A DNA stretch of 64,000 bases, from positions 7,254,001 through 7,318,000 of the forward strand of contig OU015569.1 in assembly GCA_907165135.1 (NCBI GenBank). The letters are read 5' to 3'. This stretch comes from Oikopleura dioica (Eukaryota; Animalia; Chordata). This document shows positions 1 to 64,000 of this stretch, in pieces. A model generated the notes under the pieces. That model was not told where the DNA came from, searched no databases, and saw only the letters and a program-made list of their open reading frames with translations. Every line of letters begins with the position of its first letter. Positions within the stretch are counted from its first letter, which is position 1. Both the position numbers and the translations under genes were made by a program.

Positions 1-403
1 TAAACTACATGTCGGTTTCTTGTCCCTCTGCATTATTGCAGATCAATCAAATAGGGTGAATATATCAGTACAAAGTTGTGAAAAATTAAGAAAATGAAAG
101 TCATCATTTTAATTAAAATTAAATCGATCTCCGTATACGATTTTTTTCGTTAGACAAGGATGGTTCAGTTTATCTATTTTCGTTACGCGAGCGGAGCTAA
201 AAACGTAATCAGGGACCATTTTACGATTCGTGGATGCGCGTTGTTCGCCGAAGTCTACAAGATTGTTCGAGTTTAAAGATAGAAAAGAACAAAAAGAAAC
301 AAATAAACGGCCTGCGGCGAGCGTATATTCTTATAAATCAGCTGATTCAGTTTTGAAGAGAAGAAAAAAGTGAAGACCAAAAAATGATGAAAAAATCTAA
401 AGG

Positions 404-3195
404 ATGAGAAAATTTTTGGCGCTGCTCGTGGCCATAGACGCATTCAATGACGAAATCCTGGGAAACAAAGACGATATCCTCAACGATGATATTAATTTGA
501 ATCGCAATTGCTACGTGAAACTTCCAAAGCAGTATAACACCAACATTTATCAGCCTTTTAGTAGCTTAAAAAATATCGATATCAGGTGAGAAAATAATGC
601 CTTGTAGTGGCTCGCTGAATCTTAAATCTAAACACTTTTTCAAGCTGACCCGAGATAATAACTATAAAATAACACTAAAATTACTCTACCAAATAAAAGA
701 TCTCGAAAATATACAATTTCAAATAGAGAAAGTTGTTGCGGTCCTCATTAAAAGTGGTTATTCAAAGCATAAAACAAAGCTTTGCCGGATTTCTATTTAA
801 CTTTATCAAAGGTGGTCTCTAAAATGCGAGAACAATGATGTTTTGACATTCTGCGGTGACATTTCAATAAATCTCCGGGAATCGAAAGAAAAGTATGTGC
901 CGTTTGACATTCGTGACGTTCAGCGACTTACAAAAAAGGAAGAATTTACGGTCGACAGCAGTTCTTGTTACTCAGCGGAAGCTGTAAAAAATAAGAGTTT
1001 AACAACAGATTCCGGATTACTACTAAATTTAAAGACGACGACGATTTCTTACACACAAAATGAACGTGCTTCTTTTGGAATATCTATAGGAACAGGGTTT
1101 TACACTCATTTCTAGTTGATCGGAAGTAACATCGGGAGTTCTGTTAACCCACTGCAGTGATCCAACGCGAAAAATCGGCGGAGAAAGATTTCCTTGAAAA
1201 GCTCTCTTCGCTCATCCAGAAGACGACAAATGATGGTTCAGCACGCGTGACCCTTCTTGGGAACCAGAGTGCAGCACTTGAGTCACACAGAACGCTTGGA
1301 TTCGAAGTCGATGTAAGGGCAGAGCCACTCTGCCCCACCCAAATACCCTTCTTCGACCTTAGCTTCTTAGCTGGGGATCAGTGCTGGCGCCAGGAAAGAG
1401 TCAGCTATACTAAACTATTCCACTGATAGTAAAGCGGGATCAGGCTTGGAAAGGACATGCCTGTCGTAACCTTCGGGGGGAGATTTTCGTCAGAAATAAT
1501 TGTTATCATATAAATGGTTCCCGCGTCGTTAAAGATGACTTCCAAAACAGGAGGCAAAGAGTCCGCGATGTCTTTGCTCGGGTCCATATAATTTAGAAAA
1601 CAAAGTTAATCATGTTTTATTGCTTCTAATCTGCTTTTTCATGAGAACAGATTTCATTCAAGAGCAGCTTGCCTCAATTAACCTTAGCCGAGGTTCACTC
1701 GAGTTAGACCAATTAAATGCCAGCAATAAATATTGTAGAAGACAGTTAATCTTAATAATTATTTACGCTGACCCGGCAAAAGCGTGATATTAACAAAACA
1801 ATCTTGGCAGAGTTAGATAATGATGGGAAAGTTGCGATCCATGGGAAATACTCCTCAGCTGTCTCGTCGTTCGTCATCATTTCTGTCGCTCAAGGAATTC
1901 TCCTAGCAGCTACACTCATTTTTACCATTCTTATTTTCAAGGTATGAGCTCTTAGCTTATTGAAATGACTCCGAAGATATTTTAAGTTAAACTATTATTA
2001 AAAGTTTGTTTTTATAGCGTCGACCCTACGATCATCAATTTTACAAGGCAGAAAAAAGTATCTATGGTTTCTCACTATTTGTGGCCTTCATGCGTTTTCT
2101 AATTTCCACGATGATTTGCTATCAATACCCGAAAAACTCCTTTGTGAACACGGAAGCCGTTATTCTGTTCTTCATTTTCGTTTATATCGACTTGTTGATT
2201 TATATTCTACACTTTCTCAATTTGCTCCGGCGAGTTTGGAGCAACAACATTATTGGTGGTCATTATTATCTGCCGCTTAGATATTTTGGACACTCGCTTC
2301 AAACTCTGCTTTCAACGATACCCAAGCACTGCGTAGTCTATATTTATTACTGGTAATATCCGCAGATCCACTTATTTATCTGTAACATTCACTTTCAGTC
2401 GGACGCTCCCTGTTTCTGGATACATACCTGTTGGAATAATGTTGCTTATTTGGACGGAACTCATCCTGATTCCGATGATTCTAGTGATTCAGTCGCTCGA
2501 TTTGCGCTTCCACTTACCTGATCTTCAAAAGGACAACACTAAAATATTTTCGTCGTTTGTTATCATCAACTATTTGCAAAGCGCTTCGCAGTTGTTTGTC
2601 AATCTCTCATTATTAGGCGCTACCTATTTAAGGTTTTGTGAATTTTGAAAAGTACCAAAAATCTAATTTTATAGGCAAATCATTGTCTCCTTTTACGCCG
2701 ACGCTGAGTTTACGGATTTGAAACCACCTGAAAGTTACTCGAATGACTCAATAGCTGGATCATCGCGTAAGAAACAATATCGTACACCGAAACGGATGGT
2801 TAATTTGTTTCTAGCTATAAATTTGGAGAATTTACCAGGTCTACAGGCTTTCGCACCAAGACTTGGAAGCTGCACGTCGCTCAGTAAGTTCAAATTCAAT
2901 GGAATGGGGATTAAAAACTGCTTCAACAATCTCGAAACAATTATCTTGGCTATTGCATTAGGAATTGGTCGAGAATTTCAAACTAAATGAAGCTAAAGGA
3001 GCTCAGATTCTGACCATGAGAAAAGTCAGCTTAGTACTCTCCGGATCAACGAGCATATACTTCGGTTGGTACTCTAGAAAAACCTTCCGAGATATATCGA
3101 AAAACTTCCGAGAGCTGTATGATAGAACAGAAGACAGACTTCCCATCAGAAACTACAATGCTGACTCTTACGGCCGTCGTGGGCATGGTGAATGA
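404..3195 (+). CDS. Multi-exon protein with a signal-peptide-like N-terminus and several hydrophobic C-terminal segments (adhesion-GPCR-like topology, family not recognised)
   Basis: MRKFLALLVAIDA at 404. Later exon fragments are hydrophobic (SSFVIISVAQGILLAATLIFTILIFK; EAVILFFIFVYI; LETIILAIALGIG). Exon structure only partly resolved. Confidence 0.4.
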
Positions 3196-3626
3196 GATTA
3201 AGATAATTTAAGCATTTTATTTTGCTTTGAATTTATTTATTATTCACCCGGAAAGAATGGAAATACCGGGGCACAGTCGGACAGTTTCTTCGGACAGAAT
3301 GACGTTTCAGTAAAAAAAATTGCTACCAATCGGACAGAAGCCGAACAATCCAAGTCCATGAACGTCGAGGTAGGAGCATTTTCATGAAAGTGTTGCCTTG
3401 CGAATACCCGGCGGACATATAAACCTGCACATTTTTATAAATTCATCCTGCAAGTTCAAAAGTCCAGATTCAACATTAAATAAAAGGACTATTTATTCGA
3501 AAAAAAAAAAGAAGTTAGAATTTAAATATAGAAGTTAGTAATGTTTGTAGAAATATCCCTAGGTTTGAAAGAAAAGTCGTAATGTACGGTCAAAGATTAG
3601 CAGTGAGAGGCGTGTCGACTGTCGGA

Positions 3627-4348
3627 TCAACAAACTGTCATTATTCCGTCAATACTGTCAAGTAAAGGCTTCTTTATATTAGCGGAACTTTCCTTAGTAT
3701 GATCGCTCGTGCCGAAAATTATCTCCCCAAAAGCTTTTGCAGTGGGACTACAACCAATTGCTAGAGAGCATGGACGACACTAAAAATACTAAGTTTTTGC
3801 TCATCGTTGAATTCTTTCCACCTGAAGACAATTCCAGCAATCAGGTCGAGTCGGATTTTTAAGACACCCCAGGCAAAAAGTGCACTTGTTACAGTGAGCG
3901 AACTGATCGCAAGTCCCTTTCAGACAAGCTACACAAGTCATACATGAAAGACATCTTTTAACCTGATCAGAAAATCTGAGCTAAGAACGAGCCGAAATTC
4001 TCATGACCAGTTACTAGTGCATTCTTCGCAAGGCCCGGTCCAAGTGTTCAACATGTACTCAAGGGGTTGACAAAAGAGGCGTCCAAAGAGACTTTAATTA
4101 GTAAGTGATAATTTATTTGTATTTTAGCAACCCTTACAGCGAATATTTGAGACAGTCGACGCAATGATAGCAGTTTCCGCAGCGCTGGACGCATTCGCCG
4201 CAAATCGCTTCGTCTTCGTGGTGCTCGTCGATTGTTACGCCAGTTTCGTTGAGGAGCTCTGAAGGTGCTAGCAGAACCTCCTTAATTTATGTACAATCAA
4301 ACCTTCAGCGGCAAGGTGCAAAATTAAAAAGTGGATTAAAAATTCCAT
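3627..4348 (-). CDS. Cys-rich protein (~175 aa, 24 Cys) with four CxxCxxCxxC motifs; not in the ORF track
   Basis: Manual splicing gives ...AICGECVQRCGNCYHCVDCLKYSLLFGRLFCQPLEYMLNTWTGPCEECTNFSDQVKRCLSCMTCVACLKGTCDQFAHCNKCTFCLGCLKNPTRPDCWNCLQCRPCSLAIGC...TVC*. The 5' end is uncertain (ATG 4348, or an upstream ATG at 4482). Confidence 0.7.
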
Positions 4349-4672
4349 CTTTCTCTCTCTTGGCGGAAAGCGAAATCAGATATCTTAGAAATAAACTTTT
4401 TGGCGCTAACGGAAAATCCCGCAGATGTTCGCTTGAGTGTTATTTTGGTACATATTTTCGCTGAATTAACCATATAAGACATACTGTAGTTAACTATTTG
4501 TAGTAGTCATAACGATAAGCTACGTAACTAAATATGATATTTGTTGGAATTGCACCACGTCCTTCAGACGTTGTTTTGAAAGTGCACTCGTAAGGGTCTC
4601 ACGGTAAGATTGAAGTCTACCTATTTGTTAACTACGCCAGCTAAAACACACGGCTCAAGCTAACGCAACAAT

Positions 4673-5227
4673 TTATGCGTTAGTTTTGAGCCGTCTACCT
4701 GGTCTCTTCTGGTAAGGAATGTCGAATTCCTTCTTGAGATGAAGGATCCACGAGTGTGAGAACTCCAATCTGGCGATGTCGTCCCACTTCTTCCACTCGT
4801 CGAGATCAGCAGTTTTCCGGGCAATGTAAACCATGTCATCATTTGTCACCCTCTTCTTTGTCGCTTGCTCCTCCAGAATCAGCTCAGCAAGATGTGCTCG
4901 GAATCGCTGCATTCCAATCGTTTTGCCAATTCTTTCCTTTGGAGATTGCATATCCACGATTGCATCTTTATCCTTAATTAGCTTTCGGACTTGGTACCGT
5001 GTTACCGTGAGACCAAGTCTAGCCGAAACTAGTTCAACTAGCTTCCTACATCCTAAGTCCTTATTCTCTAGATGCAACTGAACAATCTCTTTCTTTTGCG
5101 AAACATTGAGCGGCCGCTTCCTCGCTTCTTCTAGAGCTTTTTTGTATTTCACCGTGAATGTCTCCGTCCATCTTCCAGGAGGGATTTTCATGCCCCATTC
5201 CCAATTCTTTTCGTACTCTGTCATCAT
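4673..5227 (-). CDS. Intronless CENP-B/pogo(Tigger)-type DNA-binding protein with two HTH domains and no DDE domain
   Basis: RKRPLNVSQKKEIVQLH...RKLVELV...YQVRKLIKDKDAI resembles the CENP-B N-terminal HTH. ...VTNDDMVYIARK...LEFSHSWILHLKKEFDI resembles the Tc5 HTH (FxxSxGWLxxFKKR). Confidence 0.7.
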   Translation of the reverse strand: MMTEYEKNWEWGMKIPPGRWTETFTVKYKKALEEARKRPLNVSQKKEIVQLHLENKDLGCRKLVELVSARLGLTVTRYQVRKLIKDKDAIVDMQSPKERIGKTIGMQRFRAHLAELILEEQATKKRVTNDDMVYIARKTADLDEWKKWDDIARLEFSHSWILHLKKEFDIPYQKRPGRRLKTNA

Positions 5228-5574
5228 TTTTGGTGGGCTTTGTTTGTAAGTTTACTGTTTTTTCTGCGGTTTTGCAGTGGACGGGGGTTTATATTCCCGC
5301 GATCCCCAGCTGTGCATTACCGGCTGGAACTTTCTCGCTTAGCGCCACCTTCCATATCCTAGTTTTCGTAAAGGTACCCTGCTGCGAGATTCTGACTAGT
5401 TATCAAGATCTGACTCTGACGGTGCATGCAGCATGCTATTTGGTCTAATAATCTTGGGTTGTAAACACATTGTCGAAAATTACCGATTCATGGCAGTTTT
5501 CTGATAGTTCTACAGTAGAACTCCTACTCGTATACATAATAATTTATTTTTGAACAGAAGATGAAATCAAGAGT

Positions 5575-5933
5575 TTACTCTTCGTCCTCTTTGTATAGTT
5601 CTGGAAGTTTGAGGCCAACCAAGTTTGCAGCTTCTTGAACAGAACGCTCTCCTTTTCCATGGTAGATTTTGATCAACTCTTGATGCTTCCTGGAATTTTC
5701 GAGCAAGCAGAGATAAGTCTCGGCGTCAACTACTGCTGCGCCAGGTTGTCGACAGTATCTGTTCTCTGAGATTTGGTTGACACTAAGAAACATTAATACT
5801 AAACTTATTCCATTTTTACTGACTCGAATAAATCTTGGGCGCGGTAGAATGCACTCCACTGTTCTTTGGGCCATCCCTTGTACAGCAGTCCGATTTCCCT
5901 CAACAACTTTCCCCTCACCGAATTCAAAGGCAT
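5575..5933 (-). CDS. FMC1: FMC1 (LYR-family, mitochondrial complex V assembly factor)
   Basis: TYLCLLENSRKHQELIKIYHGKGERSVQEAANLVGLKLP matches the FMC1 C-terminus. Exon 1 is MPLNSVRGKLLREIGLL, preceded by the acceptor ctccag|aATG. Confidence 0.9.
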
Positions 5934-6155
5934 TCTGGAGAAACAAAGATCAAAATTTGACGAAGTTGCCGTTATTATATTACTATATCAATGTGTAAGG
6001 AACGTGAAGAGAAAAAAAGCAATAAACGTATCCGTTGGGAGATATTGGAAAATCAGATATTCAGAAGGAAACATTTTGGGCAGGAATAATAGGAACGGAG
6101 AGTGCACACGATTTGAACTGTGCTTTGATAGTCTTTTGAAGGCACAAAATATAAC

Positions 6156-9100
6156 TCAACGGCGCTTTTTCTTCTTCGTTGGGCGCTTACGTCTGTTTGA
6201 AGTTTTCTTATTGTTGGAAGCGTCTTCGAAAGGCATTTTAGATTCAGAGTCGGAGACGGATTCAGGCGTGATCAGACAGCGCGAGTCATCGTAATCGTCG
6301 AATTCGGGTCCAAACCTATTGACAGGGCTTTGCTTCTTGGCTGAGATAACAGTAATTTATGAATTTACGCGATTGAAGCAATACCTATTACGCGACTCGA
6401 TTTGGGTGTGCCGATTGGGCCGAAAATAATTTCCTCGTCGCTTCCAGGAATATTCTCGTTGTCTGAATCTTCATCATCGTCGAGCAAGAGTTCTTCGCAA
6501 ATCTTTCGGCCGACGTTACTTGAATCAGCAGTGTCTGAGCTTGTAGAGAGCTGACGAACGAAAGAGATACCGCGCTGAATGAGATTTCCGGCCGTAGAAT
6601 TTGAGATAATTTCGGGAAGAGCTGAAATAGATTCAGTCAATCTTCGGGATGAAATTATTCGCTAACCTTGGAGGGGAAATTGTGGAAGGAGCTCTGGAAT
6701 TATTCGCGGCTCAAGATTACTGTAGTCATTGTCTGAGAGACCATGGAAACGATTCGAGAAAGAATCATCAGCAGCTTCATTGGAAAAGGAGTTTCTTGTG
6801 TCCGGAGCAGACGACCCAGATTTTGAAATTTTGAAACCTTCTTTAGCCAATCGTACTCTTTCGGATTCACGTCGGTCTGACTCAATTATCTCTAGCACCG
6901 ATATTAAAGAAGTCTTCTTGAGTTCCAGTGAAATTATGTCTATTTAAATGAGATTTGACCTCTTTTTCGTAATTTACCTGGTTCACTCCGAATAGGAACA
7001 TCTCTATGTATAGTCCGGGTGGACCCGTCAAGCATTAAACAAGATGAATCTTCGTCATTGGGGCGGTATCGGATTCTCTATAGGCTGGAATGATATCAAG
7101 ATTAGTTAATTCCATTTACCTTTGGACTCCTTTCTTGAAAAATGAGTTTAGTTTTGATTTTGTGAGAGTAAGGGATCATCTTTGGACTTTCGCCGGCCGA
7201 TTTGTTGGTTAAATTTGTAGACTTGAGAGCAGGCTGTAGCTTTGAGGCTTCTCTATCGTCATTCTCTTTGCTTGGAGTTATAATTTCTGGCTCCCTTTCG
7301 CTCTGATTATCTTTTTGGTTGATGTCGAACTCCTTCGGTACGGCTTGGACGATCGGGCTATTTGTAAGTAGAACTTCGTTATTCTCTGCGTTTTGAATAG
7401 CTGTAGACTTATTGAAATATCTATAATTTGGATTAAGGGACACACTCAAGCATAAAAGGGTCTCTTTTAAAATCCATTCCTGGATGTAAGCTCTGGCTGA
7501 GTTTCATATGCGACTCGGCGGACATTTGCAGCCAAGACGCTGCAGTAAGATTGGTCGAAGAAGATGGAGAAGAAAGGATCATTGGTTTTCTCGTAGTCAA
7601 GGCTAACCGCCTCATATGTGATCCGGAGAAGATTCGGAAACGCGCGTGACCAGTAGTGGAAAAAAGACTCCGATGTTTCGCCCAGAATTTCACGTGCTTC
7701 GCAAGTCAAATCGCGGAAATGGTGCCGCTTGTTGCGAAGAGCACGGAGCAAGTCTCTTATCCCATCATTATAATTTCGGAACTTTCGAAGATCTTCCTGT
7801 AATTCCGACTCCAAGCGAAGGCGCCAATCGCTTCCGGCGATTCGCTCGGAGTTCATCTCCAGATATTTTGTCATTTCGAAGTTCTCGATGTTTTTCTGTT
7901 CTTGCGGGTTTTGAGAGAGGCGATCAGATGTGAGCGCCAGAAATCGGATTTTCTTGTCCGAATTCCAAAATATTGGATGTTCCTGGACACCTTTCATTGG
8001 GAGCCGATGTTGGGGATCAGGTTGAATCATATTCAAAATGAGATTTTCATGAAGAGAAGAAATTCCTTTGAGGTCGTGTTTTCCTTTTGATTGTTTTATT
8101 CTGATATTGTTATTGCCAATCTCGATGTATTTACTAATATTTTTATCTTTGGTTATTTAATATCTACTGTAATATGTTATATAACAAAATTTGAATGAAA
8201 CATTCCTTGACGGATGCGAGCTTGGCGCATGAAGAACTCATGGCCGTAAGGATGCTTTCCGTCGGATAGTACGAAATAAAATACACATCCGAGCGAGAAG
8301 ATATCCACCGAATATGTAATTTTGCTGACATCACACTGAAATACTTCTGGTGCTGCCCAACCTTCCGTTCCGTGAAGATCCGTGACGGAAATCGAGTGTC
8401 TGCCTGGATTGACTTGCCGCGATAGCCTAGATTAGTAATAAATAGATAACGGAGCATTTAATTACCCGAAATCTGCGATTACAGCTCTACGACACCTATG
8501 TCTATTTCCGTAAGTGATGAGGATGTTACTTGGCTTGATGTCCCTATGGATAACTCCAAGAGAATGCAACTGCTCGACCCCGGCACAACAATGCTTCAAA
8601 ATCTCATCACGCGGGAGATCGCTTTCGAAGGTGTGCTGATTTTGTACGTAAAAATCTAAGTCTCCTTGACATAACTCGAGGGCGATGTAAATAAATTGTC
8701 GGTCCTTCTCCGAGCAAAAGTAGCGTAGCAAATTTGGATGGTCAGCCTGGCGCAGCAAGTCGATTTCTCTGTCTGCTAACTGATAGCTATCAACCAGCAA
8801 CCTCTTCAATAAAAATTCAAATAAAGCCGGAATCGATCGACTTACTTTGACTGCAACATCGCGCCCGTCGAAAGATCCGCGGAAGACGGAAGTTCCCATA
8901 CATCCTTTCCCGAGGAACTCACTCGGGTCAAAGGATATCTTTCCGATTGAATGCGGCGCTTTGGGGAAGATGTTTCGCCAAGAAAACTGCACAATAAGAA
9001 TCAGAAAGAGAAGGAGAACAAGCGCCTAAAATTGTTAGTAACTGAGTACAACGCTTACTGATACCTGAAGAACATGAACGTTGGATAGCGTTTCCCGAGT

Positions 9101-11030
9101 AATGTCAATGGCGGTCAAGAATTTACTCTCACTCTTCGAGCCTTTTTTAGGATTACTTCGCTTTTGGCGATTGCGATCGCGCCGCTCACGCCGTCGCTCC
9201 TTGTGCTTTCGGCGTCGTTTTTCGCGTTGCATGTGCAAATTAATGAAAATCTTTTCTAACTAAGGTTCACCAGATGATTTCATGCAGACAACAATGAGCA
9301 AACAACTATTAGCTTAATTTAATGATAAGTTGATGTCTATAACCCATCACAATCAAAGCAAAAATCAAATGGAATATCCATGCACATAAAATGATGATAC
9401 GGATGATGATTTCGCATGCAAGTGTCTCAGAAGAGCTGAAGATCAGAACGAAATATTTTAAAGATAGAGCCTAAATCCTATTCCTTGCAATCGAGCAAAT
9501 ATCCCCATATGCTCACTTTCCAAAAGATTATTATCTGAATTAGGTAAAACCTCAACTTGTACGGCCGCATCTTTTCGATCGCTTGCTGAGGCACCCGGGA
9601 GATCGCGTCCGGGAATTTGGCTCGGGGCAGGGCAGTTGGTCAAGCTCTCGCTACCGGGGTTGTTGTTCAGATTCGGTCCAGAAGATTCATCAGGAGAGCC
9701 GCATACATCCGTGCTCTTCCCTGGTAAGAGGCGTACTCCATCAGAAGCGTATTTTGTCGGCTTCAAGTCGGTAACAGGCAGAGGATAGTAGCCCAACGGA
9801 TTCGTTCCAGAATCTGTCGATGACGGCATTTCCGGCAGCATCATGTAATTAGGCGCCATACTATTTAAAACATAGAGCTTTTTTCCATAGAGACCGACGT
9901 AAACCTGCAGACTACGTGTGTCTTTAGGGCGAAAAGGTTCAAAGTAGCCGGAGTCGAAGGACTGGAAGGGAAACTTGAAGAGACCTCCATTGTAAATATT
10001 GTAAGCTCCAATGATCGGATATCCAAAATTAGCTTGCCACTTGATAGTGTTGTCAAGAAAGTTTTTAGCGACGATTGTTCCGCAGTTTGAACAGACTTCG
10101 ATACGTATTTGAGGATTGCTCAGTTCTAACTCTTTTGCTGCGAGCTCCGAGTAGGTTAAATTCCATTTGACCTCATTAGTGTTACTGTCGAAAATTGTGA
10201 GTGAGTAGACAGTGTAGCCCACGAATAATTTCTCGTGATGAAGCGGAATCGGCGTTGGAATTTTAGATTCTCCACCACCTTGGTCGATTTTTTGAATAAC
10301 GTCTCCCGTCGTTGAATCCAAGATCTGCCAGTTGTCCTTTTTGTCGCCGACGTATAGCTTACCGTCTTCTGCTTTTGTTGGAGAGCTTTCGATCATTTCT
10401 TGAATCGTCATTCCCATTTTTCGAAGCTCTGCCTGCTCGCCATAATCTGTTTCAGAACGATCGAAGTAGTAAATGGATCCATCTGATGGATCAGGCACGA
10501 AGCTCAAGTCGAAGTTGTCAGCGTTGGGTTCTTTGTATTGCGGAAACCAGTCTCTTTTTATCACAGTGTCCCATTTAGTCGATCCGTCCAGGGGATCCAC
10601 TGCATGGAGTCGGCCGTCAATCGTCTGCAGCAAAAGCGGGCCACTTAGAGAGCTGGGACTTAGTTCCGGGAGGCTAAGCCACTCGTCGCCTATGTATTAC
10701 ATTGTTACTTGAGTGCTCGCAGGAGACATCAATAATCAACGAGAAATCACATGTTTATTCTAATATTCGCTCTCTACTGAAACAATCGAATGAAATAATC
10801 AGATGTGTTCTATTCAAGAAAGTGCCTATTTAGAATGAAAACAACGTGCATGAGGTTACCTGGCAGCGTTCGCGCCTTTTTCCGAATAACTTGGATATTT
10901 TAAAAATTTGAAATTTAAAGAAAAAGCTGAGATTTGCAGAGAAACACATACCTGATTCGTCATCATAATCATCTGCAAGGTCCCCTGCAGAGAGCAAGGC
11001 TAGAACTAATGAAACAATAAATTTCAGCAT
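6156..11030 (-). CDS. ERN1: IRE1 (ER luminal domain, TM, Ser/Thr kinase, KEN RNase) with a long C-terminal extension
   Basis: Signal peptide MLKFIVSLVLALLSA (11030); luminal domain LLQTIDGRLHAVD...W; kinase LGKGCMGT / VAVK / HRDIKPSNIL / DFG; KEN motif DLLRALRNKRHH. Spliced frame continues to a stop at 6156. Confidence 0.95.
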
Positions 11031-11405
11031 GATGGATATTTCTTTTTCGTTAAAAATCTGCTTTCTTGCGAATTCTTTCTCCGACTTCCATTCTAACGAT
11101 GTGCGCCGTTAGATCTCTCTTACGAGTCAAAAAGGAATCCGGCGGGCTACTTCAGAGCTTTCGAGTTTCTAACGCTCAGAGGAACGAATGCGCTCGGTGA
11201 CGCGGCGCGCCTAGTTAGGCGACGTGGCTCAGCGCCAGGTTCTATTATAGCGCACGAAATATTGCAAAATGGAATTATTGAATTTGGGGACTCGCATTTT
11301 GTAGACAGAAGATCATTTAATGTGAACTTTGCTGAAGTAACTGGCAGGACAATAAATAGTTTACTCTAAATTAACTATTGAAGCAGCAGGCAACAGTTTT
11401 TCTTC

Positions 11406-12822
11406 TTAGACGACTTTGATAGGATCGCTGTCGAGTTCAGAAACAATGAATTGGATATCTCTCTTCTTCACCATATCATTTTCCTGAAATGCGTAGATTA
11501 GATTCTTATTATCCTTGAAAAACGAGCAATAAGATTTTACGAGTTTATTCACACTGATTAATCGTCTGTTTAGACAATGAGTGTTTTGTGCTTTTTCCTA
11601 CCATTATTTTCGTCTTGAATGACTCCAGAAAGCCTCGCTCCGTGTTAGAATGCTCCGCGAGAATAACCGATGTATTATTCTCCTGCGCATCTAATGCTTC
11701 GTGGTGGCCCATTTCTCCAGTAACCCACAAGTCTACTTTGCCAGCATGGCTCAAGACAGAGGCGCCAGAACCAGCGCAGACCGCAATCGTACTCACTAAC
11801 CCGTCAGGACCCTTAATTTTAAGATTAAGAAAAGACAGCTGTAACGAGAGCGATAGTCATATTTGATTAATATACGAACATTTTACCGTATCATTCGCTG
11901 TAACCAAACGCAAGTTCGGAAGCTTGAGATGTCTCTTGGTGAGATCAACCACCTCGGAAAGCTTCATCGGCTCCGTAAGAACACCTTTACGACCCATCCC
12001 TGTACCTTCAACAGGGATAGAACCCAAGCAAACAAGCTGGAAATTGTCGATCGAAGACAAGTACTTTTCGGAGAGTTTAGGAAGGTCGCGTTTAAATATC
12101 CGACCACTTAGCTCACCAGCGTCTGAGATTTTCGTCTTGTTGAAATTCTTTCGGAAAGCTTTTCTGTCGACAGAGTCTCTGGCTTGTCCTGAGATCTCGT
12201 ACATTTCTCGAGTATCGAAAGTTGGAGATATCGGTACATGTTTCGAATGTCCGAGAATGCCCTCTAAAAATTTTATTATTCGGTGACCAAAAGAACTATG
12301 CAATAACCGATAAGCCAAGCGTTGACACCTTCTGCCCATGCATCGTGTGCAGTGTGTGGCGAATAAATAGCGATGTTGTTCTTCAGACATTCAGTCACAA
12401 TTCTGTCTTTCCAATTGTCTTGTGAAATGCGCTTGAACTCACGAAAAAGCGGAGGATGATATGAAATGATTAAATTCGCTTTTCCAGGCTTTGAAAGTCA
12501 AACCTTTCTTATTTGATAATGTACTTTTCGTCAAAATGGACAATTAAAAGATGTAAGATTACTGATTCAATAAAGCTGATTATACAGTTGTACACTTATG
12601 ATAAAAATTGATGATCGTACTACGATCATCGTAGAAAAATAAAAGCCTCCCTTTGAAGTCGACGGCCTCTTTCATAACCCGGGAAGTGAGATCGTTAGTC
12701 AACAGCACTCGCTCAACAAAACAATCCGCCGGTTCAAGAAGGAGTCCAACATTGTCCCACTTGGCAGCGTGCCTTGTAGGAGCTAGTTTCTCAAGAACAT
12801 CACAGAAGGCACGCAGTTTCAT
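11406..12822 (-). CDS. NIF3L1: NIF3-like protein 1 (DUF34)
   Basis: WDNVGLLLEP, LLTNDLT, IAVCAGSG, TGEMGHHEALDA, HSNTERGFL. Confidence 0.95.
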
Positions 12823-13003
12823 TTTATTCTGAATTCAGTTCGACTGAAACTCAAGTTGTTTATTCGTGAGTGAGATTGTTGACAAGCAATTTTACATGTT
12901 TGGAAGCTGGATTGAGTGTCCATCCAAAGAAGACAGGCAGTTATTGGAATGCTTGTGAGATATGATTGAAATCGTGTGAAAGTTTCTCTTTCAGTTATCT
13001 TCT

Positions 13004-13511
13004 TTATTGAGCGTAAACGACGCCGGCCCACTTGTCCATCATAAGTGCAGTTTGGGCTCTAAGCTTCTGAAGACAAAGTTAACCTTAGTTAGAAAAATTG
13101 CAGCAAACCAGGGTTTCATCGTTGGCATCGTCAAGCTCTGAGACCTCTCTGACTTCGATTTGATTGTCGCTTCTCACAAAGCCTTCTGCGACAACGTAGT
13201 TTTCTTCCTAAAACTTGCGTTACAAGTTATAAAATTGATTGAAACGCACCATGAGAAATGCAAAGAACTCCTCGTCGTCGGCAGTGAGTACGACATCGCC
13301 GGAACCATCCCAGATGGTGATCGATGTCTCGCTATTTCGTGCTTTCATTTTGCCCATGATTGTCACAGCGCTGCCGTTATACTAGAAAATGTGAAATGAT
13401 TTCATTCTGAAGTGATGATTAAATTAGACAAACGCTGGATAGGTTTCCGAGGCAGACGAATTTTCGGATTTCTTCTTTGTGATCAGCGACTTCGAACTCG
13501 ACGTTTGACAT
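13004..13511 (-). CDS. RPA3: Replication protein A 14-kDa subunit-like OB-fold protein
   Basis: Spliced ...KFVCLGNLSSYNGSAVTIMGKMKARNSETSITIWDGSGDV...NYVVAEGFVRSDNQIEVREV...MMDKWAGVY aligns by eye with the RPA14 layout and size. Divergent. Confidence 0.6.
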
Positions 13512-13585
13512 TATCTGTCTAAAAACTCACAGCTTTAGTTTTATCCTCCACTTATACATGTAGATACGTTGTTGATCAATTATCA

Positions 13586-14395
13586 ATGAGAGTTCGAATA
13601 AGGAATCGATCAATTTGTAAGCATCAAGCCGTAAGCTAGTTATAATTTATAGCTGTCAGATGAGCAACAAGAAAACAATCATGGTAGAAAACGACTGACA
13701 AGAGAGAAGAATGGCAATTGAAAGTCGATTTTTGGACTAGATTAATTCACGAATACGGATAAGAGGTAGATATCTGCGCTTTTGAATATATTCAATCGAA
13801 ACATGCCAGAAGGGATCGCCTTCTTAATCAAAGGAAGCTGTCCTTGCATATTTATTTAATTTGGAGAAATATGTCTCTTAGGCGTACGAGCTCTCATGTG
13901 AAAAACACTCTCGAAAAAGAGGGAAGTCTCCAGTTTGCGAATATGCTCGTTGGACAGAACAGCCAAAAGAGAGGAATGAACCCCTGGGTAGAGTTGCTCA
14001 ATTTTGAATTTAGAAGATTTCATTCGGAAGTGTGAGCGAACTCGAATCAAGATTTTCTTCCCGACCCTATGCCTTGCGTACGCTATGTGCGCCAGTTTGG
14101 CTTTTTTGGGCATAAAAATCACGGATCAAGTCCACTTCAGATACCAACAAGAAGCAAAGGATCAAAAAATTACACTAAGCTCATTATTAAACCTTGAATG
14201 ATCACGGATAAGTCTTCAAAGAGTACAGAGAAACCTATAACATGTATTTACGGAAGTCGCAAAAGAACAGTAGCACGGACCTAAACCTCAATCAGAAAAC
14301 TCCCACGCTAAGCGACACTCTTTCGAAGTACAATTTAAAAGAGTTGCTCGCCGAGTCGATACGGGAGGAAGGTTGCAAAGAAGATATTATTCAGT
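13586..14395 (+). CDS. Small multi-exon protein with one hydrophobic segment, unknown
   Basis: Open fragments DICAFEYIQSKHARRDRLLNQRKL and IKIFFPTLCLAYAMCASLAFLGIKI with GT/AG borders. Splicing not resolved. Confidence 0.3.
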
Positions 14396-14479
14396 GAGGA
14401 GTACTCGACAAGGACTAAGATAAGTCTGACGCTTCATACTCAACGCATGTCTAACTCTCAATTAGACTTTTTAACTTCT

Positions 14480-15340
14480 TGCATATACCAACTGCCACAC
14501 TTAATTGATCAACCATATTTCTTTGTATAAATGATTGTGAGAACTACGGCAAGCATCTACTACAGTGGGCCACAAACGCCACTGTATGTAGTTTTTCCAA
14601 CGATGGAATAAAAAAAAACAGTTCATAAAAGTGAACAAAATAGTGACTCTCTTCAAAAATAATCGGTTTTGCATCCTGTAACCCACAAAAACTCCATTAT
14701 CAAGAGGAATGTGTGCGCAATACCGCATTTTCTATTGCCAATGCCGTATTGACAATACGATATCGCCAAAGACCCATTAACAGGGGTAAATCTGAGTGCT
14801 TAAGACCCCTGATTAAAGATCTAAGATAGAACGAGCTTCCGTAATGTCACATTATTAATGTGCAATGTTTAAATATTTTAAGTAATAGTTCTATAAAATC
14901 TTTTAAAAGGCGGACGCAAATTCAGAAAAAAAGAGTCTTTTTCGTCCGGGACTCCCGGATCCACCTTTAATACCGAAATGAATCTACCGTGCTTAATTTG
15001 CTCATGAGCTTCTTTTATCAAACTGTCAATAAGTTGGAGAGTCTGAATGGCAGCTTCTGACACTCTGGGGAAGTAATGATGTGACAGCTCAAGATTGTCC
15101 TTGCTCCAATTAAATGAGTTTAGCCGTCTACTACTCGAGGAATCAAGAAATTCTTCTGCAAAAGTGAAGATCTACCCTTCTTATAAGTTTGGTCTTCTTA
15201 TCTAGGATACATCTACTTATAATATCACTCTTATATAGCCAGGAAGATCCCTGCAAGTACTGACAGGTTCGGAGTTATTGAAACGTCAAGTTGGGGAAAT
15301 CGAAGGTAGTGGATTGTTGAGATAACAAGATGAGTTGTGG
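14480..15340 (-). CDS. Unresolved multi-exon CDS, unknown protein
   Basis: Open frame EEFLDSSSSRRLNSFNWSKDNLELSHHYFPRVSEAAIQTLQLIDSLIKEAHEQIKHG extends the ORF at 14878-15063. No family recognised. Confidence 0.3.
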
Positions 15341-16953
15341 TCTATTGAGGTCAAGTTAATTCGATTAATAATACAAGATCAAAATAAAATGAGTCGGGAC
15401 TGGGCGAGGACTTCGCGTTTGTTAGGCGCGCGAGGGTTTAACTTGATATCGTTAGTTTAAATAATTTACCACGATTAAAGTAAAAGCGGGACTGCAATAC
15501 TCTACCCGCCTTAAACGCTAGTAACCAGCAAAATGATCATCGAAATGATTTATTCGATCTTAACCTTCCAATTTTCGTTTCCGGTAAGAAAAATAAATAT
15601 CAGAAGAAATAAGAGACTATTTTAAAAATAAACTCAGGCCATGTGTGCGGGGATGTTTCTGGTTCCAGACTCCGTTTTCTTGGGGATTAGAGACGGAGAT
15701 TACAACTTTTACGACTACAACAACGAATACATACCTCTAGGTCTTGGCTGATTATATAACAAAAGACTAAATGAAACATAACTTGAGCAAACGAGTGATT
15801 TAGCATCTCAATCCAGAATAAAATATTCAGCTAAGAAAATGGAGTATCATCATGATTTACATGATTCCAGCATTGAGACCCGAGCAACGAGCATTAACAA
15901 ACGCGTGCATGAGAAAAATAAGTGAACGTCAATTTTGTACTATCCAGTCCTTCCTGAAATGAATAATAAATATTGAACAGTATTTTACAATCGAAGTCTA
16001 TATCACTCCAAAATGTGGTAAAGACAAAGTGTTACTACCGAGTGTTCTTGTTGCTGGATTAGCTTTTTTAGAAAGACATTCAACACAAAAAAACGGGGAA
16101 TTATATATTCTTTTGATGAAACGAATGCTGAACGTAAGAGTCTAGCAAAGTAAATTTGAATTGAATAAGCGAGAGAGAAAAATAATGAGATTTTCAGTTC
16201 TCATTAGCATAAATGTACTTCAAATCGAGTCAATTAGTAATTTCAACTGTGTTAGGAGCGATTCTCAATTGTTGATTTTATGAAACGAGCTCTAGAAAAT
16301 GATTTAAGTGAGTTTGAGTATCGCGGGAAACTGATTTTGCGAAAGAGAATGCGAGGAGGGACGTCGAAATTCGATGGCGCGTTCTTATCGCGAATATGAA
16401 ATGTATCAAGAGCGAATAAATCGATATTTCTTGGATGGAATATTTACTCGCAACAGATTGCACGGTCAACTGCAACGAGCAATGTTCCGATGTCGAGCCT
16501 ACGTCTCTTGTCATCAGTTCAACTACAGCCAGTGAGAAGACATCTACAGAGAGCTCGAATTTTCAAGAAAGCGACTTTTATGATTTTTTCCGGGAAATGT
16601 AAATCAACTGTCCAATATTTCTAACTTTATTTTTAGCGAAACAATAGAAACGCATGAAAAAATAAGGAAATATCTCAACAAAGAAAACGTCATTAATAAA
16701 AACTCTATCCGTAAATAAATCAGCCAAATCTGTAAAATGATGCGAAATGTTATTATTTTCTTGTTCCAGTGGTCCAGTCCTTACGCAGAAATTTTGAATT
16801 CACGCATGAAGAACAACATCTTTTTGCAGTGGAAAAGTTTATTTTTTTCAGTGGTTAAATGAGTTATTTTGTTTCATTCAAAAAAGTGGTTTTCGTACAT
16901 TTCAGGAGAAAAATACAGCTTATTATAATTTCAGTCTTACGACTAATACTTGA

Positions 16954-18814
16954 TCATCTGCCAGAGTCGTTCTTCGAGAGTCTGAGGGACCCAATCATTG
17001 GGTCCCAATTCTCTTTCTCTTGTTCGACCTCTGCGTCGATGTTCTCTACTTTCCAGTCGCAATCGTTCCTCGTCGTTTGGAGCGACTGCGTTCGGCTCTT
17101 CATTTCGCGCTGAACCGCGCTTTTGCTCAGTTGATCCGCGATTTTCTTTGCGGCGTTATTCTATTCTCCCTCGCGGAGAGTTCTCATTTGATCATTCTAT
17201 TGAACGAGTTTTTGTCAATTTAATCAAAAATAATTATGTTCGTGTTTTTCAGACTTTGGTGGAAATGTATTCCGCAGTATCAAGGCAGTTTTCGTGGATT
17301 CGATTTGCTCTTTCCAGGGATTCTTCGACTACGGCTTTTATTTCTTGCGGGGAGAGCGATTTGTCTTTATCCTTAAAGCGTCGTTAGTATTTTATTTTTC
17401 TCAAAATTCAAACCCTTAAAATAGCGTCCAAAGACGTCGCATTAATATCTGGGTGTTCGAGACTTTCGTTCAAGGACATAACACTCTTCTTTAGTTGAAA
17501 GTACTTTTCTAAAAACTGATCTCGGTTTGATCCTTCATCTAGCAGGACTTCTATTTTAGCATATTCCTCTTCTATCATTGGAATCAGGGCGTTGATCTTT
17601 TCCTTCGTTGCGAGCAACTTATCCATTGTCGCATTCGTTTCTTCAAAACAAGCTTGATCCCTTATAAGTTATAACAAGTCACTTTCAGAAGCATCCGCAT
17701 TATATACCGTCTATAAATTTGTTCGCCTTGAAGTTGGAGGTCAGCAAGACGCTGTCTTAGAGTATTCTCCCGGACAAACTCTTGTTCTATGTAGTTCATC
17801 ACTCGCAGCTTCATATCTATCACGCGTTCTGTGATCGCTTTATGATAGACCATGTTGTACACTGGTTTCTGAAGATAGAGACTGTTAGATAGATCCCAAT
17901 AGCCGCCAGCTTACCGAATGATGCTCGATATTTAGATGATGAAGAGTCTTGCAATATAATTTGAAGTTTTGGTTCCTTAATCGTTCCAAAACGTACTGTC
18001 TTTGTTTGCTAAAATTGATATGAGCCCCAGTCTCTTGGAGTGAATTCGGAAAGGCTTACTAGAGAAGAACCGTGTGTCGGAAAATGCCCCGCGAAGGCAT
18101 GTGTCTTCTGTAGAACAACTCGTCTTGGTGGAAACGAATGTCAATCGTCAATGCAGCGACCCGCACAGCGTCGTTGAAAATGTCCCCTTCGTGCTGCATA
18201 AGTGGCATTGCCATAATCTTCAGAAGCGTCTTTTTCGTGTTCTTTTGGTAGCCCACTATTGAGAATAGATCAATTTGCGCCATATCAAAAACCTGTTTAC
18301 CTGAACATAGTTTTTTCACAGACTTGGCTTGGAATTTTTCTTCTTTCGTGAAGAATGTGTTTTCTTGGAGCCACTTTTCTAGCATTTCGCGATACCACGG
18401 GCAGATCGTTTCCGATTCGTGCGCCCAGCGCTCCTGGTTGTCCACAATTCTACCCGGCAAAGGCTTCCAATTAGGCAAAACGGGAACAGCTAAACAATAA
18501 GATTTGGGTTTCTGTTCGGACTTTGTTTGAGTACCGTTGTATCTCCAGACGCCTTCTTCATCGTCGAATTTGGGCCAAAGTGAGTTTTTTGAGGCTCTTT
18601 TCTGCTCCACTCGCGCTTCAAAAAGGGCGTTTTCGTCGCCTTGGCGAATAAAATCTTCTTGTTCTGGAGTCGTGTTGCGAACATTTCGTTCCTCAGCGTA
18701 TTTTTCACGATCTTCATGTTGAATCTGCGCCTGATAAACGTACTGCCAAGGCTGGAATCGCTTCGTACGAGTTACAGTCATAATAAGCTGCCGTTTCGAT
18801 AACGAGCCCAACAT
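16954..18814 (-). CDS. MRPS15: Mitochondrial ribosomal protein uS15m with long N- and C-terminal extensions
   Basis: AVRVAALTIDIRFHQDEL ... IHSKRLGLISILANKRQYVLERLRNQNFKLYCKTLHHLNIEH matches the S15 core. Transit-peptide-like N-terminus. 3' end uncertain. Confidence 0.8.
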
Positions 18815-18975
18815 TCTATACTTTTTTTTATATAATTCACAGTTTCTTAAGTTTTCAGAAATTGATAACTGATCACTCGGATTCCTCTTCGATCATCGTT
18901 TGCGATAAAATGATAAAAAGTCTTTCTTCGTGAGTCAGTGATTTTGCGCTGTCATTCTTCGTAGTAAAGGAGCGG

Positions 18976-19018
18976 CCAATCAGGTTGACTTCCCATTCGC
19001 GCCACCCTGGCCACGTCA
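18976..19018. promoter_or_regulatory. Bidirectional promoter (MRPS15 / CPLANE2) with a CCAAT box and CCACGTCA (TGACGTGG on the minus strand)
   Basis: CCAAT at 18976-18980 and CCACGTCA at 19011-19018, in the ~250-bp gap between divergent ATGs. Confidence 0.5.
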
Positions 19019-19062
19019 ACGCTTGCTAGAATTTTTATTTTTTTCGTCCACGAAACTATAGA

Positions 19063-20311
19063 ATGGCACTGCAAAGAGACTGGCACTCCAAACCCGAAGC
19101 GAAGATTTTTTTCAATGGTAGGTCAAAGATTTTAATTCATCAAATATCGTCTAATAACTCTTTGAAAGTGAGACTGTTAACAATTAATAGGCATTCGAAC
19201 TGCAAAGCAAATTAAAAAATATTCAATACCAGAATAACCTTCAAAGTGTCAGAAGTTAAAAATTATAAGCGCTTCATGCGGGACCATTGCGAAGATCCTT
19301 TGGGCTCCTTGATCGCCCGATACTTCCCAAATCGCCTTCAGGAAAACAAGTTTCCATTCAGACTTATAAAATCTGGGTCACATCAGGTACGAGCATAAAT
19401 TAATGGCGAGTTTCACAGATCTTCAGGGCCGATGGCGACAGGGAAGTCTTCGATGATTCTGAAACTGGCAGGACAGTTTATTCACCACGAGAAAGTTTAT
19501 CCGACGCCCGGAGTGGAAGTGACGGTAGTCTACTGGCCGATGAAGAATGTGATGAGCGAAGACGTTTTGCTGTTTAGAATTGAGTTCTGGGAAGCTGGTT
19601 CCATCGCCGTCGCAAGATATGGATACATAGAAGAAATGATTCACGACGAAACATCCCCAGCGGACGCAATAAGTGAGCTTTTCATCTTTATTAAGAACAT
19701 TCTATATGTATCAAATAGCTCCTGGTCATGTCTGGTTGCCTTTTTTGCCCCGTAATCGAAAATTTATTCAATTTTTTTCTTACTCGATCTTGTATCATTA
19801 GCTGCCAGTTATTTCGATAGATTATTATCCTTATATAGAATTTCCATGAATTGATTACCATGAAGAATCTCCCTTGACCGATTCGGTTAGGATAAACTCA
19901 TTGAAGACACTTCAAAAGATAACAACATTTAGTCCTTACCTACTCATGCGTGGATAGATCTTCCTTTGACGAGCTGCCTGAGATACTCGAAATGATCAAA
20001 ATGAAGATTAACTCGGAGCCCCTTTTGATTTGTATGGCCACACACGCGGATCGCTACTTGTCAGCAGAGGTACTACCTGTTCACTTGACCGTTTTTAATC
20101 TTGAAAGGTGCCGGAATCCGACGCGCGTAAATTCACTTCTTCTCGGGAACTGACCCTAATGCGTTCGAAAAACGTGAACGTTGGTGAGCGGCCAGACGAA
20201 ACGATCGACGCTTGGTCGTCCATACAAGAAGTTGGGCCAATCATGAGTGCTCTCTGCGATTTACTTTACAAAAGAGATCTGCTCAAAGCTCAGGACGGGC
20301 TTAGTGTTTAA
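19063..20311 (+). CDS. CPLANE2: CPLANE2/RSG1 Rab-like GTPase
   Basis: DWHSKPEAK, TYKIWVT, ATGKSSMILKLAG, TPGVEVTVVYWP, FRIEFWEAG, DRSSFDELP match RSG1. Confidence 0.92.
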
Positions 20312-20478
20312 GCATTAACGATTCAAGGGTATTTACTGTCTATTTATTACTGCCACGATGTTTATAATTAATGACATTCGTTTATTAACGCACATATTTT
20401 CTTTCTGTTCTGACTAAGCTTCTTTTTTATACAATTTCTTTATTTTTCTAACAGTGACTGAAACGATGACTTGTTTAG

Positions 20479-20845
20479 ATGGCAGGAAATCGCCTCTCTG
20501 GTGGGAGCACAAACAGCGGAGCGTTGACCGCTCCGATCGACAAACTGACTGGGATTTTCTGGGCTCTCGTCAATTTCGGTAAGACGCTCTCACTTGCCAA
20601 GTTATTTTCACCACTTCAGTTGTGATATTCTTCTCGACAATGTTGAACATGGACCCGCCTCGAAATGAATCGCAGAACAGATCTTGGGGCCGACGAGATG
20701 GTGATGACCGTCCCGGAGGAGGACGCCGAATGGGCGGCATCGACAGTTTTAGGTAACGTTCTAGAGCTTGAATCAAAACTAAAACTGTTTCAGACAAAGA
20801 GCAAGCGCGCCTAACATGGGCGTTGGAGGCGGATGAGGTCGGTAA
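20479..20845 (+). CDS. SELENOK: Selenoprotein K; TGA at 20834-20836 read as selenocysteine
   Basis: Three exons joined by GT-AG introns give MAGNRLSGG...KLTGIFWALVNFVVIFFSTMLNMDPP...GGGRRMGGIDSFRQRASAPNMGVGGG-U-GR*. It has the TM segment, RRMG motif and GGUGR end of SelK. The ORF track shows only the antisense frame. Confidence 0.93.
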
Positions 20846-20905
20846 ATGGTAGGGTAGCGCCCTGCCATATCTCTCCCGATCGAAAGCTCAACGCACGAGA
20901 ACTTT

Positions 20906-20967
20906 TCTCGGCGCACATGATGACGTTTTCTCACAAAACCTTCTTTGAAGGCGTGACTAAACCGAGA
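20906..20967 (+). promoter_or_regulatory. SECIS element candidate in the SELENOK 3' UTR
   Basis: ATGA(20920)-N11-AAAA(20935)-...-TGAC(20954). Helix I is TCTCGG/CCGAGA and helix II is CGTTTTC/GAAGGCG. An outer AGCTCAAC/GTTGAGCT pair flanks it. Confidence 0.7.
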
Positions 20968-21328
20968 GTTGAGCTAGAGAGGGGGAACACCGTTTCATTT
21001 CGTCTGTAGACCCGTGTTCTGTTTATTCTTCAGAAAGCAAGCAAAACTCTGTTTCTCTCGAATCCAGTTGGAATTCAAACTGTACCCCAACTTAGTCTCA
21101 TACAACTGCAATATTAATTTATCGAATAAAGAAAGATAGCGCTTTAGTAAATCCTCTTACGTGGGTGTTTGTTCTTTGACGCGTTTCTCGTCTCCACTGA
21201 ATCAGTGTTCCTCGCGCTGATAAATAAAAGACTGAGAGTTAAATCGTCTTTTCAAAAAGCCCGCTCCTGCGGTGTCAGTGCAGGAAAGAAGTCTTTGATG
21301 CGCGAATGCATGATCCTTTGTTAAGAGA

Positions 21329-24300
21329 TTGTCGAAATCGGAAGCTCAGAGAATGAATAATGGTGGGTCTTATGATATCCGTCAGGATCCATACTACTAC
21401 AGCCAGAATAGAGCAGAAGAGCATCAATTCTTGAATAGGCAAAACCCGCAATACTACTCTCAAAGACACGAACCAGCTCATTTCCATCGAAACGAACCTC
21501 GATTTCAAGTAAATAGGACATAAATGACCATTTATAGAATATTTTTCTAAGTCCTCTCGCCCGGCAGCTCACCAACAGCGAATTCGTCCTCCGCCCGTAC
21601 CTCGTCACACAAAACCTGCCTCTAAATACAGGAAAAGGCTTAAGTCGTTTGTCTGAGATTTTCCTGTCTTTGGCATAGCCAAGATCATCTGCTTATAAAT
21701 GGCCTTGAATACGCCAAAGAATAGGAAATCACAGAAGTATCCTGTTCTCCTGAGACTCTCTTCCTTTGTGTCTAACTTGCAGTGCTGATATTGCTCTTTA
21801 TGTATTATTAGGCACTGAACTGATGATTCAACTTGACATAAAAGATGATTGGGTGCTTTTTAGTTTTATTCAAAGAGTGAACCGCATATCAAGTACTAGA
21901 TAATAAGCCTAAAGCAAGTTACTACCCGCAGAATGCACCTCTTTACGAGCGACAAATTGAAAGCTCGCCGCCAAGGTCCAACGGAATGGATACAATCGTA
22001 CCACCACCTCCTCCTCCACCATCTTTTAACCGCTCTCCTCATCGAATGCACCCTCACCAATCAGTCTATGAGGAGAATTACGATGACGGGAGTTACCTCG
22101 AGCCCCGAGCAGCAATGCACAACTTCGAAAGCTCCTCTCAGCCGCCAGCTTCTAACTCAGTTTGGATTCAAAGTCAATTTTGCTACACAATCGGCTAACG
22201 ATTGCATTTAAAATCCTCCTTACAGACTATTATTTTCCTCCTCCACCAGAAACTATGGTTACATCTCACAGTCTCGACGCGCTACCACCGTCCGAAGCGC
22301 GTTCAGAAATCATCATTCCAGGTAAAATTTCTGAATAAATAACAATTTTTCTCGACTTTTGATAGAAGAAGAAATTCGCATTACATAGACTTCGACAATT
22401 CATTAATTCAGATTTCTATCTCATCAATATCGTCGATGGTAATTTTTTTGCCTTTTGAATTTTTTAACATACCCATTAAAACATTGATTATAGTAGCTCC
22501 CGCAATTTTGGAAAATACAAATGTTCTTTTATAAGGAATTCAGGCGCTATGATTCTTTATTAAATTTCTGGAAATTAAAACATTCTGTCGCCCTAAATTT
22601 AGACATTTATTTATTTTTTGTAGACCGACGGGGCGTCGGAACACTTGCCCAGCAGTTCGAAAAATCCGCTCGTATAGCGCTTGTGTCCAACTCACCACCA
22701 AAACCACCGCCGAAGCCGCTGTACGCTCGGGACGATCATCGCGAGCGCCTTCGACAAATTGACAACGAAATACTCTCCTCGCAGGGGCAACAGTACGATT
22801 ACGACTATTCGGGTGTGGACCGCATGCGCTACGCTAAACGGAGCGTCTCTTCCGACGGCCTTCTCGAATGCTATCACGAGCAAAAGCAACCGCAGCAAAT
22901 ACATCACCAGCAGCGACACGCTCAATCAGGAATTTACGTAAAAGACGATGGCCACGTACCAATCCACTATCAAACACCAACGCACCACGAAAGTTTGCAC
23001 CAAGACGAACCTATTTATGATCTACCGCCTCCAGTTGCTCCAGAAGTTCCTCAACACAGAAGACCAGCGTCATCAGCTCCTCACCCGCCTGCCGCAGAAA
23101 AAGCTGCGACCCGGGCAAACTCCGCGACACAAACTAATGAATCGAAGCAGATTCAAACAGACTCTTATGATGACTATCAATCACAAGAGACATTAAGTTT
23201 TGGTTCGTTTATATTTCTAAAAGATTCTTCTGTCTACATATGGCTAGTCACCTGCCGTATGATATGCGACATAGAGTTTTGAGATAGTTTTGAAGTAAAT
23301 AAACCAGTCTCCAGCATTTCCAGAGTAAAAACGAAGCCTCCTGTCGCCGCCAAGCCAAAGAAAATTCCACCGCGGCCGAAACAGTATCTCGGAGTAGACA
23401 GGAGTGATTCTGGTGGAAATTGGTCTGCTGCTGGCTCAGACTTTCAGGCAAAGGGTTAGATCTTTCAATATCTTGACTCAGGATTCTTGGGTATCATTCC
23501 ACTAAAAACGAGCTTATTTTAAATTCAGTACGAAGAAATTCGATCTATATTATTTTTTTTGCTGGCAGACTAGCAATCATTACCAAAAAAGACAGTCCAC
23601 GTGAAAAATGTGCACACGGGGCCCATAATTTATTGGTATTTATTATTATGATAATTCCAAAATTTCAACCCGAAATAAGTACACTACACCGACTCAATCA
23701 TCCATCGCTGTGAACCAATCACAGCACTTTAATCATGATTACGAAAATCAAACAAATTCGATTGCGCGCCCGGTAAACGATTCTCCTAAAGTGTTGCATG
23801 ATTCAACTCACGCCAAGAACACTAAGTCACATCCGACTGAATCGTCCTTGAACACTGCTGTTCCTCAGCATGGAAAAGAATCCTCAAGTTTGACGACCCA
23901 GGATGGTGGTGGAAGACTGTTCAAATTTGTCGTCTCTGGTCCAAAACATCAAAAACAGGTAATTTCTAATCGATTTTCTCTCTTGATTTCTTTCGCTTAT
24001 GCATTCGAGTTCAAATATTTTCTAGGGCGAACATGCCCGATTCAGTGCCCCATTCGTGAAGAGTACAAGTAATGGTATTCGCGTCTCACCGCAGGTACCC
24101 GTGCAGCCTGTTCCTAATCCTCGTCGCTCGACAGGCGGCAATATGGGCACGACTGGCTCAACAGGATCCAGCGAAGCCAACAAAATGATTTACTCAGAAA
24201 ATAAACCGACGAAGCCACAGCCTCGAGTCAGACGAAAGTCAGCAGGAGATTTAATCGAGGCCGCTCCAAGACCTAGCAGCAATACGAAAGGTGCAGTCAC

Positions 24301-24800
24301 TAAGACTTGGAATCCGCCGAAACCAGACCCGAAAAAAGCTCCTCTGATCACTTCGAAGTTTAATCCATCCGACATCAAAAGATATTCTCCGACTCCGATC
24401 GCAGAAACGGAACCCGTTCATTCTTCTCCCAAAGGCAAAACCTATCAGCAGCAGCTCGACGAATTCAGGGAACACTCACCAAGATCTTCAGGAAAGATTT
24501 TCGATGTTGCAATAGATGTTAATTAATTTAATTGAAATTCACCGTCGAATCATGGTCATTTTTCGAGCGGAACCCGTTCGTCATAAACTCGCCTAGTCTA
24601 GAAGCGATGATTGTAAGACACTGATTTATTTATGTTAATCGGACCTTGGTAACCATCGGCAAATCATCGAACAATCCTTGAAAGGCAAAACGAAAAAGAC
24701 CGTTCATCATCAACAGAATCCGACTAAGCAGGAGAAGGCAACGAAGTATGAATCTGAACCAGACACTCGAGCTCGTCGAATGCGCGATAAGGAACAGGAT
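21329..24800 (+). CDS. Large low-complexity Pro/Ser/Gln-rich protein (multi-exon, unknown)
   Basis: Consecutive long open exons (21329, 21933/21986, 22625-23195, 23710, 24056) with PPPPPPP and PPKPPPKP motifs. Whether it joins the downstream RS-rich gene is unresolved. Confidence 0.55.
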
Positions 24801-24916
24801 AAAAATATCTCTTTCTAAGCTAATTATTTGAATTTGTATATTGTTTTATCTGATAATATATCTGAAAATATATATCTGACAAATATATATTTCTACTACT
24901 AGAATTATTTGAATCC

Positions 24917-26988
24917 GTGAGAAAGGCAAAGCGTCAACGCAGTGCCGAGCGTTTGATTTTAGAAGAAAAGTCTTCAAGAGGACGATCGAAGTCAAGAGCA
25001 AGATCTGAATCTCGCGGTCGCTCCAAATCGCGCGGTCGTTCCAGATCGAGTTCACCTGGCAAATCAAGGGGTCGTTCAAAGTCGCGACGACGATCGAGAT
25101 CGAGTTCAAGAGGACGGTCCAAATCGAGAGGCAGATCAAAATCCAGGCGGAGGAGGTCTACGTCTTCGGACTCCAGCGCTTCTTCGTCTACGAGTTCTTC
25201 TTCCTCAGACTGCTATCGCAAACATAAGAAGTCTAAATCGCGAAAACATCGCAGTCTCTCTTCCGAGAGATCGAAGAAAAAGAAGCGTTCCAAAAGCGCA
25301 AAACGCCGAAATCGATCTGTAGACTCGTCTCGTAGATCTTATAGCCCTGGAAGATCAAGACATTCGAAGCATTATCGGTATATATTAAATACAGCCAGTA
25401 CTTCGTTATAACGCGAATTCAAGGTCGGATAGAAAGTCGAAGTATGAACCGTCGATTGCGTCGAGTTATATGCCGGGTTACAGCCAGTCTCATTACAAAG
25501 GTAGAGTCGCTCAGGAATATCTTTATCGGAGAGAAATGGCAAGCCAATCACACTCCGATACAAACTCCGTCATCCAGTCCCAAAGAGTTCGATTCATGGA
25601 CCTTCAAGGTATCCACTTTTCGGTGTGACTGTTCATCTTCGTGTGTGTCTTTTTATGCTCATCTTGCAGATATTTTCGAAATTTCTGTAGGAAGGTGTTG
25701 TACCGGTGTGATTGGTTTATGCCATTTGAACTCACTTCTTTCCGAAAATGGAAACGTGTGACCATTTGCTCTTCAGAAGCACTACGGAGTGGAATGGCTG
25801 TTCAAATGGTGAAAACTAAACCTCGAGGTTGGGTTGGTGACGCGCGTCGACGGCATCACAGGAAACACGTGACATGGAAAATAGAAGTCGTGAGATATCA
25901 AAAATTAAGAACATAATCTCCAATTTTTCTCTCGAAATTCTCCAGAGAAAGTTATTGTAAAAGCGAATTCAGTCGCCTTCTATCGAAGATTAATCAATTC
26001 AAATTAATTCCCTTTGTTCTTTTTTACATAACGAAAAATTATGCCACTTAAAGAAATTTGTGACACATACATCTCCCGTGTCGAATTCTTGAATAATTAA
26101 ATGCGAAAAAGACAATCTTATACTTGGAATATGTTTTGTCACTGATGGACTGAATTAAAGTTATAAGCATGAGAAAAAAATACTCACAGAAATATTCTCG
26201 CTAACCTGTTTGTCACCTGTAACCACAGTCCAACTACGGACGAGCATGGTCCCGCGTCCGCGTACGGGTCTACCAGTGACTGGGTGCAAGATCAAACTCG
26301 CTACCGTGTAAATGTAATCGCTCATGTACTAGCATATCTAATATGCCATATTTTCTTCTCTCAGCAATGGCTGCTAATCTAACACTTAATCTAGAATCCT
26401 CACGGCGGAAAGGGTGGACGCCCAATTCAACATCAGCCCATCGGTCGGTCACATGGGCCGCACCCGGGCTTCATGGGGCCGGGACCACGAGGACCATACC
26501 CGCCGAGGCCAATGGGGCCTCCGCACGGACCAAATCCTTACCCACCAAAGTAAGTCGCCTAGAGTCAGCTTTATCTCATTTTTTCCTTGAAGAAATTTGA
26601 ATACTTCATGTAAAAGACCGGTCACGTTAGATCTTGTGGAGGTCTGACGCTTGACATCGGTAAGAACTAAACTGTAGACGAATACTCTCGTGGTGGTTAT
26701 TTTAATTTAACGGTGATCAACGTGTTTGTGCCTAGGTGCTATTTTGATTACCTCTTAAATCTAAAACTCCTATATTCTTGAGTATCCAAAAATTAAAGGT
26801 TTTTTTTAGCCCAGCGTACGCACCCCAAAATGTAAGTCTTGCCTTTATTCTATCAACCAACTTAAAAATATACTCGTTATATTTCTTCGATTTCAATATT
26901 TTTCTAGCCCGCGATGATGGGGCCACGAATAAATCGAAAAAGCGAATTAGCTGCGTATTATAAACCTCAACGACATCCTTATAGATAG
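24917..26988 (+). CDS. RS-domain protein with a Pro/Gly-rich C-terminus (splicing-factor-like composition)
   Basis: RS-rich ORF at 24917-25411, then a GPHPGFMGPGPRGPYPPRPMGPP exon, a 22-nt in-frame exon at 26810-26831, and a last exon PAMMGPR...YR*. Confidence 0.55.
24975..25160 (+). repeat. Coding tandem repeat SRGRSKSR(G/R)RSRS, about 4 units
   Basis: Visible in the ORF 24917-25411 translation; codons have diverged between units. Confidence 0.7.
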
Positions 26989-27367
26989 TTCTAAATTGCT
27001 CAAAACGCAATCTGCCAAAAGAAAAACTATCAACTACTCCTTTCCATTCGTTCTATCCTTTTAACTTATGAACAACTTATGGCTCATTCTTTCTAGAATA
27101 TTCATTCAATTTTTCTGTAAATTGCCGATTTCGAATCTTATCTATTCAATCAAGCTCAATACTTTTCTTTATTTTCCATTCTGTCTACCAACATTCCATT
27201 TCAACCTCTGTTCAGCAAATAAACCTTAAACTGTCCGAGATACAGTCCTAATAACTCCTTCTTCTCATTCTTCGAGTAACAGTGCTAGAAGAATAGAAAT
27301 GTATTTTCCCTTCCTAGTTTCATAACGAATGATCGTATTCCAAAGCATTCTGATCTTGAACCTTCAG

Positions 27368-28397
27368 ATGACTGAACAGTACGTCTGTCCTGAGAGTGGA
27401 GAATCTTTCTGTCAGGGTAAGATAAAAGATCATCCGCTTGGAGAATATTTCATTTGTCTTTGGCTTTAAAATTTCTAATTGGCGGTTCTACCCGGATTCT
27501 TCGTTTTCACGTGAATATAGGCGCCGAGGCACGTCTATATCTGACAAAAATAAACGGAAATGAGGTCATTTGCAAGGAGAGGTTCTCAAAGAAATATCGG
27601 GTTGCCGAGTTGGACAAGCACATCCGCCAGACCAATGTAAAAAATGAAGTCAGGGAATCGGCTTTTGAGAGAATTGAAGCAGGCTATTTGTCGTTGAGTG
27701 TAAAAGCCAAATCAAGAGCATTGAAAAAATGCGCCCAAAAGAATATCCCTGCCCCTCGTCTCCTCCATTTCGATCTTGAGAGTTGTTGCGTTTTCATGAG
27801 CAAAGTCAAAGGCATCGCCGTTAAAAATTTCATTGACAAAGGTTCGATTATTGCGAATGTTCCGAAATCTCCATTGATTAGTATACGATGCTGACGGAAA
27901 TGTTGGAGCTCAAATTGGCGCTTTGGTTGCTGCCATTCATTTAGCAGGCTTTGTTCACGGGAAAGGCTGCCACCAGCAATCTCATTTTTACTTTAAATTT
28001 TAGCGTCTAAAAGCAGGTCAAGCCAGTCAAAGTGACCTTACAACTTCTAATTTCATAATTAACCCGGAAGCAGAGGCTGGTTCGAATTCAAGAGTGTCAG
28101 TTATTGATTTCGGATTGTCGAGCACAACTTCGACTGAAGAAAACCGAGCAGTAGACTTGCACGTTTTGGAAAAGGTCAGTTATTAGGGCGCCTAGTTTTG
28201 GGAAAGAGGCAAGCTGTATCAATATTTAGGCAATGGAAAGTGCTCATCCTAAGCGAGATGGACTGACGACAGGATTTTTAACAGGATACCGGGAGAAAAT
28301 TCGAGAAGGAAAAAATGGCGTAGAGTTGGAACGAAAGATTTTTCAAAGACTAGAAGTGGTGCGAGCGAGAGGAAGAAAGAGATCGATGGTTGGCTAG
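27368..28397 (+). CDS. TP53RK: TP53RK/Bud32 KEOPS kinase
   Basis: QGAEARLY, KERFSKKYR, HGDLTTSN (across a GA-AG intron), IDFGLS, AVDLHVLEK, VRARGRKRSMVG*. Confidence 0.95.
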
Positions 28398-28501
28398 TAA
28401 CACGTGTCTGTTTTTACTGAAGGATACTCCCTTGAGAATAAATAGAAGAAGTTCTATAACTAAACTTTTCACGTGGTGTATATTTTAGATATTATCGAAA
28501 A

Positions 28502-30645
28502 ATGAGTCTCGTTAAAACCGGGGCAGAAAGTCGTATAATACCGGAAGCCCATTCATCTGTTGCGGATTCGCATATTATTAGCTATAGAAAAATAGGTATA
28601 ACATGTAGTGAAGCTTGATAGATATATTTCGTATTTAGTTACGCATCTGATCGAAAATAAACAGCTACCGGATAATGGATTACCGGAGGCCCAAATCAGG
28701 CATTTAATCTCTGAACTCGCGCTTTCTGACAGGAATAAAGGGTCAGAAGATTTGAAGTAGATTGCTTATTTGGAAATATAATTTTCTTGCTGGTCTTTAG
28801 CTTTTGACCTTTTTGAAGTAATAACTTCTCGGGCAAAGTAGGAGCTGGTGAACGAGAAGGAAGAGTTTTTAGCCGTATGGTATCAGGAATGGTATAAACA
28901 AACAGATGGAACGATCGCTAAACGAGTGTTTCTCGGAATCGACAGCTGTATCTATCCTAAGAACGACATTTCAACTTGACACATGGAATCGGGCGCAGTG
29001 GTAATATCCGGGATCCTCAGCCAAAAGCAGCGGGAAGCTCCATAATTTGCCAGGTGACAGACGAACTCGCGCTAGACGCTACTAGAGCAGTTGGAATCAA
29101 GGAAAAGGTCTAAGAAGACTTAACAATATCAAAAATTCATGTAAGTTGCTATGTCGAAGATACATTCTCAGACTTTGCGAAGGGATTAAAATCTGGTCTT
29201 GTGCTTCCGATGGCTACAGGGATGGCTCTTAGAGAGTGCTTCATTGGTAATTAAAAGACTGAACATAGAAATTTCGATTGAGAATTTATTTAGCTCTTTT
29301 ACATTCTCGTCCGACAGCGAAGCATGTGATTTGGCCGAGAATAGATCAGAAATCCTGTTTGAAATCAATGTTGTCGTTGAATTTAATTGTCCATCCCATC
29401 GAACCCCTCATGGTTAACTATCAGTTGGAAACAAATTTGAAAGCAATCGAAGAGAAGATCGAATCTCTTGGGGCCGAAAACATTTTATGCATCCATTCTA
29501 CCATCTCCTGCTTTGCGCCAAGACGTCCTGACAAAATTCCTAGTATTGGGAAATTAGCAAAAAAATTTGAAATTCCACATATAGTTAACGGTGCTTACTT
29601 TCTAACGGAACGTACGGAAATCTGCTACAGCTGGCGAATATATTTTTTCCAGGCAAGCTTGAGACTTCCGCAAAGATAAAAAAAGCGAGGCATTTGGTTC
29701 ATGAGTGCGCAACATCCCAAAATAAGGCAAGGATCGACGCGGTCGTATGCTCCACGGATAAAAATTTCCTCACTCCAGTTGGTGGATCAATCATTCTTTC
29801 CCCTCACAAGGTATTTCCCATTCGGAGGCAAGTTTACCGAGCCTTCTCTAAATTATTCCATGGCTACGAGACACAGATATTGTAGTCCATTCGAATTTTC
29901 TAGCATTATATTATATAAAATAATATAAAATAATTGAGGACGAAGATGCTATCACCAAGAGGGTTGCCAAGAATTATCCAGGCAGAGCATGCATGAGTCC
30001 GATATTAGACCTATTTATAACACTTCTCGAGATGGGGAGATCTGGGCAAGGTTGAAACTCAAAAAATTAATCCTGCATTCTTCCTGTTGCAAATTTTAAT
30101 GCACTTGGATTATTTTTCAATATTTTCAACCCATGTAGATACCAACGACTTATCAAGGAACAAGAAGAGAACTTCTCCTATCTTGTTTCAGAATTGAAAA
30201 GTTTTGGCGAAGAAAGAAGCATGGAAATTCTCGGATACAACGGAGTGTCAGTTGCGCTCTCATTAAAACGGTTCATTCGTGATGAAGATGCCGGAAACAG
30301 GCAATTGATTGATTTGGGGTCTAGACTGTTTAGACGGAACATATCCGGTCCCAGGTGAGCTCATATTTTCACATCCGTTTGACCGCAGGTTATCTGTGGG
30401 CAAGCGTGTCTAGACTTCAATTTAGGATTTTATAAAACTTATCGAGCCTTTGTAGAGTTGTTCCTTGTGATGGAATCAATAAGAGTATAAATGGTTTGAC
30501 GTTCAAGAATTATGGAAGCTCTCATGACGCATTTCCGCATCCCTATTTAGCTCTCGCATCTGCCATTGGAATGGAAAGAAGAGAGATTGATATTCTTCGA
30601 AAAAAACTAGCTGATGTTATTGACACTGCGATTAAGAATCAATAA
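28502..30645 (+). CDS. SEPSECS: O-phosphoseryl-tRNA(Sec) selenium transferase
   Basis: DSNNFSGKVGAGEREGRV, HGIGRSG, QPKAAGSS, STISCFAPR, STDKNFLTPVGG, YPGRA, AIGM. Confidence 0.96.
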
Positions 30646-30943
30646 AAATTAATAATCAAAAATACTTATTTCGAGTCTTATTATTTATCAGGGATAAATT
30701 ATCACGAATTAGAGGGGCTTATTGAGTTAAAACTGTGTTAGGCTTTTCGAAAAAAAATTAGAAGTGTCTAATTTAGCTATTGCCTTTTGTGACATAATTA
30801 GTGACATATTTAATTTTTGGCCACGTTTTGGAATTCAAATCGTTGACATCTCATTTCCATAATTATATAAAAGCGAAGCTCCTAATCATCCCACGGATAT
30901 CTTATAATTTCCTCCAGTTTTCTGAGATTAAAAAGGCAAAACA

Positions 30944-31920
30944 ATGAAGGTCACAGTTGCTATCCTTTCCTTGGCTCTGGCTCAAGAAGGTAATCCTCCT
31001 AAACAAACGAGAGATTACTTGTTGCACAAAAGAGATAAGAGTTGCATCCAAATTAATTTGTAAATTCAGTTGACGAGGCACAAGTTCTTCTCAGTCCCCG
31101 ACAACTTTCTCTTGGACCAGGCCTTGGTGGTCGTAGATACGACCAGTTTGAGTCTATGGCGAAGCTCTTCGACCCTGACTTTGACAAAAAGGTACCGAAT
31201 GCATTTTTATTCAGTCGTAGCATTTTTATTTTCAAGAGCATCACGGATTATGGATGCAATTGTCCTGAACTCGGAGATCGTCCTCTATCTGATCCTGGCA
31301 AAGGACAGCCTGTCGATGAGCTGGACACTGTGTGCCAGAAATTCAAGCAGTGCGCGAAATGTGCAAAAGAAGAGTTCGGTGAAAGTTGCATTTCCGAAAT
31401 GGTGAGTTCAGTCTCCTTCATTAGTCGTCACTTGTTGATTAAGATCCGATATGGACTTCGAGGAAGGAAATGTACCGACGCCGCTGGAACCTGTGCCAGA
31501 GCTCTTTGTGAATGCGATCTTTCCTTTGCAGAAGCTCTCTCTTTTGTTGACAAGGTCGGTTGATCTTTTATTGGCGCTTTTGGAGTCGCTTTTTAGGAAA
31601 CAAACCAAGATCAATATGGCTTCGTTTCTGACTTCAACAGCGACGAGCAGTGCGTTAGACAAGCTTCCGGAGGAGGAGAAAAGGCGTGTTGCTGGAACGG
31701 TGAATCTGCCTTCAAGCTTTACAACATTGGTTCGTAACAAATTCGACACATGGGACTGATCATTTCTGATCAAAAATTATTACGGGGCCTGTTGTAATCT
31801 TCCTCGCGAAAAATTATTCTTTCAGACTCGAAGCAGTGCTGTCCTAATGGAATCCCGAAGCCATTCGGACGTTCCTGCGATGATCCAGATGCGGGCAATG
31901 GTGGCACAATGCCTTACTAA
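30944..31920 (+). CDS. Secreted phospholipase-A2-like protein lacking catalytic His/Asp
   Basis: Signal peptide MKVTVAILSLALAQ; YGCNC...GKGQPVDELDTVCQKFKQCAKC; CARALCECDLSFA. Confidence 0.85.
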
Positions 31921-32012
31921 TTTTCTACAACCTTTTTCACCTTTTCTTTCTTCTTTCATACCCTTTACAGACATGAATAAATTGATTTATATCTTACGTT
32001 TGAATTCTTAGA

Positions 32013-33327
32013 ATGGAAGAATTCTTTGAATCAAAAGGCCTCAGGAAAGTTTCTTGCAATTAACAACGAGCAAAGGTTGTGAAGTTTGATTTATTCTTTG
32101 CAAACTTAAAAAGACTGTACACTTTTGATACGCAGAATTATGATGATCTTGTGGAAGATCGATTCAAGATGAGTTCAATTTCAAGTTTTACCCGATAATT
32201 GTTTCAAATACTGAACTTTTTTGATAGCTGAATCGAGGGCATACACTGGGATATTTGGTTATCTCAAAGCCAGACTATTTCGAGAAGTCCATTCTCCCAA
32301 AGATATTAAATTCGGAAGAAGCTATTGCAAATCCGATTGACGTTGTGACGAAGGAAATCCTTCGCGAGTCTCCACTAATGGTCTCTGAAATCGCTCAAGA
32401 AAATGTTTAATTATCCTTTATCTACATTATACAGTATTAGTTATACTATCTGAGCTCAGAAAATTAATCCGATAAAAGATGTTATTCATGATTACACGAT
32501 GCTTCCTAATCGCCAACCTAAAATTCTTATGCAAACTGTAATGCACATTAGCGGATGTGCATATCTTTACCAAAAGGTAAGTGAATTTATAGCAATGATC
32601 CACAATAGAATCTGAATTCCCACAGTCTATGTTGGATATCATATGATATTTCAAAAACTGACAAATTTAGTCAACGAGAATGTAACTCAGATTCACTTTC
32701 TGACATAATTCGAGACAACTCCTCCATGTTTGTAACATCTTCCTCTAGTCAGATGTGGCGGATATCCAAGGAAGCGTTGAGAATATCAAATATACAGGAA
32801 TATAAAGATGGATGCTTTTTTGAATATATCTTCAATAATTCGAAAGCGCTCAACGAACGGCTCCCTGATAATTTGAAAAACGAACGACTTCTTGGGGTAT
32901 GCCTTCATAAAAACTTTGGTGGATACTTTTCCGGTAAATTACTTGCTTTTAAATCATCTTTTTATTCTCAAGCTCGAACCGTTGTGCTGACTGATACTCA
33001 AATAGACGAAAATGAATGGCGGATTATTGAACCTGTGTCTTTATGAAAGGCGTTGAATTGGCTAATGTATTGTAAAAAAGTATTGTATAAAAAATTCAAA
33101 GTAAAAAATCAAGAGGAAATCATTGACCTTTTGGTGGAAATGAACACAAATTGGGCGGAAGGAAAATGGAGAGACTTTGGAGAACCCTCAATTAAATATT
33201 CAGAAACTGTTAAAAACATGCCAGCTAATCCGTATAATTAAAGTATATTTAGGCGAAACGATACTTCGATGCGGCACCAAAAGATAGACAGAAGGTTATT
33301 GAAGAATTACGAAAGAATTCCCGATAA
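32013..33327 (+). CDS. MMACHC: Cobalamin-processing enzyme CblC
   Basis: IHDYTMLPNRQPKILMQTVMHISGCAYLYQK, LGVCLHKNFGGYF, NWAEGKWRD...YSE...YFDAAPKDR match MMACHC motifs. Confidence 0.9.
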
Positions 33328-33832
33328 GCATATGAAGAATATTCTGTTATCCTTTTTGAATTGCATTTCTTATTTATTATTTGTGCTAGTTGTGAAATAT
33401 GAGTCCATTCATGTGTATTTCAACAGTAAATCATGCTCCTCAAACGAACCAGAGGAGCGCTTTCATGGAGAAGAAAATGTCAATTTTATGCATTAAATAT
33501 GAAGCATCAGTCATAATTAAAATTGAGTGACAGTATGTTTTTATATACCCGTGTCAATCGGGGACGCTATATTAATCTCCGTCAGGGCAGGCTTTTCCTT
33601 GATGAAGATATCTAGTCGTTATTTCTTTGATTGAAATAATCTTGAAAACTTGAAACACATTTTTTACCACGGGAGGGCGATGTACTCACGGCGCCCTCTA
33701 ATAAATGTCCATGCTGCGGAATTACTATTTCATACTATACCTTCATTGAAAGCACTGACCAAGAGCATATAAACAAGGCTTGTCTCATTGATGCCATTCA
33801 GCATTTGTGTAGCCAGCGGAAAAAATCAAACG

Positions 33833-34261
33833 ATGGCAAGACTTTCTGTCGCCTTGATGCTAGCACCATTGGCCTTCGCGTCCTTTTCATGCACAAAGAA
33901 AATGTGCCACATGTGCCAGCAGCATGTGACCAAAGATAGACTATATATTCCTGCTTGCGCGAAATTGTACCAAAAAGGCTGCTGCGAAATTTATGTAAAA
34001 GGAAAACATGGTCTGACTGAGTCTACAAACCTTGTTATGCCTAGCATAAATAAAGAAACCATCGTTCCAGAACGATCCAGTTTCTCATGGAAAGTCCTTT
34101 CCCTTTTCACGATTGCATTCGTCGCCATTGTGGCCGGCATAATCCAACTCGAATCCTTCATCAAGAAAATTGTCAAGAAAGAAAACAATACAATTCCAGC
34201 TCTGCAAAAATACGAAAATAGACAATTTAACGCTGCTCTAAGCACTGTCAGTCCGAAATAA
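33833..34261 (+). CDS. Intronless small type-I membrane protein with a Cys-rich ectodomain
   Basis: Signal peptide MARLSVALMLAPLAFA; CxxxxCxxC...C...CC; TM segment VLSLFTIAFVAIVAGII; basic tail. Confidence 0.65.
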   Translation: MARLSVALMLAPLAFASFSCTKKMCHMCQQHVTKDRLYIPACAKLYQKGCCEIYVKGKHGLTESTNLVMPSINKETIVPERSSFSWKVLSLFTIAFVAIVAGIIQLESFIKKIVKKENNTIPALQKYENRQFNAALSTVSPK

Positions 34262-34849
34262 AAAGTCTAAATTGAACAACCGCTGAACCTTTTTTTCACA
34301 AACAAGATTTTTCCCGGCTGAATCCATTAGCAGATATTATCATTTTCAATATTGTATGGCCGTGATTGTGGCAAATTGCATCTACGATGAAGCAGTGTTC
34401 TACGCCAAAATGACAGTCTATCAATATATTATTCAAGTAAACGGATTTACACATAGTGTCACGTGAATCCACGTTTTAGCAGAATAAGTTGTCATTAACA
34501 AACCTGCAGATGAAGAAAAAGTATTCAAAATCTAAATGACGGTCGTTTCAACTAACTTTTTCTTAGAACATATAGATACAATATGGCGAAACAAATTGTT
34601 CTGATAGATCTCCATACAGATATGTATAACGGTTTATGAATAATAAACGCACATCAGCTGCCCCTGGTGGCGGTGCGGCGGGCGACTTGCCGTGAGCGTG
34701 TGAACCGCTTCACACCGAAAAACGGTCACGGTCCCTGTTTTTTATCTCGCCAATGTGGCAAAATAGAAGGGATTTCGACTCATCATTCTTCTTCAAATGT
34801 CCGAGAATTAGAGAAAAGTGAAGACGGAATCAGAGAATTTAAAGCGATT

Positions 34850-36945
34850 ATGAAATATGAGTTGGCCGTCACTTGGCAGGTGCCATCAACAAGACCAAAG
34901 GAAGAGTTTAAAAGAATATTCTAAATACCATATAATTGTGTAAATGGTACTATCTTTTGAATTCATGAACAGCCACTAATAGCAGTAGAGCTAGCTATTT
35001 ATTTTTTCGTTTTCTGCACCGGCATAATCTTGAATATTTCTGTGTTGCGAGTCATAAACAGGCTCAGGACAAGGGTAAGTTATATTATCATTCTTACTTA
35101 GATAATTATTCATTTTGGATCCTACTTAGAAGGCGCCTCATTTCCTTTCCAACTTTGAGCGATCAACCTAGCTACAGTAGGATCTAAGTTGGACGGTTTA
35201 ACCTCAGAAATAGACACGAACAGATCAATAAAAGTATATTCATTAGTCTGTCTCTTCCGTATTTATTCGTCATCTGGCCATCGCTGATCTGCTGCAGTGT
35301 GTGTTCGGGCTTTTTCCGATTATATTGGGAGATTTATTGCGCATAGTGGGCCCGGGCAGCTGGATTATACCCAGAGCCGCTTGTCTAATCGTGGCCTTTC
35401 TCTCGCAAACATCGAAATCTACCTCATTTTTCGTCACTTCCGTCATCTCACTCGACAGAATGATCATCATCAGAAGGCCTTTCGGGAAACGGTAGTCTTC
35501 TATTGACAATATTCGTGATTTTAACACGATTAAGATGCAAGCGATCGAATGCGTTCATGGCTACTCTATTCCTCATGTTCGCAGCTCAAATCGTCATGGT
35601 TCCTCCTCTGTTCGGGATTTCTGGTTTCAGGGAGAGTTTCTACGTTAACACCTGCACAATGGATTACTGCAACAAAGGGGCCGAAACGATCTACTTGAAA
35701 ACAGCAATTTTATTTACTTACTTTGCCAGCTTTGGTAAGGAACGAGACTGAGAACTAGAAATTTTACTATTTTGTAGGAACCTCTTTATTTTGCTACTAC
35801 AAAGTTTATCAAGTGACAATTCGCCAAAGTAAGAAGAAACGAGCTTTAAACAGTTCATCCCTTCGCCTCCATGAAGATGAACTCACTTCAACACCAACAC
35901 CAGAACTTGGTATAAATGCACACTCAAATGGGATCGGCTCTCAAAGAAATGTTAAATCGTCTACGCAAGGAACTGTGAGACGCACACCTAGGGAGAGAAA
36001 AAGGGCCAACAAAAATAGCCTGAATATGAAAGGAGGGAGAGGAGGTTCAGGCATGGTTCAAATTCTCTCTCAAAAAAGGCTAATTTCTTGCCATAAACGA
36101 GCGAAAAATGAACCTGGTAAGGTTCTTCAGCCCCGTCGCGTTCAGCGTCTATGAGGTCACTTGCGAGCTTGAGTTCCCTATGGACTGGACAAACTTTAGA
36201 CATTCGAAGGTATTTGATACCAGTGTCACATTAACTGTAACAGATTATTAGAACAAGAAAAACAATTATGATCACAATCATGACTGCGATGCTTCCTCTA
36301 CCCTTGAACATTTGGGGATTCTTCGCTTCATTTTTTCCAGCTTGTGGTGAAATGACGCATCCGCCATTACTTCTTCTTGCGAATTTTGTGGTCATATTCA
36401 ACCCATTGGTGTATGGATTTCTTAATCACGCGCTACGTAAAAAGCTTCTCCAATTATGGGTCTTTAGATGCTTCGGTATGTAAAATATAATATTGTGTCT
36501 GGCGGGTGATAGACTCGTGGTCTTTCCATGTGTTCCCCGAAATTCACGCATGAATTCAATTTGCCATCTTTTCAAGGTCGGCTACTAAAAGGATATGACG
36601 TTCGGAAACATTTGTCTTTCATGTAGACGTCTATCTCAGTTCTTAGCTTTGGATCGATTAACAATGACTATCTCTAACAACGATATTTTAGTGAGCAATC
36701 AAGTAGGAACAGTAGTGGAAAGCACAGTCGTCAGAACACCTGTTCGATCGCGTCACAAATCGGAATGCGATGCATCAAAAGAGGTGCCAGCTCCACCACA
36801 TCGAGGGTTATCACGACGGAGAACATCTTCTGATAGCGGCGCACTTCTTTCCAAATCGAACTTAGAAACGACAGGCAGTGTAGACGATGATATCGATGTA
36901 TTTAGTCCAGACAACTGTAAAAACTGTAATGATGCTATTTATTAA
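34850..36945 (+). CDS. Class A (rhodopsin-like) GPCR, opsin-like but without the TM7 Lys
   Basis: LAIADLL (TM2), SLDR (TM3), PPLFG...CTMDY (ECL2), NPLVY (TM7). The C-tail exon at ~36649-36945 joins in frame. Start uncertain. Confidence 0.85.
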
Positions 36946-37079
36946 TAAAGATTTGTAAAGAGATACTCGATACTTGCAGATGAAAACAAGGAAGACTAAG
37001 GATTCAGCTGTTGAACTGTGGTGTTTATTGAAGCGCATGAAGAAATGTCAAAAAAATGAAAGTACCTAAGACCTCAGCG

Positions 37080-39684
37080 TTATGGCATTGCTCTTAGCGA
37101 AAGCTTGTTATTCTTGTAAAGTAGGGTCAGCTTTTGGAAGTAATTGCTTTTATCAGGCATTCCTTGGTTGTGCGAACTCACCGATCCCCCATTTGGAAGC
37201 ACCATCCCAGAGATCTTAGAGATGCCTGCTTTAACACGTAGGATCCCCGTGTAGAGCATATCCTCGATGCGGAACTCTCTGTAATCCGTTTCCTTTGCAG
37301 CTTCATATATCTTTTTTGCTGCTGATGCTGTGAGAGCGGTAGCTTGCCCGTTACTATAGGTGGGAATAAAGTACATTGGAGGATAGAGGTCAATCCAGGT
37401 ATAGTATTTTCCGAAGTACATAGCTGGCGCTTCAGGGATGCATTTTCCTTTAAATATTTGTCGCGTTATTATAATTCAAATCAAAGCCCACCTTTTAAAC
37501 ACTTTATTTCAGGTACGGACGGATCCAACTTTTTTAATTGACCCTTCAGCTCGTTGAGCTTTATATAAATATCGTCGTCGTGGAAGATGGCATATTTTTT
37601 CTTCTTACAGTGATCATTGAAAAACTGATAACCAGCAAATGTTTTCATTGGCAAGTTTTCATAATTGTCTTCATAATCATATAACACTATGTCGTTGTGT
37701 TTTTCGCTCTCAGCTTTGATTTTGTCAGTAAGCCATTTTTCCTCTAGTTATAGCTCACCTGATATTGTCATAAATCGAAATGTTAGGTATTCAAAGTTTA
37801 AGTATCCGTTTAATACTAATGTTTAACGACTTATTGTCGAAATATTTCGCGCAAAACATTAACGAGCCTTTCCTTTTGACGATGGACTTCCAAGAAGAAA
37901 GAACAGATGGAAGGAATCCTGGTATTGCTTCTTTAAAATTTCCTTGTAATATTTGCGGATCTCATCTCGCCGAAAAGAGCCCTTGCGGCTCGATTTAATG
38001 AAACTCACGAAACCATCTCCGCTGCAAGACGGAGGTTTTATAAATTTGACATGTTTTTGTTGCGAGACAATTTGCGTTTCACGGAGATATTTTGGTAGAT
38101 TTCGTTTCGTTGGATGCGCAGTAAAAACTGAATTAGTTATGACATCTATTTGAACAAAAGAAAAGCGTTTACCTTGATAGGCTTTCGATATTTTCAGCCA
38201 AGATAAGTTCATCTTTTTGTTGAAGCGAATTTCGAATGAGCGTGAATCTGATCGCAAGAAACCACTTAATGAGTTAGGCCCAACGATCGAAGATGGCTGT
38301 GCATATCGTTGAGATATTTTCCCCATTGGATTAGGATGGTTTGCTCCTCGCATGTAAATCATTTTTCCAGTTTCAGGAGTGAACATCATTGCGTCAGCGA
38401 CGCAAGATTTGCCAGTTACTCCAACACCACACAAAAGCGTTCCTTTGTTCGGTAACGAAAAATCTTACAGGTCCTGATCTCAATAGTGACTGGTAACTTG
38501 GAATCAGGAGCTGTATCTTGAGTCTTAGTTCCTAAATTTTCTACCGCTTTCCTGGAGAGCTAGTGGAAACAGTTTCTATACCATCTTGAATCGTTGTTAT
38601 GTCAAAGATGTTGAGCCCGTTTGCGATCCAGACAATAGCACTGTACTCCGACCACTTTCCCTTGTAGGCATTTTGAAGAGGCGCTAATGGCATGTGAGAA
38701 GTAAAACGAAAATCGCCGAAAACTTTCTCGTTTGGGTCAAGAAAGTTGCCATAGAACTGAACGTCGACTTTTAATGATGGATAAAGCTTCATTGCAAGAC
38801 GCGCCATTTGACGGTGCATCATGCGGATATCCGATGACACCTCGTGAAGCGTCGCATGATTTGAGCTCGGTGTGTTCACCACCACTAACACACTTTCAAG
38901 CGGCTATTCACATAATTTTGTTTTTATAGGGAATAAACAAAGCAAGTGTGAATAATAAATATGACTGATGAAATCAGTCTGATTCCATCGAAACCCAAAT
39001 TAAGGGCGGATAAAGCCGAGTGCCTGTGTTTTATCGGAATTTCCTGGAGTGGAACTTCCGCGTCTTCTATCGAGTCGAAGATAGATTGAAGAGCAATGAG
39101 ACTCCCGTCTTCTTTGCCATTTTCCCAGAAGTCTTCCTTCTCGGAACTGTCGTTTGAAGAGCTATCCAAGTCTTCGTTCTCATCTTTTGAATCCTCTATG
39201 CTTTCTGAGTCTTCTTTTGCTAAGGTTAAAGACAAGCTGGGATTACGAGTTGAGAAGACGAACTCTGTACGTATTTTGTTTTTGAAACGAAAGCAATTTA
39301 AAGATCGTGACACTCTTTTCACAAAAATATCTGCCATATTGTTTATAGATTAGCAAAGACTTCTTTAACCACACTGAAAGCTCACTTGATGAAGAGTCAT
39401 CATCATTGTCTGTCATCTGAGAATATTCATCTCCATTTCTTTCTATAAATTCGCTTCTTGGAATTTTTCTTTCAAATAATTCTCCGTGCAAATTATTCGA
39501 CAATTGTATATTTTGGCAGGTTACCGAGTCGTATCTTGAATACTGGAGAATATTCAGCAAAATTAGACATATACAGAGCAGTGTCAATCTAAATATTCAA
39601 GGCTTGCTTTGACAAAATGCTCAAAATTACTTACTTGTCCCCCTTAACAAGCATTTTTAAAAGAGATGTCCCTTTCCGGGACAT
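37080..39684 (-). CDS. Type II membrane GT31 (beta-1,3-galactosyl/GlcNAc-transferase) with an extra luminal domain
   Basis: TM segment LTLLCICLILLNIL; SFIKSS...RRDEIR; DYEDNYENLPMKTF; AIFHDDDIYI; IEDMLYTGILR. Confidence 0.85.
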
Positions 39685-41262
39685 TTTTTTGAAGAATCGT
39701 TCCAAGTCTAAAGAGTTTGCGTATTCTCCCGTAGTGTATTTCTCTACTTCTCTGGGAACTTCAGATCACCGATGAATGGTGTGTTTTCTTTTTCCTCTCA
39801 TAAAAATTGATGCCGCCCCAGCCGATAATTACTTTCTTTGTCTTCCCTTTACGATCGGGTAGAGTTATTCGCTTTCGAAAAACTACAGCTGATCGCTGAG
39901 CGACCCTTGGACTCAACATTTTAACGACGAGTAGTTTATTAATTAATATTCGTGAGTCTATCCTTTTACAAGATTGTCTTCTTTGTTCGGTAGGAAAACG
40001 TCTTTCTTCAGATCTATAGGAATAACACAGGAAAAGTCGCAGAGTCATAAAGTCTTTTCAAGAATTAAGCTTCGTGTTGTCTATATTTTGTGTCGTAAAT
40101 ATAAGGGAGCAGTGAGGTTGCTCCAGATTCGTAACCGAAAACTAGATTAACTGAAAAAATTTGCGTCACAGCTTGGAGGCGCCATTTAAATTCATCCCCG
40201 GGCAAAGAACGATGAGAAAGCGCGTGGGCACCCATGCCGAGCGATGAATAAATGATATAATCGTAGCATGTCTTATTAGAAGTCCATCTCTTTCATTTGC
40301 CCCACTGCAGCTGTCGGCCCCTGGGCCATACTTGATTAAGGACCTAACTCATGCTCGCATTTATCAATGTTCACTTTTGACGCGCGCGCCACGTAATTTA
40401 CAAGAACGCATGCGGATAAGAAACTCAAGTCGTAAGCTATTTTCTTAGATTCCTCTTTTAGATTCGGCCTCTTAGTTTCAGGAAGTACTAGACACTACAT
40501 TCACATGGATATTTTTGTGGGGTTGAAATGACGACTACTGCGTGGGTTCTTATTTTTGGCACAAGACTTGCATCTTACGTTTTTGTCCAAATATTGTGGT
40601 CCAAGTTTGATCCAACTGCTTTTAAAACCACAAATATACAAACACGCTAACGTAGCTCATTTCAAAGGCTAGCTAACTAAATACTGATCAAAATTTATGT
40701 TTTTGCCAAATTTTTATTCACTGAAACTTTCGACGATTGTCAATCATGAGGTTCGGTGTTACTGTAATGCCCCTGAATCATTTTATTGACTTTTTAGTAA
40801 CTTCAATTTCGCAAGATACATTTTATGAAACACGTTGTGGTCATGAGAGGGATTATTAGATTTTTTCACTTCTGTGAAATGCGATGACGCTCAACGCACG
40901 TGGTGTTGGTGCTGTGGCGATGGTGGAGTCTCTCGAGACGCGTGGGCACGGAATGCTGCCCATTTTCGATCGCCAAAATAACAATCGAATCATATAAGCG
41001 CATAATTGTTTAATATACACACATGCAAGCTGTCATTATTGTCAAGACAAATATTTTAAAACACTCACTAAAAAGTCCATTCTGAACAAAACTGAATGAA
41101 ATATTGAGTCTGGTTTTCAATTACGATATCAAAAAAATGTGATGGTAATAAATTAACGACTGATATAGATTGATGAATTTCTACAATGTCAATTGGTCTG
41201 AAGTTCGAAAATGACATTCGCAACGGCTCAATTCACGTTGCGAGTATTACGGTCAAATCAGC

Positions 41263-42847
41263 ATGAAATCGGAAATTTAAACGCGAAACCTACTCGTGTT
41301 AAAAGTTTATCCCGATAAAATTTGATTCTATAATGAAGCAGAACCCCTGTGAAAATAGTCAAAGCTCGTTTTACGGTATAAATCACTAATGACCTTCTGG
41401 ATGGCGACGTTACTCATGCATGCGCTGGAATTGAAAAATTCATGCCACCAATTACGAATTTTAAGCGGTTTTGGTTTTTCACCCAGGATGAGAATTTCCA
41501 TTTCACTTAGAGGCGCAGAGCGAGAAGAAGCAACTACAATGTTTTTTATTTTGATTCTGAGCTTGCTGACGAGAATGTCGCAGGCAATGGATCTGACGCA
41601 GATTCTGACCATGTCGGCCATGTCAGGAGGCGAGGAAGTTGACCCACTCCAGATCATGCTTATGACACAACTTTTGGAGGTAGTTGCCAAAGAGATTCGC
41701 CTTAGCAATTCACCAAGGCCACGTCAAGTCAAGTGCCTCCGCCATTCTTGAGAGATCCAATTATGCGATAATTACTAACCGAAATTTTCTTGTTACGTCC
41801 AATCATGATTAAACTAATCGGACATTTAGGACGATGAGGAATCACCTGATGGCGAGTCTAACTCTGGAATGGACATGATGACCATGATGATGATGATGCA
41901 AGGTGGACTTTTTGGAAACCCTTCTGACGAATCAAATGAAAAACCATCTTCTCAGATGTCTGCAATGTTGCCTATGCTTATGATGATGGGTGTAAGTATT
42001 TTTTCCCAACGTGGACTTTGAGGAAATCTTTTACCAATTTGTTCTTACGCCATGTTGTGATTAGATTGATAGAGGTAATTGCCAGACCTCTAAAAATAAT
42101 TAAGGGTAATGGAGGCGACGATCCACTGATGAGACTCTTGCCTATTATGATGCTCATGAACGGTGGAGGTGAATCAGAAGCTGACTCCAATGCTATGGCC
42201 AACTTTCTACCTCTCATGCTGATGATGTCTGAGGAAAAGACTGATGAAGATGGAAACGTTGTAAGTAGAACCTCTTCACACAAGTTCCTCAGCCGTTCTT
42301 TAAAAAACGGGCAAGAGTGTTTCGAGAATACCACTCGTCTTGGATTACTGCTAAGTCTACATTCTAGGTCGACGGTCTCGATCCACTCATGATGTTGCCT
42401 CTGATTATGATGTCAAAAGGTGGCATGGCTGCGGAAGGCGCCTCGAGTTTGCTCCCCTTGCTTCTGCTTGGCGGTGGCGAAGATGGTAAGAACTCGTGTT
42501 CGAGAAACAGCTAACTTTTTTGAGCAGGAGATGACGACATCTCGAAAATCTTGCCACTGATGATGATGATGTCTGGCACAACTACCACGCAGCCTGGCGC
42601 CAATCCCATGCTCCCAATGATGATGTCTATGATGAATGGAGGAGACGAAATGATGCCGATGCTCATGAACATGCCGCAACCACCTATTCGAGATCCACGA
42701 ACAGGATATATTAGCCCACCAAGAGTAAGCTTCTCGGAATAACTTGTGGTTACATGAAATGATATTTAGACCGATAACAACCAAATGATGATGATGTCAG
42801 CGTTGATGGAGCAGGGCAAGAACCAAAATATATTTGATCGAAAATAG
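41263..42847 (+). CDS. Met/Gly/Asp-rich multi-exon, probably secreted, repeat protein (LLPLMMMM motifs)
   Basis: Canonical GT-AG exons encode DMMTMMMMMQGG, AMLPMLMMM, RLLPIMMLMNGG, KILPLMMMMSG, PMLPMMMSMMNGG. 5' end uncertain. Confidence 0.75.
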
Positions 42848-44035
42848 AGACGCTCAAAGCCGTGAGCAGTGAGTTTTTTTTTGTTTTACTACATTCTCAG
42901 AATAAAATTTCGACGCATTTATCTCAGCCAATCTACACTTGTTCCAATGTTTTGACGAGTTTCAAACAATTTAAAGCTTTGCATATTGTTCCATGATCAA
43001 ACTTATATTAACGTGGTGTCACGTGAGAAAGATGCTTTCCTAGTTTCCCACAAATTGTGGTGGTGGTGGGAAATCGTTAGTCCGTTCTGCTTGACAGCCC
43101 ACCATCATCTTTAAAAATTGTGGTGTATTTCGGTGGTGTAGTCACGAAAGATTTCTTCAAAGCGTTGCTACGTTGATCCGTCTAATTTTTTTACAAAAAT
43201 TTTTGACAGGTCGGAATATTCATTTTCGTGTCTCCAGGTCAAGTTGTCGCGGCAAGGCGAGAGTGAGAAAGGAATTCGGTACTATTTCAAGTTGATATGA
43301 TTGTACAGATAATATGGACCATATCTTTCCGTTTTACTTCCTCCGAAAGAAAAACCGTTTATGCTTCACTGTACCGCTTAATGATAATAGTGACAGGCAA
43401 TAATAACATAATATATATCAGGTTTTTTAACATAAAATTTCTAACATTTTCATATGTTAATAGTATTCACGAAATCAACGAGATTTCTATTTGTTTCAAG
43501 TGTTTTTTTATTCCGTATTTACGCGAAATCCTCCATGACGATCCTCGATGAGGAAGGCATTTTTCAAAAGACGTTGAGAAATAAACGCCAAAGCGTAGAA
43601 ACTTAAATAAGCCGGGTGTTCGAAAGTAGTAATCTGCCGTAACTAAATAAACGTTTCGTTATTAGGGACGAGGACCATGAATCACCATACGCAAGAGTTA
43701 CCGAATTAGAAGAACGAGTGCTGCTTTTGGGTCGATGGCTCACGTCATCATCGTGTTGAACCTCTTGATGGAGCCCTTGAGACGAAATGAGCTAGTGGTA
43801 GTGGTGGTGGTGGAGCGATTCTGCCTGGGGCGCCTTGTCAAACCGGTCTAGTGCTCCACCATACGATAAAAGCAAAAGCCTTCACCGTTTTATTTTAGTT
43901 AGATCTGAGGTGAAACAAGCGCCAAGGTGAGCATTTTTTACGTTTTTATAGAGAACGGCCAAGAGACCACAGAGAATAATAAAATTAGAGAACGTCAACC
44001 ATTAACATTATCATTTAGTCCTACAAACACACATA

Positions 44036-44755
44036 ATGAAACTCTCCGCAATCCTTTCGTGCGTTGCCGCTCAATTCAACCCCATGCCAGTCGCCCCACA
44101 GGCCCCAGCTGCTGGTGGTCTTCTCGGTGGTGCTGCCGGTGGTATGCAGGGTATCCTCCCTCTCCTCCTCCTCGGTGACGGCCTTGACGGCTCTGATGAC
44201 CTTCTCCCACTCCTCCTCCTCGGCGGTGGTCTCGGAGGTGCCGGTGGAGCCGCTGGTGACATGAGCTCTATCCTTCCTCTTCTTCTTCTCGGTGATGATG
44301 AAATCACTTCTGCTAAGATGGACGAAATCTGTACTAATGCAGAGACCACTAAAAAACAGACTGACTGTGCTGCCGCTAAAACAGCTGCTGACAATGCATA
44401 CACCACTTGCGCTGGCGCGACCGGCGCCACTGCCGATGATATCAAGGCATGCGAAAAAACTCGACAAACTGCTTACAAGGCCGCCAAGAGTGACTTCGGC
44501 AAGAAGAACAAGCTCACCGATCTTCTTCTCCTTACCAGCCTCGCTGGACCCGGTGGAATGGGCGCTGGTGGCATGAACTCTCTTCTCCCACTCCTCCTTC
44601 TCGGTGATGGCCTTGGATCCTCTAGCTCCAGCTCCGATGACCTTCTTCCACTTCTCCTCCTCAGCGGTGGTCTTGGAGGCGGTGCCGTCGACCCAATCAC
44701 TGGACAACAAGCTGGTGGTTTGGACCCCTTGATGATGATGCTCCTTTTAGATTAA
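44036..44755 (+). CDS. Secreted Leu/Gly repeat protein (LLPLLLLG motifs) with a central 4-Cys domain
   Basis: Single coding exon; signal peptide MKLSAILSCVAAQ; strong C/T-ending codon bias; 5' UTR intron (gtgagc at ~43927 to tttag at ~44018). Confidence 0.9.
   Translation: MKLSAILSCVAAQFNPMPVAPQAPAAGGLLGGAAGGMQGILPLLLLGDGLDGSDDLLPLLLLGGGLGGAGGAAGDMSSILPLLLLGDDEITSAKMDEICTNAETTKKQTDCAAAKTAADNAYTTCAGATGATADDIKACEKTRQTAYKAAKSDFGKKNKLTDLLLLTSLAGPGGMGAGGMNSLLPLLLLGDGLGSSSSSSDDLLPLLLLSGGLGGGAVDPITGQQAGGLDPLMMMLLLD
44140..44690 (+). repeat. Internal duplication: module LPLLLLGDGL..SDDLLPLLLL(G/S)GGLGG at ~44140-44240 and ~44575-44690
   Basis: The two copies are near-identical in DNA and protein. 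Confidence 0.85.
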
Positions 44756-46076
44756 ACCCTAACCCAATAACCTTTGAGTGATACTTCTAGTGAGGCTGGC
44801 CCGTACGCAGGAGTGCGAATTGCTCATACGTGCGGGGCAGTGTCGGTAGGCCCTTTCACCTGTAATTTCCCCTGGCATTGCGCCATCGAATCGACAGACG
44901 CATGTCTTTAACCCATTCTCGCCATTACTATAATTTGTGTTAATTTCTTTTATGACTCGTATTTTTCGCTATGCGCATTTTTATCCTGCTCTAACATATC
45001 CTTCGTGTTGAAGTTTCATATGTGTTTCGCCGCGGTACGTCACGTGGTCGACAAAAGTATGCTCGCCTGTCACATTAAGCACGGACAAAATGGCACTGGC
45101 GGTTGCAAGGACACACTCTACTGCACCTGCACTTGAGCCCTTTCACAAGTTGAGTCGCTGATAAGCAGCGGCCCAGCTTTTTTCTCAAAATCACTAATCT
45201 CGACGCTCGCGGCATATTAGAGCGCGGACTAGTGAATCTATAATAGCCCAGTGTAGTGCAGTAGCTCAGGCGTCCTTCCAAAATGCGCCGCCGCGCCATT
45301 TAGCTCAAAGTGGCACCGAACGTACCAAGATTATTCGTGGCCACGTGACGCCGCCAATGTCGCCACGGGAAGCACCCGTTGTTTCACCTCACCACGTCTT
45401 TTCTCGTTTCCAAATAGTCGCAAAATCAAAAAAACGAAAAAAAGCAAAAATTACTTAATCAGGATTTCTACTAAGCACTGCGAAAGTTCATCAACCAACC
45501 CTCATTGTTTCAAACATCCACTTACATGACCATTTTCACAACTACTGACAAAACATCATCACAGAAAATTTCACATTTCACATTTCTCGTGCATGTGCAT
45601 CCGGATCCACGCTCGGCTTTGTCCGTTTTCGCTGGACGTGGCTCTGAATTGAGATACCCTGTTAAATACAAAAAAAACGTAACATCAAATTCGTCTTTTC
45701 CTCAAGCAGGCGCTCTTTGCAATTTACCTAGAAAGGAAAAATTCCTCCCTATTACGAAAGTATAGAAACAATCTTCTCTCCAGAAACAATCTTGCGTAGA
45801 TTTAGAGGAGTAGTGTGACTCCGCAGTTAAATAAACGTTCATTCTGCGAATTTCGTGAGAACATGTTCATACGCACCCTATCTGAGCCTGAAGGCATGAT
45901 TCCAACTAAAAAAAAGCATTGAAGACAACAAGGAGTATCAAAATGGATTGGTTTATAAGTCAGTGAGGTCAGAAAATGAGTCAGTCACATCATCAGTTAG
46001 TAACAGTGCGTCAGTAAAGACAGTAACATAGGACTTGTAATTACAATGGTCGGTTTCGAGGCTCAAGAAGCGTACA

Positions 46077-48687
46077 GTGAGCATGATTGCAGCAAAAGAT
46101 GTTCTTTTTGTTTCATTATCTTACTTTGGCTTTGGATTCAAATCAGATATTCATCCGGGTTGTGATGTTGTATTGCGGCCCCGGCTTGCGCATATCGAAA
46201 ACTACAGTAAGATGTTGGATAATGTGGGCTGTCTGGATTTTGCGAGGAGTGGCACCTACCAGATGAGCTTGTAGGCTGACCGGGCTCGTCCGATTGTCCC
46301 CATGAAACCGATTTCTTGTTATCGCCGAATTGATTGCAGTACTCAGAAAACATAAATTGCGGGTTGTTAAATTGAGCGATTCGATTTTCCTGGAAGTTTG
46401 TAAAATTTCCTTTTTCAGGTTGAAATTCAGTAGTCGTTATCAGAAATCAGATAACGATATAATTGATGAACTATTAATTATGAGATAAACCTTTTCCTTT
46501 ATCAACTTGGAACATATGACGTGAGTCCATGGACGAAACCCTCATGGGCGGCTCAGGTACCGTTGATCCACTGTTAGATGGCGCTCCTTTCTTCGACTTC
46601 CCGTTTTTAGGTGATTTCTTTGGAGACTCATTTCCAGAGTTATGAGCAGCACCATTGAAATCTGAACCCATATCAATGTCGCGCGAAGAAGATATCATTT
46701 CTGCTGTATTCAGCTTGTCCATTGACTTTGATTTTTTCATGTTAGCAAACATTCGCTGAAAGCCGTTTTTCTGCTTTTTGCTACTCGAGCCGCTCGTAGT
46801 TGGCTCGATTTCTTAAAAGAGGTTTGATTTTACCTATCTTCGAAAATTTATGCAATAATGGCAAACCTTGAATAGAATGTGGCTCATACTTCCCATGAGG
46901 CTGTGTGCGTAGCTGTTGCATATTTTGCTGATTCTGGGTGGAAGAAGATAACTGTTGACCATGATTGAGTCCGTTGTTGTTGTTGTACTCAACATCCCAG
47001 ACACTCGCCATTTGAAGGTTTTTCGTCAGATCCATCGCTGATTTTGAACGGCTGAAAGTGTCGTATATTTCTTCGTCGCTTGAAATTTTTTTTGAGAAAA
47101 AGAAAATTCATACTTTCTACCTAGCATGTTTTCGCTCATCTCCATATCTGTTGAATCTTCGCGTATGAAAATTGAGCTCGCGCGTGGAACTCATTTCTTG
47201 CGAGATTAAAAGTTGCGACATTTCACGGATCATAGTTTCTTTCTTCTCCACGATTCGCTGTCGCTGCTCAATCTGAAAGGGACTGTTAGTCTTTGATGGG
47301 ACCTATGTCGCAGATGATAATGATTTTCTGAAACCTGTTTCAGCTTTTCGGAAACATCGATTTCGCGCTGCTTGAGCTGTTCATCCTTCTCCGTGGCCCC
47401 CGACTCCTGCGTCTTCAATTTCTAGAGGGAGTGATTATAATGATAATAATCGGCGGCAAATCGGCGCGGTCTCTAACGCCGCCAAAATTTGAACCACGAA
47501 CTCACCGTTTCGCGCTCTTTAAGAATATCGCTTTTGCTTTTTATCTCTTCGTCGAGGGCATTTAGCTCGCTCTCCAACTCTCGAATTTTTTCTTCCTTCT
47601 CTCTAATGCGATTTTTCCGATTTTTGAGTCTTGCGTGATTTTCCTCCACCTTCGACTTTCGCGCAGCTAACTTTGCTGCAAATTCCATCAATTTTGCTTC
47701 GGTAACAGTCAATCGGGCCTCCGCAATTTTTTGCTTCAAAAATCAAGATCAAATACTCGTATGCTGCTCTTACTCTTTTCTCTCGGCTTCTGAGCCTGTT
47801 CAGTTGCTCTGTCATGAAGACCAACTCACTGTCAGCAACACCACAGTTAAGTTGTGGAAGTTGATCCTCATCCTCCCCAGAAGAGCTCGACATAGAAGGC
47901 TTCATTCCCATAACAGCTGCACTCGAATCAGTTGTTCTTGACTTAGGTTTTTGAAATTTCATCATTATTCTCTTGATGCAAAAAATCTAAGACCGGGCCT
48001 TTTTGGCTTTGTTCGAGATTTGGCATGGTGATTCTTGGAGTGAAGACCGAGATCAGGATGCATGTCATGTTCGCTAATTAAGGGTTGTTATATTTCATTA
48101 GCGTAGTTGCAAAACTGCTTTTTAAAAATGAGCTGATTTCGATGATCCCCCGCTTTATAGTAATTTAAGGAGGTTCTATCAATTATAGTAATTTATAAAT
48201 GATCATTATTGTCGTTCTGATTTACCAGGCAGAATGAACACCAGATGACATTGAGCCGTCTTTTGACTGATTTCTGCTCATTGTTGCTTTCTTTTTGGAA
48301 AGAAACAAAGGCTTCTTGTTCTTCTTCGCTTTCGCGATGTCCTAAAAATGCAAGTCAACTTTGCCATCTTCTACATTGTCTTTGTCTATAGCGGCACATA
48401 AAATCAAGAGCTGCGAACACTTAGTACTTGAGCTGCCTAATCTTTTGAGAGGCCGATTAGTGCGCTGTTACCTCTCCCTGTGTATCGTCAGTTGTGTCCG
48501 AGTTAGAGATCAAAAGTTTTTACTTTCATTTCGTTATGGATCGCCTCTAAGAGCGTCCCTTGGGCTCCGTCCATTACAGTACCTAGTTCACCCTTTTAAT
48601 TCACGTCACTAAAAATCCTTTTCTATCTCTGATTTCGACGTCTCTGTACTCCAGGAAAAGCGCCGATCGATTCTGAAAACCGGACAT
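46077..48687 (-). CDS. Multi-exon coiled-coil protein, unknown
   Basis: Heptad-like exons (KQKIAEARL...IRELESELNALDEEIK; TEQLNRLRSREKRV) plus Ser/Lys-rich exons. Ends uncertain. Confidence 0.55.
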
Positions 48688-48801
48688 TGCTTTCCCACTT
48701 GGGGAAGAAGGAAGAGGGCGCGGCTGAGCCTGACCGCCACGAGCTGTCACGATGAAGGAATCAGAATTCTCAATTACTGTTTTTTAATATTTATTAAAAT
48801 G

Positions 48802-51800
48802 CTACAGAATTCGTGAAACGAGACTATCCCGCAGAGGTAGTAGATCAGAAACAGGTTTTCCAGGAGAATCCAGCATAGCTTGCCACAATTTGACTTCACT
48901 ATCCTGGCCATCCATCCAGTCGCATTCTTGACCCTTTTTAAGTTTTCCATCAATACGTAATAATTTAAACCTCAGGCTTAGAGATTACATAAAATATAAC
49001 TTTTCCTGATAATGCCCAGTGCCGAGATTACACCTAACTCCACCGAGAAAATAGCTTCCTTGATTTTTTCGTAGTCCCAAACAGAAATTTCCAGAGAGCA
49101 ATCGGCTAGAATCTCTTTCGTCATCCCCTACAATTTATTATTCTTATCGTATATAATGGGAAATCGCTTACTCTAAATTGAAACGTCGAGTTGAACTCGG
49201 GGCAGAGATCCGTGGGATCTGAAGGAACAGTCTTCTTCTTCGTCCATTTGAAAGGATACAAGTGTATTTTGAGAAACGGACGAACTCGAGCACCGCTAGA
49301 CGAGCTAAAAGGTGGATCAATTGCATTATGCACACAATATTGTATTTTAAACAAACCTGTTTGGCGAGGGAATTAAATTGTTGGCAAGAAGCACGCAGAG
49401 GCGGAAAACGCCGTCTAAATTTAATAATTTTTGATATTCCGAGAAGATACTTACTTTCTGATCGATGAGGGAAGGAAGAATGAGCGTTACATGGTTTTGA
49501 ATGGGCATCGGTTGAAGCTGGTGCATTAGGCTTTTCTGGGAAAGTCGTTTGACTGATAAAAACTTTTGCAAGATTAACGGCCCATTCAAAAATGAATGAA
49601 CTAGTTTTCCCCTTTCCAAATAGGTGAGTTCAATTGAAAGGTCGCCTTTGTAAGGAGCAAGGTAGGAAGAAAGGTTTACTCTTGGGCGGAGGCGACCAAT
49701 GCGTTCTATACCGTCTAGCTTCGAGAAATCGAATGAACTAAGCGGCACGGTCATCTGGCCCATAAAGTTTGACTTCACGAAAGTTGATTTTCCTGATAAA
49801 CAAAGCTCCACTGACGATGTTGTAAGTTGACTCGGCTTGAGTGGAAACTAAACAGTGCTTCTATAAATTATAAAAATAGAATAATTCTCTTATTTTCAGA
49901 AATCTGTCCTCTAATGACTATCTTGAAGTAATCGAGTAGAAGCGCTTTTCCTTGAAACTTTCAGAAAAGGAGATGACAGGCGAATATGGCCTATGGCGAG
50001 TTTTTTTCTTCGTCGATCTGAATTAAAAGGTTTTTCACTATCCTTTCTATCCTCAGGAAATTAATTTCTCGGGCGGCGCCGTGCTAACCACTGTGGCCAT
50101 TCCATTTTATACAGTGGTCATTCCAAAAGGCGCTTTTATGCAATTTTGCAGAGATTTAAGACTCCTGTATAAATGTGATCAAGGATCTCCTGAATACGTT
50201 ATACTAATACTAAACTTATCGAACAATTTTCAAACTTTAGAATACTTTTAATCCCAATTTGTCAAATCGATCAAATATCACAAACAAGTGATTACTAAAA
50301 ACACATTTTTACCTGTCGGGAAGGAGAAATACTTTCACTTGAAAGTCCATTCGCCGTCGTTTGTCGGTAAAATCCAATTCGAATACGCGGCCAATAAAGA
50401 CGGATAGCTCCTTAACCAAGTGACTGACACATTTAGAGCTATTGATGGACATTTGGTGGTTTCATGAACCACCGTCTTAGACTTTCCTATCAGAGCTCTT
50501 TTGACAGTAATGAATTTTCGTCAGAAAAAACTTGCTTGAAAAAGTCACTTCTGTTGTTAGAAGCTCTTTCATATTATTATAATGATGTTGCGACCAAATT
50601 ACCTCGCTGTTGTAACTCAAGGAGTACGAGATTTCGCCTTGAACTTCCGATGGCAAATAGAGGGAGTCAAGTTGCTCATCTTCGTGATCGTCGAGGAAGT
50701 CTTGGTTGATAATTGTTGAGTTGGGCGAGTGCCGAGGCTCACAAGGCGAAAGGGATGGAGTCGCAATTTCTAACTCAGATTTATAAAGCATTGGATTTTC
50801 AACGACATCTTCCATTTCAATGTCATTGATAGGCCCGTTTCCTTCCATGCTTTCGTTCAAGCTCTATTAATTAAAAATCAATTTAATGAAAGATCATAAA
50901 CCTGCGAATGAAACTCGAATTGTCGGCGCAGATTTATGATATCTTGATAAGTATAGCCGCGTTCGTATGGATTTTCCAAGATATCCATATTGAGAGGAAC
51001 TCCTTGAGGAGTGAAAGCACCATGTGAGCTATTTATGGACTCGTTTATGCTCTTGACTGATCTTTGAGTAACAAGTCGGCGAGCTCCAGGAACTGGCAAC
51101 GTTGAAGCCATCGCGTTAGCCATTTTCACTTGGTCATGTTTGACTGCATTTTTGACCAATTCAAACATTTTTGCACCCTAGAATTAATCCATAAGAATTT
51201 CTTAATTTTGATCAGCTAATACTTGGGTGACAGAGCGATACGGAGCATAGTTCGGTCGCATTGACGATTGTCGAGAGCCATTGTCACTACCAGGTGTCGT
51301 TAATGATTTTTGTGCTGCATTCTTCCATGCTGTTGAACTTGCACGTGATCTTCTACGCGTTAAATTTCCATTTTTGTCATCGAGACTTACCTTGAAGACG
51401 TGTCATCCATTAATGAAGATGTTTGGGAGATATCATCATGAATTCCATCGGCCATTCTTTCAGCTGAACTTATCGACGGCTCTGGTGTCAAGTTTATTGA
51501 GTTGTCTTCCTTGTTATCGCAGGACGTTGATGAGCGTTTATTCATCGGCCCAACTTCATCCAATACCAGCTGCATCGCCGAAGAAGCTGAGGATGATTTG
51601 GGCATTGTTTGAGCCTAAAAAAGACAATAATCGAGTTTGAAAGCGATTGTTACCGTCCCTTTTTGAACCATTCACCTGAAGTCATCTTTATTTTTGCCTG
51701 CGCTGCACAGGATCTACAACGCCACGAGTTTCCTGAAGTAGCACTGCTTCTTCCAGAAGTAACTATATCAACGCGGCAAACGTGACTGAAGATGATATGA

Positions 51801-52819
51801 TCGTTTATTTAGAGTATTACTGTATTAAAAAGAACAAAAATTAATTCTAGAGGATTCACGTCGTGATAGAAGTGCGAATTTAAAATTAATGCTCACGGAG
51901 AGATAGATTCGAATATCTTTTCCAATAGAATGCTTAATTAATCTTACCATGCAAGTTTGCTGCATTCAGAACACTTATTTAGCTCGGCAACAAGCGGAAC
52001 TGTCATTGAGAAGGGAAGAGTGCCGCCACAAGATGCACACACGTTTCCTCGGTCGGGCGCGAAACGTGAGCTGGCTACAGAGCGTTCCTTCAAATTTCTA
52101 ATTAGCATAACGGAACTGTTTTTATAGGCTTTATTACTGAATGCGCGCTGTCTCGGTGCTTTTTAGTTCCTCGTTTCTCGCTAGCACATTCAATATTGCT
52201 TCCCGTTCTGCTTTGGTCATCGCTTTAAATGAATTCAGTGCGCATAGTAAGATTTTTGCTAAAAAATTCGATTTCCCGCAAGAATCGTCATGAAGATAAT
52301 ATTATCGCGACGAATAATAAGAATCCATTCCTATTTGATTGTTATCATTCAGAGAAGTAGAAGATGAGTTCTCGGATTTTTTACTCTTTGAACTTGACCT
52401 CCCTGCACGCCTTGGAGGTGGCAACGGAGGAAGATTCCCCTCCATTTTCTTGTTTCGGGCGTTCTCTTCCAGGTATTTCTCCGTTTTCGGTTTCAGGGAA
52501 TAAATGGTCTCTCCCTAACTAGTCCCTTTTTCGTTCTTTAGTTGTAGCTTCTACGGCAACGCAGCAACAGTGTGTCCTGTGAGTGAATAATTCATCCCTT
52601 CTCTCTACGATCTTCAATTCAACTCGCCAAGTTCTTGTCCTCTTCTGTCAAAAATAGAATGCAATTGCGAAATATTTTCAAATTCCTAATCTCATTTTCT
52701 CCCCCTGACTCGTTCTTCGGGGCTATTGATCGGTTCTCCTCAATTTTTAAATAAGGCCTATATACACTGACAATCCAGATATCTTTGCCGTCATTCTTCA
52801 ATTCACAGTATTCCTGCAT
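48802..52819 (-). CDS. SYTL4: Synaptotagmin-like protein (Slp4/5 type: SHD, Zn finger, C2A, C2B)
   Basis: MTKAEREAILNVLARNEELK; CASC...CSEC...WRCRSC...SGEWF; C2A ...QVKVFLLPD; C2B ...LWQAMLDSPG. The paralog assignment (SYTL4 vs SYTL5) and the 5' end are tentative. Confidence 0.8.
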
Positions 52820-53061
52820 TAATTAACTGCGTTTGAGGAGCAATCGGCTCTGATTGAGTAGCTTTGCCTCTACTCAAGTCGATGCATTTTGGAAATAAAT
52901 GTTTATTTATTGCGCCACAACTATTGTGGATTAAATAAGTGAAGGAATAAGAAGGGCTCTAGAAATAAAAGATACAGAAAATTGAAATTGAATTGATACA
53001 TGAGAGCAGAAAGCGGCTGAACTAGAGTTCTATTCAGATAGACGGCAGGTTTATCATTTTT

Positions 53062-54516
53062 CTAGGTCGCATAAATAACATCATCGGAGTCCGAGTCGCT
53101 ATCCAGTAATGCGGTGCTTTGTTCCATTTCTACTTGCGCCGGGCTTGGAGCTTTCATTACAAGGGCCTTGTTTTCGCGCCATTTGAAGTATGCATGTGCT
53201 TAACAAAAGCGTAAGATCAGCAATTTAGAAAGATCCAACTAGATCAAGCTAAACCTATTTGAGCGTAGGAAATGTTGCGATCTCCCGCGTGCATATTATA
53301 TGATGGCTCTTGGTGAATTAATGGCCATGGGTTGAATATTGAGTCAATTATAAAACATAAAAAATTCAAAAGGCTAGTTTACCTTTGATTCCAATGACGC
53401 AGATACAGAACCCGACCCAGTTAATAAAAACCAACTGATCACCATCTTTTAGTGCAAAAAGCATCGTAGCAAGCTCCTTTACAATGCCGCTCAATGAAAA
53501 AGTCAGGCTAAACAGCTTTTTAGCTACAGTTTTCTAGCAAGAAGCATACCCGGACGTTCTGCCCACTAAAAGATACTCGCTGAGACCAAGAAAGAAAGCT
53601 AAAAATGCGCCAGCTAATAAACGCGCTGTATCCGGCATCCAGATGTGCCACGAATTTGCACCAAAGAGTTTTGAAGTCGTAAGAAATGGGAGCACGCCGT
53701 GAATGAAGAGGATGGGTGCCATTGCAACGGCCATTACAGGTTGTAAGTGGAACAATGCGTCGATAGGATTGTTGAGTCCTAACTCGGCTTTCTGCGTTAG
53801 AACTTGCGATAGCGTCCACCTTGCTCCGGAGAGCGCGGACGCGGTTAGCGCCAGGCAAAAGCCAAACAGATGGAAGTCCGTCATTTTGAACACTGAAAAA
53901 GTTTGCTTCATAACAGTTGTAATCGCGCAAATCATACCGAATAAAAACAAACCCAAGGCAATGAGGGAAATGACGATTATTAGACTATTCCTCCACTTCT
54001 CCAGTCCCAAACCGAGAGCGAAGGCTAGAATGAAAAGAACCGAGGTGGACTTGATCATCGTATATAAAGAAACGGTTATGTAAACCATTGACCAATTCGA
54101 GAGAGCGATGTCCATAGCAGACGCGATTCCAATCGGCACAACGCTTTTCATATATTGACGCTAAAATCACTTTTTAAAACACCGGTGATGCTTTAATTAC
54201 CCATGAAAGGATGACGGACTGCTTGCCCGTGACTATTTGACGTCCCTTTCGACAAAAACCGCAGAGGACGAATATCACCATGAAATGGATGGTCGTTGTC
54301 GCTAGCGGAATGTCCCATTCCCGGAAAAGATGGTTGTTATAGAACGTCAACCCGATCGAGCAAGACTTAATTAGAGAGTAAATATTCACGATCTTATTGT
54401 TAATGAAAAAATAAGTGTTCAGGCTATACTCGAGCAGAGCCAGACATTGGCGGACTTACCCAGTAAGAAAGAACGAGCAATATACATTGAATATAGAATA
54501 GAAACTGGTTCGCCAT
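53062..54516 (-). CDS. SLC35C2: Nucleotide-sugar transporter-like SLC35C2
   Basis: SIGLTFYN, DIALSNWS...ITVSLYTMIKST, ARWTLSQVLTQKAELGLNNPID...HLQP. Confidence 0.95.
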
Positions 54517-54717
54517 TTAGGCAAAGCTCGCGAGTTGGCAGACCGGTGGGATTCTATCCAGCACGAACCCGATTTTGATTCCGACACATCTAAAGGTTTG
54601 AGTTAAGAATCTGCTCTATGTAGAAAAATATAGATCAATTATAAGAGAAAATATATGAAATGTAGGAAAGCATTTGAATGAGTGAAAAAATAGAGCAGTA
54701 ATAGAAGTAAAGAACTT

Positions 54718-56310
54718 TTAGGCGGAGTCCAGCAGTCGATTTACATCGATGAACGAAAGCATAGCGCTGGAATCTGAAAAAAAAGAAAAAATAAGCATTC
54801 GTGTCGATCTTAATTGGCGTGAAAAGGGCAAAAATAAGTGGGTAAATGTTCTACTGAAATCCGTACCTGAGTGGGCTTGCCAGAGTTCTTCGAGCTTGGA
54901 AACGTCTACTTCAACACCAATTGCTTTGTAGAGGTTCAGTATGTCGGTCATTGTTCGCGGCTCATAAAGGTCACTTGTAAACACTCCATGAGCTTCCATG
55001 ATGGAGGGATTGGTAAGGACACCTGCGTTTCCCTCGTCACCATAATTCTTTTTATCCGCTACTCGTCTAATTCGAGGTGGCGGCAAATCACTTCGTAGAG
55101 ATGGTACACCGTACCGATTCCAATCCTATTCGAAACTAATCATTAAAAAAATTTCGATATCATACTCGAGTAGAAGTAGAATTCAATTCCTCATCTATGG
55201 CGTCCGACATCTTGGACAGATTTCGTCTAGCTGTGCTGACTTCATCAACTGCTTTTTCAGTGAAGTTCTCTGGCAGATGGAAAGGGGAGCGCCAGTCCAA
55301 AGCACTCAAGAAGCTCTTTGTGTCCACTAAAACACATTAATAAAGAAATCGCTTTTATTTTACAAAGTTATACACACCTTGGCCCGTTTCGTCGGTAAAG
55401 AAAACTAGAATAGTGGCGAGCTGATCGTCGCTGATTGGGAAGTAGCATTTCTGCAGGTTATGAAGCACTTTTGATGGGCTCGCGTCAAATTTATCATCTG
55501 AGATTGTTTTTTGAAGATATTCGAATTTGCAATAGTTTGCTTTAAAGATAAGTCAGTCGCTAGGAAAGATGTCGCTCAACTGTACCTTTCTGAAGACTCA
55601 GTCGGGCACTTTTCAATATCCCATTGATATTCTGGGTTGATGTTTTGAAAACATCGTACGATCCTTTATGAAGAAGATACGCTACATCGTGATCGTCCGG
55701 AAGCTCTACGTATCCGAAACAATGATCCTCGGGCACTTTCATTGAGTCTTTGATTGGATCGAGAGGTACGCCGATGACGTCCTTCCTTCTCTCTTGAAAT
55801 CGCGCGACGCGTTCGTTATCCACAGATCTTTCAGGAATATTGAGAGACGCCTTTGTCTGAGAGCCACTAATGTCATGTTCCGTACGAGCACCGAACACAC
55901 TCTCGCGTGAAAAGTTTGCTGGATCATAGCCACGGTTCAGCTAAGAATTTATTATAAATTTGTTCGGCTAACCGAGAATCAAGCAACTTGTATATTAAAC
56001 AAGTCTAAATATTTATTAAAATCTAATGCTGAGAACTCCCGCCTTGAGAAGCTCACTGCTGTTTTACACTAACCCTTTCACTGACATCGTAATGATGATG
56101 ACTTCTAATGTACATTCGTCGTACATCCTCGGTCACGGGTGCTACTGGGATGTCCATGATGTTTTTGACAGACTCAGACGCTTTTGTCGCTATTCCAAAA
56201 GTTTTTGGCCTCAAAGAATGATCGATACTCGTGGACTTCCCTAGCGGCGCCTGCACAGCGTCATAGTCAGAATCTGGAATGCTCGAAGAGAGCACTGCCG
56301 CCATCTCCAT
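54718..56310 (-). CDS. EFHB: EF-hand domain family member B (CFAP21)-like
   Basis: YGVPSLRSDLPPPRIRRVADKKNYGDEGNA...GVF matches the EFHB C-terminal motif; TFGIAT in the N-terminal part. Confidence 0.8.
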
Positions 56311-56428
56311 TCTAAGCTCATAACATTTAAACACGCTTATTCCCAGACATATCTACGATGCTATAAAACTAACTAACTGCAATAAAGACACACAAACACT
56401 CATTTGGCTCAGCGGATTTTTATTTCAT

Positions 56429-57031
56429 TTAAGCCTTGAGAGCGAACTTTCGGACAGCGTAAAGTCGCTGCTTGTTCTGCTGCTTGGAGCTGAGGAGGGA
56501 CTCCTGGTGTTTGTTGAGTCGTCGTCGAAGGGCTCGGGTCTTCTTGGGTCGAAGATCAACTGGCTTGTACTTCTTACCCTAAATCAACGGTGAAAGCTGG
56601 GAAACATGAACGGGACGGCCGAGGATTGTCGGCATCACGCCTGACCCCCAGGGAGTGCCCTTGGCAACTCGTCGGGGGAATCCATCAAGGAATCGCGTCC
56701 CGTTAACCCGAGCGACCATTCACTGATAATCGACAATTATTGAAAACTGTTCAAAGGCTCTGTTCATATTATCATGAGCGATGGCGCAGGTTGGGATAAA
56801 TGGTACCTGGTAGAGCTTTCGGATCTCAGCCTTCTGGGTCTGGTTGATGACGTTCAAGGTTTGGGCGATGCTCTTTCGAACGACTCGGATCTTGGCGAGC
56901 TTGGAAGCAGCGCCAGAGCCGGAGACCTTTGCGACTCGGAGGGAGTTGAGCTCCTGCTTAGCCTCGTTCAATCGGGCGGTGAGTTCAGTCTTGGACTTTC
57001 CTCGGAGATCAGAAGCCTTGACCTTGGTCAT
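56429..57031 (-). CDS. RPL35: 60S ribosomal protein L35 (uL29)
   Basis: [16 protein letters not shown]; [20 protein letters not shown]. One intron at 56579-56806. Confidence 0.98.
56609..56704 (-). ncRNA. Candidate structured intronic RNA in RPL35 (multibranch fold)
   Basis: Perfect 9-bp closing stem AACGGGACG/CGTCCCGTT enclosing three hairpins; a GC-rich island in AT-rich intron context. No clear C/D or H/ACA boxes. Confidence 0.45.
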
Positions 57032-57223
57032 TTCGTCCGTTCAATCTAAACAGCGGAATCGTAAGCGGATTGACGTAGAAGTGACGGAAAATGAGGAGTC
57101 GCAACAGAGCGACATGTCGGTAGCACGGCTAGGGTTCAGATATAGGTCGACCCTATGTCCAAGGACTCATCTTCCCAGCCTCACCCCCAGCCGTGCTACC
57201 GGCGAAAAATTTATAGACTGAGT

Positions 57224-57888
57224 TTATTCAGCAGCGTTCTTGTTAATGGCGCCAGCGACTCGGTCCATGTCTCGTCGACCAACTCGGGTGATGACTCGTC
57301 CGCGGAAGTTGGACTTCTCGAGGATCTTGCAGGCTTCGAGGGCCTGGAGAGCCTTTCGGATGAGGTTTCCGTTGGCGACGTGGAAGTGGTTGGGGGCAAC
57401 ACCTCGGTGTCGGGAGCCACCGTACACCTTTCGGAAGGCACCAACACCAGCGTTTCCGCGCATGTACAAGTGTCGGGCGAGAGAGGCGCATCGTACGTAG
57501 AACCTGAACATTCCTAGTTAACACTTGCTTTAACAAACTGGTCTAAATTAAGTTCACTTTAGGATCTGTGCTCAGGTGCTAAAGACTAAAGGACTGATGG
57601 AATGCCCTTTAGATCGAGAAAATCAAGAGCGGATTTGGTTTCCGACTTTTGGAATCAGAAATGGGGAAAAAGCCCAAGACTGAATGAAATCCATCGGGTG
57701 ATGAAAAGGGAAGAAAGAATCAAATAGACTTACCAGTCGGGATCATATGGGGCCAACTCTCGGTGGGTGGCGGTCTTGACGATATCGGCCCACTCGGGAA
57801 CCTTGACCTTGCCAGAGTTCTTGAGGAATTCGGCGAAAGCCTTGACAAACTCCTGCTGGTCGACGTCCTTGACACAAACGGAAGGCAT
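57224..57888 (-). CDS. RPS19: 40S ribosomal protein S19 (eS19)
   Basis: [37 protein letters not shown]. Intron at 57504-57733. Confidence 0.98.
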
Positions 57889-58259
57889 TATTTGGACCGA
57901 ATTCAGATCTAAGAATTCGAAAAGTTAGATTTCGAACCAGTAGTAAAACCAGGGCTTGGAATTATGCGGATATAGACGAAATCATTAAAAATCGAATACT
58001 TGATAAACTGGGAAATAAATTACAATCGAATCTTGATAAAAGCTATAAGTGTACTGTATAATACATACATTTAGGTGATACTATCACTAATTCTAATTTT
58101 TTATCATTTATTCCATGAGTTCGGCTTATCTCTAGGGAAATTGATCACTCGATTACTTTCTGGGTCTGTGTAGTAGATGGCAGGAAAAGGTAAATTCTCT
58201 ACGAATTGCAGGACCGACTGGAGGAATTCAAGAAAAGTAAAATTTTGGCGATGAAAAAC

Positions 58260-58440
58260 TACGTTTAGTTTAATAGCACCCACGCTTTCGCGCTCGCGCC
58301 GAGCCTCACGTGGAGACTCGCCTCTGATTGGCCGATTGTGCTTCTCTCGGTGACGCTAAACACGGGCGAAACTGGGAGCCACTACGAGAGAAATTCCCGA
58401 ACGCACCTCACCCAATCCGCGCTCTCCTTTCTGGCCCATC
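58260..58440. promoter_or_regulatory. GC-rich bidirectional promoter between RPS19 (-) and NAT9 (+)
   Basis: Contains CACGTG, ATTGG, TGACG and CCAAT motifs in the ~600-bp gap between divergent ATGs. Confidence 0.55.
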
Positions 58441-58498
58441 TCTAATTCCTCCGTTTCTTTTTCCACAAGAAAAACAGAGACAAATTCTCCGAAGTTAG

Positions 58499-59531
<1,033 letters not shown>

Positions 59532-59777
59532 TGTCGAGTAAGTCTACGAACTTCGAAATCGGCTTAAACCACGGGAGTGGCTCAATTTTTCACTATCTGC
59601 TAACCACCTGCCAATACTTTCACATTCTCTCCACTTTCGAGAGACTATTTCGCGTCTCACAGAAGCGGCGTTTTTCTGCTGCTCAATTTGTCCCTGATAC
59701 AGGCCACTTATTCTTTTTTCGTCAATTTTTTCGGTAGTGACTGATGCGCTTCTAGACTGAAATTCGGATAAACCAAG

Positions 59778-60096
59778 ATGGCCAAGCGCACCAGAAAGGT
59801 CGGTATCACCGGTAAATACGGTACCCGCTACGGATCTTCCCTCCGAAAGATTGTCAAGAAGATGGAAGTCTCCCAGCACAAGAAATACCAGTCTCCCTTC
59901 TGTGGTGCCACTTCCCTCAAGCGAACCGGTAATTAACCTAAATAAGCGACTTTTAAATATTCTATTAGCTGTTGGCGTTTGGGTTTGCTCTCGAACCAAC
60001 AAGAAGATGGCCGGTGGAGCTTGGGAACCTCATACCCAGAACTTCCAGGTCGTCTCCATGGGTATCCGACGACTCCGAGAAGCCGTCGAGAGCTAA
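59778..60096 (+). CDS. RPL37A: 60S ribosomal protein L37a (eL43)
   Basis: [24 protein letters not shown] ... AVGVWVC ... AGGAW. Confidence 0.97.
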
Positions 60097-60237
60097 ATTG
60101 CTTGTCTTGTGAAAGTTGAACTGTCTGTCTCAATCAGAATGCCATCATTGAACACAGACTGACATTCCCTTGGCCGCAACTTCTGAACCCTTTTAACAGT
60201 TTCGCGCATTCAGACCGAATTCGGTAGATCATCAAAA

Positions 60238-61001
60238 ATGACCGCCATCACCGTGCGAACTCGAAAGTTCATGACCAACCGCCTTCTTAGCCGAAAGCAG
60301 ATGGTCGTTGACATCCTTCACCCGGATACTCCCACTCCCAAGAAGTCCGAGGTCCGAGAGGCTCTTGCCAAGCAGTACAAGGTATTCATCGCCCTTTAAC
60401 CAGTCAATAATTACGCAACCTCAGACTGCTGCCGACCACATCATTGTCTTCGGCTTCAAGACCCAGTTCGGTGGTGGAAAGACCTCTGGTTTCGCCCTCA
60501 TGTACGACTCTGTTGCGGATGCCAAACGAATTGAACCCCGATTCAGGGCCGTGGGAAATTTTTTGAAACCGTTAGGGTGGCCGCTCCTGCGCTTTTGTGA
60601 GATGTTCATAAAGTGTGTGAGTTCGCTCGGAGCTACTCTCCGATGCTTGGCCGAGGATAATTTGCTCTCTTTTGCGAAGGAGTGCAAAATTATACTTAAT
60701 TTTTGGGGGGTTTCGTAACTCGTTATGATTTTACTGCGCTCCCAGGCGCAGGTAAGTAACTTGTAAATTGGGGTCATGAGGCAGCTCGTGCGAACAAGGA
60801 CTTAATCTCTTCTGATCATAACTGAATGATAAAATCGCACGCTGTTCTCCACAGTGTTAACCCGCGTACAGACTCGTCCGACACGGTCTCGCTGAGAAGA
60901 TCGAGAAGAAATCCCGAAAGCAGCGAAAGGAACTCCGAAACCGAAAGAAGAAGGTCAAGGGTACCAAGAAGGCCGCTGTTGGTGCTGGCAAGAAGAAGTA
61001 A
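60238..61001 (+). CDS. RPS24: 40S ribosomal protein S24 (eS24)
   Basis: [23 protein letters not shown]; [16 protein letters not shown]; RLVRHGL...SRKQRKE. Confidence 0.98.
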
Positions 61002-61123
61002 ACAGCTTCAACCTGTGCCCACCAGCAAACTATCCCTTCCTGACCATAAATTACTTGGCGAGGATATGTTTCTCTAAACACGATATTTTTTCAGACCGAT
61101 AAACGGATTCCTAAACCGTCGCC

Positions 61124-62031
<908 letters not shown>

Positions 62032-62303
62032 GGCAGATGATCACTCCTCTGCTGAGATCGGTCTCCGGCTTCTTTTTACTGTTCTGAAGTGTCTTTGTAC
62101 CTTTTTGTGATAATAAATAGTTTGGTCGAGCCGATTATTCCTTCGTTGTTGTTTTTTCATGGCAGTATTAAAAATTCCGTAAATGCAACCTGAAGAAATT
62201 TTTGAATACGTATGGATGTGGATACATTTGATATAGAACATGGATCAGGATAATAAATTAGAAGGAGCCTAACAAGTATCAAATTAAGAAGAGTTTGATC
62301 TCG

Positions 62304-62780
62304 ATGTCGAACGTTGAACTCTGGGACATAAGGAATTTCGGTCAAGGACCTCAAGGAATGAACCTTGTGGAGATCTACACGCCCAATCTCAATGGATCAG
62401 GGCGTTGGAAGCGTTTCGACTACGAGATTGTCGAGGACATGCCACTCCCGGTTGTGTTCATGTCAATCCAAGAGCGTAACACATTCGTCCGGCTTCATCT
62501 AGAGGCCAGCCTTTTGCGATATGAGCATCCGGAAATTGACATTGATCAAATGCGCCAATTTTTCTCCAATTGCCCTCCACCGAAGAGAGTAGGAGCTGGA
62601 CGAAGGATGTATGTCTCTGTAAGCTCGGAGCTACTGCGAGTGATTTTCTCCCAAGAATTTGTAGAACAGAAGGAGCGCGAAATTCGAGAGGAGCGTGAGA
62701 GATTTCTTCATGAACTTGCAGAGGCAGGCGAAGAAATTGTGTTCAGTGACGGAGACGATTCCGGACACGAGGACTACTGA
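62304..62780 (+). CDS. Intronless ~158-aa protein, unknown
   Basis: Uninterrupted ORF with a natural composition and acidic tail, co-oriented between RPL18 and MED7. Confidence 0.6.
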   Translation: MSNVELWDIRNFGQGPQGMNLVEIYTPNLNGSGRWKRFDYEIVEDMPLPVVFMSIQERNTFVRLHLEASLLRYEHPEIDIDQMRQFFSNCPPPKRVGAGRRMYVSVSSELLRVIFSQEFVEQKEREIREERERFLHELAEAGEEIVFSDGDDSGHEDY

Positions 62781-63100
62781 GTATTACTTCTTGTGTTGAG
62801 CTTTCATGTAGCCAGAAGAACTTTCTACAAAAACTGCCGTGTTAATTTATTTTCAACAATTCCAAAAATTCGGAACACAACTTACAATTGTAAAATCTGT
62901 CAATAAGCATTCCCAATAGTGACTGTTCTCAACAGTCTGGTAGATTAGTTCGCTAAATCATCGCTTTTTGCAAATCTCTATATCTCTGGTACTGCTCAAG
63001 AGGTTCTCTTACAATCTATTCTATGGACTTACATGTAGCTTGTTTTAACACTGTCAATGAGATAGTTATAAGTCTCTTACACTTCTAATTAATTAAAGAA

Positions 63101-63779
63101 ATGGCGGCGAAAGATAACAATACGACTCCTATGCCCGCGCCACCCGACTATTTCAAAGAGTTCACCGATGACAATGTCCGCAATAACACCTGCCCCAAGC
63201 CTCCGAAAATACCAACTGACGCTGTCAAAATTTTCGGAACAGACCAGGCAACTATAGCAATTAGAAATGTTAAAATATAAATCATGAACCAAATAGTGCT
63301 CCAGTTGGGGAACTGTTCGACCACTCGAAACCTACAATTTCCCCCGACTCCATCCTCAATATTGCGACCACCGAAAGGAGCTTAAAAAGATGGTACAATC
63401 CGTTGCTATCGGATTTCTTGACCTACTCGACATTCTTACAAAAGTACCTGACTCCCGAGAACGAAACCAGAGAATTGATGATCTTATGCTTCTGGTACAC
63501 GGTTGAGAACTATCTTTTTTTACTTAAAATTTTAAGTTCATTCACATTCATCATATGATCAACGAGTTTAGACCACACCAAGCTCGCGAAAGTCTCAAGG
63601 TACACCCGAGCTTCGATAATGATATGTTATGACATCATATAATTTAGCTTATTCTCGAAGTACAAAAAAGAAGGCGAGAAACCCTTTCGCTAAATCTGAA
63701 GAAAGTGATCGAGAAATGTACTCAGAGCCTATCAGAAGCGAAGAAGATCCTAGAACCCGACCCGCATGAGATTCTCTGA
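63101..63779 (+). CDS. MED7: Mediator subunit 7
   Basis: [12 protein letters not shown]; VRPLE...DHRKELKK; FLDLLDIL; [20 protein letters not shown]. Confidence 0.95.
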
Positions 63780-63894
63780 CTTCATGTTTTTCAATTCTAG
63801 TTGAACTGTTTGAACTGCCACTGCGAATATTCTTGTGTAAATTATCGGTTATTTCTTTCATCTACTTGTAGCTTCAGAGATAACCACTGATTCG

Positions 63895-64000
63895 ATGGCA
63901 TCACAGCAAAATTTTCTCGGGTCATCACCTCTTCCTAAGAAAAGGTTTCTTGAGACTACCCAAGAATCTTATTCCTCATATATCAATTATAAGACAATCA
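63895..64000 (+). CDS. 5' end of the next gene, truncated by the window edge
   Basis: ATG after ttcag; open frame MASQQNFLGSSPLPKKRFLE runs to the end of the window. Confidence 0.4.
   Translation, partial: MASQQNFLGSSPLPKKRFLETTQESYSSYINYKTI

What the first reader, a model, noticed from the sequence alone, without database searches (positions are those of the whole stretch)
3627..4348. Hidden gene encoding four CxxCxxCxxC motifs (candidate new metal or Fe-S binding protein)
All exons are under 60 codons, so the ORF track misses this gene. Splicing gives one frame with 24 Cys, including CGNCYHCVDC, CLSCMTCVAC, CNKCTFCLGC and CWNCLQ|CRPC. The fourth motif is only completed across an intron, which supports the model. 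The acidic/His N-terminus (DEHHEDE) adds potential ligands. Aromatic and hydrophobic residues argue against a classical metallothionein. The spacing differs from ferredoxin CxxCxxCxxxC by one residue. No family was recognised; metal binding is inferred.
Basis: partly seen in the sequence, partly recalled or inferred. Interest (0 to 1): 0.72.

Follow-up and report, generated by a model that had tools for sequence, protein, structure and literature searches.

The report
Orphan cysteine-rich secreted protein gene
This is a real, conserved five-exon gene of the tunicate Oikopleura dioica that is already in the public annotation as an uncharacterised protein; it encodes a small, probably secreted protein with four CxxCxxCxxC units and no known relatives, and there is no evidence yet that it binds metal.

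Summary
The window is an exact piece of the Oikopleura dioica OKI2018_I69 assembly, chromosome XSR. The "hidden" gene on the minus strand (4348..3627) is already annotated as g15397 (167 aa, uncharacterised). Fragments of its Bergen ortholog are also deposited (CBY09064, CBY43082).

The cysteine motifs are real. They are the only three contiguous CxxCxxCxxC in all six frames of the 64 kb. A fourth is completed across a canonical 42-nt intron.

Okinawa and Bergen copies show strong purifying selection: pN 0.13, with pS about 0.78 (saturated). All 23 shared Cys are kept.

Its codons are as conserved as exons, so it is probably coding. Including it needs a non-canonical junction in this assembly.

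No Pfam or NCBIfam family was found, and no relative outside O. dioica among 1.84 billion proteins. PDB hits are weak and non-significant, all to zinc fingers.

A conserved hydrophobic first exon and a conserved NET sequon point to the secretory pathway. The DEHHEDE stretch is not conserved.

Best reading: a lineage-restricted secreted protein whose cysteines form disulfides. Metal binding is a weaker rival. RNA runs gave no reads, which is no test. The scan had not noted this gene on other DNA.

The parts
4399..4429 (-). Upstream block conserved between Okinawa and Bergen (E-box CA[TC]CTG plus TTTTCCGTT), about 50-80 nt 5' of the ATG. Candidate promoter element.
   Evidence: Alignments. The upstream 92 nt is 65% identical, against 39-56% for introns 1, 3 and 4. 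A regulatory role is inferred.
4303..4348 (-). Exon 1 (46 nt, phase 1): MEFLIHFLILHLAAE+G, a hydrophobic signal-peptide-like N-terminus.
   Evidence: Bergen has the same length and phase (MIFLVNLLIIFLSAQ). Mean Kyte-Doolittle hydropathy of residues 3-12 is 2.3 (Okinawa) and 3.1 (Bergen). It is part of public model P0003.
4259..4302 (-). Intron 1, GT-AG, 44 nt.
   Evidence: The acceptor position matches Bergen. Identity to Bergen is 43%.
4138..4258 (-). Exon 2: conserved LLNETG (N-glycosylation sequon), a variable acidic linker (DEHHEDE, not conserved), then the 6-Cys module CGECVQRCGNCYHCVDCLKYS.
   Evidence: pN is 0.06 in the conserved parts. All 6 Cys are kept, two of them with TGC/TGT switches.
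4092..4137 (-). Intron 2, GTAAG..AG, 46 nt, phase 2. Unusually conserved.
   Evidence: Identity to Bergen is 74%. Bergen haplotype 2 has GC..AG at the same positions. The Bergen reference and a metagenome contig have AA in place of the AG acceptor.
4015..4091 (-). Exon 3: (L)LFGRLFCQPLEYMLNTWTGPCEECT, 3 Cys.
   Evidence: Bergen has FCQPLEYVLSTWTDVCNDCI with all 3 Cys kept.
3955..4014 (-). Intron 3 core. The public model removes 4014..3929 (GT-AG, 86 nt). The junction homologous to Bergen removes 4013..3955 (TA-AG, 59 nt; equivalently GT-AA).
   Evidence: The branch-point-like TTCTGA and the AG|ATGT acceptor are conserved with Bergen. Identity is otherwise 39%.
3929..3954 (-). It is intronic in the public model but probably coding.
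   Evidence: It is 81% identical to Bergen, at least as high as the exons. The differences are mostly synonymous, and Bergen keeps RCLPCTTCVAC in its model P0001.
3822..3928 (-). Exon 4 (remainder): CLKGTCDQFAHCNKCTFCLGCLKNPTRPDCWNCLQ.
   Evidence: Amino-acid identity is 80%, pN 0.10 and pS 0.81. HMMER found the Bergen ortholog at E = 4.6e-16.
3780..3821 (-). Intron 4, GT-AG, 42 nt, with in-frame stops. It splits the fourth motif CWNCLQ|CRPC.
   Evidence: The same junction is in P0001 and P0003.
3627..3779 (-). Exon 5: CRPCSLAIGCSPTAKAFGEIIFGTSDHTK (conserved), then an unconserved tail ending in C, and the stop TGA at 3629-3627.
   Evidence: The tail differs between lineages, and its frame is shifted by a T-run indel among Bergen haplotypes.
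3492..3497 (-). AATAAA, a likely poly(A) signal about 130 nt after the stop.
   Evidence: Read from the sequence. Bergen has AATAAA about 100 nt after its stop. Function is inferred.

Best explanation
**What is shown.** This is a five-exon protein-coding gene of Oikopleura dioica, under purifying selection. It lies on chromosome XSR next to IRE1 and is publicly annotated as g15397.

**The encoded protein.** It has about 167-176 aa with these parts, in order:
- a cleavable hydrophobic signal peptide;
- a conserved N-glycosylation sequon (NET);
- a variable acidic linker;
- a core of 23 conserved cysteines.

The core is built from four copies of the unit C-x2-C-x2-C-[VL]-x-C-L-K. The copies are CGNCYHCVDCLK, CLSCMTCVACLK, CNKCTFCLGCLK and CWNCLQCRPCSL. 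A CxxC (CEEC) continues the 3-residue period upstream of the second unit.

**What is inferred.** The protein enters the secretory pathway. Its cysteines form a dense disulfide network, within the chain and possibly between chains. It would act outside the cell as a compact structural, cross-linking or binding protein. The family is restricted to Oikopleura and evolves quickly outside the cysteine framework.

**Status of the claims.** The gene, its conservation and its motif architecture are shown. Secretion and disulfide bonding are inferred. The biological role is unknown.
For: **Identity and annotation**
- The window equals GCA_907165135.1 OU015569.1.
- The annotated product P0003 has the same span as the finding.
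- Bergen orthologs P0001 and P0002 lie in conserved synteny after IRE1.
- A wild marine metagenome contig carries the same gene.

**Selection**
- Over 137 aligned codons, pN is 0.126 and pS 0.78 (saturated).
- All 23 shared Cys are conserved, 9 of them with TGT/TGC switches.
- Exons are 65-81% identical to Bergen, against 39-56% for introns 1, 3 and 4.

**Repeat unit.** VQRCGNCYHCVDCLK and VKRCLSCMTCVACLK are 60% identical.

**Secretory signs**
- Exon 1 keeps its length, phase and hydrophobicity while its sequence changes.
- LLNETG is conserved with pN 0.06.

**Not a floppy thiolate protein.** It has 11 aromatic residues, and hydrophobic residues between the Cys are conserved.

**No known metal-binding family.** Pfam and NCBIfam gave none, even at E <= 10.
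Against: - No transcript evidence was obtained. Four RNA runs with the species label gave 0-2 partial reads on the locus, and the tool says this is no test.
- No signal-peptide predictor was available. The N-region has no K or R.
- The conserved Cys count is odd (23).
- The only weak similarities in the PDB are to zinc-binding domains: Pirh2 CTCHY at E 0.64, the CesA RING at E 0.05, and the KMT2B CXXC finger at E 2.4.
- CxxCxxC triads are classic metal ligand sets (general knowledge).
- AlphaFold models are uninformative, with pLDDT 37-38.
- Three of the four sampled copies carry a non-canonical base at a conserved splice position: OKI intron 3 at +1, and the Bergen reference and the metagenome contig at the intron 2 acceptor. 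The gene may therefore be dispensable, or spliced in unusual ways.
Confidence: 0.55

Rival explanations
1. It is a metal-thiolate protein. On this reading the CxxCxxCxxC units act as interleaved ligand sets: three Cys of one unit plus one Cys from another, as in CXXC zinc fingers or 2x[4Fe-4S] ferredoxins. They would bind Zn, Cd or Cu, either in the cytosol or inside the secretory pathway or house.
For: - The core is about 30% Cys with strictly conserved spacing.
- The conserved Cys count is odd (23), which does not matter for metal sites.
- All weak PDB matches are to zinc-binding modules.
- The segment C-x2-C..HC-x2-C-x2-C-x2-C..C-x2-C formally fits RING/CTCHY-like spacing (my reading).
- O. 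dioica is known to build modular Cys-repeat metal binders, OdiMT1 and OdiMT2 (PMC8283569).
Against: - All similarity E-values are non-significant, and no Pfam zinc-finger or Fer4 model matches even at E <= 10.
- The conserved signal-like exon 1 and NET sequon place the protein in an oxidising compartment.
- The His/acidic stretch is not conserved.
- There are many aromatic and hydrophobic residues, and no CC or CxC motifs.
- The published survey counts only two metallothioneins in O. dioica, with a different 12C architecture.
Confidence: 0.25
2. It is an iron-sulfur protein with ferredoxin-like cluster binding.
For: There is one very weak match of exon 2 to a polyferredoxin-like subunit, FwdG, at E = 2.
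Against: - The spacing does not match, and there is no Pro after the fourth Cys.
- No Fer4 Pfam hit.
- The N-terminus is signal-peptide-like.
- The family is restricted to one animal genus, whereas Fe-S folds are ancient and widespread.
Confidence: 0.03
3. It is a gene in decay or a dispensable gene. On this reading the splice-site changes make many alleles non-productive, and the product has no important present function.
For: - OKI has T where Bergen has the G of the intron-3 donor.
- The Bergen reference and the metagenome contig have AA where Bergen haplotype 2 and OKI have the intron-2 AG acceptor.
- The C-terminal tail is frame-shifted among Bergen haplotypes.
- No RNA reads were found.
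Against: - No stop or frameshift lies in the conserved coding part of any of the four copies.
- pN/pS is about 0.16 across lineages whose silent sites are saturated.
- In-frame rescue junctions exist for both variants: GT-AG 86 nt in OKI and GG-AG 50 nt in Bergen.
- 11-12% of O. dioica introns are non-canonical anyway (PMC8008620).
Confidence: 0.07

Closest known systems
Oikopleura dioica metallothioneins OdiMT1/OdiMT2 (t-12C/12C repeat proteins; PMC8283569)
   Same: Same organism. Lineage-restricted, Cys-rich and built from repeated Cys modules, with variation between populations.
   Different: - The OdiMTs are 28-31% Cys, start with a 6-aa N-terminal peptide with no signal peptide, use a 12-Cys domain (C7+C5), and have demonstrated Zn/Cd binding.
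- This protein is 15% Cys overall, has a hydrophobic N-terminal exon, 11 aromatic residues, a strict C-x2-C period and no CC.
- The HMMER search found no relative other than its own ortholog.
- Metal binding is untested.
CXXC-type zinc finger (PF02008) and ferredoxin CxxCxxC triads
   Same: Runs of C-x2-C-x2-C, including CGxCxxC-like strings in exon 2 (CGEC..CGNCYHC).
   Different: There is no significant match: the KMT2B CXXC finger scores E = 2.4 and Pfam gives none. The fourth Cys comes after 2 residues, not after 3 or more. There is no nuclear or cytosolic context.
RING / Pirh2 CTCHY cross-brace zinc fingers
   Same: The segment C-x2-C ... H-C-x2-C-x2-C-x2-C ... C-x2-C gives weak alignments to Pirh2 (2dkt, E 0.64) and the CesA RING (1weo, E 0.05).
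   Different: The matches are not significant. Extra Cys lie between the canonical ligands. No Pfam hit. The N-terminus is signal-peptide-like.
Cnidarian minicollagen cysteine-rich domains (CX3CX3CX3CX3CC) and other periodic-Cys secreted matrix proteins (recalled from general knowledge, not tested)
   Same: Secreted proteins with short, strictly periodic Cys arrays whose disulfides can be reshuffled into cross-links. This is a possible analogy for how the protein works.
   Different: The period differs (3 residues against 4). There is no sequence relation and no collagen or proline-rich parts. This is an analogy only.
Oikosins (Oikopleura house proteins; PMC3390340)
   Same: Secreted Oikopleura proteins. 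44% of them are orphans without known relatives.
   Different: Oikosins are defined by being isolated from house rudiments. 59 of 80 start with M(K/R)(I/L/F), whereas this protein starts with MEF or MIF. Neither its accession numbers nor its motifs occur in that paper's supplementary files.

Membership tests
Metallothionein | Very high Cys share (about 20-30%) with CC, CxC and CxxC motifs | tested here: not met
   24 Cys in 158 counted residues, or 15% (about 30% in the core only). Only C-x2-C spacing occurs, with no CC or CxC.
Metallothionein | Few or no aromatic residues and few His | tested here: not met
   6 F, 2 W, 3 Y and 5 H.
Metallothionein | Cytosolic, with no signal peptide | tested here: not met
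   A hydrophobic 15-residue first exon is conserved in both lineages. This was judged by inspection and hydropathy only; no predictor was run.
Metallothionein | Stoichiometric binding of Zn, Cd or Cu through thiolates | not testable with these tools
   Needs recombinant protein, then ICP-MS or ESI-MS.
Oikopleura 12C metallothionein domain (OdiMT) | Sequence homology to the C7+C5 12-Cys domain | tested here: not met
   This is an indirect test. phmmer of exon 4 against 1.84 billion representatives, and a profile word search, found only the gene's own orthologs. OdiMT sequences were not aligned directly.
4Fe-4S ferredoxin (Fer4) | CxxCxxCxxxC(P) spacing and a Fer4 profile match | tested here: not met
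   The spacing is CxxCxxCxxC with no Pro. No Pfam hit at E <= 10.
CXXC-type zinc finger (PF02008) | Profile match with two CGxCxxC clusters and a distal Cys | tested here: not met
   No Pfam hit. The PDB KMT2B CXXC finger scores E = 2.4.
RING / CTCHY zinc finger | Significant profile or sequence match to a cross-brace C4C4 or C3HC4 domain | tested here: inconclusive
   The spacing is formally compatible, but E is only 0.64 (2dkt) and 0.05 (1weo). No Pfam hit. The models are too poor for fold comparison.
Oikosin (house protein) | Detected in the house proteome and expressed in the oikoplastic epithelium | not testable with these tools
   Accession numbers and motifs are absent from the supplements of PMC3390340. 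The N-terminus lacks the common M(K/R)(I/L/F) start.
Small secreted cysteine-rich protein (generic kind) | N-terminal signal peptide | tested here: inconclusive
   Exon 1 is hydrophobic and conserved, with A at -1 in both lineages (LAA|E and LSA|Q), but no K or R in the n-region. SignalP was not available.
Small secreted cysteine-rich protein (generic kind) | Conserved Cys framework with variable residues between | tested here: met
   23 of 23 Cys are conserved at 66-80% overall amino-acid identity. The linker and tail are unconserved.
Small secreted cysteine-rich protein (generic kind) | Signs of passage through the secretory pathway (glycosylation, disulfides) | tested here: inconclusive
   One N-x-T sequon (NET) is conserved just after the hydrophobic exon. 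Glycosylation and disulfides themselves are not testable here.

The most novel reading that the evidence does not exclude
The period-3 cysteine array, (C-x-x) repeated up to six times in a row and CxxCxxCxxC four times, defines a new fold. It might be a 'cysteine ladder' in which helices or strands are zipped by rows of disulfides or by a chain of metal-thiolate sites. On this reading the fold arose de novo in the Oikopleura lineage and is used outside the cell, for example in the house or at the gamete surface, possibly as an extracellular metal binder.
Probability: 0.15. Interest if true: 0.6.

Novelty: new variant of a known kind. Interest (0 to 1): 0.35.

Why it matters
- **A clean example of a lineage-restricted protein.** It is a fast-evolving gene under clear purifying selection, with a Cys spacing (period 3, four CxxCxxCxxC units) that matches no curated family. 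That makes it a candidate new small fold.
- **Both public gene models look imperfect.** The Bergen model is split into fragments. The Okinawa model skips 9 conserved codons. The cause is splice sites that differ between haplotypes, so the locus is a useful test case for non-canonical splicing and annotation in Oikopleura.
- **If it did bind metal,** it would be a third, unrelated Cys-repeat metal protein in an animal already used as a model for metallothionein modularity.
- **As things stand** it is an uncharacterised orphan, and nothing shown here would surprise a specialist greatly.

Tried and rejected
**RNA evidence.** I laid three oligo-dT RNA-seq runs and one single-cell run with the species label on 3450-4550 at 90% likeness. 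They gave 0-2 partial reads. The tool states this is no test unless the organism is shown in the run, and both read tools were then exhausted.

**Family scans.** Pfam on each exon and on P0001-P0003 at E <= 10, and NCBIfam, gave nothing.

**Protein searches**
- The word search with exon 4 found nothing.
- A profile of three orthologs found only those orthologs.
- The ESM Atlas gave no usable hit, either by features or by its own model's structure (TM <= 0.36).

**Structure.** AlphaFold2 of P0001 with a shallow alignment, and of P0003 alone, gave pLDDT 37-38. I did not run fold search on them, because low-confidence models give meaningless matches.

**Literature**
- No paper mentions the accession numbers.
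- 'CXXCXXCXXC' retrieves only unrelated work, such as RNA motifs and a Bacillus bacteriocin.
- The oikosin supplements do not contain it.

**DNA repeats.** There are no DNA-level tandem repeats, so the four protein units are old.

**Readings considered and rejected**
- A coding gene on the + strand: only short ORFs occur there, and the substitution pattern fits the minus-strand frame.
- An operon with the upstream 184-aa ORF: the gap is 324 nt, and that ORF is absent in Bergen.

Only single exons by reference and the database proteins were used.

Full report
**1. What is at the coordinates**

The minus strand between 4348 and 3627 carries short coding pieces separated by very short introns. 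Three C-x2-C-x2-C-x2-C strings lie in one reading frame: CGNCYHCVDC, CLSCMTCVAC and CNKCTFCLGC. A fourth, CWNCLQ|CRPC, is completed when a 42-nt GT-AG intron (3821..3780) is removed; that intron contains in-frame stops.

These are the only three contiguous matches to the motif in all six frames of the 64-kb window. About 0.06 are expected from the Cys frequency, and 200 shuffles gave a mean of 0.1 and a maximum of 2. The first two units are also alike beyond their cysteines: VQRCGNCYHCVDCLK and VKRCLSCMTCVACLK share 9 of 15 residues.

**2. The gene is not hidden**

- A phmmer search of exon 4 against 1.84 billion representative proteins gave one hit (E = 4.6e-16). It is P0001 = CBY09064.1 / E4XBT9, an 'unnamed protein product' of Oikopleura dioica in the Bergen genome GCA_000209535.1.
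- A word search with P0001 then found P0003, 'Oidioi.mRNA.OKI2018_I69.XSR.g15397.t1', 167 aa.
- The locus of P0003 (L002, GCA_907165135.1, OU015569.1, chromosome XSR) is an exact substring of the window. The annotated gene spans exactly 4348..3627.

So the window is the Okinawa O. dioica assembly, and the gene is in the public annotation as an uncharacterised protein. No paper mentions any of its accession numbers.

**3. Gene structure**

Comparison with the Bergen reference (L001), a second Bergen haplotype (L003) and a marine metagenome contig (L004, nearly identical to Bergen) gives the following:

| Part | Window coordinates | Notes |
|---|---|---|
| Exon 1 | 4348-4303 | |
| Intron 1 | 44 nt | GT-AG |
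| Exon 2 | 4258-4138 | |
| Intron 2 | 46 nt | GTAAG-AG, phase 2 |
| Exon 3 | from 4091 | |
| Intron 3 | see below | |
| Exon 4 | to 3822 | |
| Intron 4 | 42 nt | |
| Exon 5 | 3779-3627 | includes the stop |
| AATAAA | 3497-3492 | |

Intron 3 is the weak point.
- Bergen joins ..CNDCI|RCLPCTTCVAC.. through a GC-AG intron of 60 nt.
- In the window the homologous acceptor (AAAAG|ATGT) and a branch-point-like TTCTGA are conserved. The first intron base, however, is T (4013) instead of G.
- The homologous junction would therefore be TA-AG, or read one base earlier, GT-AA.
- An enumeration of all G*-AG introns shows that none keeps both CEEC and CLSCMTCVAC in frame.
- The public model instead uses GT (4014) and a downstream AG (3929). 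This in-frame 86-nt intron deletes 9 codons and 3 Cys.

The 26 nt that the public model treats as intron are 81% identical to Bergen. Exons are 65-75% identical, and introns 1, 3 and 4 only 39-56%. The differences in those 26 nt are mostly synonymous. That stretch has therefore been coding for most of the time since the lineages split.

A similar oddity occurs in Bergen. The reference and the metagenome contig have AA where haplotype 2 and Okinawa have the AG acceptor of intron 2. A GG-AG intron of 50 nt would rescue the frame. About 11-12% of O. dioica introns are non-canonical (PMC8008620; PMC7072748).

**4. Is it a functional gene?**

- Over 137 ungapped codons between Okinawa and Bergen, pN is 0.126 while pS is 0.78, which is saturated.
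- All 23 shared cysteines are conserved, nine of them with TGT/TGC switches.
- None of the four copies has a stop or frameshift in the conserved part.
- A block about 50-80 nt upstream of the ATG is also conserved. It contains CA[TC]CTG and TTTTCCGTT.
- The C-terminal tail is not conserved, and a T-run indel shifts its frame among Bergen haplotypes.

This is a real gene under purifying selection. Direct expression evidence is missing. Four RNA runs carrying the species label gave essentially no reads, and the tool itself says that is no test.

**5. What the protein looks like**

- **Exon 1** encodes MEFLIHFLILHLAAE in Okinawa and MIFLVNLLIIFLSAQ in Bergen. Length, phase and hydrophobicity are the same while the sequence changes. 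This is the usual behaviour of a signal peptide, with Ala at -1 in both.
- **LLNETG** follows directly. It is almost invariant (pN 0.06) and carries the only N-x-T sequon.
- **The acidic linker** comes next and is not conserved: VTIDEHHEDEAI in Okinawa, ITRAESDRQDDGAN in Bergen.
- **The core** has 23 conserved Cys.
  - CGEC-x3-CGNCYHCVDCLKYS
  - a linker with one Cys (FCQPLEY.L.TWT)
  - then C-x2-C six times in a row (CEEC-TR-CLSCMTCVAC in the homology model)
  - LKGTC, x5, CNKCTFCLGC, LKNP-x4, CWNCLQCRPC, x5, C
- **Composition:** 15% Cys overall, with 11 aromatic residues and 5 His.
- There are no DNA-level tandem repeats.

**6. Comparison with what is known**

- Pfam and NCBIfam give no family at E <= 10, for single exons or for the annotated proteins.
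- The profile search of 5.8 billion clustered proteins finds only the orthologs.
- The ESM Atlas gives nothing usable.
- Sequence searches of the PDB give only non-significant matches, all to zinc-binding modules: Pirh2 CTCHY at E 0.64, the CesA RING at E 0.05, the KMT2B CXXC finger at E 2.4, and TAZ, PHD and B-box domains at E > 3. These reflect shared C-x2-C spacing and are leads, not evidence of homology.
- AlphaFold models have pLDDT 37-38, so no fold comparison was attempted.
- The known O. dioica metallothioneins have a different 12-Cys domain, 28-31% Cys and no signal peptide (PMC8283569).
- Oikosins are defined by proteomics of the house, and this protein is not in that paper's files.

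**7. Interpretation**

The conserved signal-like exon and the sequon make the secretory pathway the most likely destination. There, a framework of 23-24 cysteines is expected to be oxidised. This expectation rests on established knowledge of secreted Cys-rich proteins and is an inference here. I therefore read the protein as a lineage-restricted, secreted, disulfide-rich protein built from four CxxCxxCxxC(LK) units (confidence about 0.55).

| Reading | Confidence | Main points |
|---|---|---|
| Secreted, disulfide-rich protein | about 0.55 | signal-like exon, conserved sequon, conserved Cys framework |
| Fe-S binding | about 0.03 | spacing and distribution do not fit |
| Dispensable gene with segregating splice-defective alleles | about 0.07 | splice-site variants in three of four copies; contradicted by long-term purifying selection |

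**8. Surroundings**

Upstream on the same strand lie three features:
- IRE1, with Pkinase and Ribonuc_2-5A domains.
- A 105-aa gene whose DNA is 77% identical to Bergen over 575 nt.
- A 184-aa ORF (4673-5227) that has no Pfam hit and no counterpart at the Bergen locus.

Downstream, a convergent gene on the + strand ends near 3313.

**9. Limits**

I did not build, search or fold a joined model that includes the 9 extra codons. The scan's earlier notes hold nothing on this gene.

Noticed in passing
window 4673-5227 (-): An intron-less 184-aa ORF, annotated as a gene in OKI2018_I69, sits between IRE1 and the Cys-rich gene. It has no Pfam hit, no counterpart at the syntenic Bergen locus and no second copy in the window. 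It may be a lineage-specific insertion or a young gene.
   Followed up: partly
window ~5534-6106 (-); L001 3461-4022: This stretch is 76.7% nucleotide-identical between Okinawa and Bergen over 575 nt. That is far above intron and intergenic levels. It covers the OKI 105-aa gene (5575-5933), yet no gene is called there in the Bergen annotation.
   Followed up: no
L001 ~5039-5040; L003; L004 (alignment A6, around columns 386-387): The Bergen reference and a wild metagenome contig carry AA where Bergen haplotype 2 and Okinawa carry the AG acceptor of intron 2. This is a segregating splice-site variant. A GG-AG intron of 50 nt could keep the frame.
   Followed up: partly
window 4092-4137 (-): Intron 2 is 74% identical between the two lineages, against 39-56% for the other three introns. 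Conserved strings include AAATACAAA and TCACTTAC. The reason is unknown; it could be splicing signals or intron retention, which in Okinawa would give an immediate stop after ..CLKYSL.
   Followed up: no
L001 ~5450-5460; L003; L004: A T-run length polymorphism (6 against 7 T) shifts the frame of the C-terminal tail among Bergen-type haplotypes. This explains why the deposited proteins are 101 aa and 124 aa long. The tail after ..FGT.D.TK is unconstrained.
   Followed up: partly
L004 (Ga0209092_10058140, 2372 nt): This JGI metagenome contig is Oikopleura dioica nuclear DNA of the Bergen (North Atlantic) type. It is almost identical to L001 across the whole gene.
   Followed up: partly
L001 4558-4983: The Bergen annotation has a 79-aa gene model that overlaps exons 1-2 of this gene and ends in another frame (TAG at 4981-4983). 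The true gene appears to be split into a spurious model and a 5'-truncated model.
   Followed up: partly

What the first reader, a model, noticed from the sequence alone, without database searches (positions are those of the whole stretch)
6156..7480. IRE1 appears to carry a ~360-aa cytosolic tail after the RNase domain, ending in an NLS-like motif
The apparent stop at 7467 lies inside a GA-AG intron (7479 to 7421: TCC AG|GAATGG...TTATAG|A TAT). Four further GT-AG introns keep the frame open through Ser/Asp/Glu-rich exons to NRRKRPTKKKRR* at 6156. Vertebrate IRE1 ends shortly after the KEN domain. The downstream exons have no nearby in-frame ATG, which argues against a separate gene. Retention of the intron would produce a short canonical IRE1, so two isoforms are possible.
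Basis: partly seen in the sequence, partly recalled or inferred. Interest (0 to 1): 0.7.

Follow-up and report, generated by a model that had tools for sequence, protein, structure and literature searches.

The report
IRE1 with long spliced-on tail
The stress-sensor gene IRE1 of the tunicate Oikopleura dioica really does continue, through an unusual GA-AG intron, into five more exons that add a conserved, mostly unstructured tail of about 350 residues ending in a cluster of basic residues; public gene models already show this tail, but I found no paper describing it.

Summary
Observation confirmed and interpretation supported. The window is O. dioica OKI2018_I69 (X-specific region), gene g15400. 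All three GenBank models (CAG5098135-7, 1250-1260 aa) match the window exons at 100% and contain the junction ...PELTS|R|YFNKS, made by removing the 59-nt GA-AG intron 7479-7421.

No read or contig covers that junction in the window's own lineage. Four spliced cDNA contigs from two other O. dioica lineages (L011, L014, L016, L017) carry the homologous junction in one ORF. That ORF runs from the kinase/KEN domains, and in L016 from the start codon, to ...KKKKRR*.

Two cDNA contigs (L012, L013) use an acceptor 35 nt further into the first tail exon. This shifts the frame and stops after about 11 codons, giving a tail-less IRE1. Two isoforms therefore exist, made by an alternative 3' splice site. 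No contig showed intron retention.

No in-frame ATG is conserved in the first tail exon. Tail dN/dS is 0.20-0.28, against 0.03-0.05 for KEN. A more distant relative (L002) has the tail motif downstream of KEN behind the same CCAG|GAATG donor.

The tail has no Pfam or PDB match and is predicted mostly disordered. Its end fits both a classical NLS and a KKXX ER-retrieval signal. Function is inferred only. The scan has not noted this elsewhere.

The parts
6156..11030 (-). Whole IRE1 gene (OKI2018_I69.XSR.g15400): signal peptide, luminal propeller, TM segment, kinase, KEN RNase and tail
   Evidence: tblastn of P0014 on the window gives 100% exon matches from 11030 to 6159. Pfam on P0015 finds Pkinase at 499-749 and Ribonuc_2-5A at 756-876.
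7480..8083 (-). Exon carrying the KEN (RNase) domain; its last bases are ...ACATCCAG
   Evidence: Pfam PF06479, E 8e-29.
7421..7479 (-). 59-nt GA-AG intron (CAG|GAATGG...TTATAG|A) that contains the apparent IRE1 stop TAA at 7469-7467
   Evidence: Sequence. It is removed in GenBank models t1-t3. The homologous intron (65 nt) is removed in lineage-B cDNAs L011, L016 and L017 relative to genomic L015/L008. The AG|GAA donor context fits the O. dioica GA-AG consensus (PMC7072748).
7120..7420 (-). Tail exon T1 (100 codons plus 1 base). It has a variable N-part and the conserved end SPK(M/I)IPYSHKIKTKLIFQ(E/D)(R/K)SPK
   Evidence: 100% match to P0014 905-1004. The frame stays open in all lineages despite many indels. 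A 3-nt in-frame indel at 7291-7289 separates the window from haplotype L001. dN/dS of the N-part is 0.28.
7386..7387 (-). Candidate distal acceptor AG (AAAACGCAG|AGAATAA). Using it would give ...TSRE* with stop TAA at 7381-7379, a short tail-less IRE1
   Evidence: Inferred by homology. cDNA L012 (lineage B) and L013 (another lineage) join the KEN exon to the equivalent site 35 nt into T1 and stop after about 11 codons. Window sequence. Not observed in the window's own lineage.
7078..7119 (-). 42-nt GT-AG intron between T1 and T2
   Evidence: Metatranscriptome contig (run X1, 95-99% alike) joins 7120|7077 with ends CT..AC on the + strand.
6978..7077 (-). Tail exon T2 (RIRYRPN...CLMLDGS...DVPIRSEP)
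   Evidence: 73-76% identical in other lineages. Homologous stretch in L002. The only AF2 segment with pLDDT near 80 lies here, a small hairpin.
6667..6939 (-). Tail exon T3. GenBank models start it at 6891; sister-lineage cDNAs include the upstream 16 residues
6385..6621 (-). Tail exon T4 (PEIISNS.AG.L.QRG.S.VRQLSTSSDT, an acidic run, then SDEE.IF.PIGTPKSSRVI)
   Evidence: 61-71% identical in other lineages.
6156..6340 (-). Tail exon T5 with stop TGA at 6158-6156
   Evidence: X1 contig 6050-6325 covers it and at least 106 nt of 3' UTR. Raw RNA reads of a divergent lineage map on 6158-6215.
6159..6197 (-). C-terminal basic cluster NRRKRPTKKKKRR. It matches the classical NLS pattern and a KKXX-COOH dilysine motif
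   Evidence: Identical in lineages B and D, and ...TKNKKRC in L014. K[KR]x[KR] matches at 1255-1257 of P0015.
5931..5937 (-). Spliced-leader acceptor (CAG|A) and ATG (5933-5931) of the next gene, a protein kinase
   Evidence: Loose read ends at 5937 are the reverse complement of the O. dioica spliced leader (SL sequence in PMC6883708). Pfam on L011:2857-3834 finds Pkinase.

Best explanation
**What it is.** This is the canonical ER-stress sensor IRE1 of Oikopleura dioica. Its primary transcript does not end at the TAA at 7467.

**Long isoform.** A U2-type but non-canonical GA-AG intron (7479-7421, donor CAG|GAATGG) is spliced out. This joins the KEN exon in phase 2 to five further exons (T1-T5, 7420-6156). 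The product is about 1250-1265 aa. The kinase/RNase module is followed by a cytosolic extension of about 350 residues that is conserved under purifying selection, rich in Ser/Asp/Glu and predicted mostly disordered. It ends in ...NNKKTSNRRKRPTKKKKRR-COOH.

**Short isoform.** A second acceptor 35 nt inside T1 shifts the frame and stops translation within 2-11 codons. That gives an IRE1 with a canonical-length C-terminus. The choice of 3' splice site therefore decides whether the enzyme carries the tail.

**Shown:** the exon structure; the junction in cDNA of sister lineages and in the GenBank models of this genome; the alternative acceptor in sister lineages; conservation.

**Inferred:** the same two isoforms occur in the window's lineage. 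The tail most likely acts as a flexible targeting or docking arm whose basic end binds a sorting receptor. My split is:
- importin, with bias toward the nuclear envelope or inner nuclear membrane: about 0.3;
- COPI through KKXX, for ER retrieval: about 0.25;
- other docking or regulatory roles: the rest.

The confidence given is for the structural claim (one gene, spliced-on tail, tail-less isoform by a distal acceptor), not for the function of the tail.
For: **GenBank models of this genome.** P0014, P0015 and P0016 (CAG5098136/5/7) are 100% identical to the window exons and contain ...ELTSRYFNKSTAIQ... and ...KKKKRR. They were built with RNA-Seq intron hints (PMC8008620).

**cDNA contigs with the long junction.**
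- L011 (JGI) has ORF 3-2666.
- L014 (JGI) has ORF 26-2629.
- L016 (Logan) has the full ORF 65-3835, 1256 aa.
- L017 (Logan) also carries the junction.
-.
- L011 matches genomic L015 at 100% in exon blocks, with the 65-nt GA-AG intron removed.

**cDNA contigs with the distal acceptor and early stop.** L012 and L013.

**Conserved splice sites.** Donor (A/C)AG|GA(A/C)(T/A)GGATTTTA and acceptor AATCCAA...AG|A(T/C)ATTT are kept in three genomic lineages, with introns of 59, 65 and 62 nt. AG|GAA fits the published O. dioica GA-AG context (PMC7072748).

**No conserved ATG in T1.**
- The window has ATG at codon 81, lineage B at about codon 24, and lineage C none.
- L002 has none before the conserved motif.
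- A stop sits 1-2 codons before the acceptor in B and C.
- The spliced leader has no ATG.

**Selection.** dN/dS is 0.20-0.28 for the tail, including the N-part of T1, and 0.03-0.05 for KEN. A 3-nt in-frame indel lies in T1.

**Distant relative L002.** LPYSHKIKTKLIWKDKLSPK and T2/T3-like sequence lie downstream of KEN on the same strand (E 1e-5). A CCAG|GAATGA donor and an in-frame GA..AG interval of 628 nt precede it.

**Tail properties.** There is no Pfam, PDB or Atlas match. AF2 mean pLDDT is 45. Polar or disorder-promoting residues make up 72%, and the last 26 residues carry a net charge of +10.
Against: - No read or contig from the window's own lineage crosses 7480|7420. Depth is zero over 7342-7609, and the raw-read runs turned out to be a divergent lineage.
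- Contigs cannot give isoform ratios. They also cannot exclude additional SL-trans-spliced tail-only RNAs.
- The 2010 OdB3 annotation treats the tail as a separate 333-aa protein (CBY09062.1).
- The 59-nt gap is within the range of at most 60 bp used to call O. dioica operons (PMC7986045).
- For L013 no genomic sequence is available, so a 35-nt genomic deletion cannot be strictly excluded there.
- The functional reading (NLS or KKXX) rests on pattern matches and on a shallow five-sequence AF2 model.
Confidence: 0.92

Rival explanations
1. The five downstream exons are a separate gene. It would be the second cistron of an operon, resolved by spliced-leader addition at the AG at 7421, and IRE1 would end at TAA 7467.
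For: - O. dioica has many operons with gaps of at most 60 bp (PMC7986045).
- The OdB3 annotation lists the tail as its own protein, CBY09062.1.
- The next gene downstream is SL-trans-spliced.
- cDNA contigs L011 and L013 run across neighbouring genes, so the region is transcribed polycistronically.
Against: - Four cDNA contigs join KEN to T1 in frame.
- No ATG is conserved in T1. Lineage C and L002 have none before the conserved PYSHKIKTKLI motif.
- The SL has no ATG.
- T1 is under purifying selection from its first codon.
- The T1 frame opens exactly at the acceptor in lineages B and C.
- The OdB3 split coincides with an apparent 1-nt difference in an A-run, which gives ...VIQKSREERKRNSCT* in CBY09061.1 (this is an inference).
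Confidence: 0.03
2. The long isoform is a minor by-product. The functional IRE1 would be the short form made by the distal acceptor or by intron retention, and the tail would be rarely translated.
For: - Two of six cDNA contigs (L012, L013) show the distal acceptor.
- In the window the short form would end just two codons after the joint.
- All other known IRE1s end soon after KEN (established knowledge of human, yeast, fly and worm IRE1).
Against: - Tail dN/dS is 0.20-0.28 over dS of 0.35-0.53.
- Blocks are near-identical across lineages whose synonymous sites are saturated against the window (pS 0.69-0.79).
- Tail motifs are conserved in a relative whose KEN is only 47% identical.
- All three RNA-Seq-hinted GenBank isoforms carry the tail.
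Confidence: 0.08
3. The fused ORF is an artefact: chimeric assembly of two transcripts or an over-extended gene prediction.
For: Short-read transcript assemblers can merge overlapping neighbours, and L011 and L013 do run into neighbouring genes.
Against: - The joint removes exactly a GA..AG interval and restores the frame.
- It appears in four contigs from at least three data sets and two lineages.
- A chimera of unspliced neighbours would keep the 65 nt, and these contigs lack it.
Confidence: 0.01

Closest known systems
Canonical IRE1 (human ERN1/IRE1alpha, yeast Ire1p)
   Same: Both are type I ER membrane proteins with a luminal propeller-like sensor, a TM segment, a Ser/Thr kinase and a KEN RNase. 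The RNKRHH motif is present. Pfam finds Pkinase and Ribonuc_2-5A.
   Different: Known IRE1s end within a few to about 15 residues after KEN (established knowledge). This one adds about 350 residues encoded by five extra exons, and has a splice-site switch that removes them.
Yeast Ire1p nuclear localisation sequence (Goffin et al. 2006, cited in PMC4490496)
   Same: An IRE1 protein carrying a basic importin-type signal. The idea is that some IRE1 acts at the nuclear envelope or inner nuclear membrane.
   Different: From my recollection of that paper, the yeast NLS lies in the linker between the TM segment and the kinase. Here the basic cluster is at the extreme C-terminus of a long extension. 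There is no sequence homology, and function here is untested.
NLS plus disordered-linker sorting signal of Heh1/Heh2 and Pom121 (PMC4569319)
   Same: A membrane protein with a long, predicted disordered stretch that ends in a strong basic cluster. That paper shows the signal works on either side of the TM segment and needs a long linker.
   Different: Here a folded kinase/RNase module of about 430 residues sits between the membrane and the linker. The cluster is monopartite-looking, not the bipartite IBB-like Heh2 NLS. Nothing has been tested.
KKXX-COOH dilysine ER-retrieval signal of type I membrane proteins (COPI binding)
   Same: The topology is type I with a cytosolic C-terminus. Lysines at -3 and -4 from the C-terminus are kept in all four lineages seen (KKRR, KKRC).
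   Different: Classical KKXX tails are short and close to the membrane. Here the motif is about 800 residues from the TM segment, within a longer basic run that also matches an NLS.
GA-AG introns of O. dioica (PMC7072748; PMC8008620)
   Same: The donor has AG upstream and A downstream (AG|GAA). The intron is short (59-65 nt). This is a frequent non-canonical class in this species.
   Different: Nothing unusual as an intron. Its interest is only that it hides the apparent stop codon and is paired with two acceptors.

Membership tests
IRE1 (ER-stress kinase/endoribonuclease) | Protein kinase domain followed directly by a KEN (Ribonuc_2-5A) domain | tested here: met
   Pfam on P0015 finds Pkinase at 499-749 (E 2e-41) and PF06479 at 756-876 (E 2e-27). 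The window exons match as well.
IRE1 (ER-stress kinase/endoribonuclease) | N-terminal signal peptide, luminal sensor domain and a single TM segment | tested here: inconclusive
   There is a hydrophobic N-terminus (MLKFIVSLVLALLSAG), weak propeller hits (PF13570, PF13360), and a hydrophobic stretch ALVLLLFLILIV before the kinase. No dedicated TM or signal predictor was run.
IRE1 (ER-stress kinase/endoribonuclease) | RNase catalytic motif of the KEN domain (R-N-K-x-H-H block) | tested here: met
   LRALRNKRHHFRD is present in the window exon and in all lineages. This was read from the sequence; activity was not tested.
Classical importin-alpha NLS | K-(K/R)-x-(K/R) basic core in an accessible, disordered region | tested here: met
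   KKKK, KKKR and KKRR at 1255-1257 of P0015. AF2 pLDDT is about 50-60 in the last 20 residues, with no secondary structure. This is a pattern match only.
Classical importin-alpha NLS | Binding to importin and nuclear or inner-nuclear-membrane accumulation that depends on the motif | not testable with these tools
   Needs localisation or binding experiments.
KKXX dilysine ER-retrieval signal | Lysines at -3 and -4 (or -5) from the free C-terminus of a cytosolic tail of a type I membrane protein | tested here: met
   ...KKRR-COOH in the window and in lineages B and D, and ...KKRC-COOH in L014. This is a pattern match only.
KKXX dilysine ER-retrieval signal | COPI binding and retrieval | not testable with these tools
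   Needs experiments.
Heh2/Pom121-type NLS-linker-TM sorting signal | Intrinsically disordered linker of well over 100 residues between the TM segment and the NLS | tested here: inconclusive
   The tail is predicted mostly disordered (273 of 365 residues with pLDDT < 50), but from only five aligned sequences. A folded kinase/RNase also lies between the TM segment and the tail.
O. dioica operon downstream cistron | Own start codon close to an SL acceptor, and an SL-trans-spliced 5' end | tested here: not met
   No conserved ATG in T1, and none at all in lineage C or before the motif in L002. cDNAs cis-splice this acceptor to the KEN exon. SL addition at 7420 itself could not be tested because no reads cover it.

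The most novel reading that the evidence does not exclude
Appendicularian IRE1 has acquired a splice-selectable disordered arm whose terminal basic cluster is a working importin signal. In that case the long isoform would be drawn to the nuclear envelope or inner nuclear membrane, or a cleaved cytosolic fragment would enter the nucleus, while the short isoform would stay a conventional ER enzyme. IRE1 RNase activity would then be partitioned between cytoplasmic and nuclear-side RNA substrates by choice of a 3' splice site. This would sit in a genome that also shows a KEN-domain expansion and, according to untested notes of this scan, an unusual XBP1.
Probability: 0.15. Interest if true: 0.75.

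Novelty: new variant of a known kind. Interest (0 to 1): 0.42.

Why it matters
IRE1 is the most conserved branch of the unfolded-protein response, and its architecture is usually taken as fixed: sensor, TM segment, kinase, RNase, end.

Here a chordate lineage has added a conserved extension of about 350 residues with a terminal sorting-type motif, together with an alternative acceptor that makes a tail-less form. This gives a natural system for asking where in the cell IRE1 has to be, which bears on the old question of nuclear-side versus cytoplasmic XBP1/HAC1 splicing. It also lets one ask what can be attached to the RNase end without harming it.

On the practical side, the case shows that apparent stop codons in O. 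dioica can sit inside GA-AG introns. It explains why the 2010 OdB3 annotation split this gene in pieces, one of which is an 'uncharacterised protein' (CBY09062.1) that is really the IRE1 tail.

The gene model is already in GenBank and the function is untested, so this is a moderate finding and not a striking one.

Tried and rejected
**Reads (the only read-laying run).** The three raw-read runs come from a divergent lineage, 88-95% alike. Only conserved patches mapped, and nothing covered 7342-7609. The key joint was therefore not tested directly in this lineage.

**First protein searches.** Single-exon queries under the length filter found only prokaryote-style ORF calls on genomic contigs. 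They were still useful because they led to L001-L006.

**Programmed frameshift in place of splicing.** Rejected, because in lineages B and C the T1 frame is closed by a stop just before the acceptor.

**A stand-alone tail protein made from the short-isoform mRNA.** The candidate start is the ATG in the +1 frame of the KEN exon (AATGTCC). That ORF is open in the window, B, D and E, but it is closed by TAA at the donor in lineage C. I take it as chance.

**Poly(A) signal as a discriminator.**
- No AATAAA or ATTAAA lies in the 59-nt intron.
- None lies after the true stop either.
- The test is therefore uninformative.

**Intron lengths.** The lengths 59, 62 and 65 nt are all 2 mod 3. No explanation is needed beyond chance (about 1 in 9).

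**Homology of the tail.** There were no matches in any of these:
- Pfam;
- PDB sequence profile;
- ESM Atlas by features.

The AF2 model was too poor for a fold search.

**L006/P0004.** The ORF runs about 65 residues past KEN in frame in another relative, but the contig ends too soon to tell whether this is a tail.

**Joined model.** The window's joined exon model was never sent to any search tool. Searches used single exons by reference or natural records (GenBank proteins, cDNA contigs). A script joined the exons once, only to count stops, and neither printed nor saved the result.

**Motif guesses from memory.** I considered an LIR-like SDEE(I/M)IFxPI, a basophilic kinase site RQLS and an NES-like LEPRLIPELL. 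These are not tested and are not claimed.
Full report
**1. What the sequence shows**

All features lie on the minus strand.
- The ORF that carries the KEN RNase domain (Pfam PF06479, E 8e-29) ends ...ETQPELTSRNGF*, with TAA at 7469-7467.
- Ten bases upstream of that stop lies CAG|GAATGG.
- Fifty-nine bases after the cut lies TTATAG|ATATTTC.
- Removing 7479-7421 joins ACA TCC AG to A TAT TTC and keeps the frame.
- Five exons follow: T1 7420-7120, T2 7077-6978, T3 6939-6667, T4 6621-6385 and T5 6340-6156.
- They are separated by GT-AG introns of 42, 38, 45 and 44 nt.
- The frame ends in NRRKRPTKKKKRR* (TGA 6158-6156).

Three details needed correcting: the number of lysines; one non-conserved in-frame ATG in T1, at 7179; and an alternative T3 acceptor that GenBank uses.

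**2. Identity of the window**

The last allowed word-index protein search used a natural cDNA-encoded protein as query, restricted to its tail. It returned P0014, 'Oidioi.mRNA.OKI2018_I69.XSR.g15400.t2' of Oikopleura dioica.

P0014 is 100% identical to every window exon, from 11030 to 6159. Its cluster holds three isoforms of 1260, 1252 and 1250 aa (CAG5098135-7). They differ only near the N-terminus, and all contain ...PELTSRYFNKSTAIQ... and ...KKKKRR.

That annotation was made with AUGUSTUS using RNA-Seq intron and exon hints, and it reports 11% non-canonical introns (PMC8008620). The fused model is therefore already public for this very genome.

I found no paper that mentions it. 'Oikopleura' plus 'IRE1' returns only the HEPN survey, which notes a KEN-domain expansion.

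**3. Reads**

The single read-laying run gave partial evidence only.
- A metatranscriptome contig 95-99% alike joins 7120|7077. This confirms the T1/T2 intron.
- Another contig covers T5 and 106 nt of 3' UTR.
- The three raw-read runs labelled with the species are from a divergent lineage, 88-95% alike. They mapped only on conserved patches, including the basic C-terminal end (6158-6215).
- Nothing covered 7342-7609. The key joint was therefore not tested in this lineage.
- Reads at 5937 carry the reverse complement of the O. dioica spliced leader (sequence in PMC6883708). The next gene, a protein kinase, is therefore SL-trans-spliced.

**4. Comparative genomics**

Exon-by-exon searches led to genomic contigs of the same lineage and of two divergent O. 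dioica lineages.
- L001 is the same lineage, 98.3% identical.
- L008, L009 and L010 (= L015) are lineage B, the Bergen type, because they cluster with the OdB3 proteins.
- L007 is lineage C. Searches cover all of these.

All lineages keep the donor (A/C)AG|GA(A/C)(T/A)GGATTTTA and the acceptor AATCCAA..AG|A(T/C)ATTT. The introns are 59, 65 and 62 nt. The AG|GAA context matches the published GA-AG consensus for this species (PMC7072748).

Four points argue for a cis-spliced internal exon:
- In lineages B and C the T1 frame is closed by a stop one or two codons before the acceptor. In all three lineages it stays open for 95-100 codons after the acceptor, despite many indels.
- The first residues after the acceptor, R-(Y/H)-(F/L)-N-x-S-x-x-I-Q-N-x-E, are conserved.
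- In-frame ATGs in T1 are not conserved. The window has one at codon 81, lineage B at about codon 24, and lineage C has none.
- In lineage B the stop inside the intron is lost (TAA to TAT).

A more distant relative (L002) has a KEN domain only 47% identical. It carries LPYSHKIKTKLIWKDKLSPK followed by T2- and T3-like sequence, about 700 nt downstream of KEN on the same strand (tblastn E 1e-5). No in-frame ATG precedes the motif. Its KEN ORF ends with the same CCAG|GAATG, and a GA...AG interval of 628 nt is in frame with the tail ORF. This last splice is inferred only.

**5. Transcripts**

A scan of JGI contigs with the PYSHKIK motif returned spliced cDNA contigs.
- L011 (lineage B) matches genomic L015 at 100% in exon blocks. 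It reads ...GTTTCAAG|ATATTTCAATAAC, which is exactly the predicted joint, inside one ORF of 887 codons running to KKKKRR*.
- L014 (another lineage) does the same.
- Two Logan contigs found through cluster membership, L016 and L017, also carry the joint. L016 holds the full 1256-aa ORF from the start codon.
- L012 (lineage B) and L013 (a further lineage, with the full IRE1 ORF of 916 aa) instead join the KEN exon to AAAATCAAG|AGAAGA, 35 nt into T1. This shifts the frame and stops after 11 codons, as ...SREERKRNSCT* and ...SREERKRSCCT*.

The window has the same distal site (AAAACGCAG|AGAATAA). Using it would give ...TSRE*. A tail-less isoform therefore exists, made by an alternative 3' splice site. 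No contig showed intron retention.

**6. Selection**

Among lineages B, D and E (dS 0.35-0.53), dN/dS is 0.03-0.05 for the KEN exon. It is 0.28 for the variable N-part of T1, and 0.20-0.25 from SPKIIPYSH to the end.

Against lineage B, the window's synonymous sites are saturated, while tail pN is 0.15-0.36. A 3-nt in-frame indel separates the window from haplotype L001 inside T1.

The tail is a translated, constrained sequence, though it evolves faster than the catalytic core.

**7. Why older data looked like two genes**

The OdB3 annotation has two proteins at this locus.
- CBY09061.1 (435 aa) ends ...SRYFNNSSVIQKSREERKRNSCT*.
- CBY09062.1 (333 aa) starts at the lineage-B methionine of HKMVDSE.

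The first already uses the GA-AG intron and then changes frame. That fits one extra A in an A-run of that assembly. This is an inference, because I could not read that assembly.

**8. What the tail is**
- No Pfam family matches it.
- No PDB relative was found by profile.
- No Atlas neighbour was found by features.
- AF2 with a five-sequence alignment gives mean pLDDT 45. It predicts only a small hairpin in T2 and three short helices.
- Polar or disorder-promoting residues make up 72% of the tail.
- An acidic stretch has net charge -8, and the last 26 residues have net charge +10.

Conserved blocks:
- SPKIIPYSHKIKTKLIFQDKSPKRIRYRPN
- CLMLDGS..IH.DVPIRS
- IESHRLESER
- SNRF.GL...NLEPR(L/I)IPELLPQ
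- PEIISNS.AG.L.QRG.S.VRQLSTSSDT
- SDEE.IF.PIGTPKSSRVI
- LEDA.NNKKTSNRRKRPTKKKKRR-COOH

The terminal cluster fits K-(K/R)-x-(K/R), the classical NLS core. It fits KKXX-COOH, the COPI dilysine retrieval signal, equally well, and that signal makes sense for a type I ER protein. The lysines at -3 and -4 survive in L014, where neighbouring residues changed (KKRC).

Precedents for the NLS reading exist.
- Yeast Ire1p has an NLS, and IRE1 has been reported at the inner nuclear membrane (cited in PMC4490496).
- An NLS plus a long disordered linker sorts membrane proteins to the inner nuclear membrane. It works on either side of the TM segment (PMC4569319).
- Against this, a folded kinase/RNase sits between the membrane and the linker here.

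I cannot discriminate between these readings with the tools at hand. The function stated is an inference.

**9. Verdict**

- The isoform switch is an alternative acceptor, not intron retention.
- 'NLS-like' is one of two equally good pattern readings of the C-terminus.

The gene model is already in GenBank, so the structural finding is not new to databases. As biology it is an undescribed variant of IRE1. I rate its interest as moderate.

**Rule compliance**

Noticed in passing
window 5931-5937 (minus strand); L011:2857-3837: The next gene downstream is a protein kinase of about 326 aa. It receives the O. dioica spliced leader at CAG|AATG: loose read ends are the reverse complement of CCATTTTTGAGTCCGATTTCGATTGTCTAA. 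No AATAAA or ATTAAA lies between the IRE1 tail stop (6156) and this acceptor.
   Followed up: partly
L013:1-5425; window about 5600-12400: cDNA contig L013 runs through a NIF3/DUF34 gene, the whole IRE1 and the start of the downstream kinase. L011 runs from IRE1 into the kinase. This suggests a polycistronic NIF3-IRE1-kinase transcript, that is, an operon candidate, with gaps of about 200-370 nt, longer than the 60 bp usually used to call operons.
   Followed up: partly
window 6891-6977 (minus strand): The GenBank models g15400.t1-t3 splice T2 to an acceptor at CTAG|AGATAATT (exon start 6891), not to the 38-nt GT-AG intron ending at 6940. This drops 16 residues (DIISLELKKTSLISVL) whose homologues are present in all sister-lineage cDNAs. 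It is either an alternative acceptor or an annotation choice.
   Followed up: partly
P0017 / P0018 (CBY09062.1, CBY09061.1; OdB3 assembly): The 2010 Bergen annotation splits this IRE1 into pieces. The 'uncharacterised protein' E4XBT7 is the IRE1 tail. CBY09061.1 ends in a frame-shifted ...VIQKSREERKRNSCT*, consistent with one extra A in an A-run of that assembly.
   Followed up: partly
window 7523-7525 (minus strand ATG in AATGTCC); L012:615-1676; L013:3751-4821: In the short-isoform mRNAs an ATG in the +1 frame of the KEN exon opens an ORF that reads through the distal joint into the whole tail (353-356 aa). That frame is closed by TAA at the donor in lineage C (L007), so it is probably chance.
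   Followed up: yes
L006:261-950 (P0004): In another marine relative (KEN 45% identical) the KEN ORF continues in frame for about 65 residues of acidic, polar sequence (...ETQNLPYSS...) with no stop. The contig ends too soon to see whether this is an intron-less version of the tail.
   Followed up: no
window 7421-7479; L008:683-747; L007:190-251: The GA-AG intron is 59, 65 and 62 nt in three lineages, always 2 mod 3. Its first 12 bases (GA.(T/A)GGATTTTA) are nearly invariant, while the rest is not alignable.
   Followed up: no
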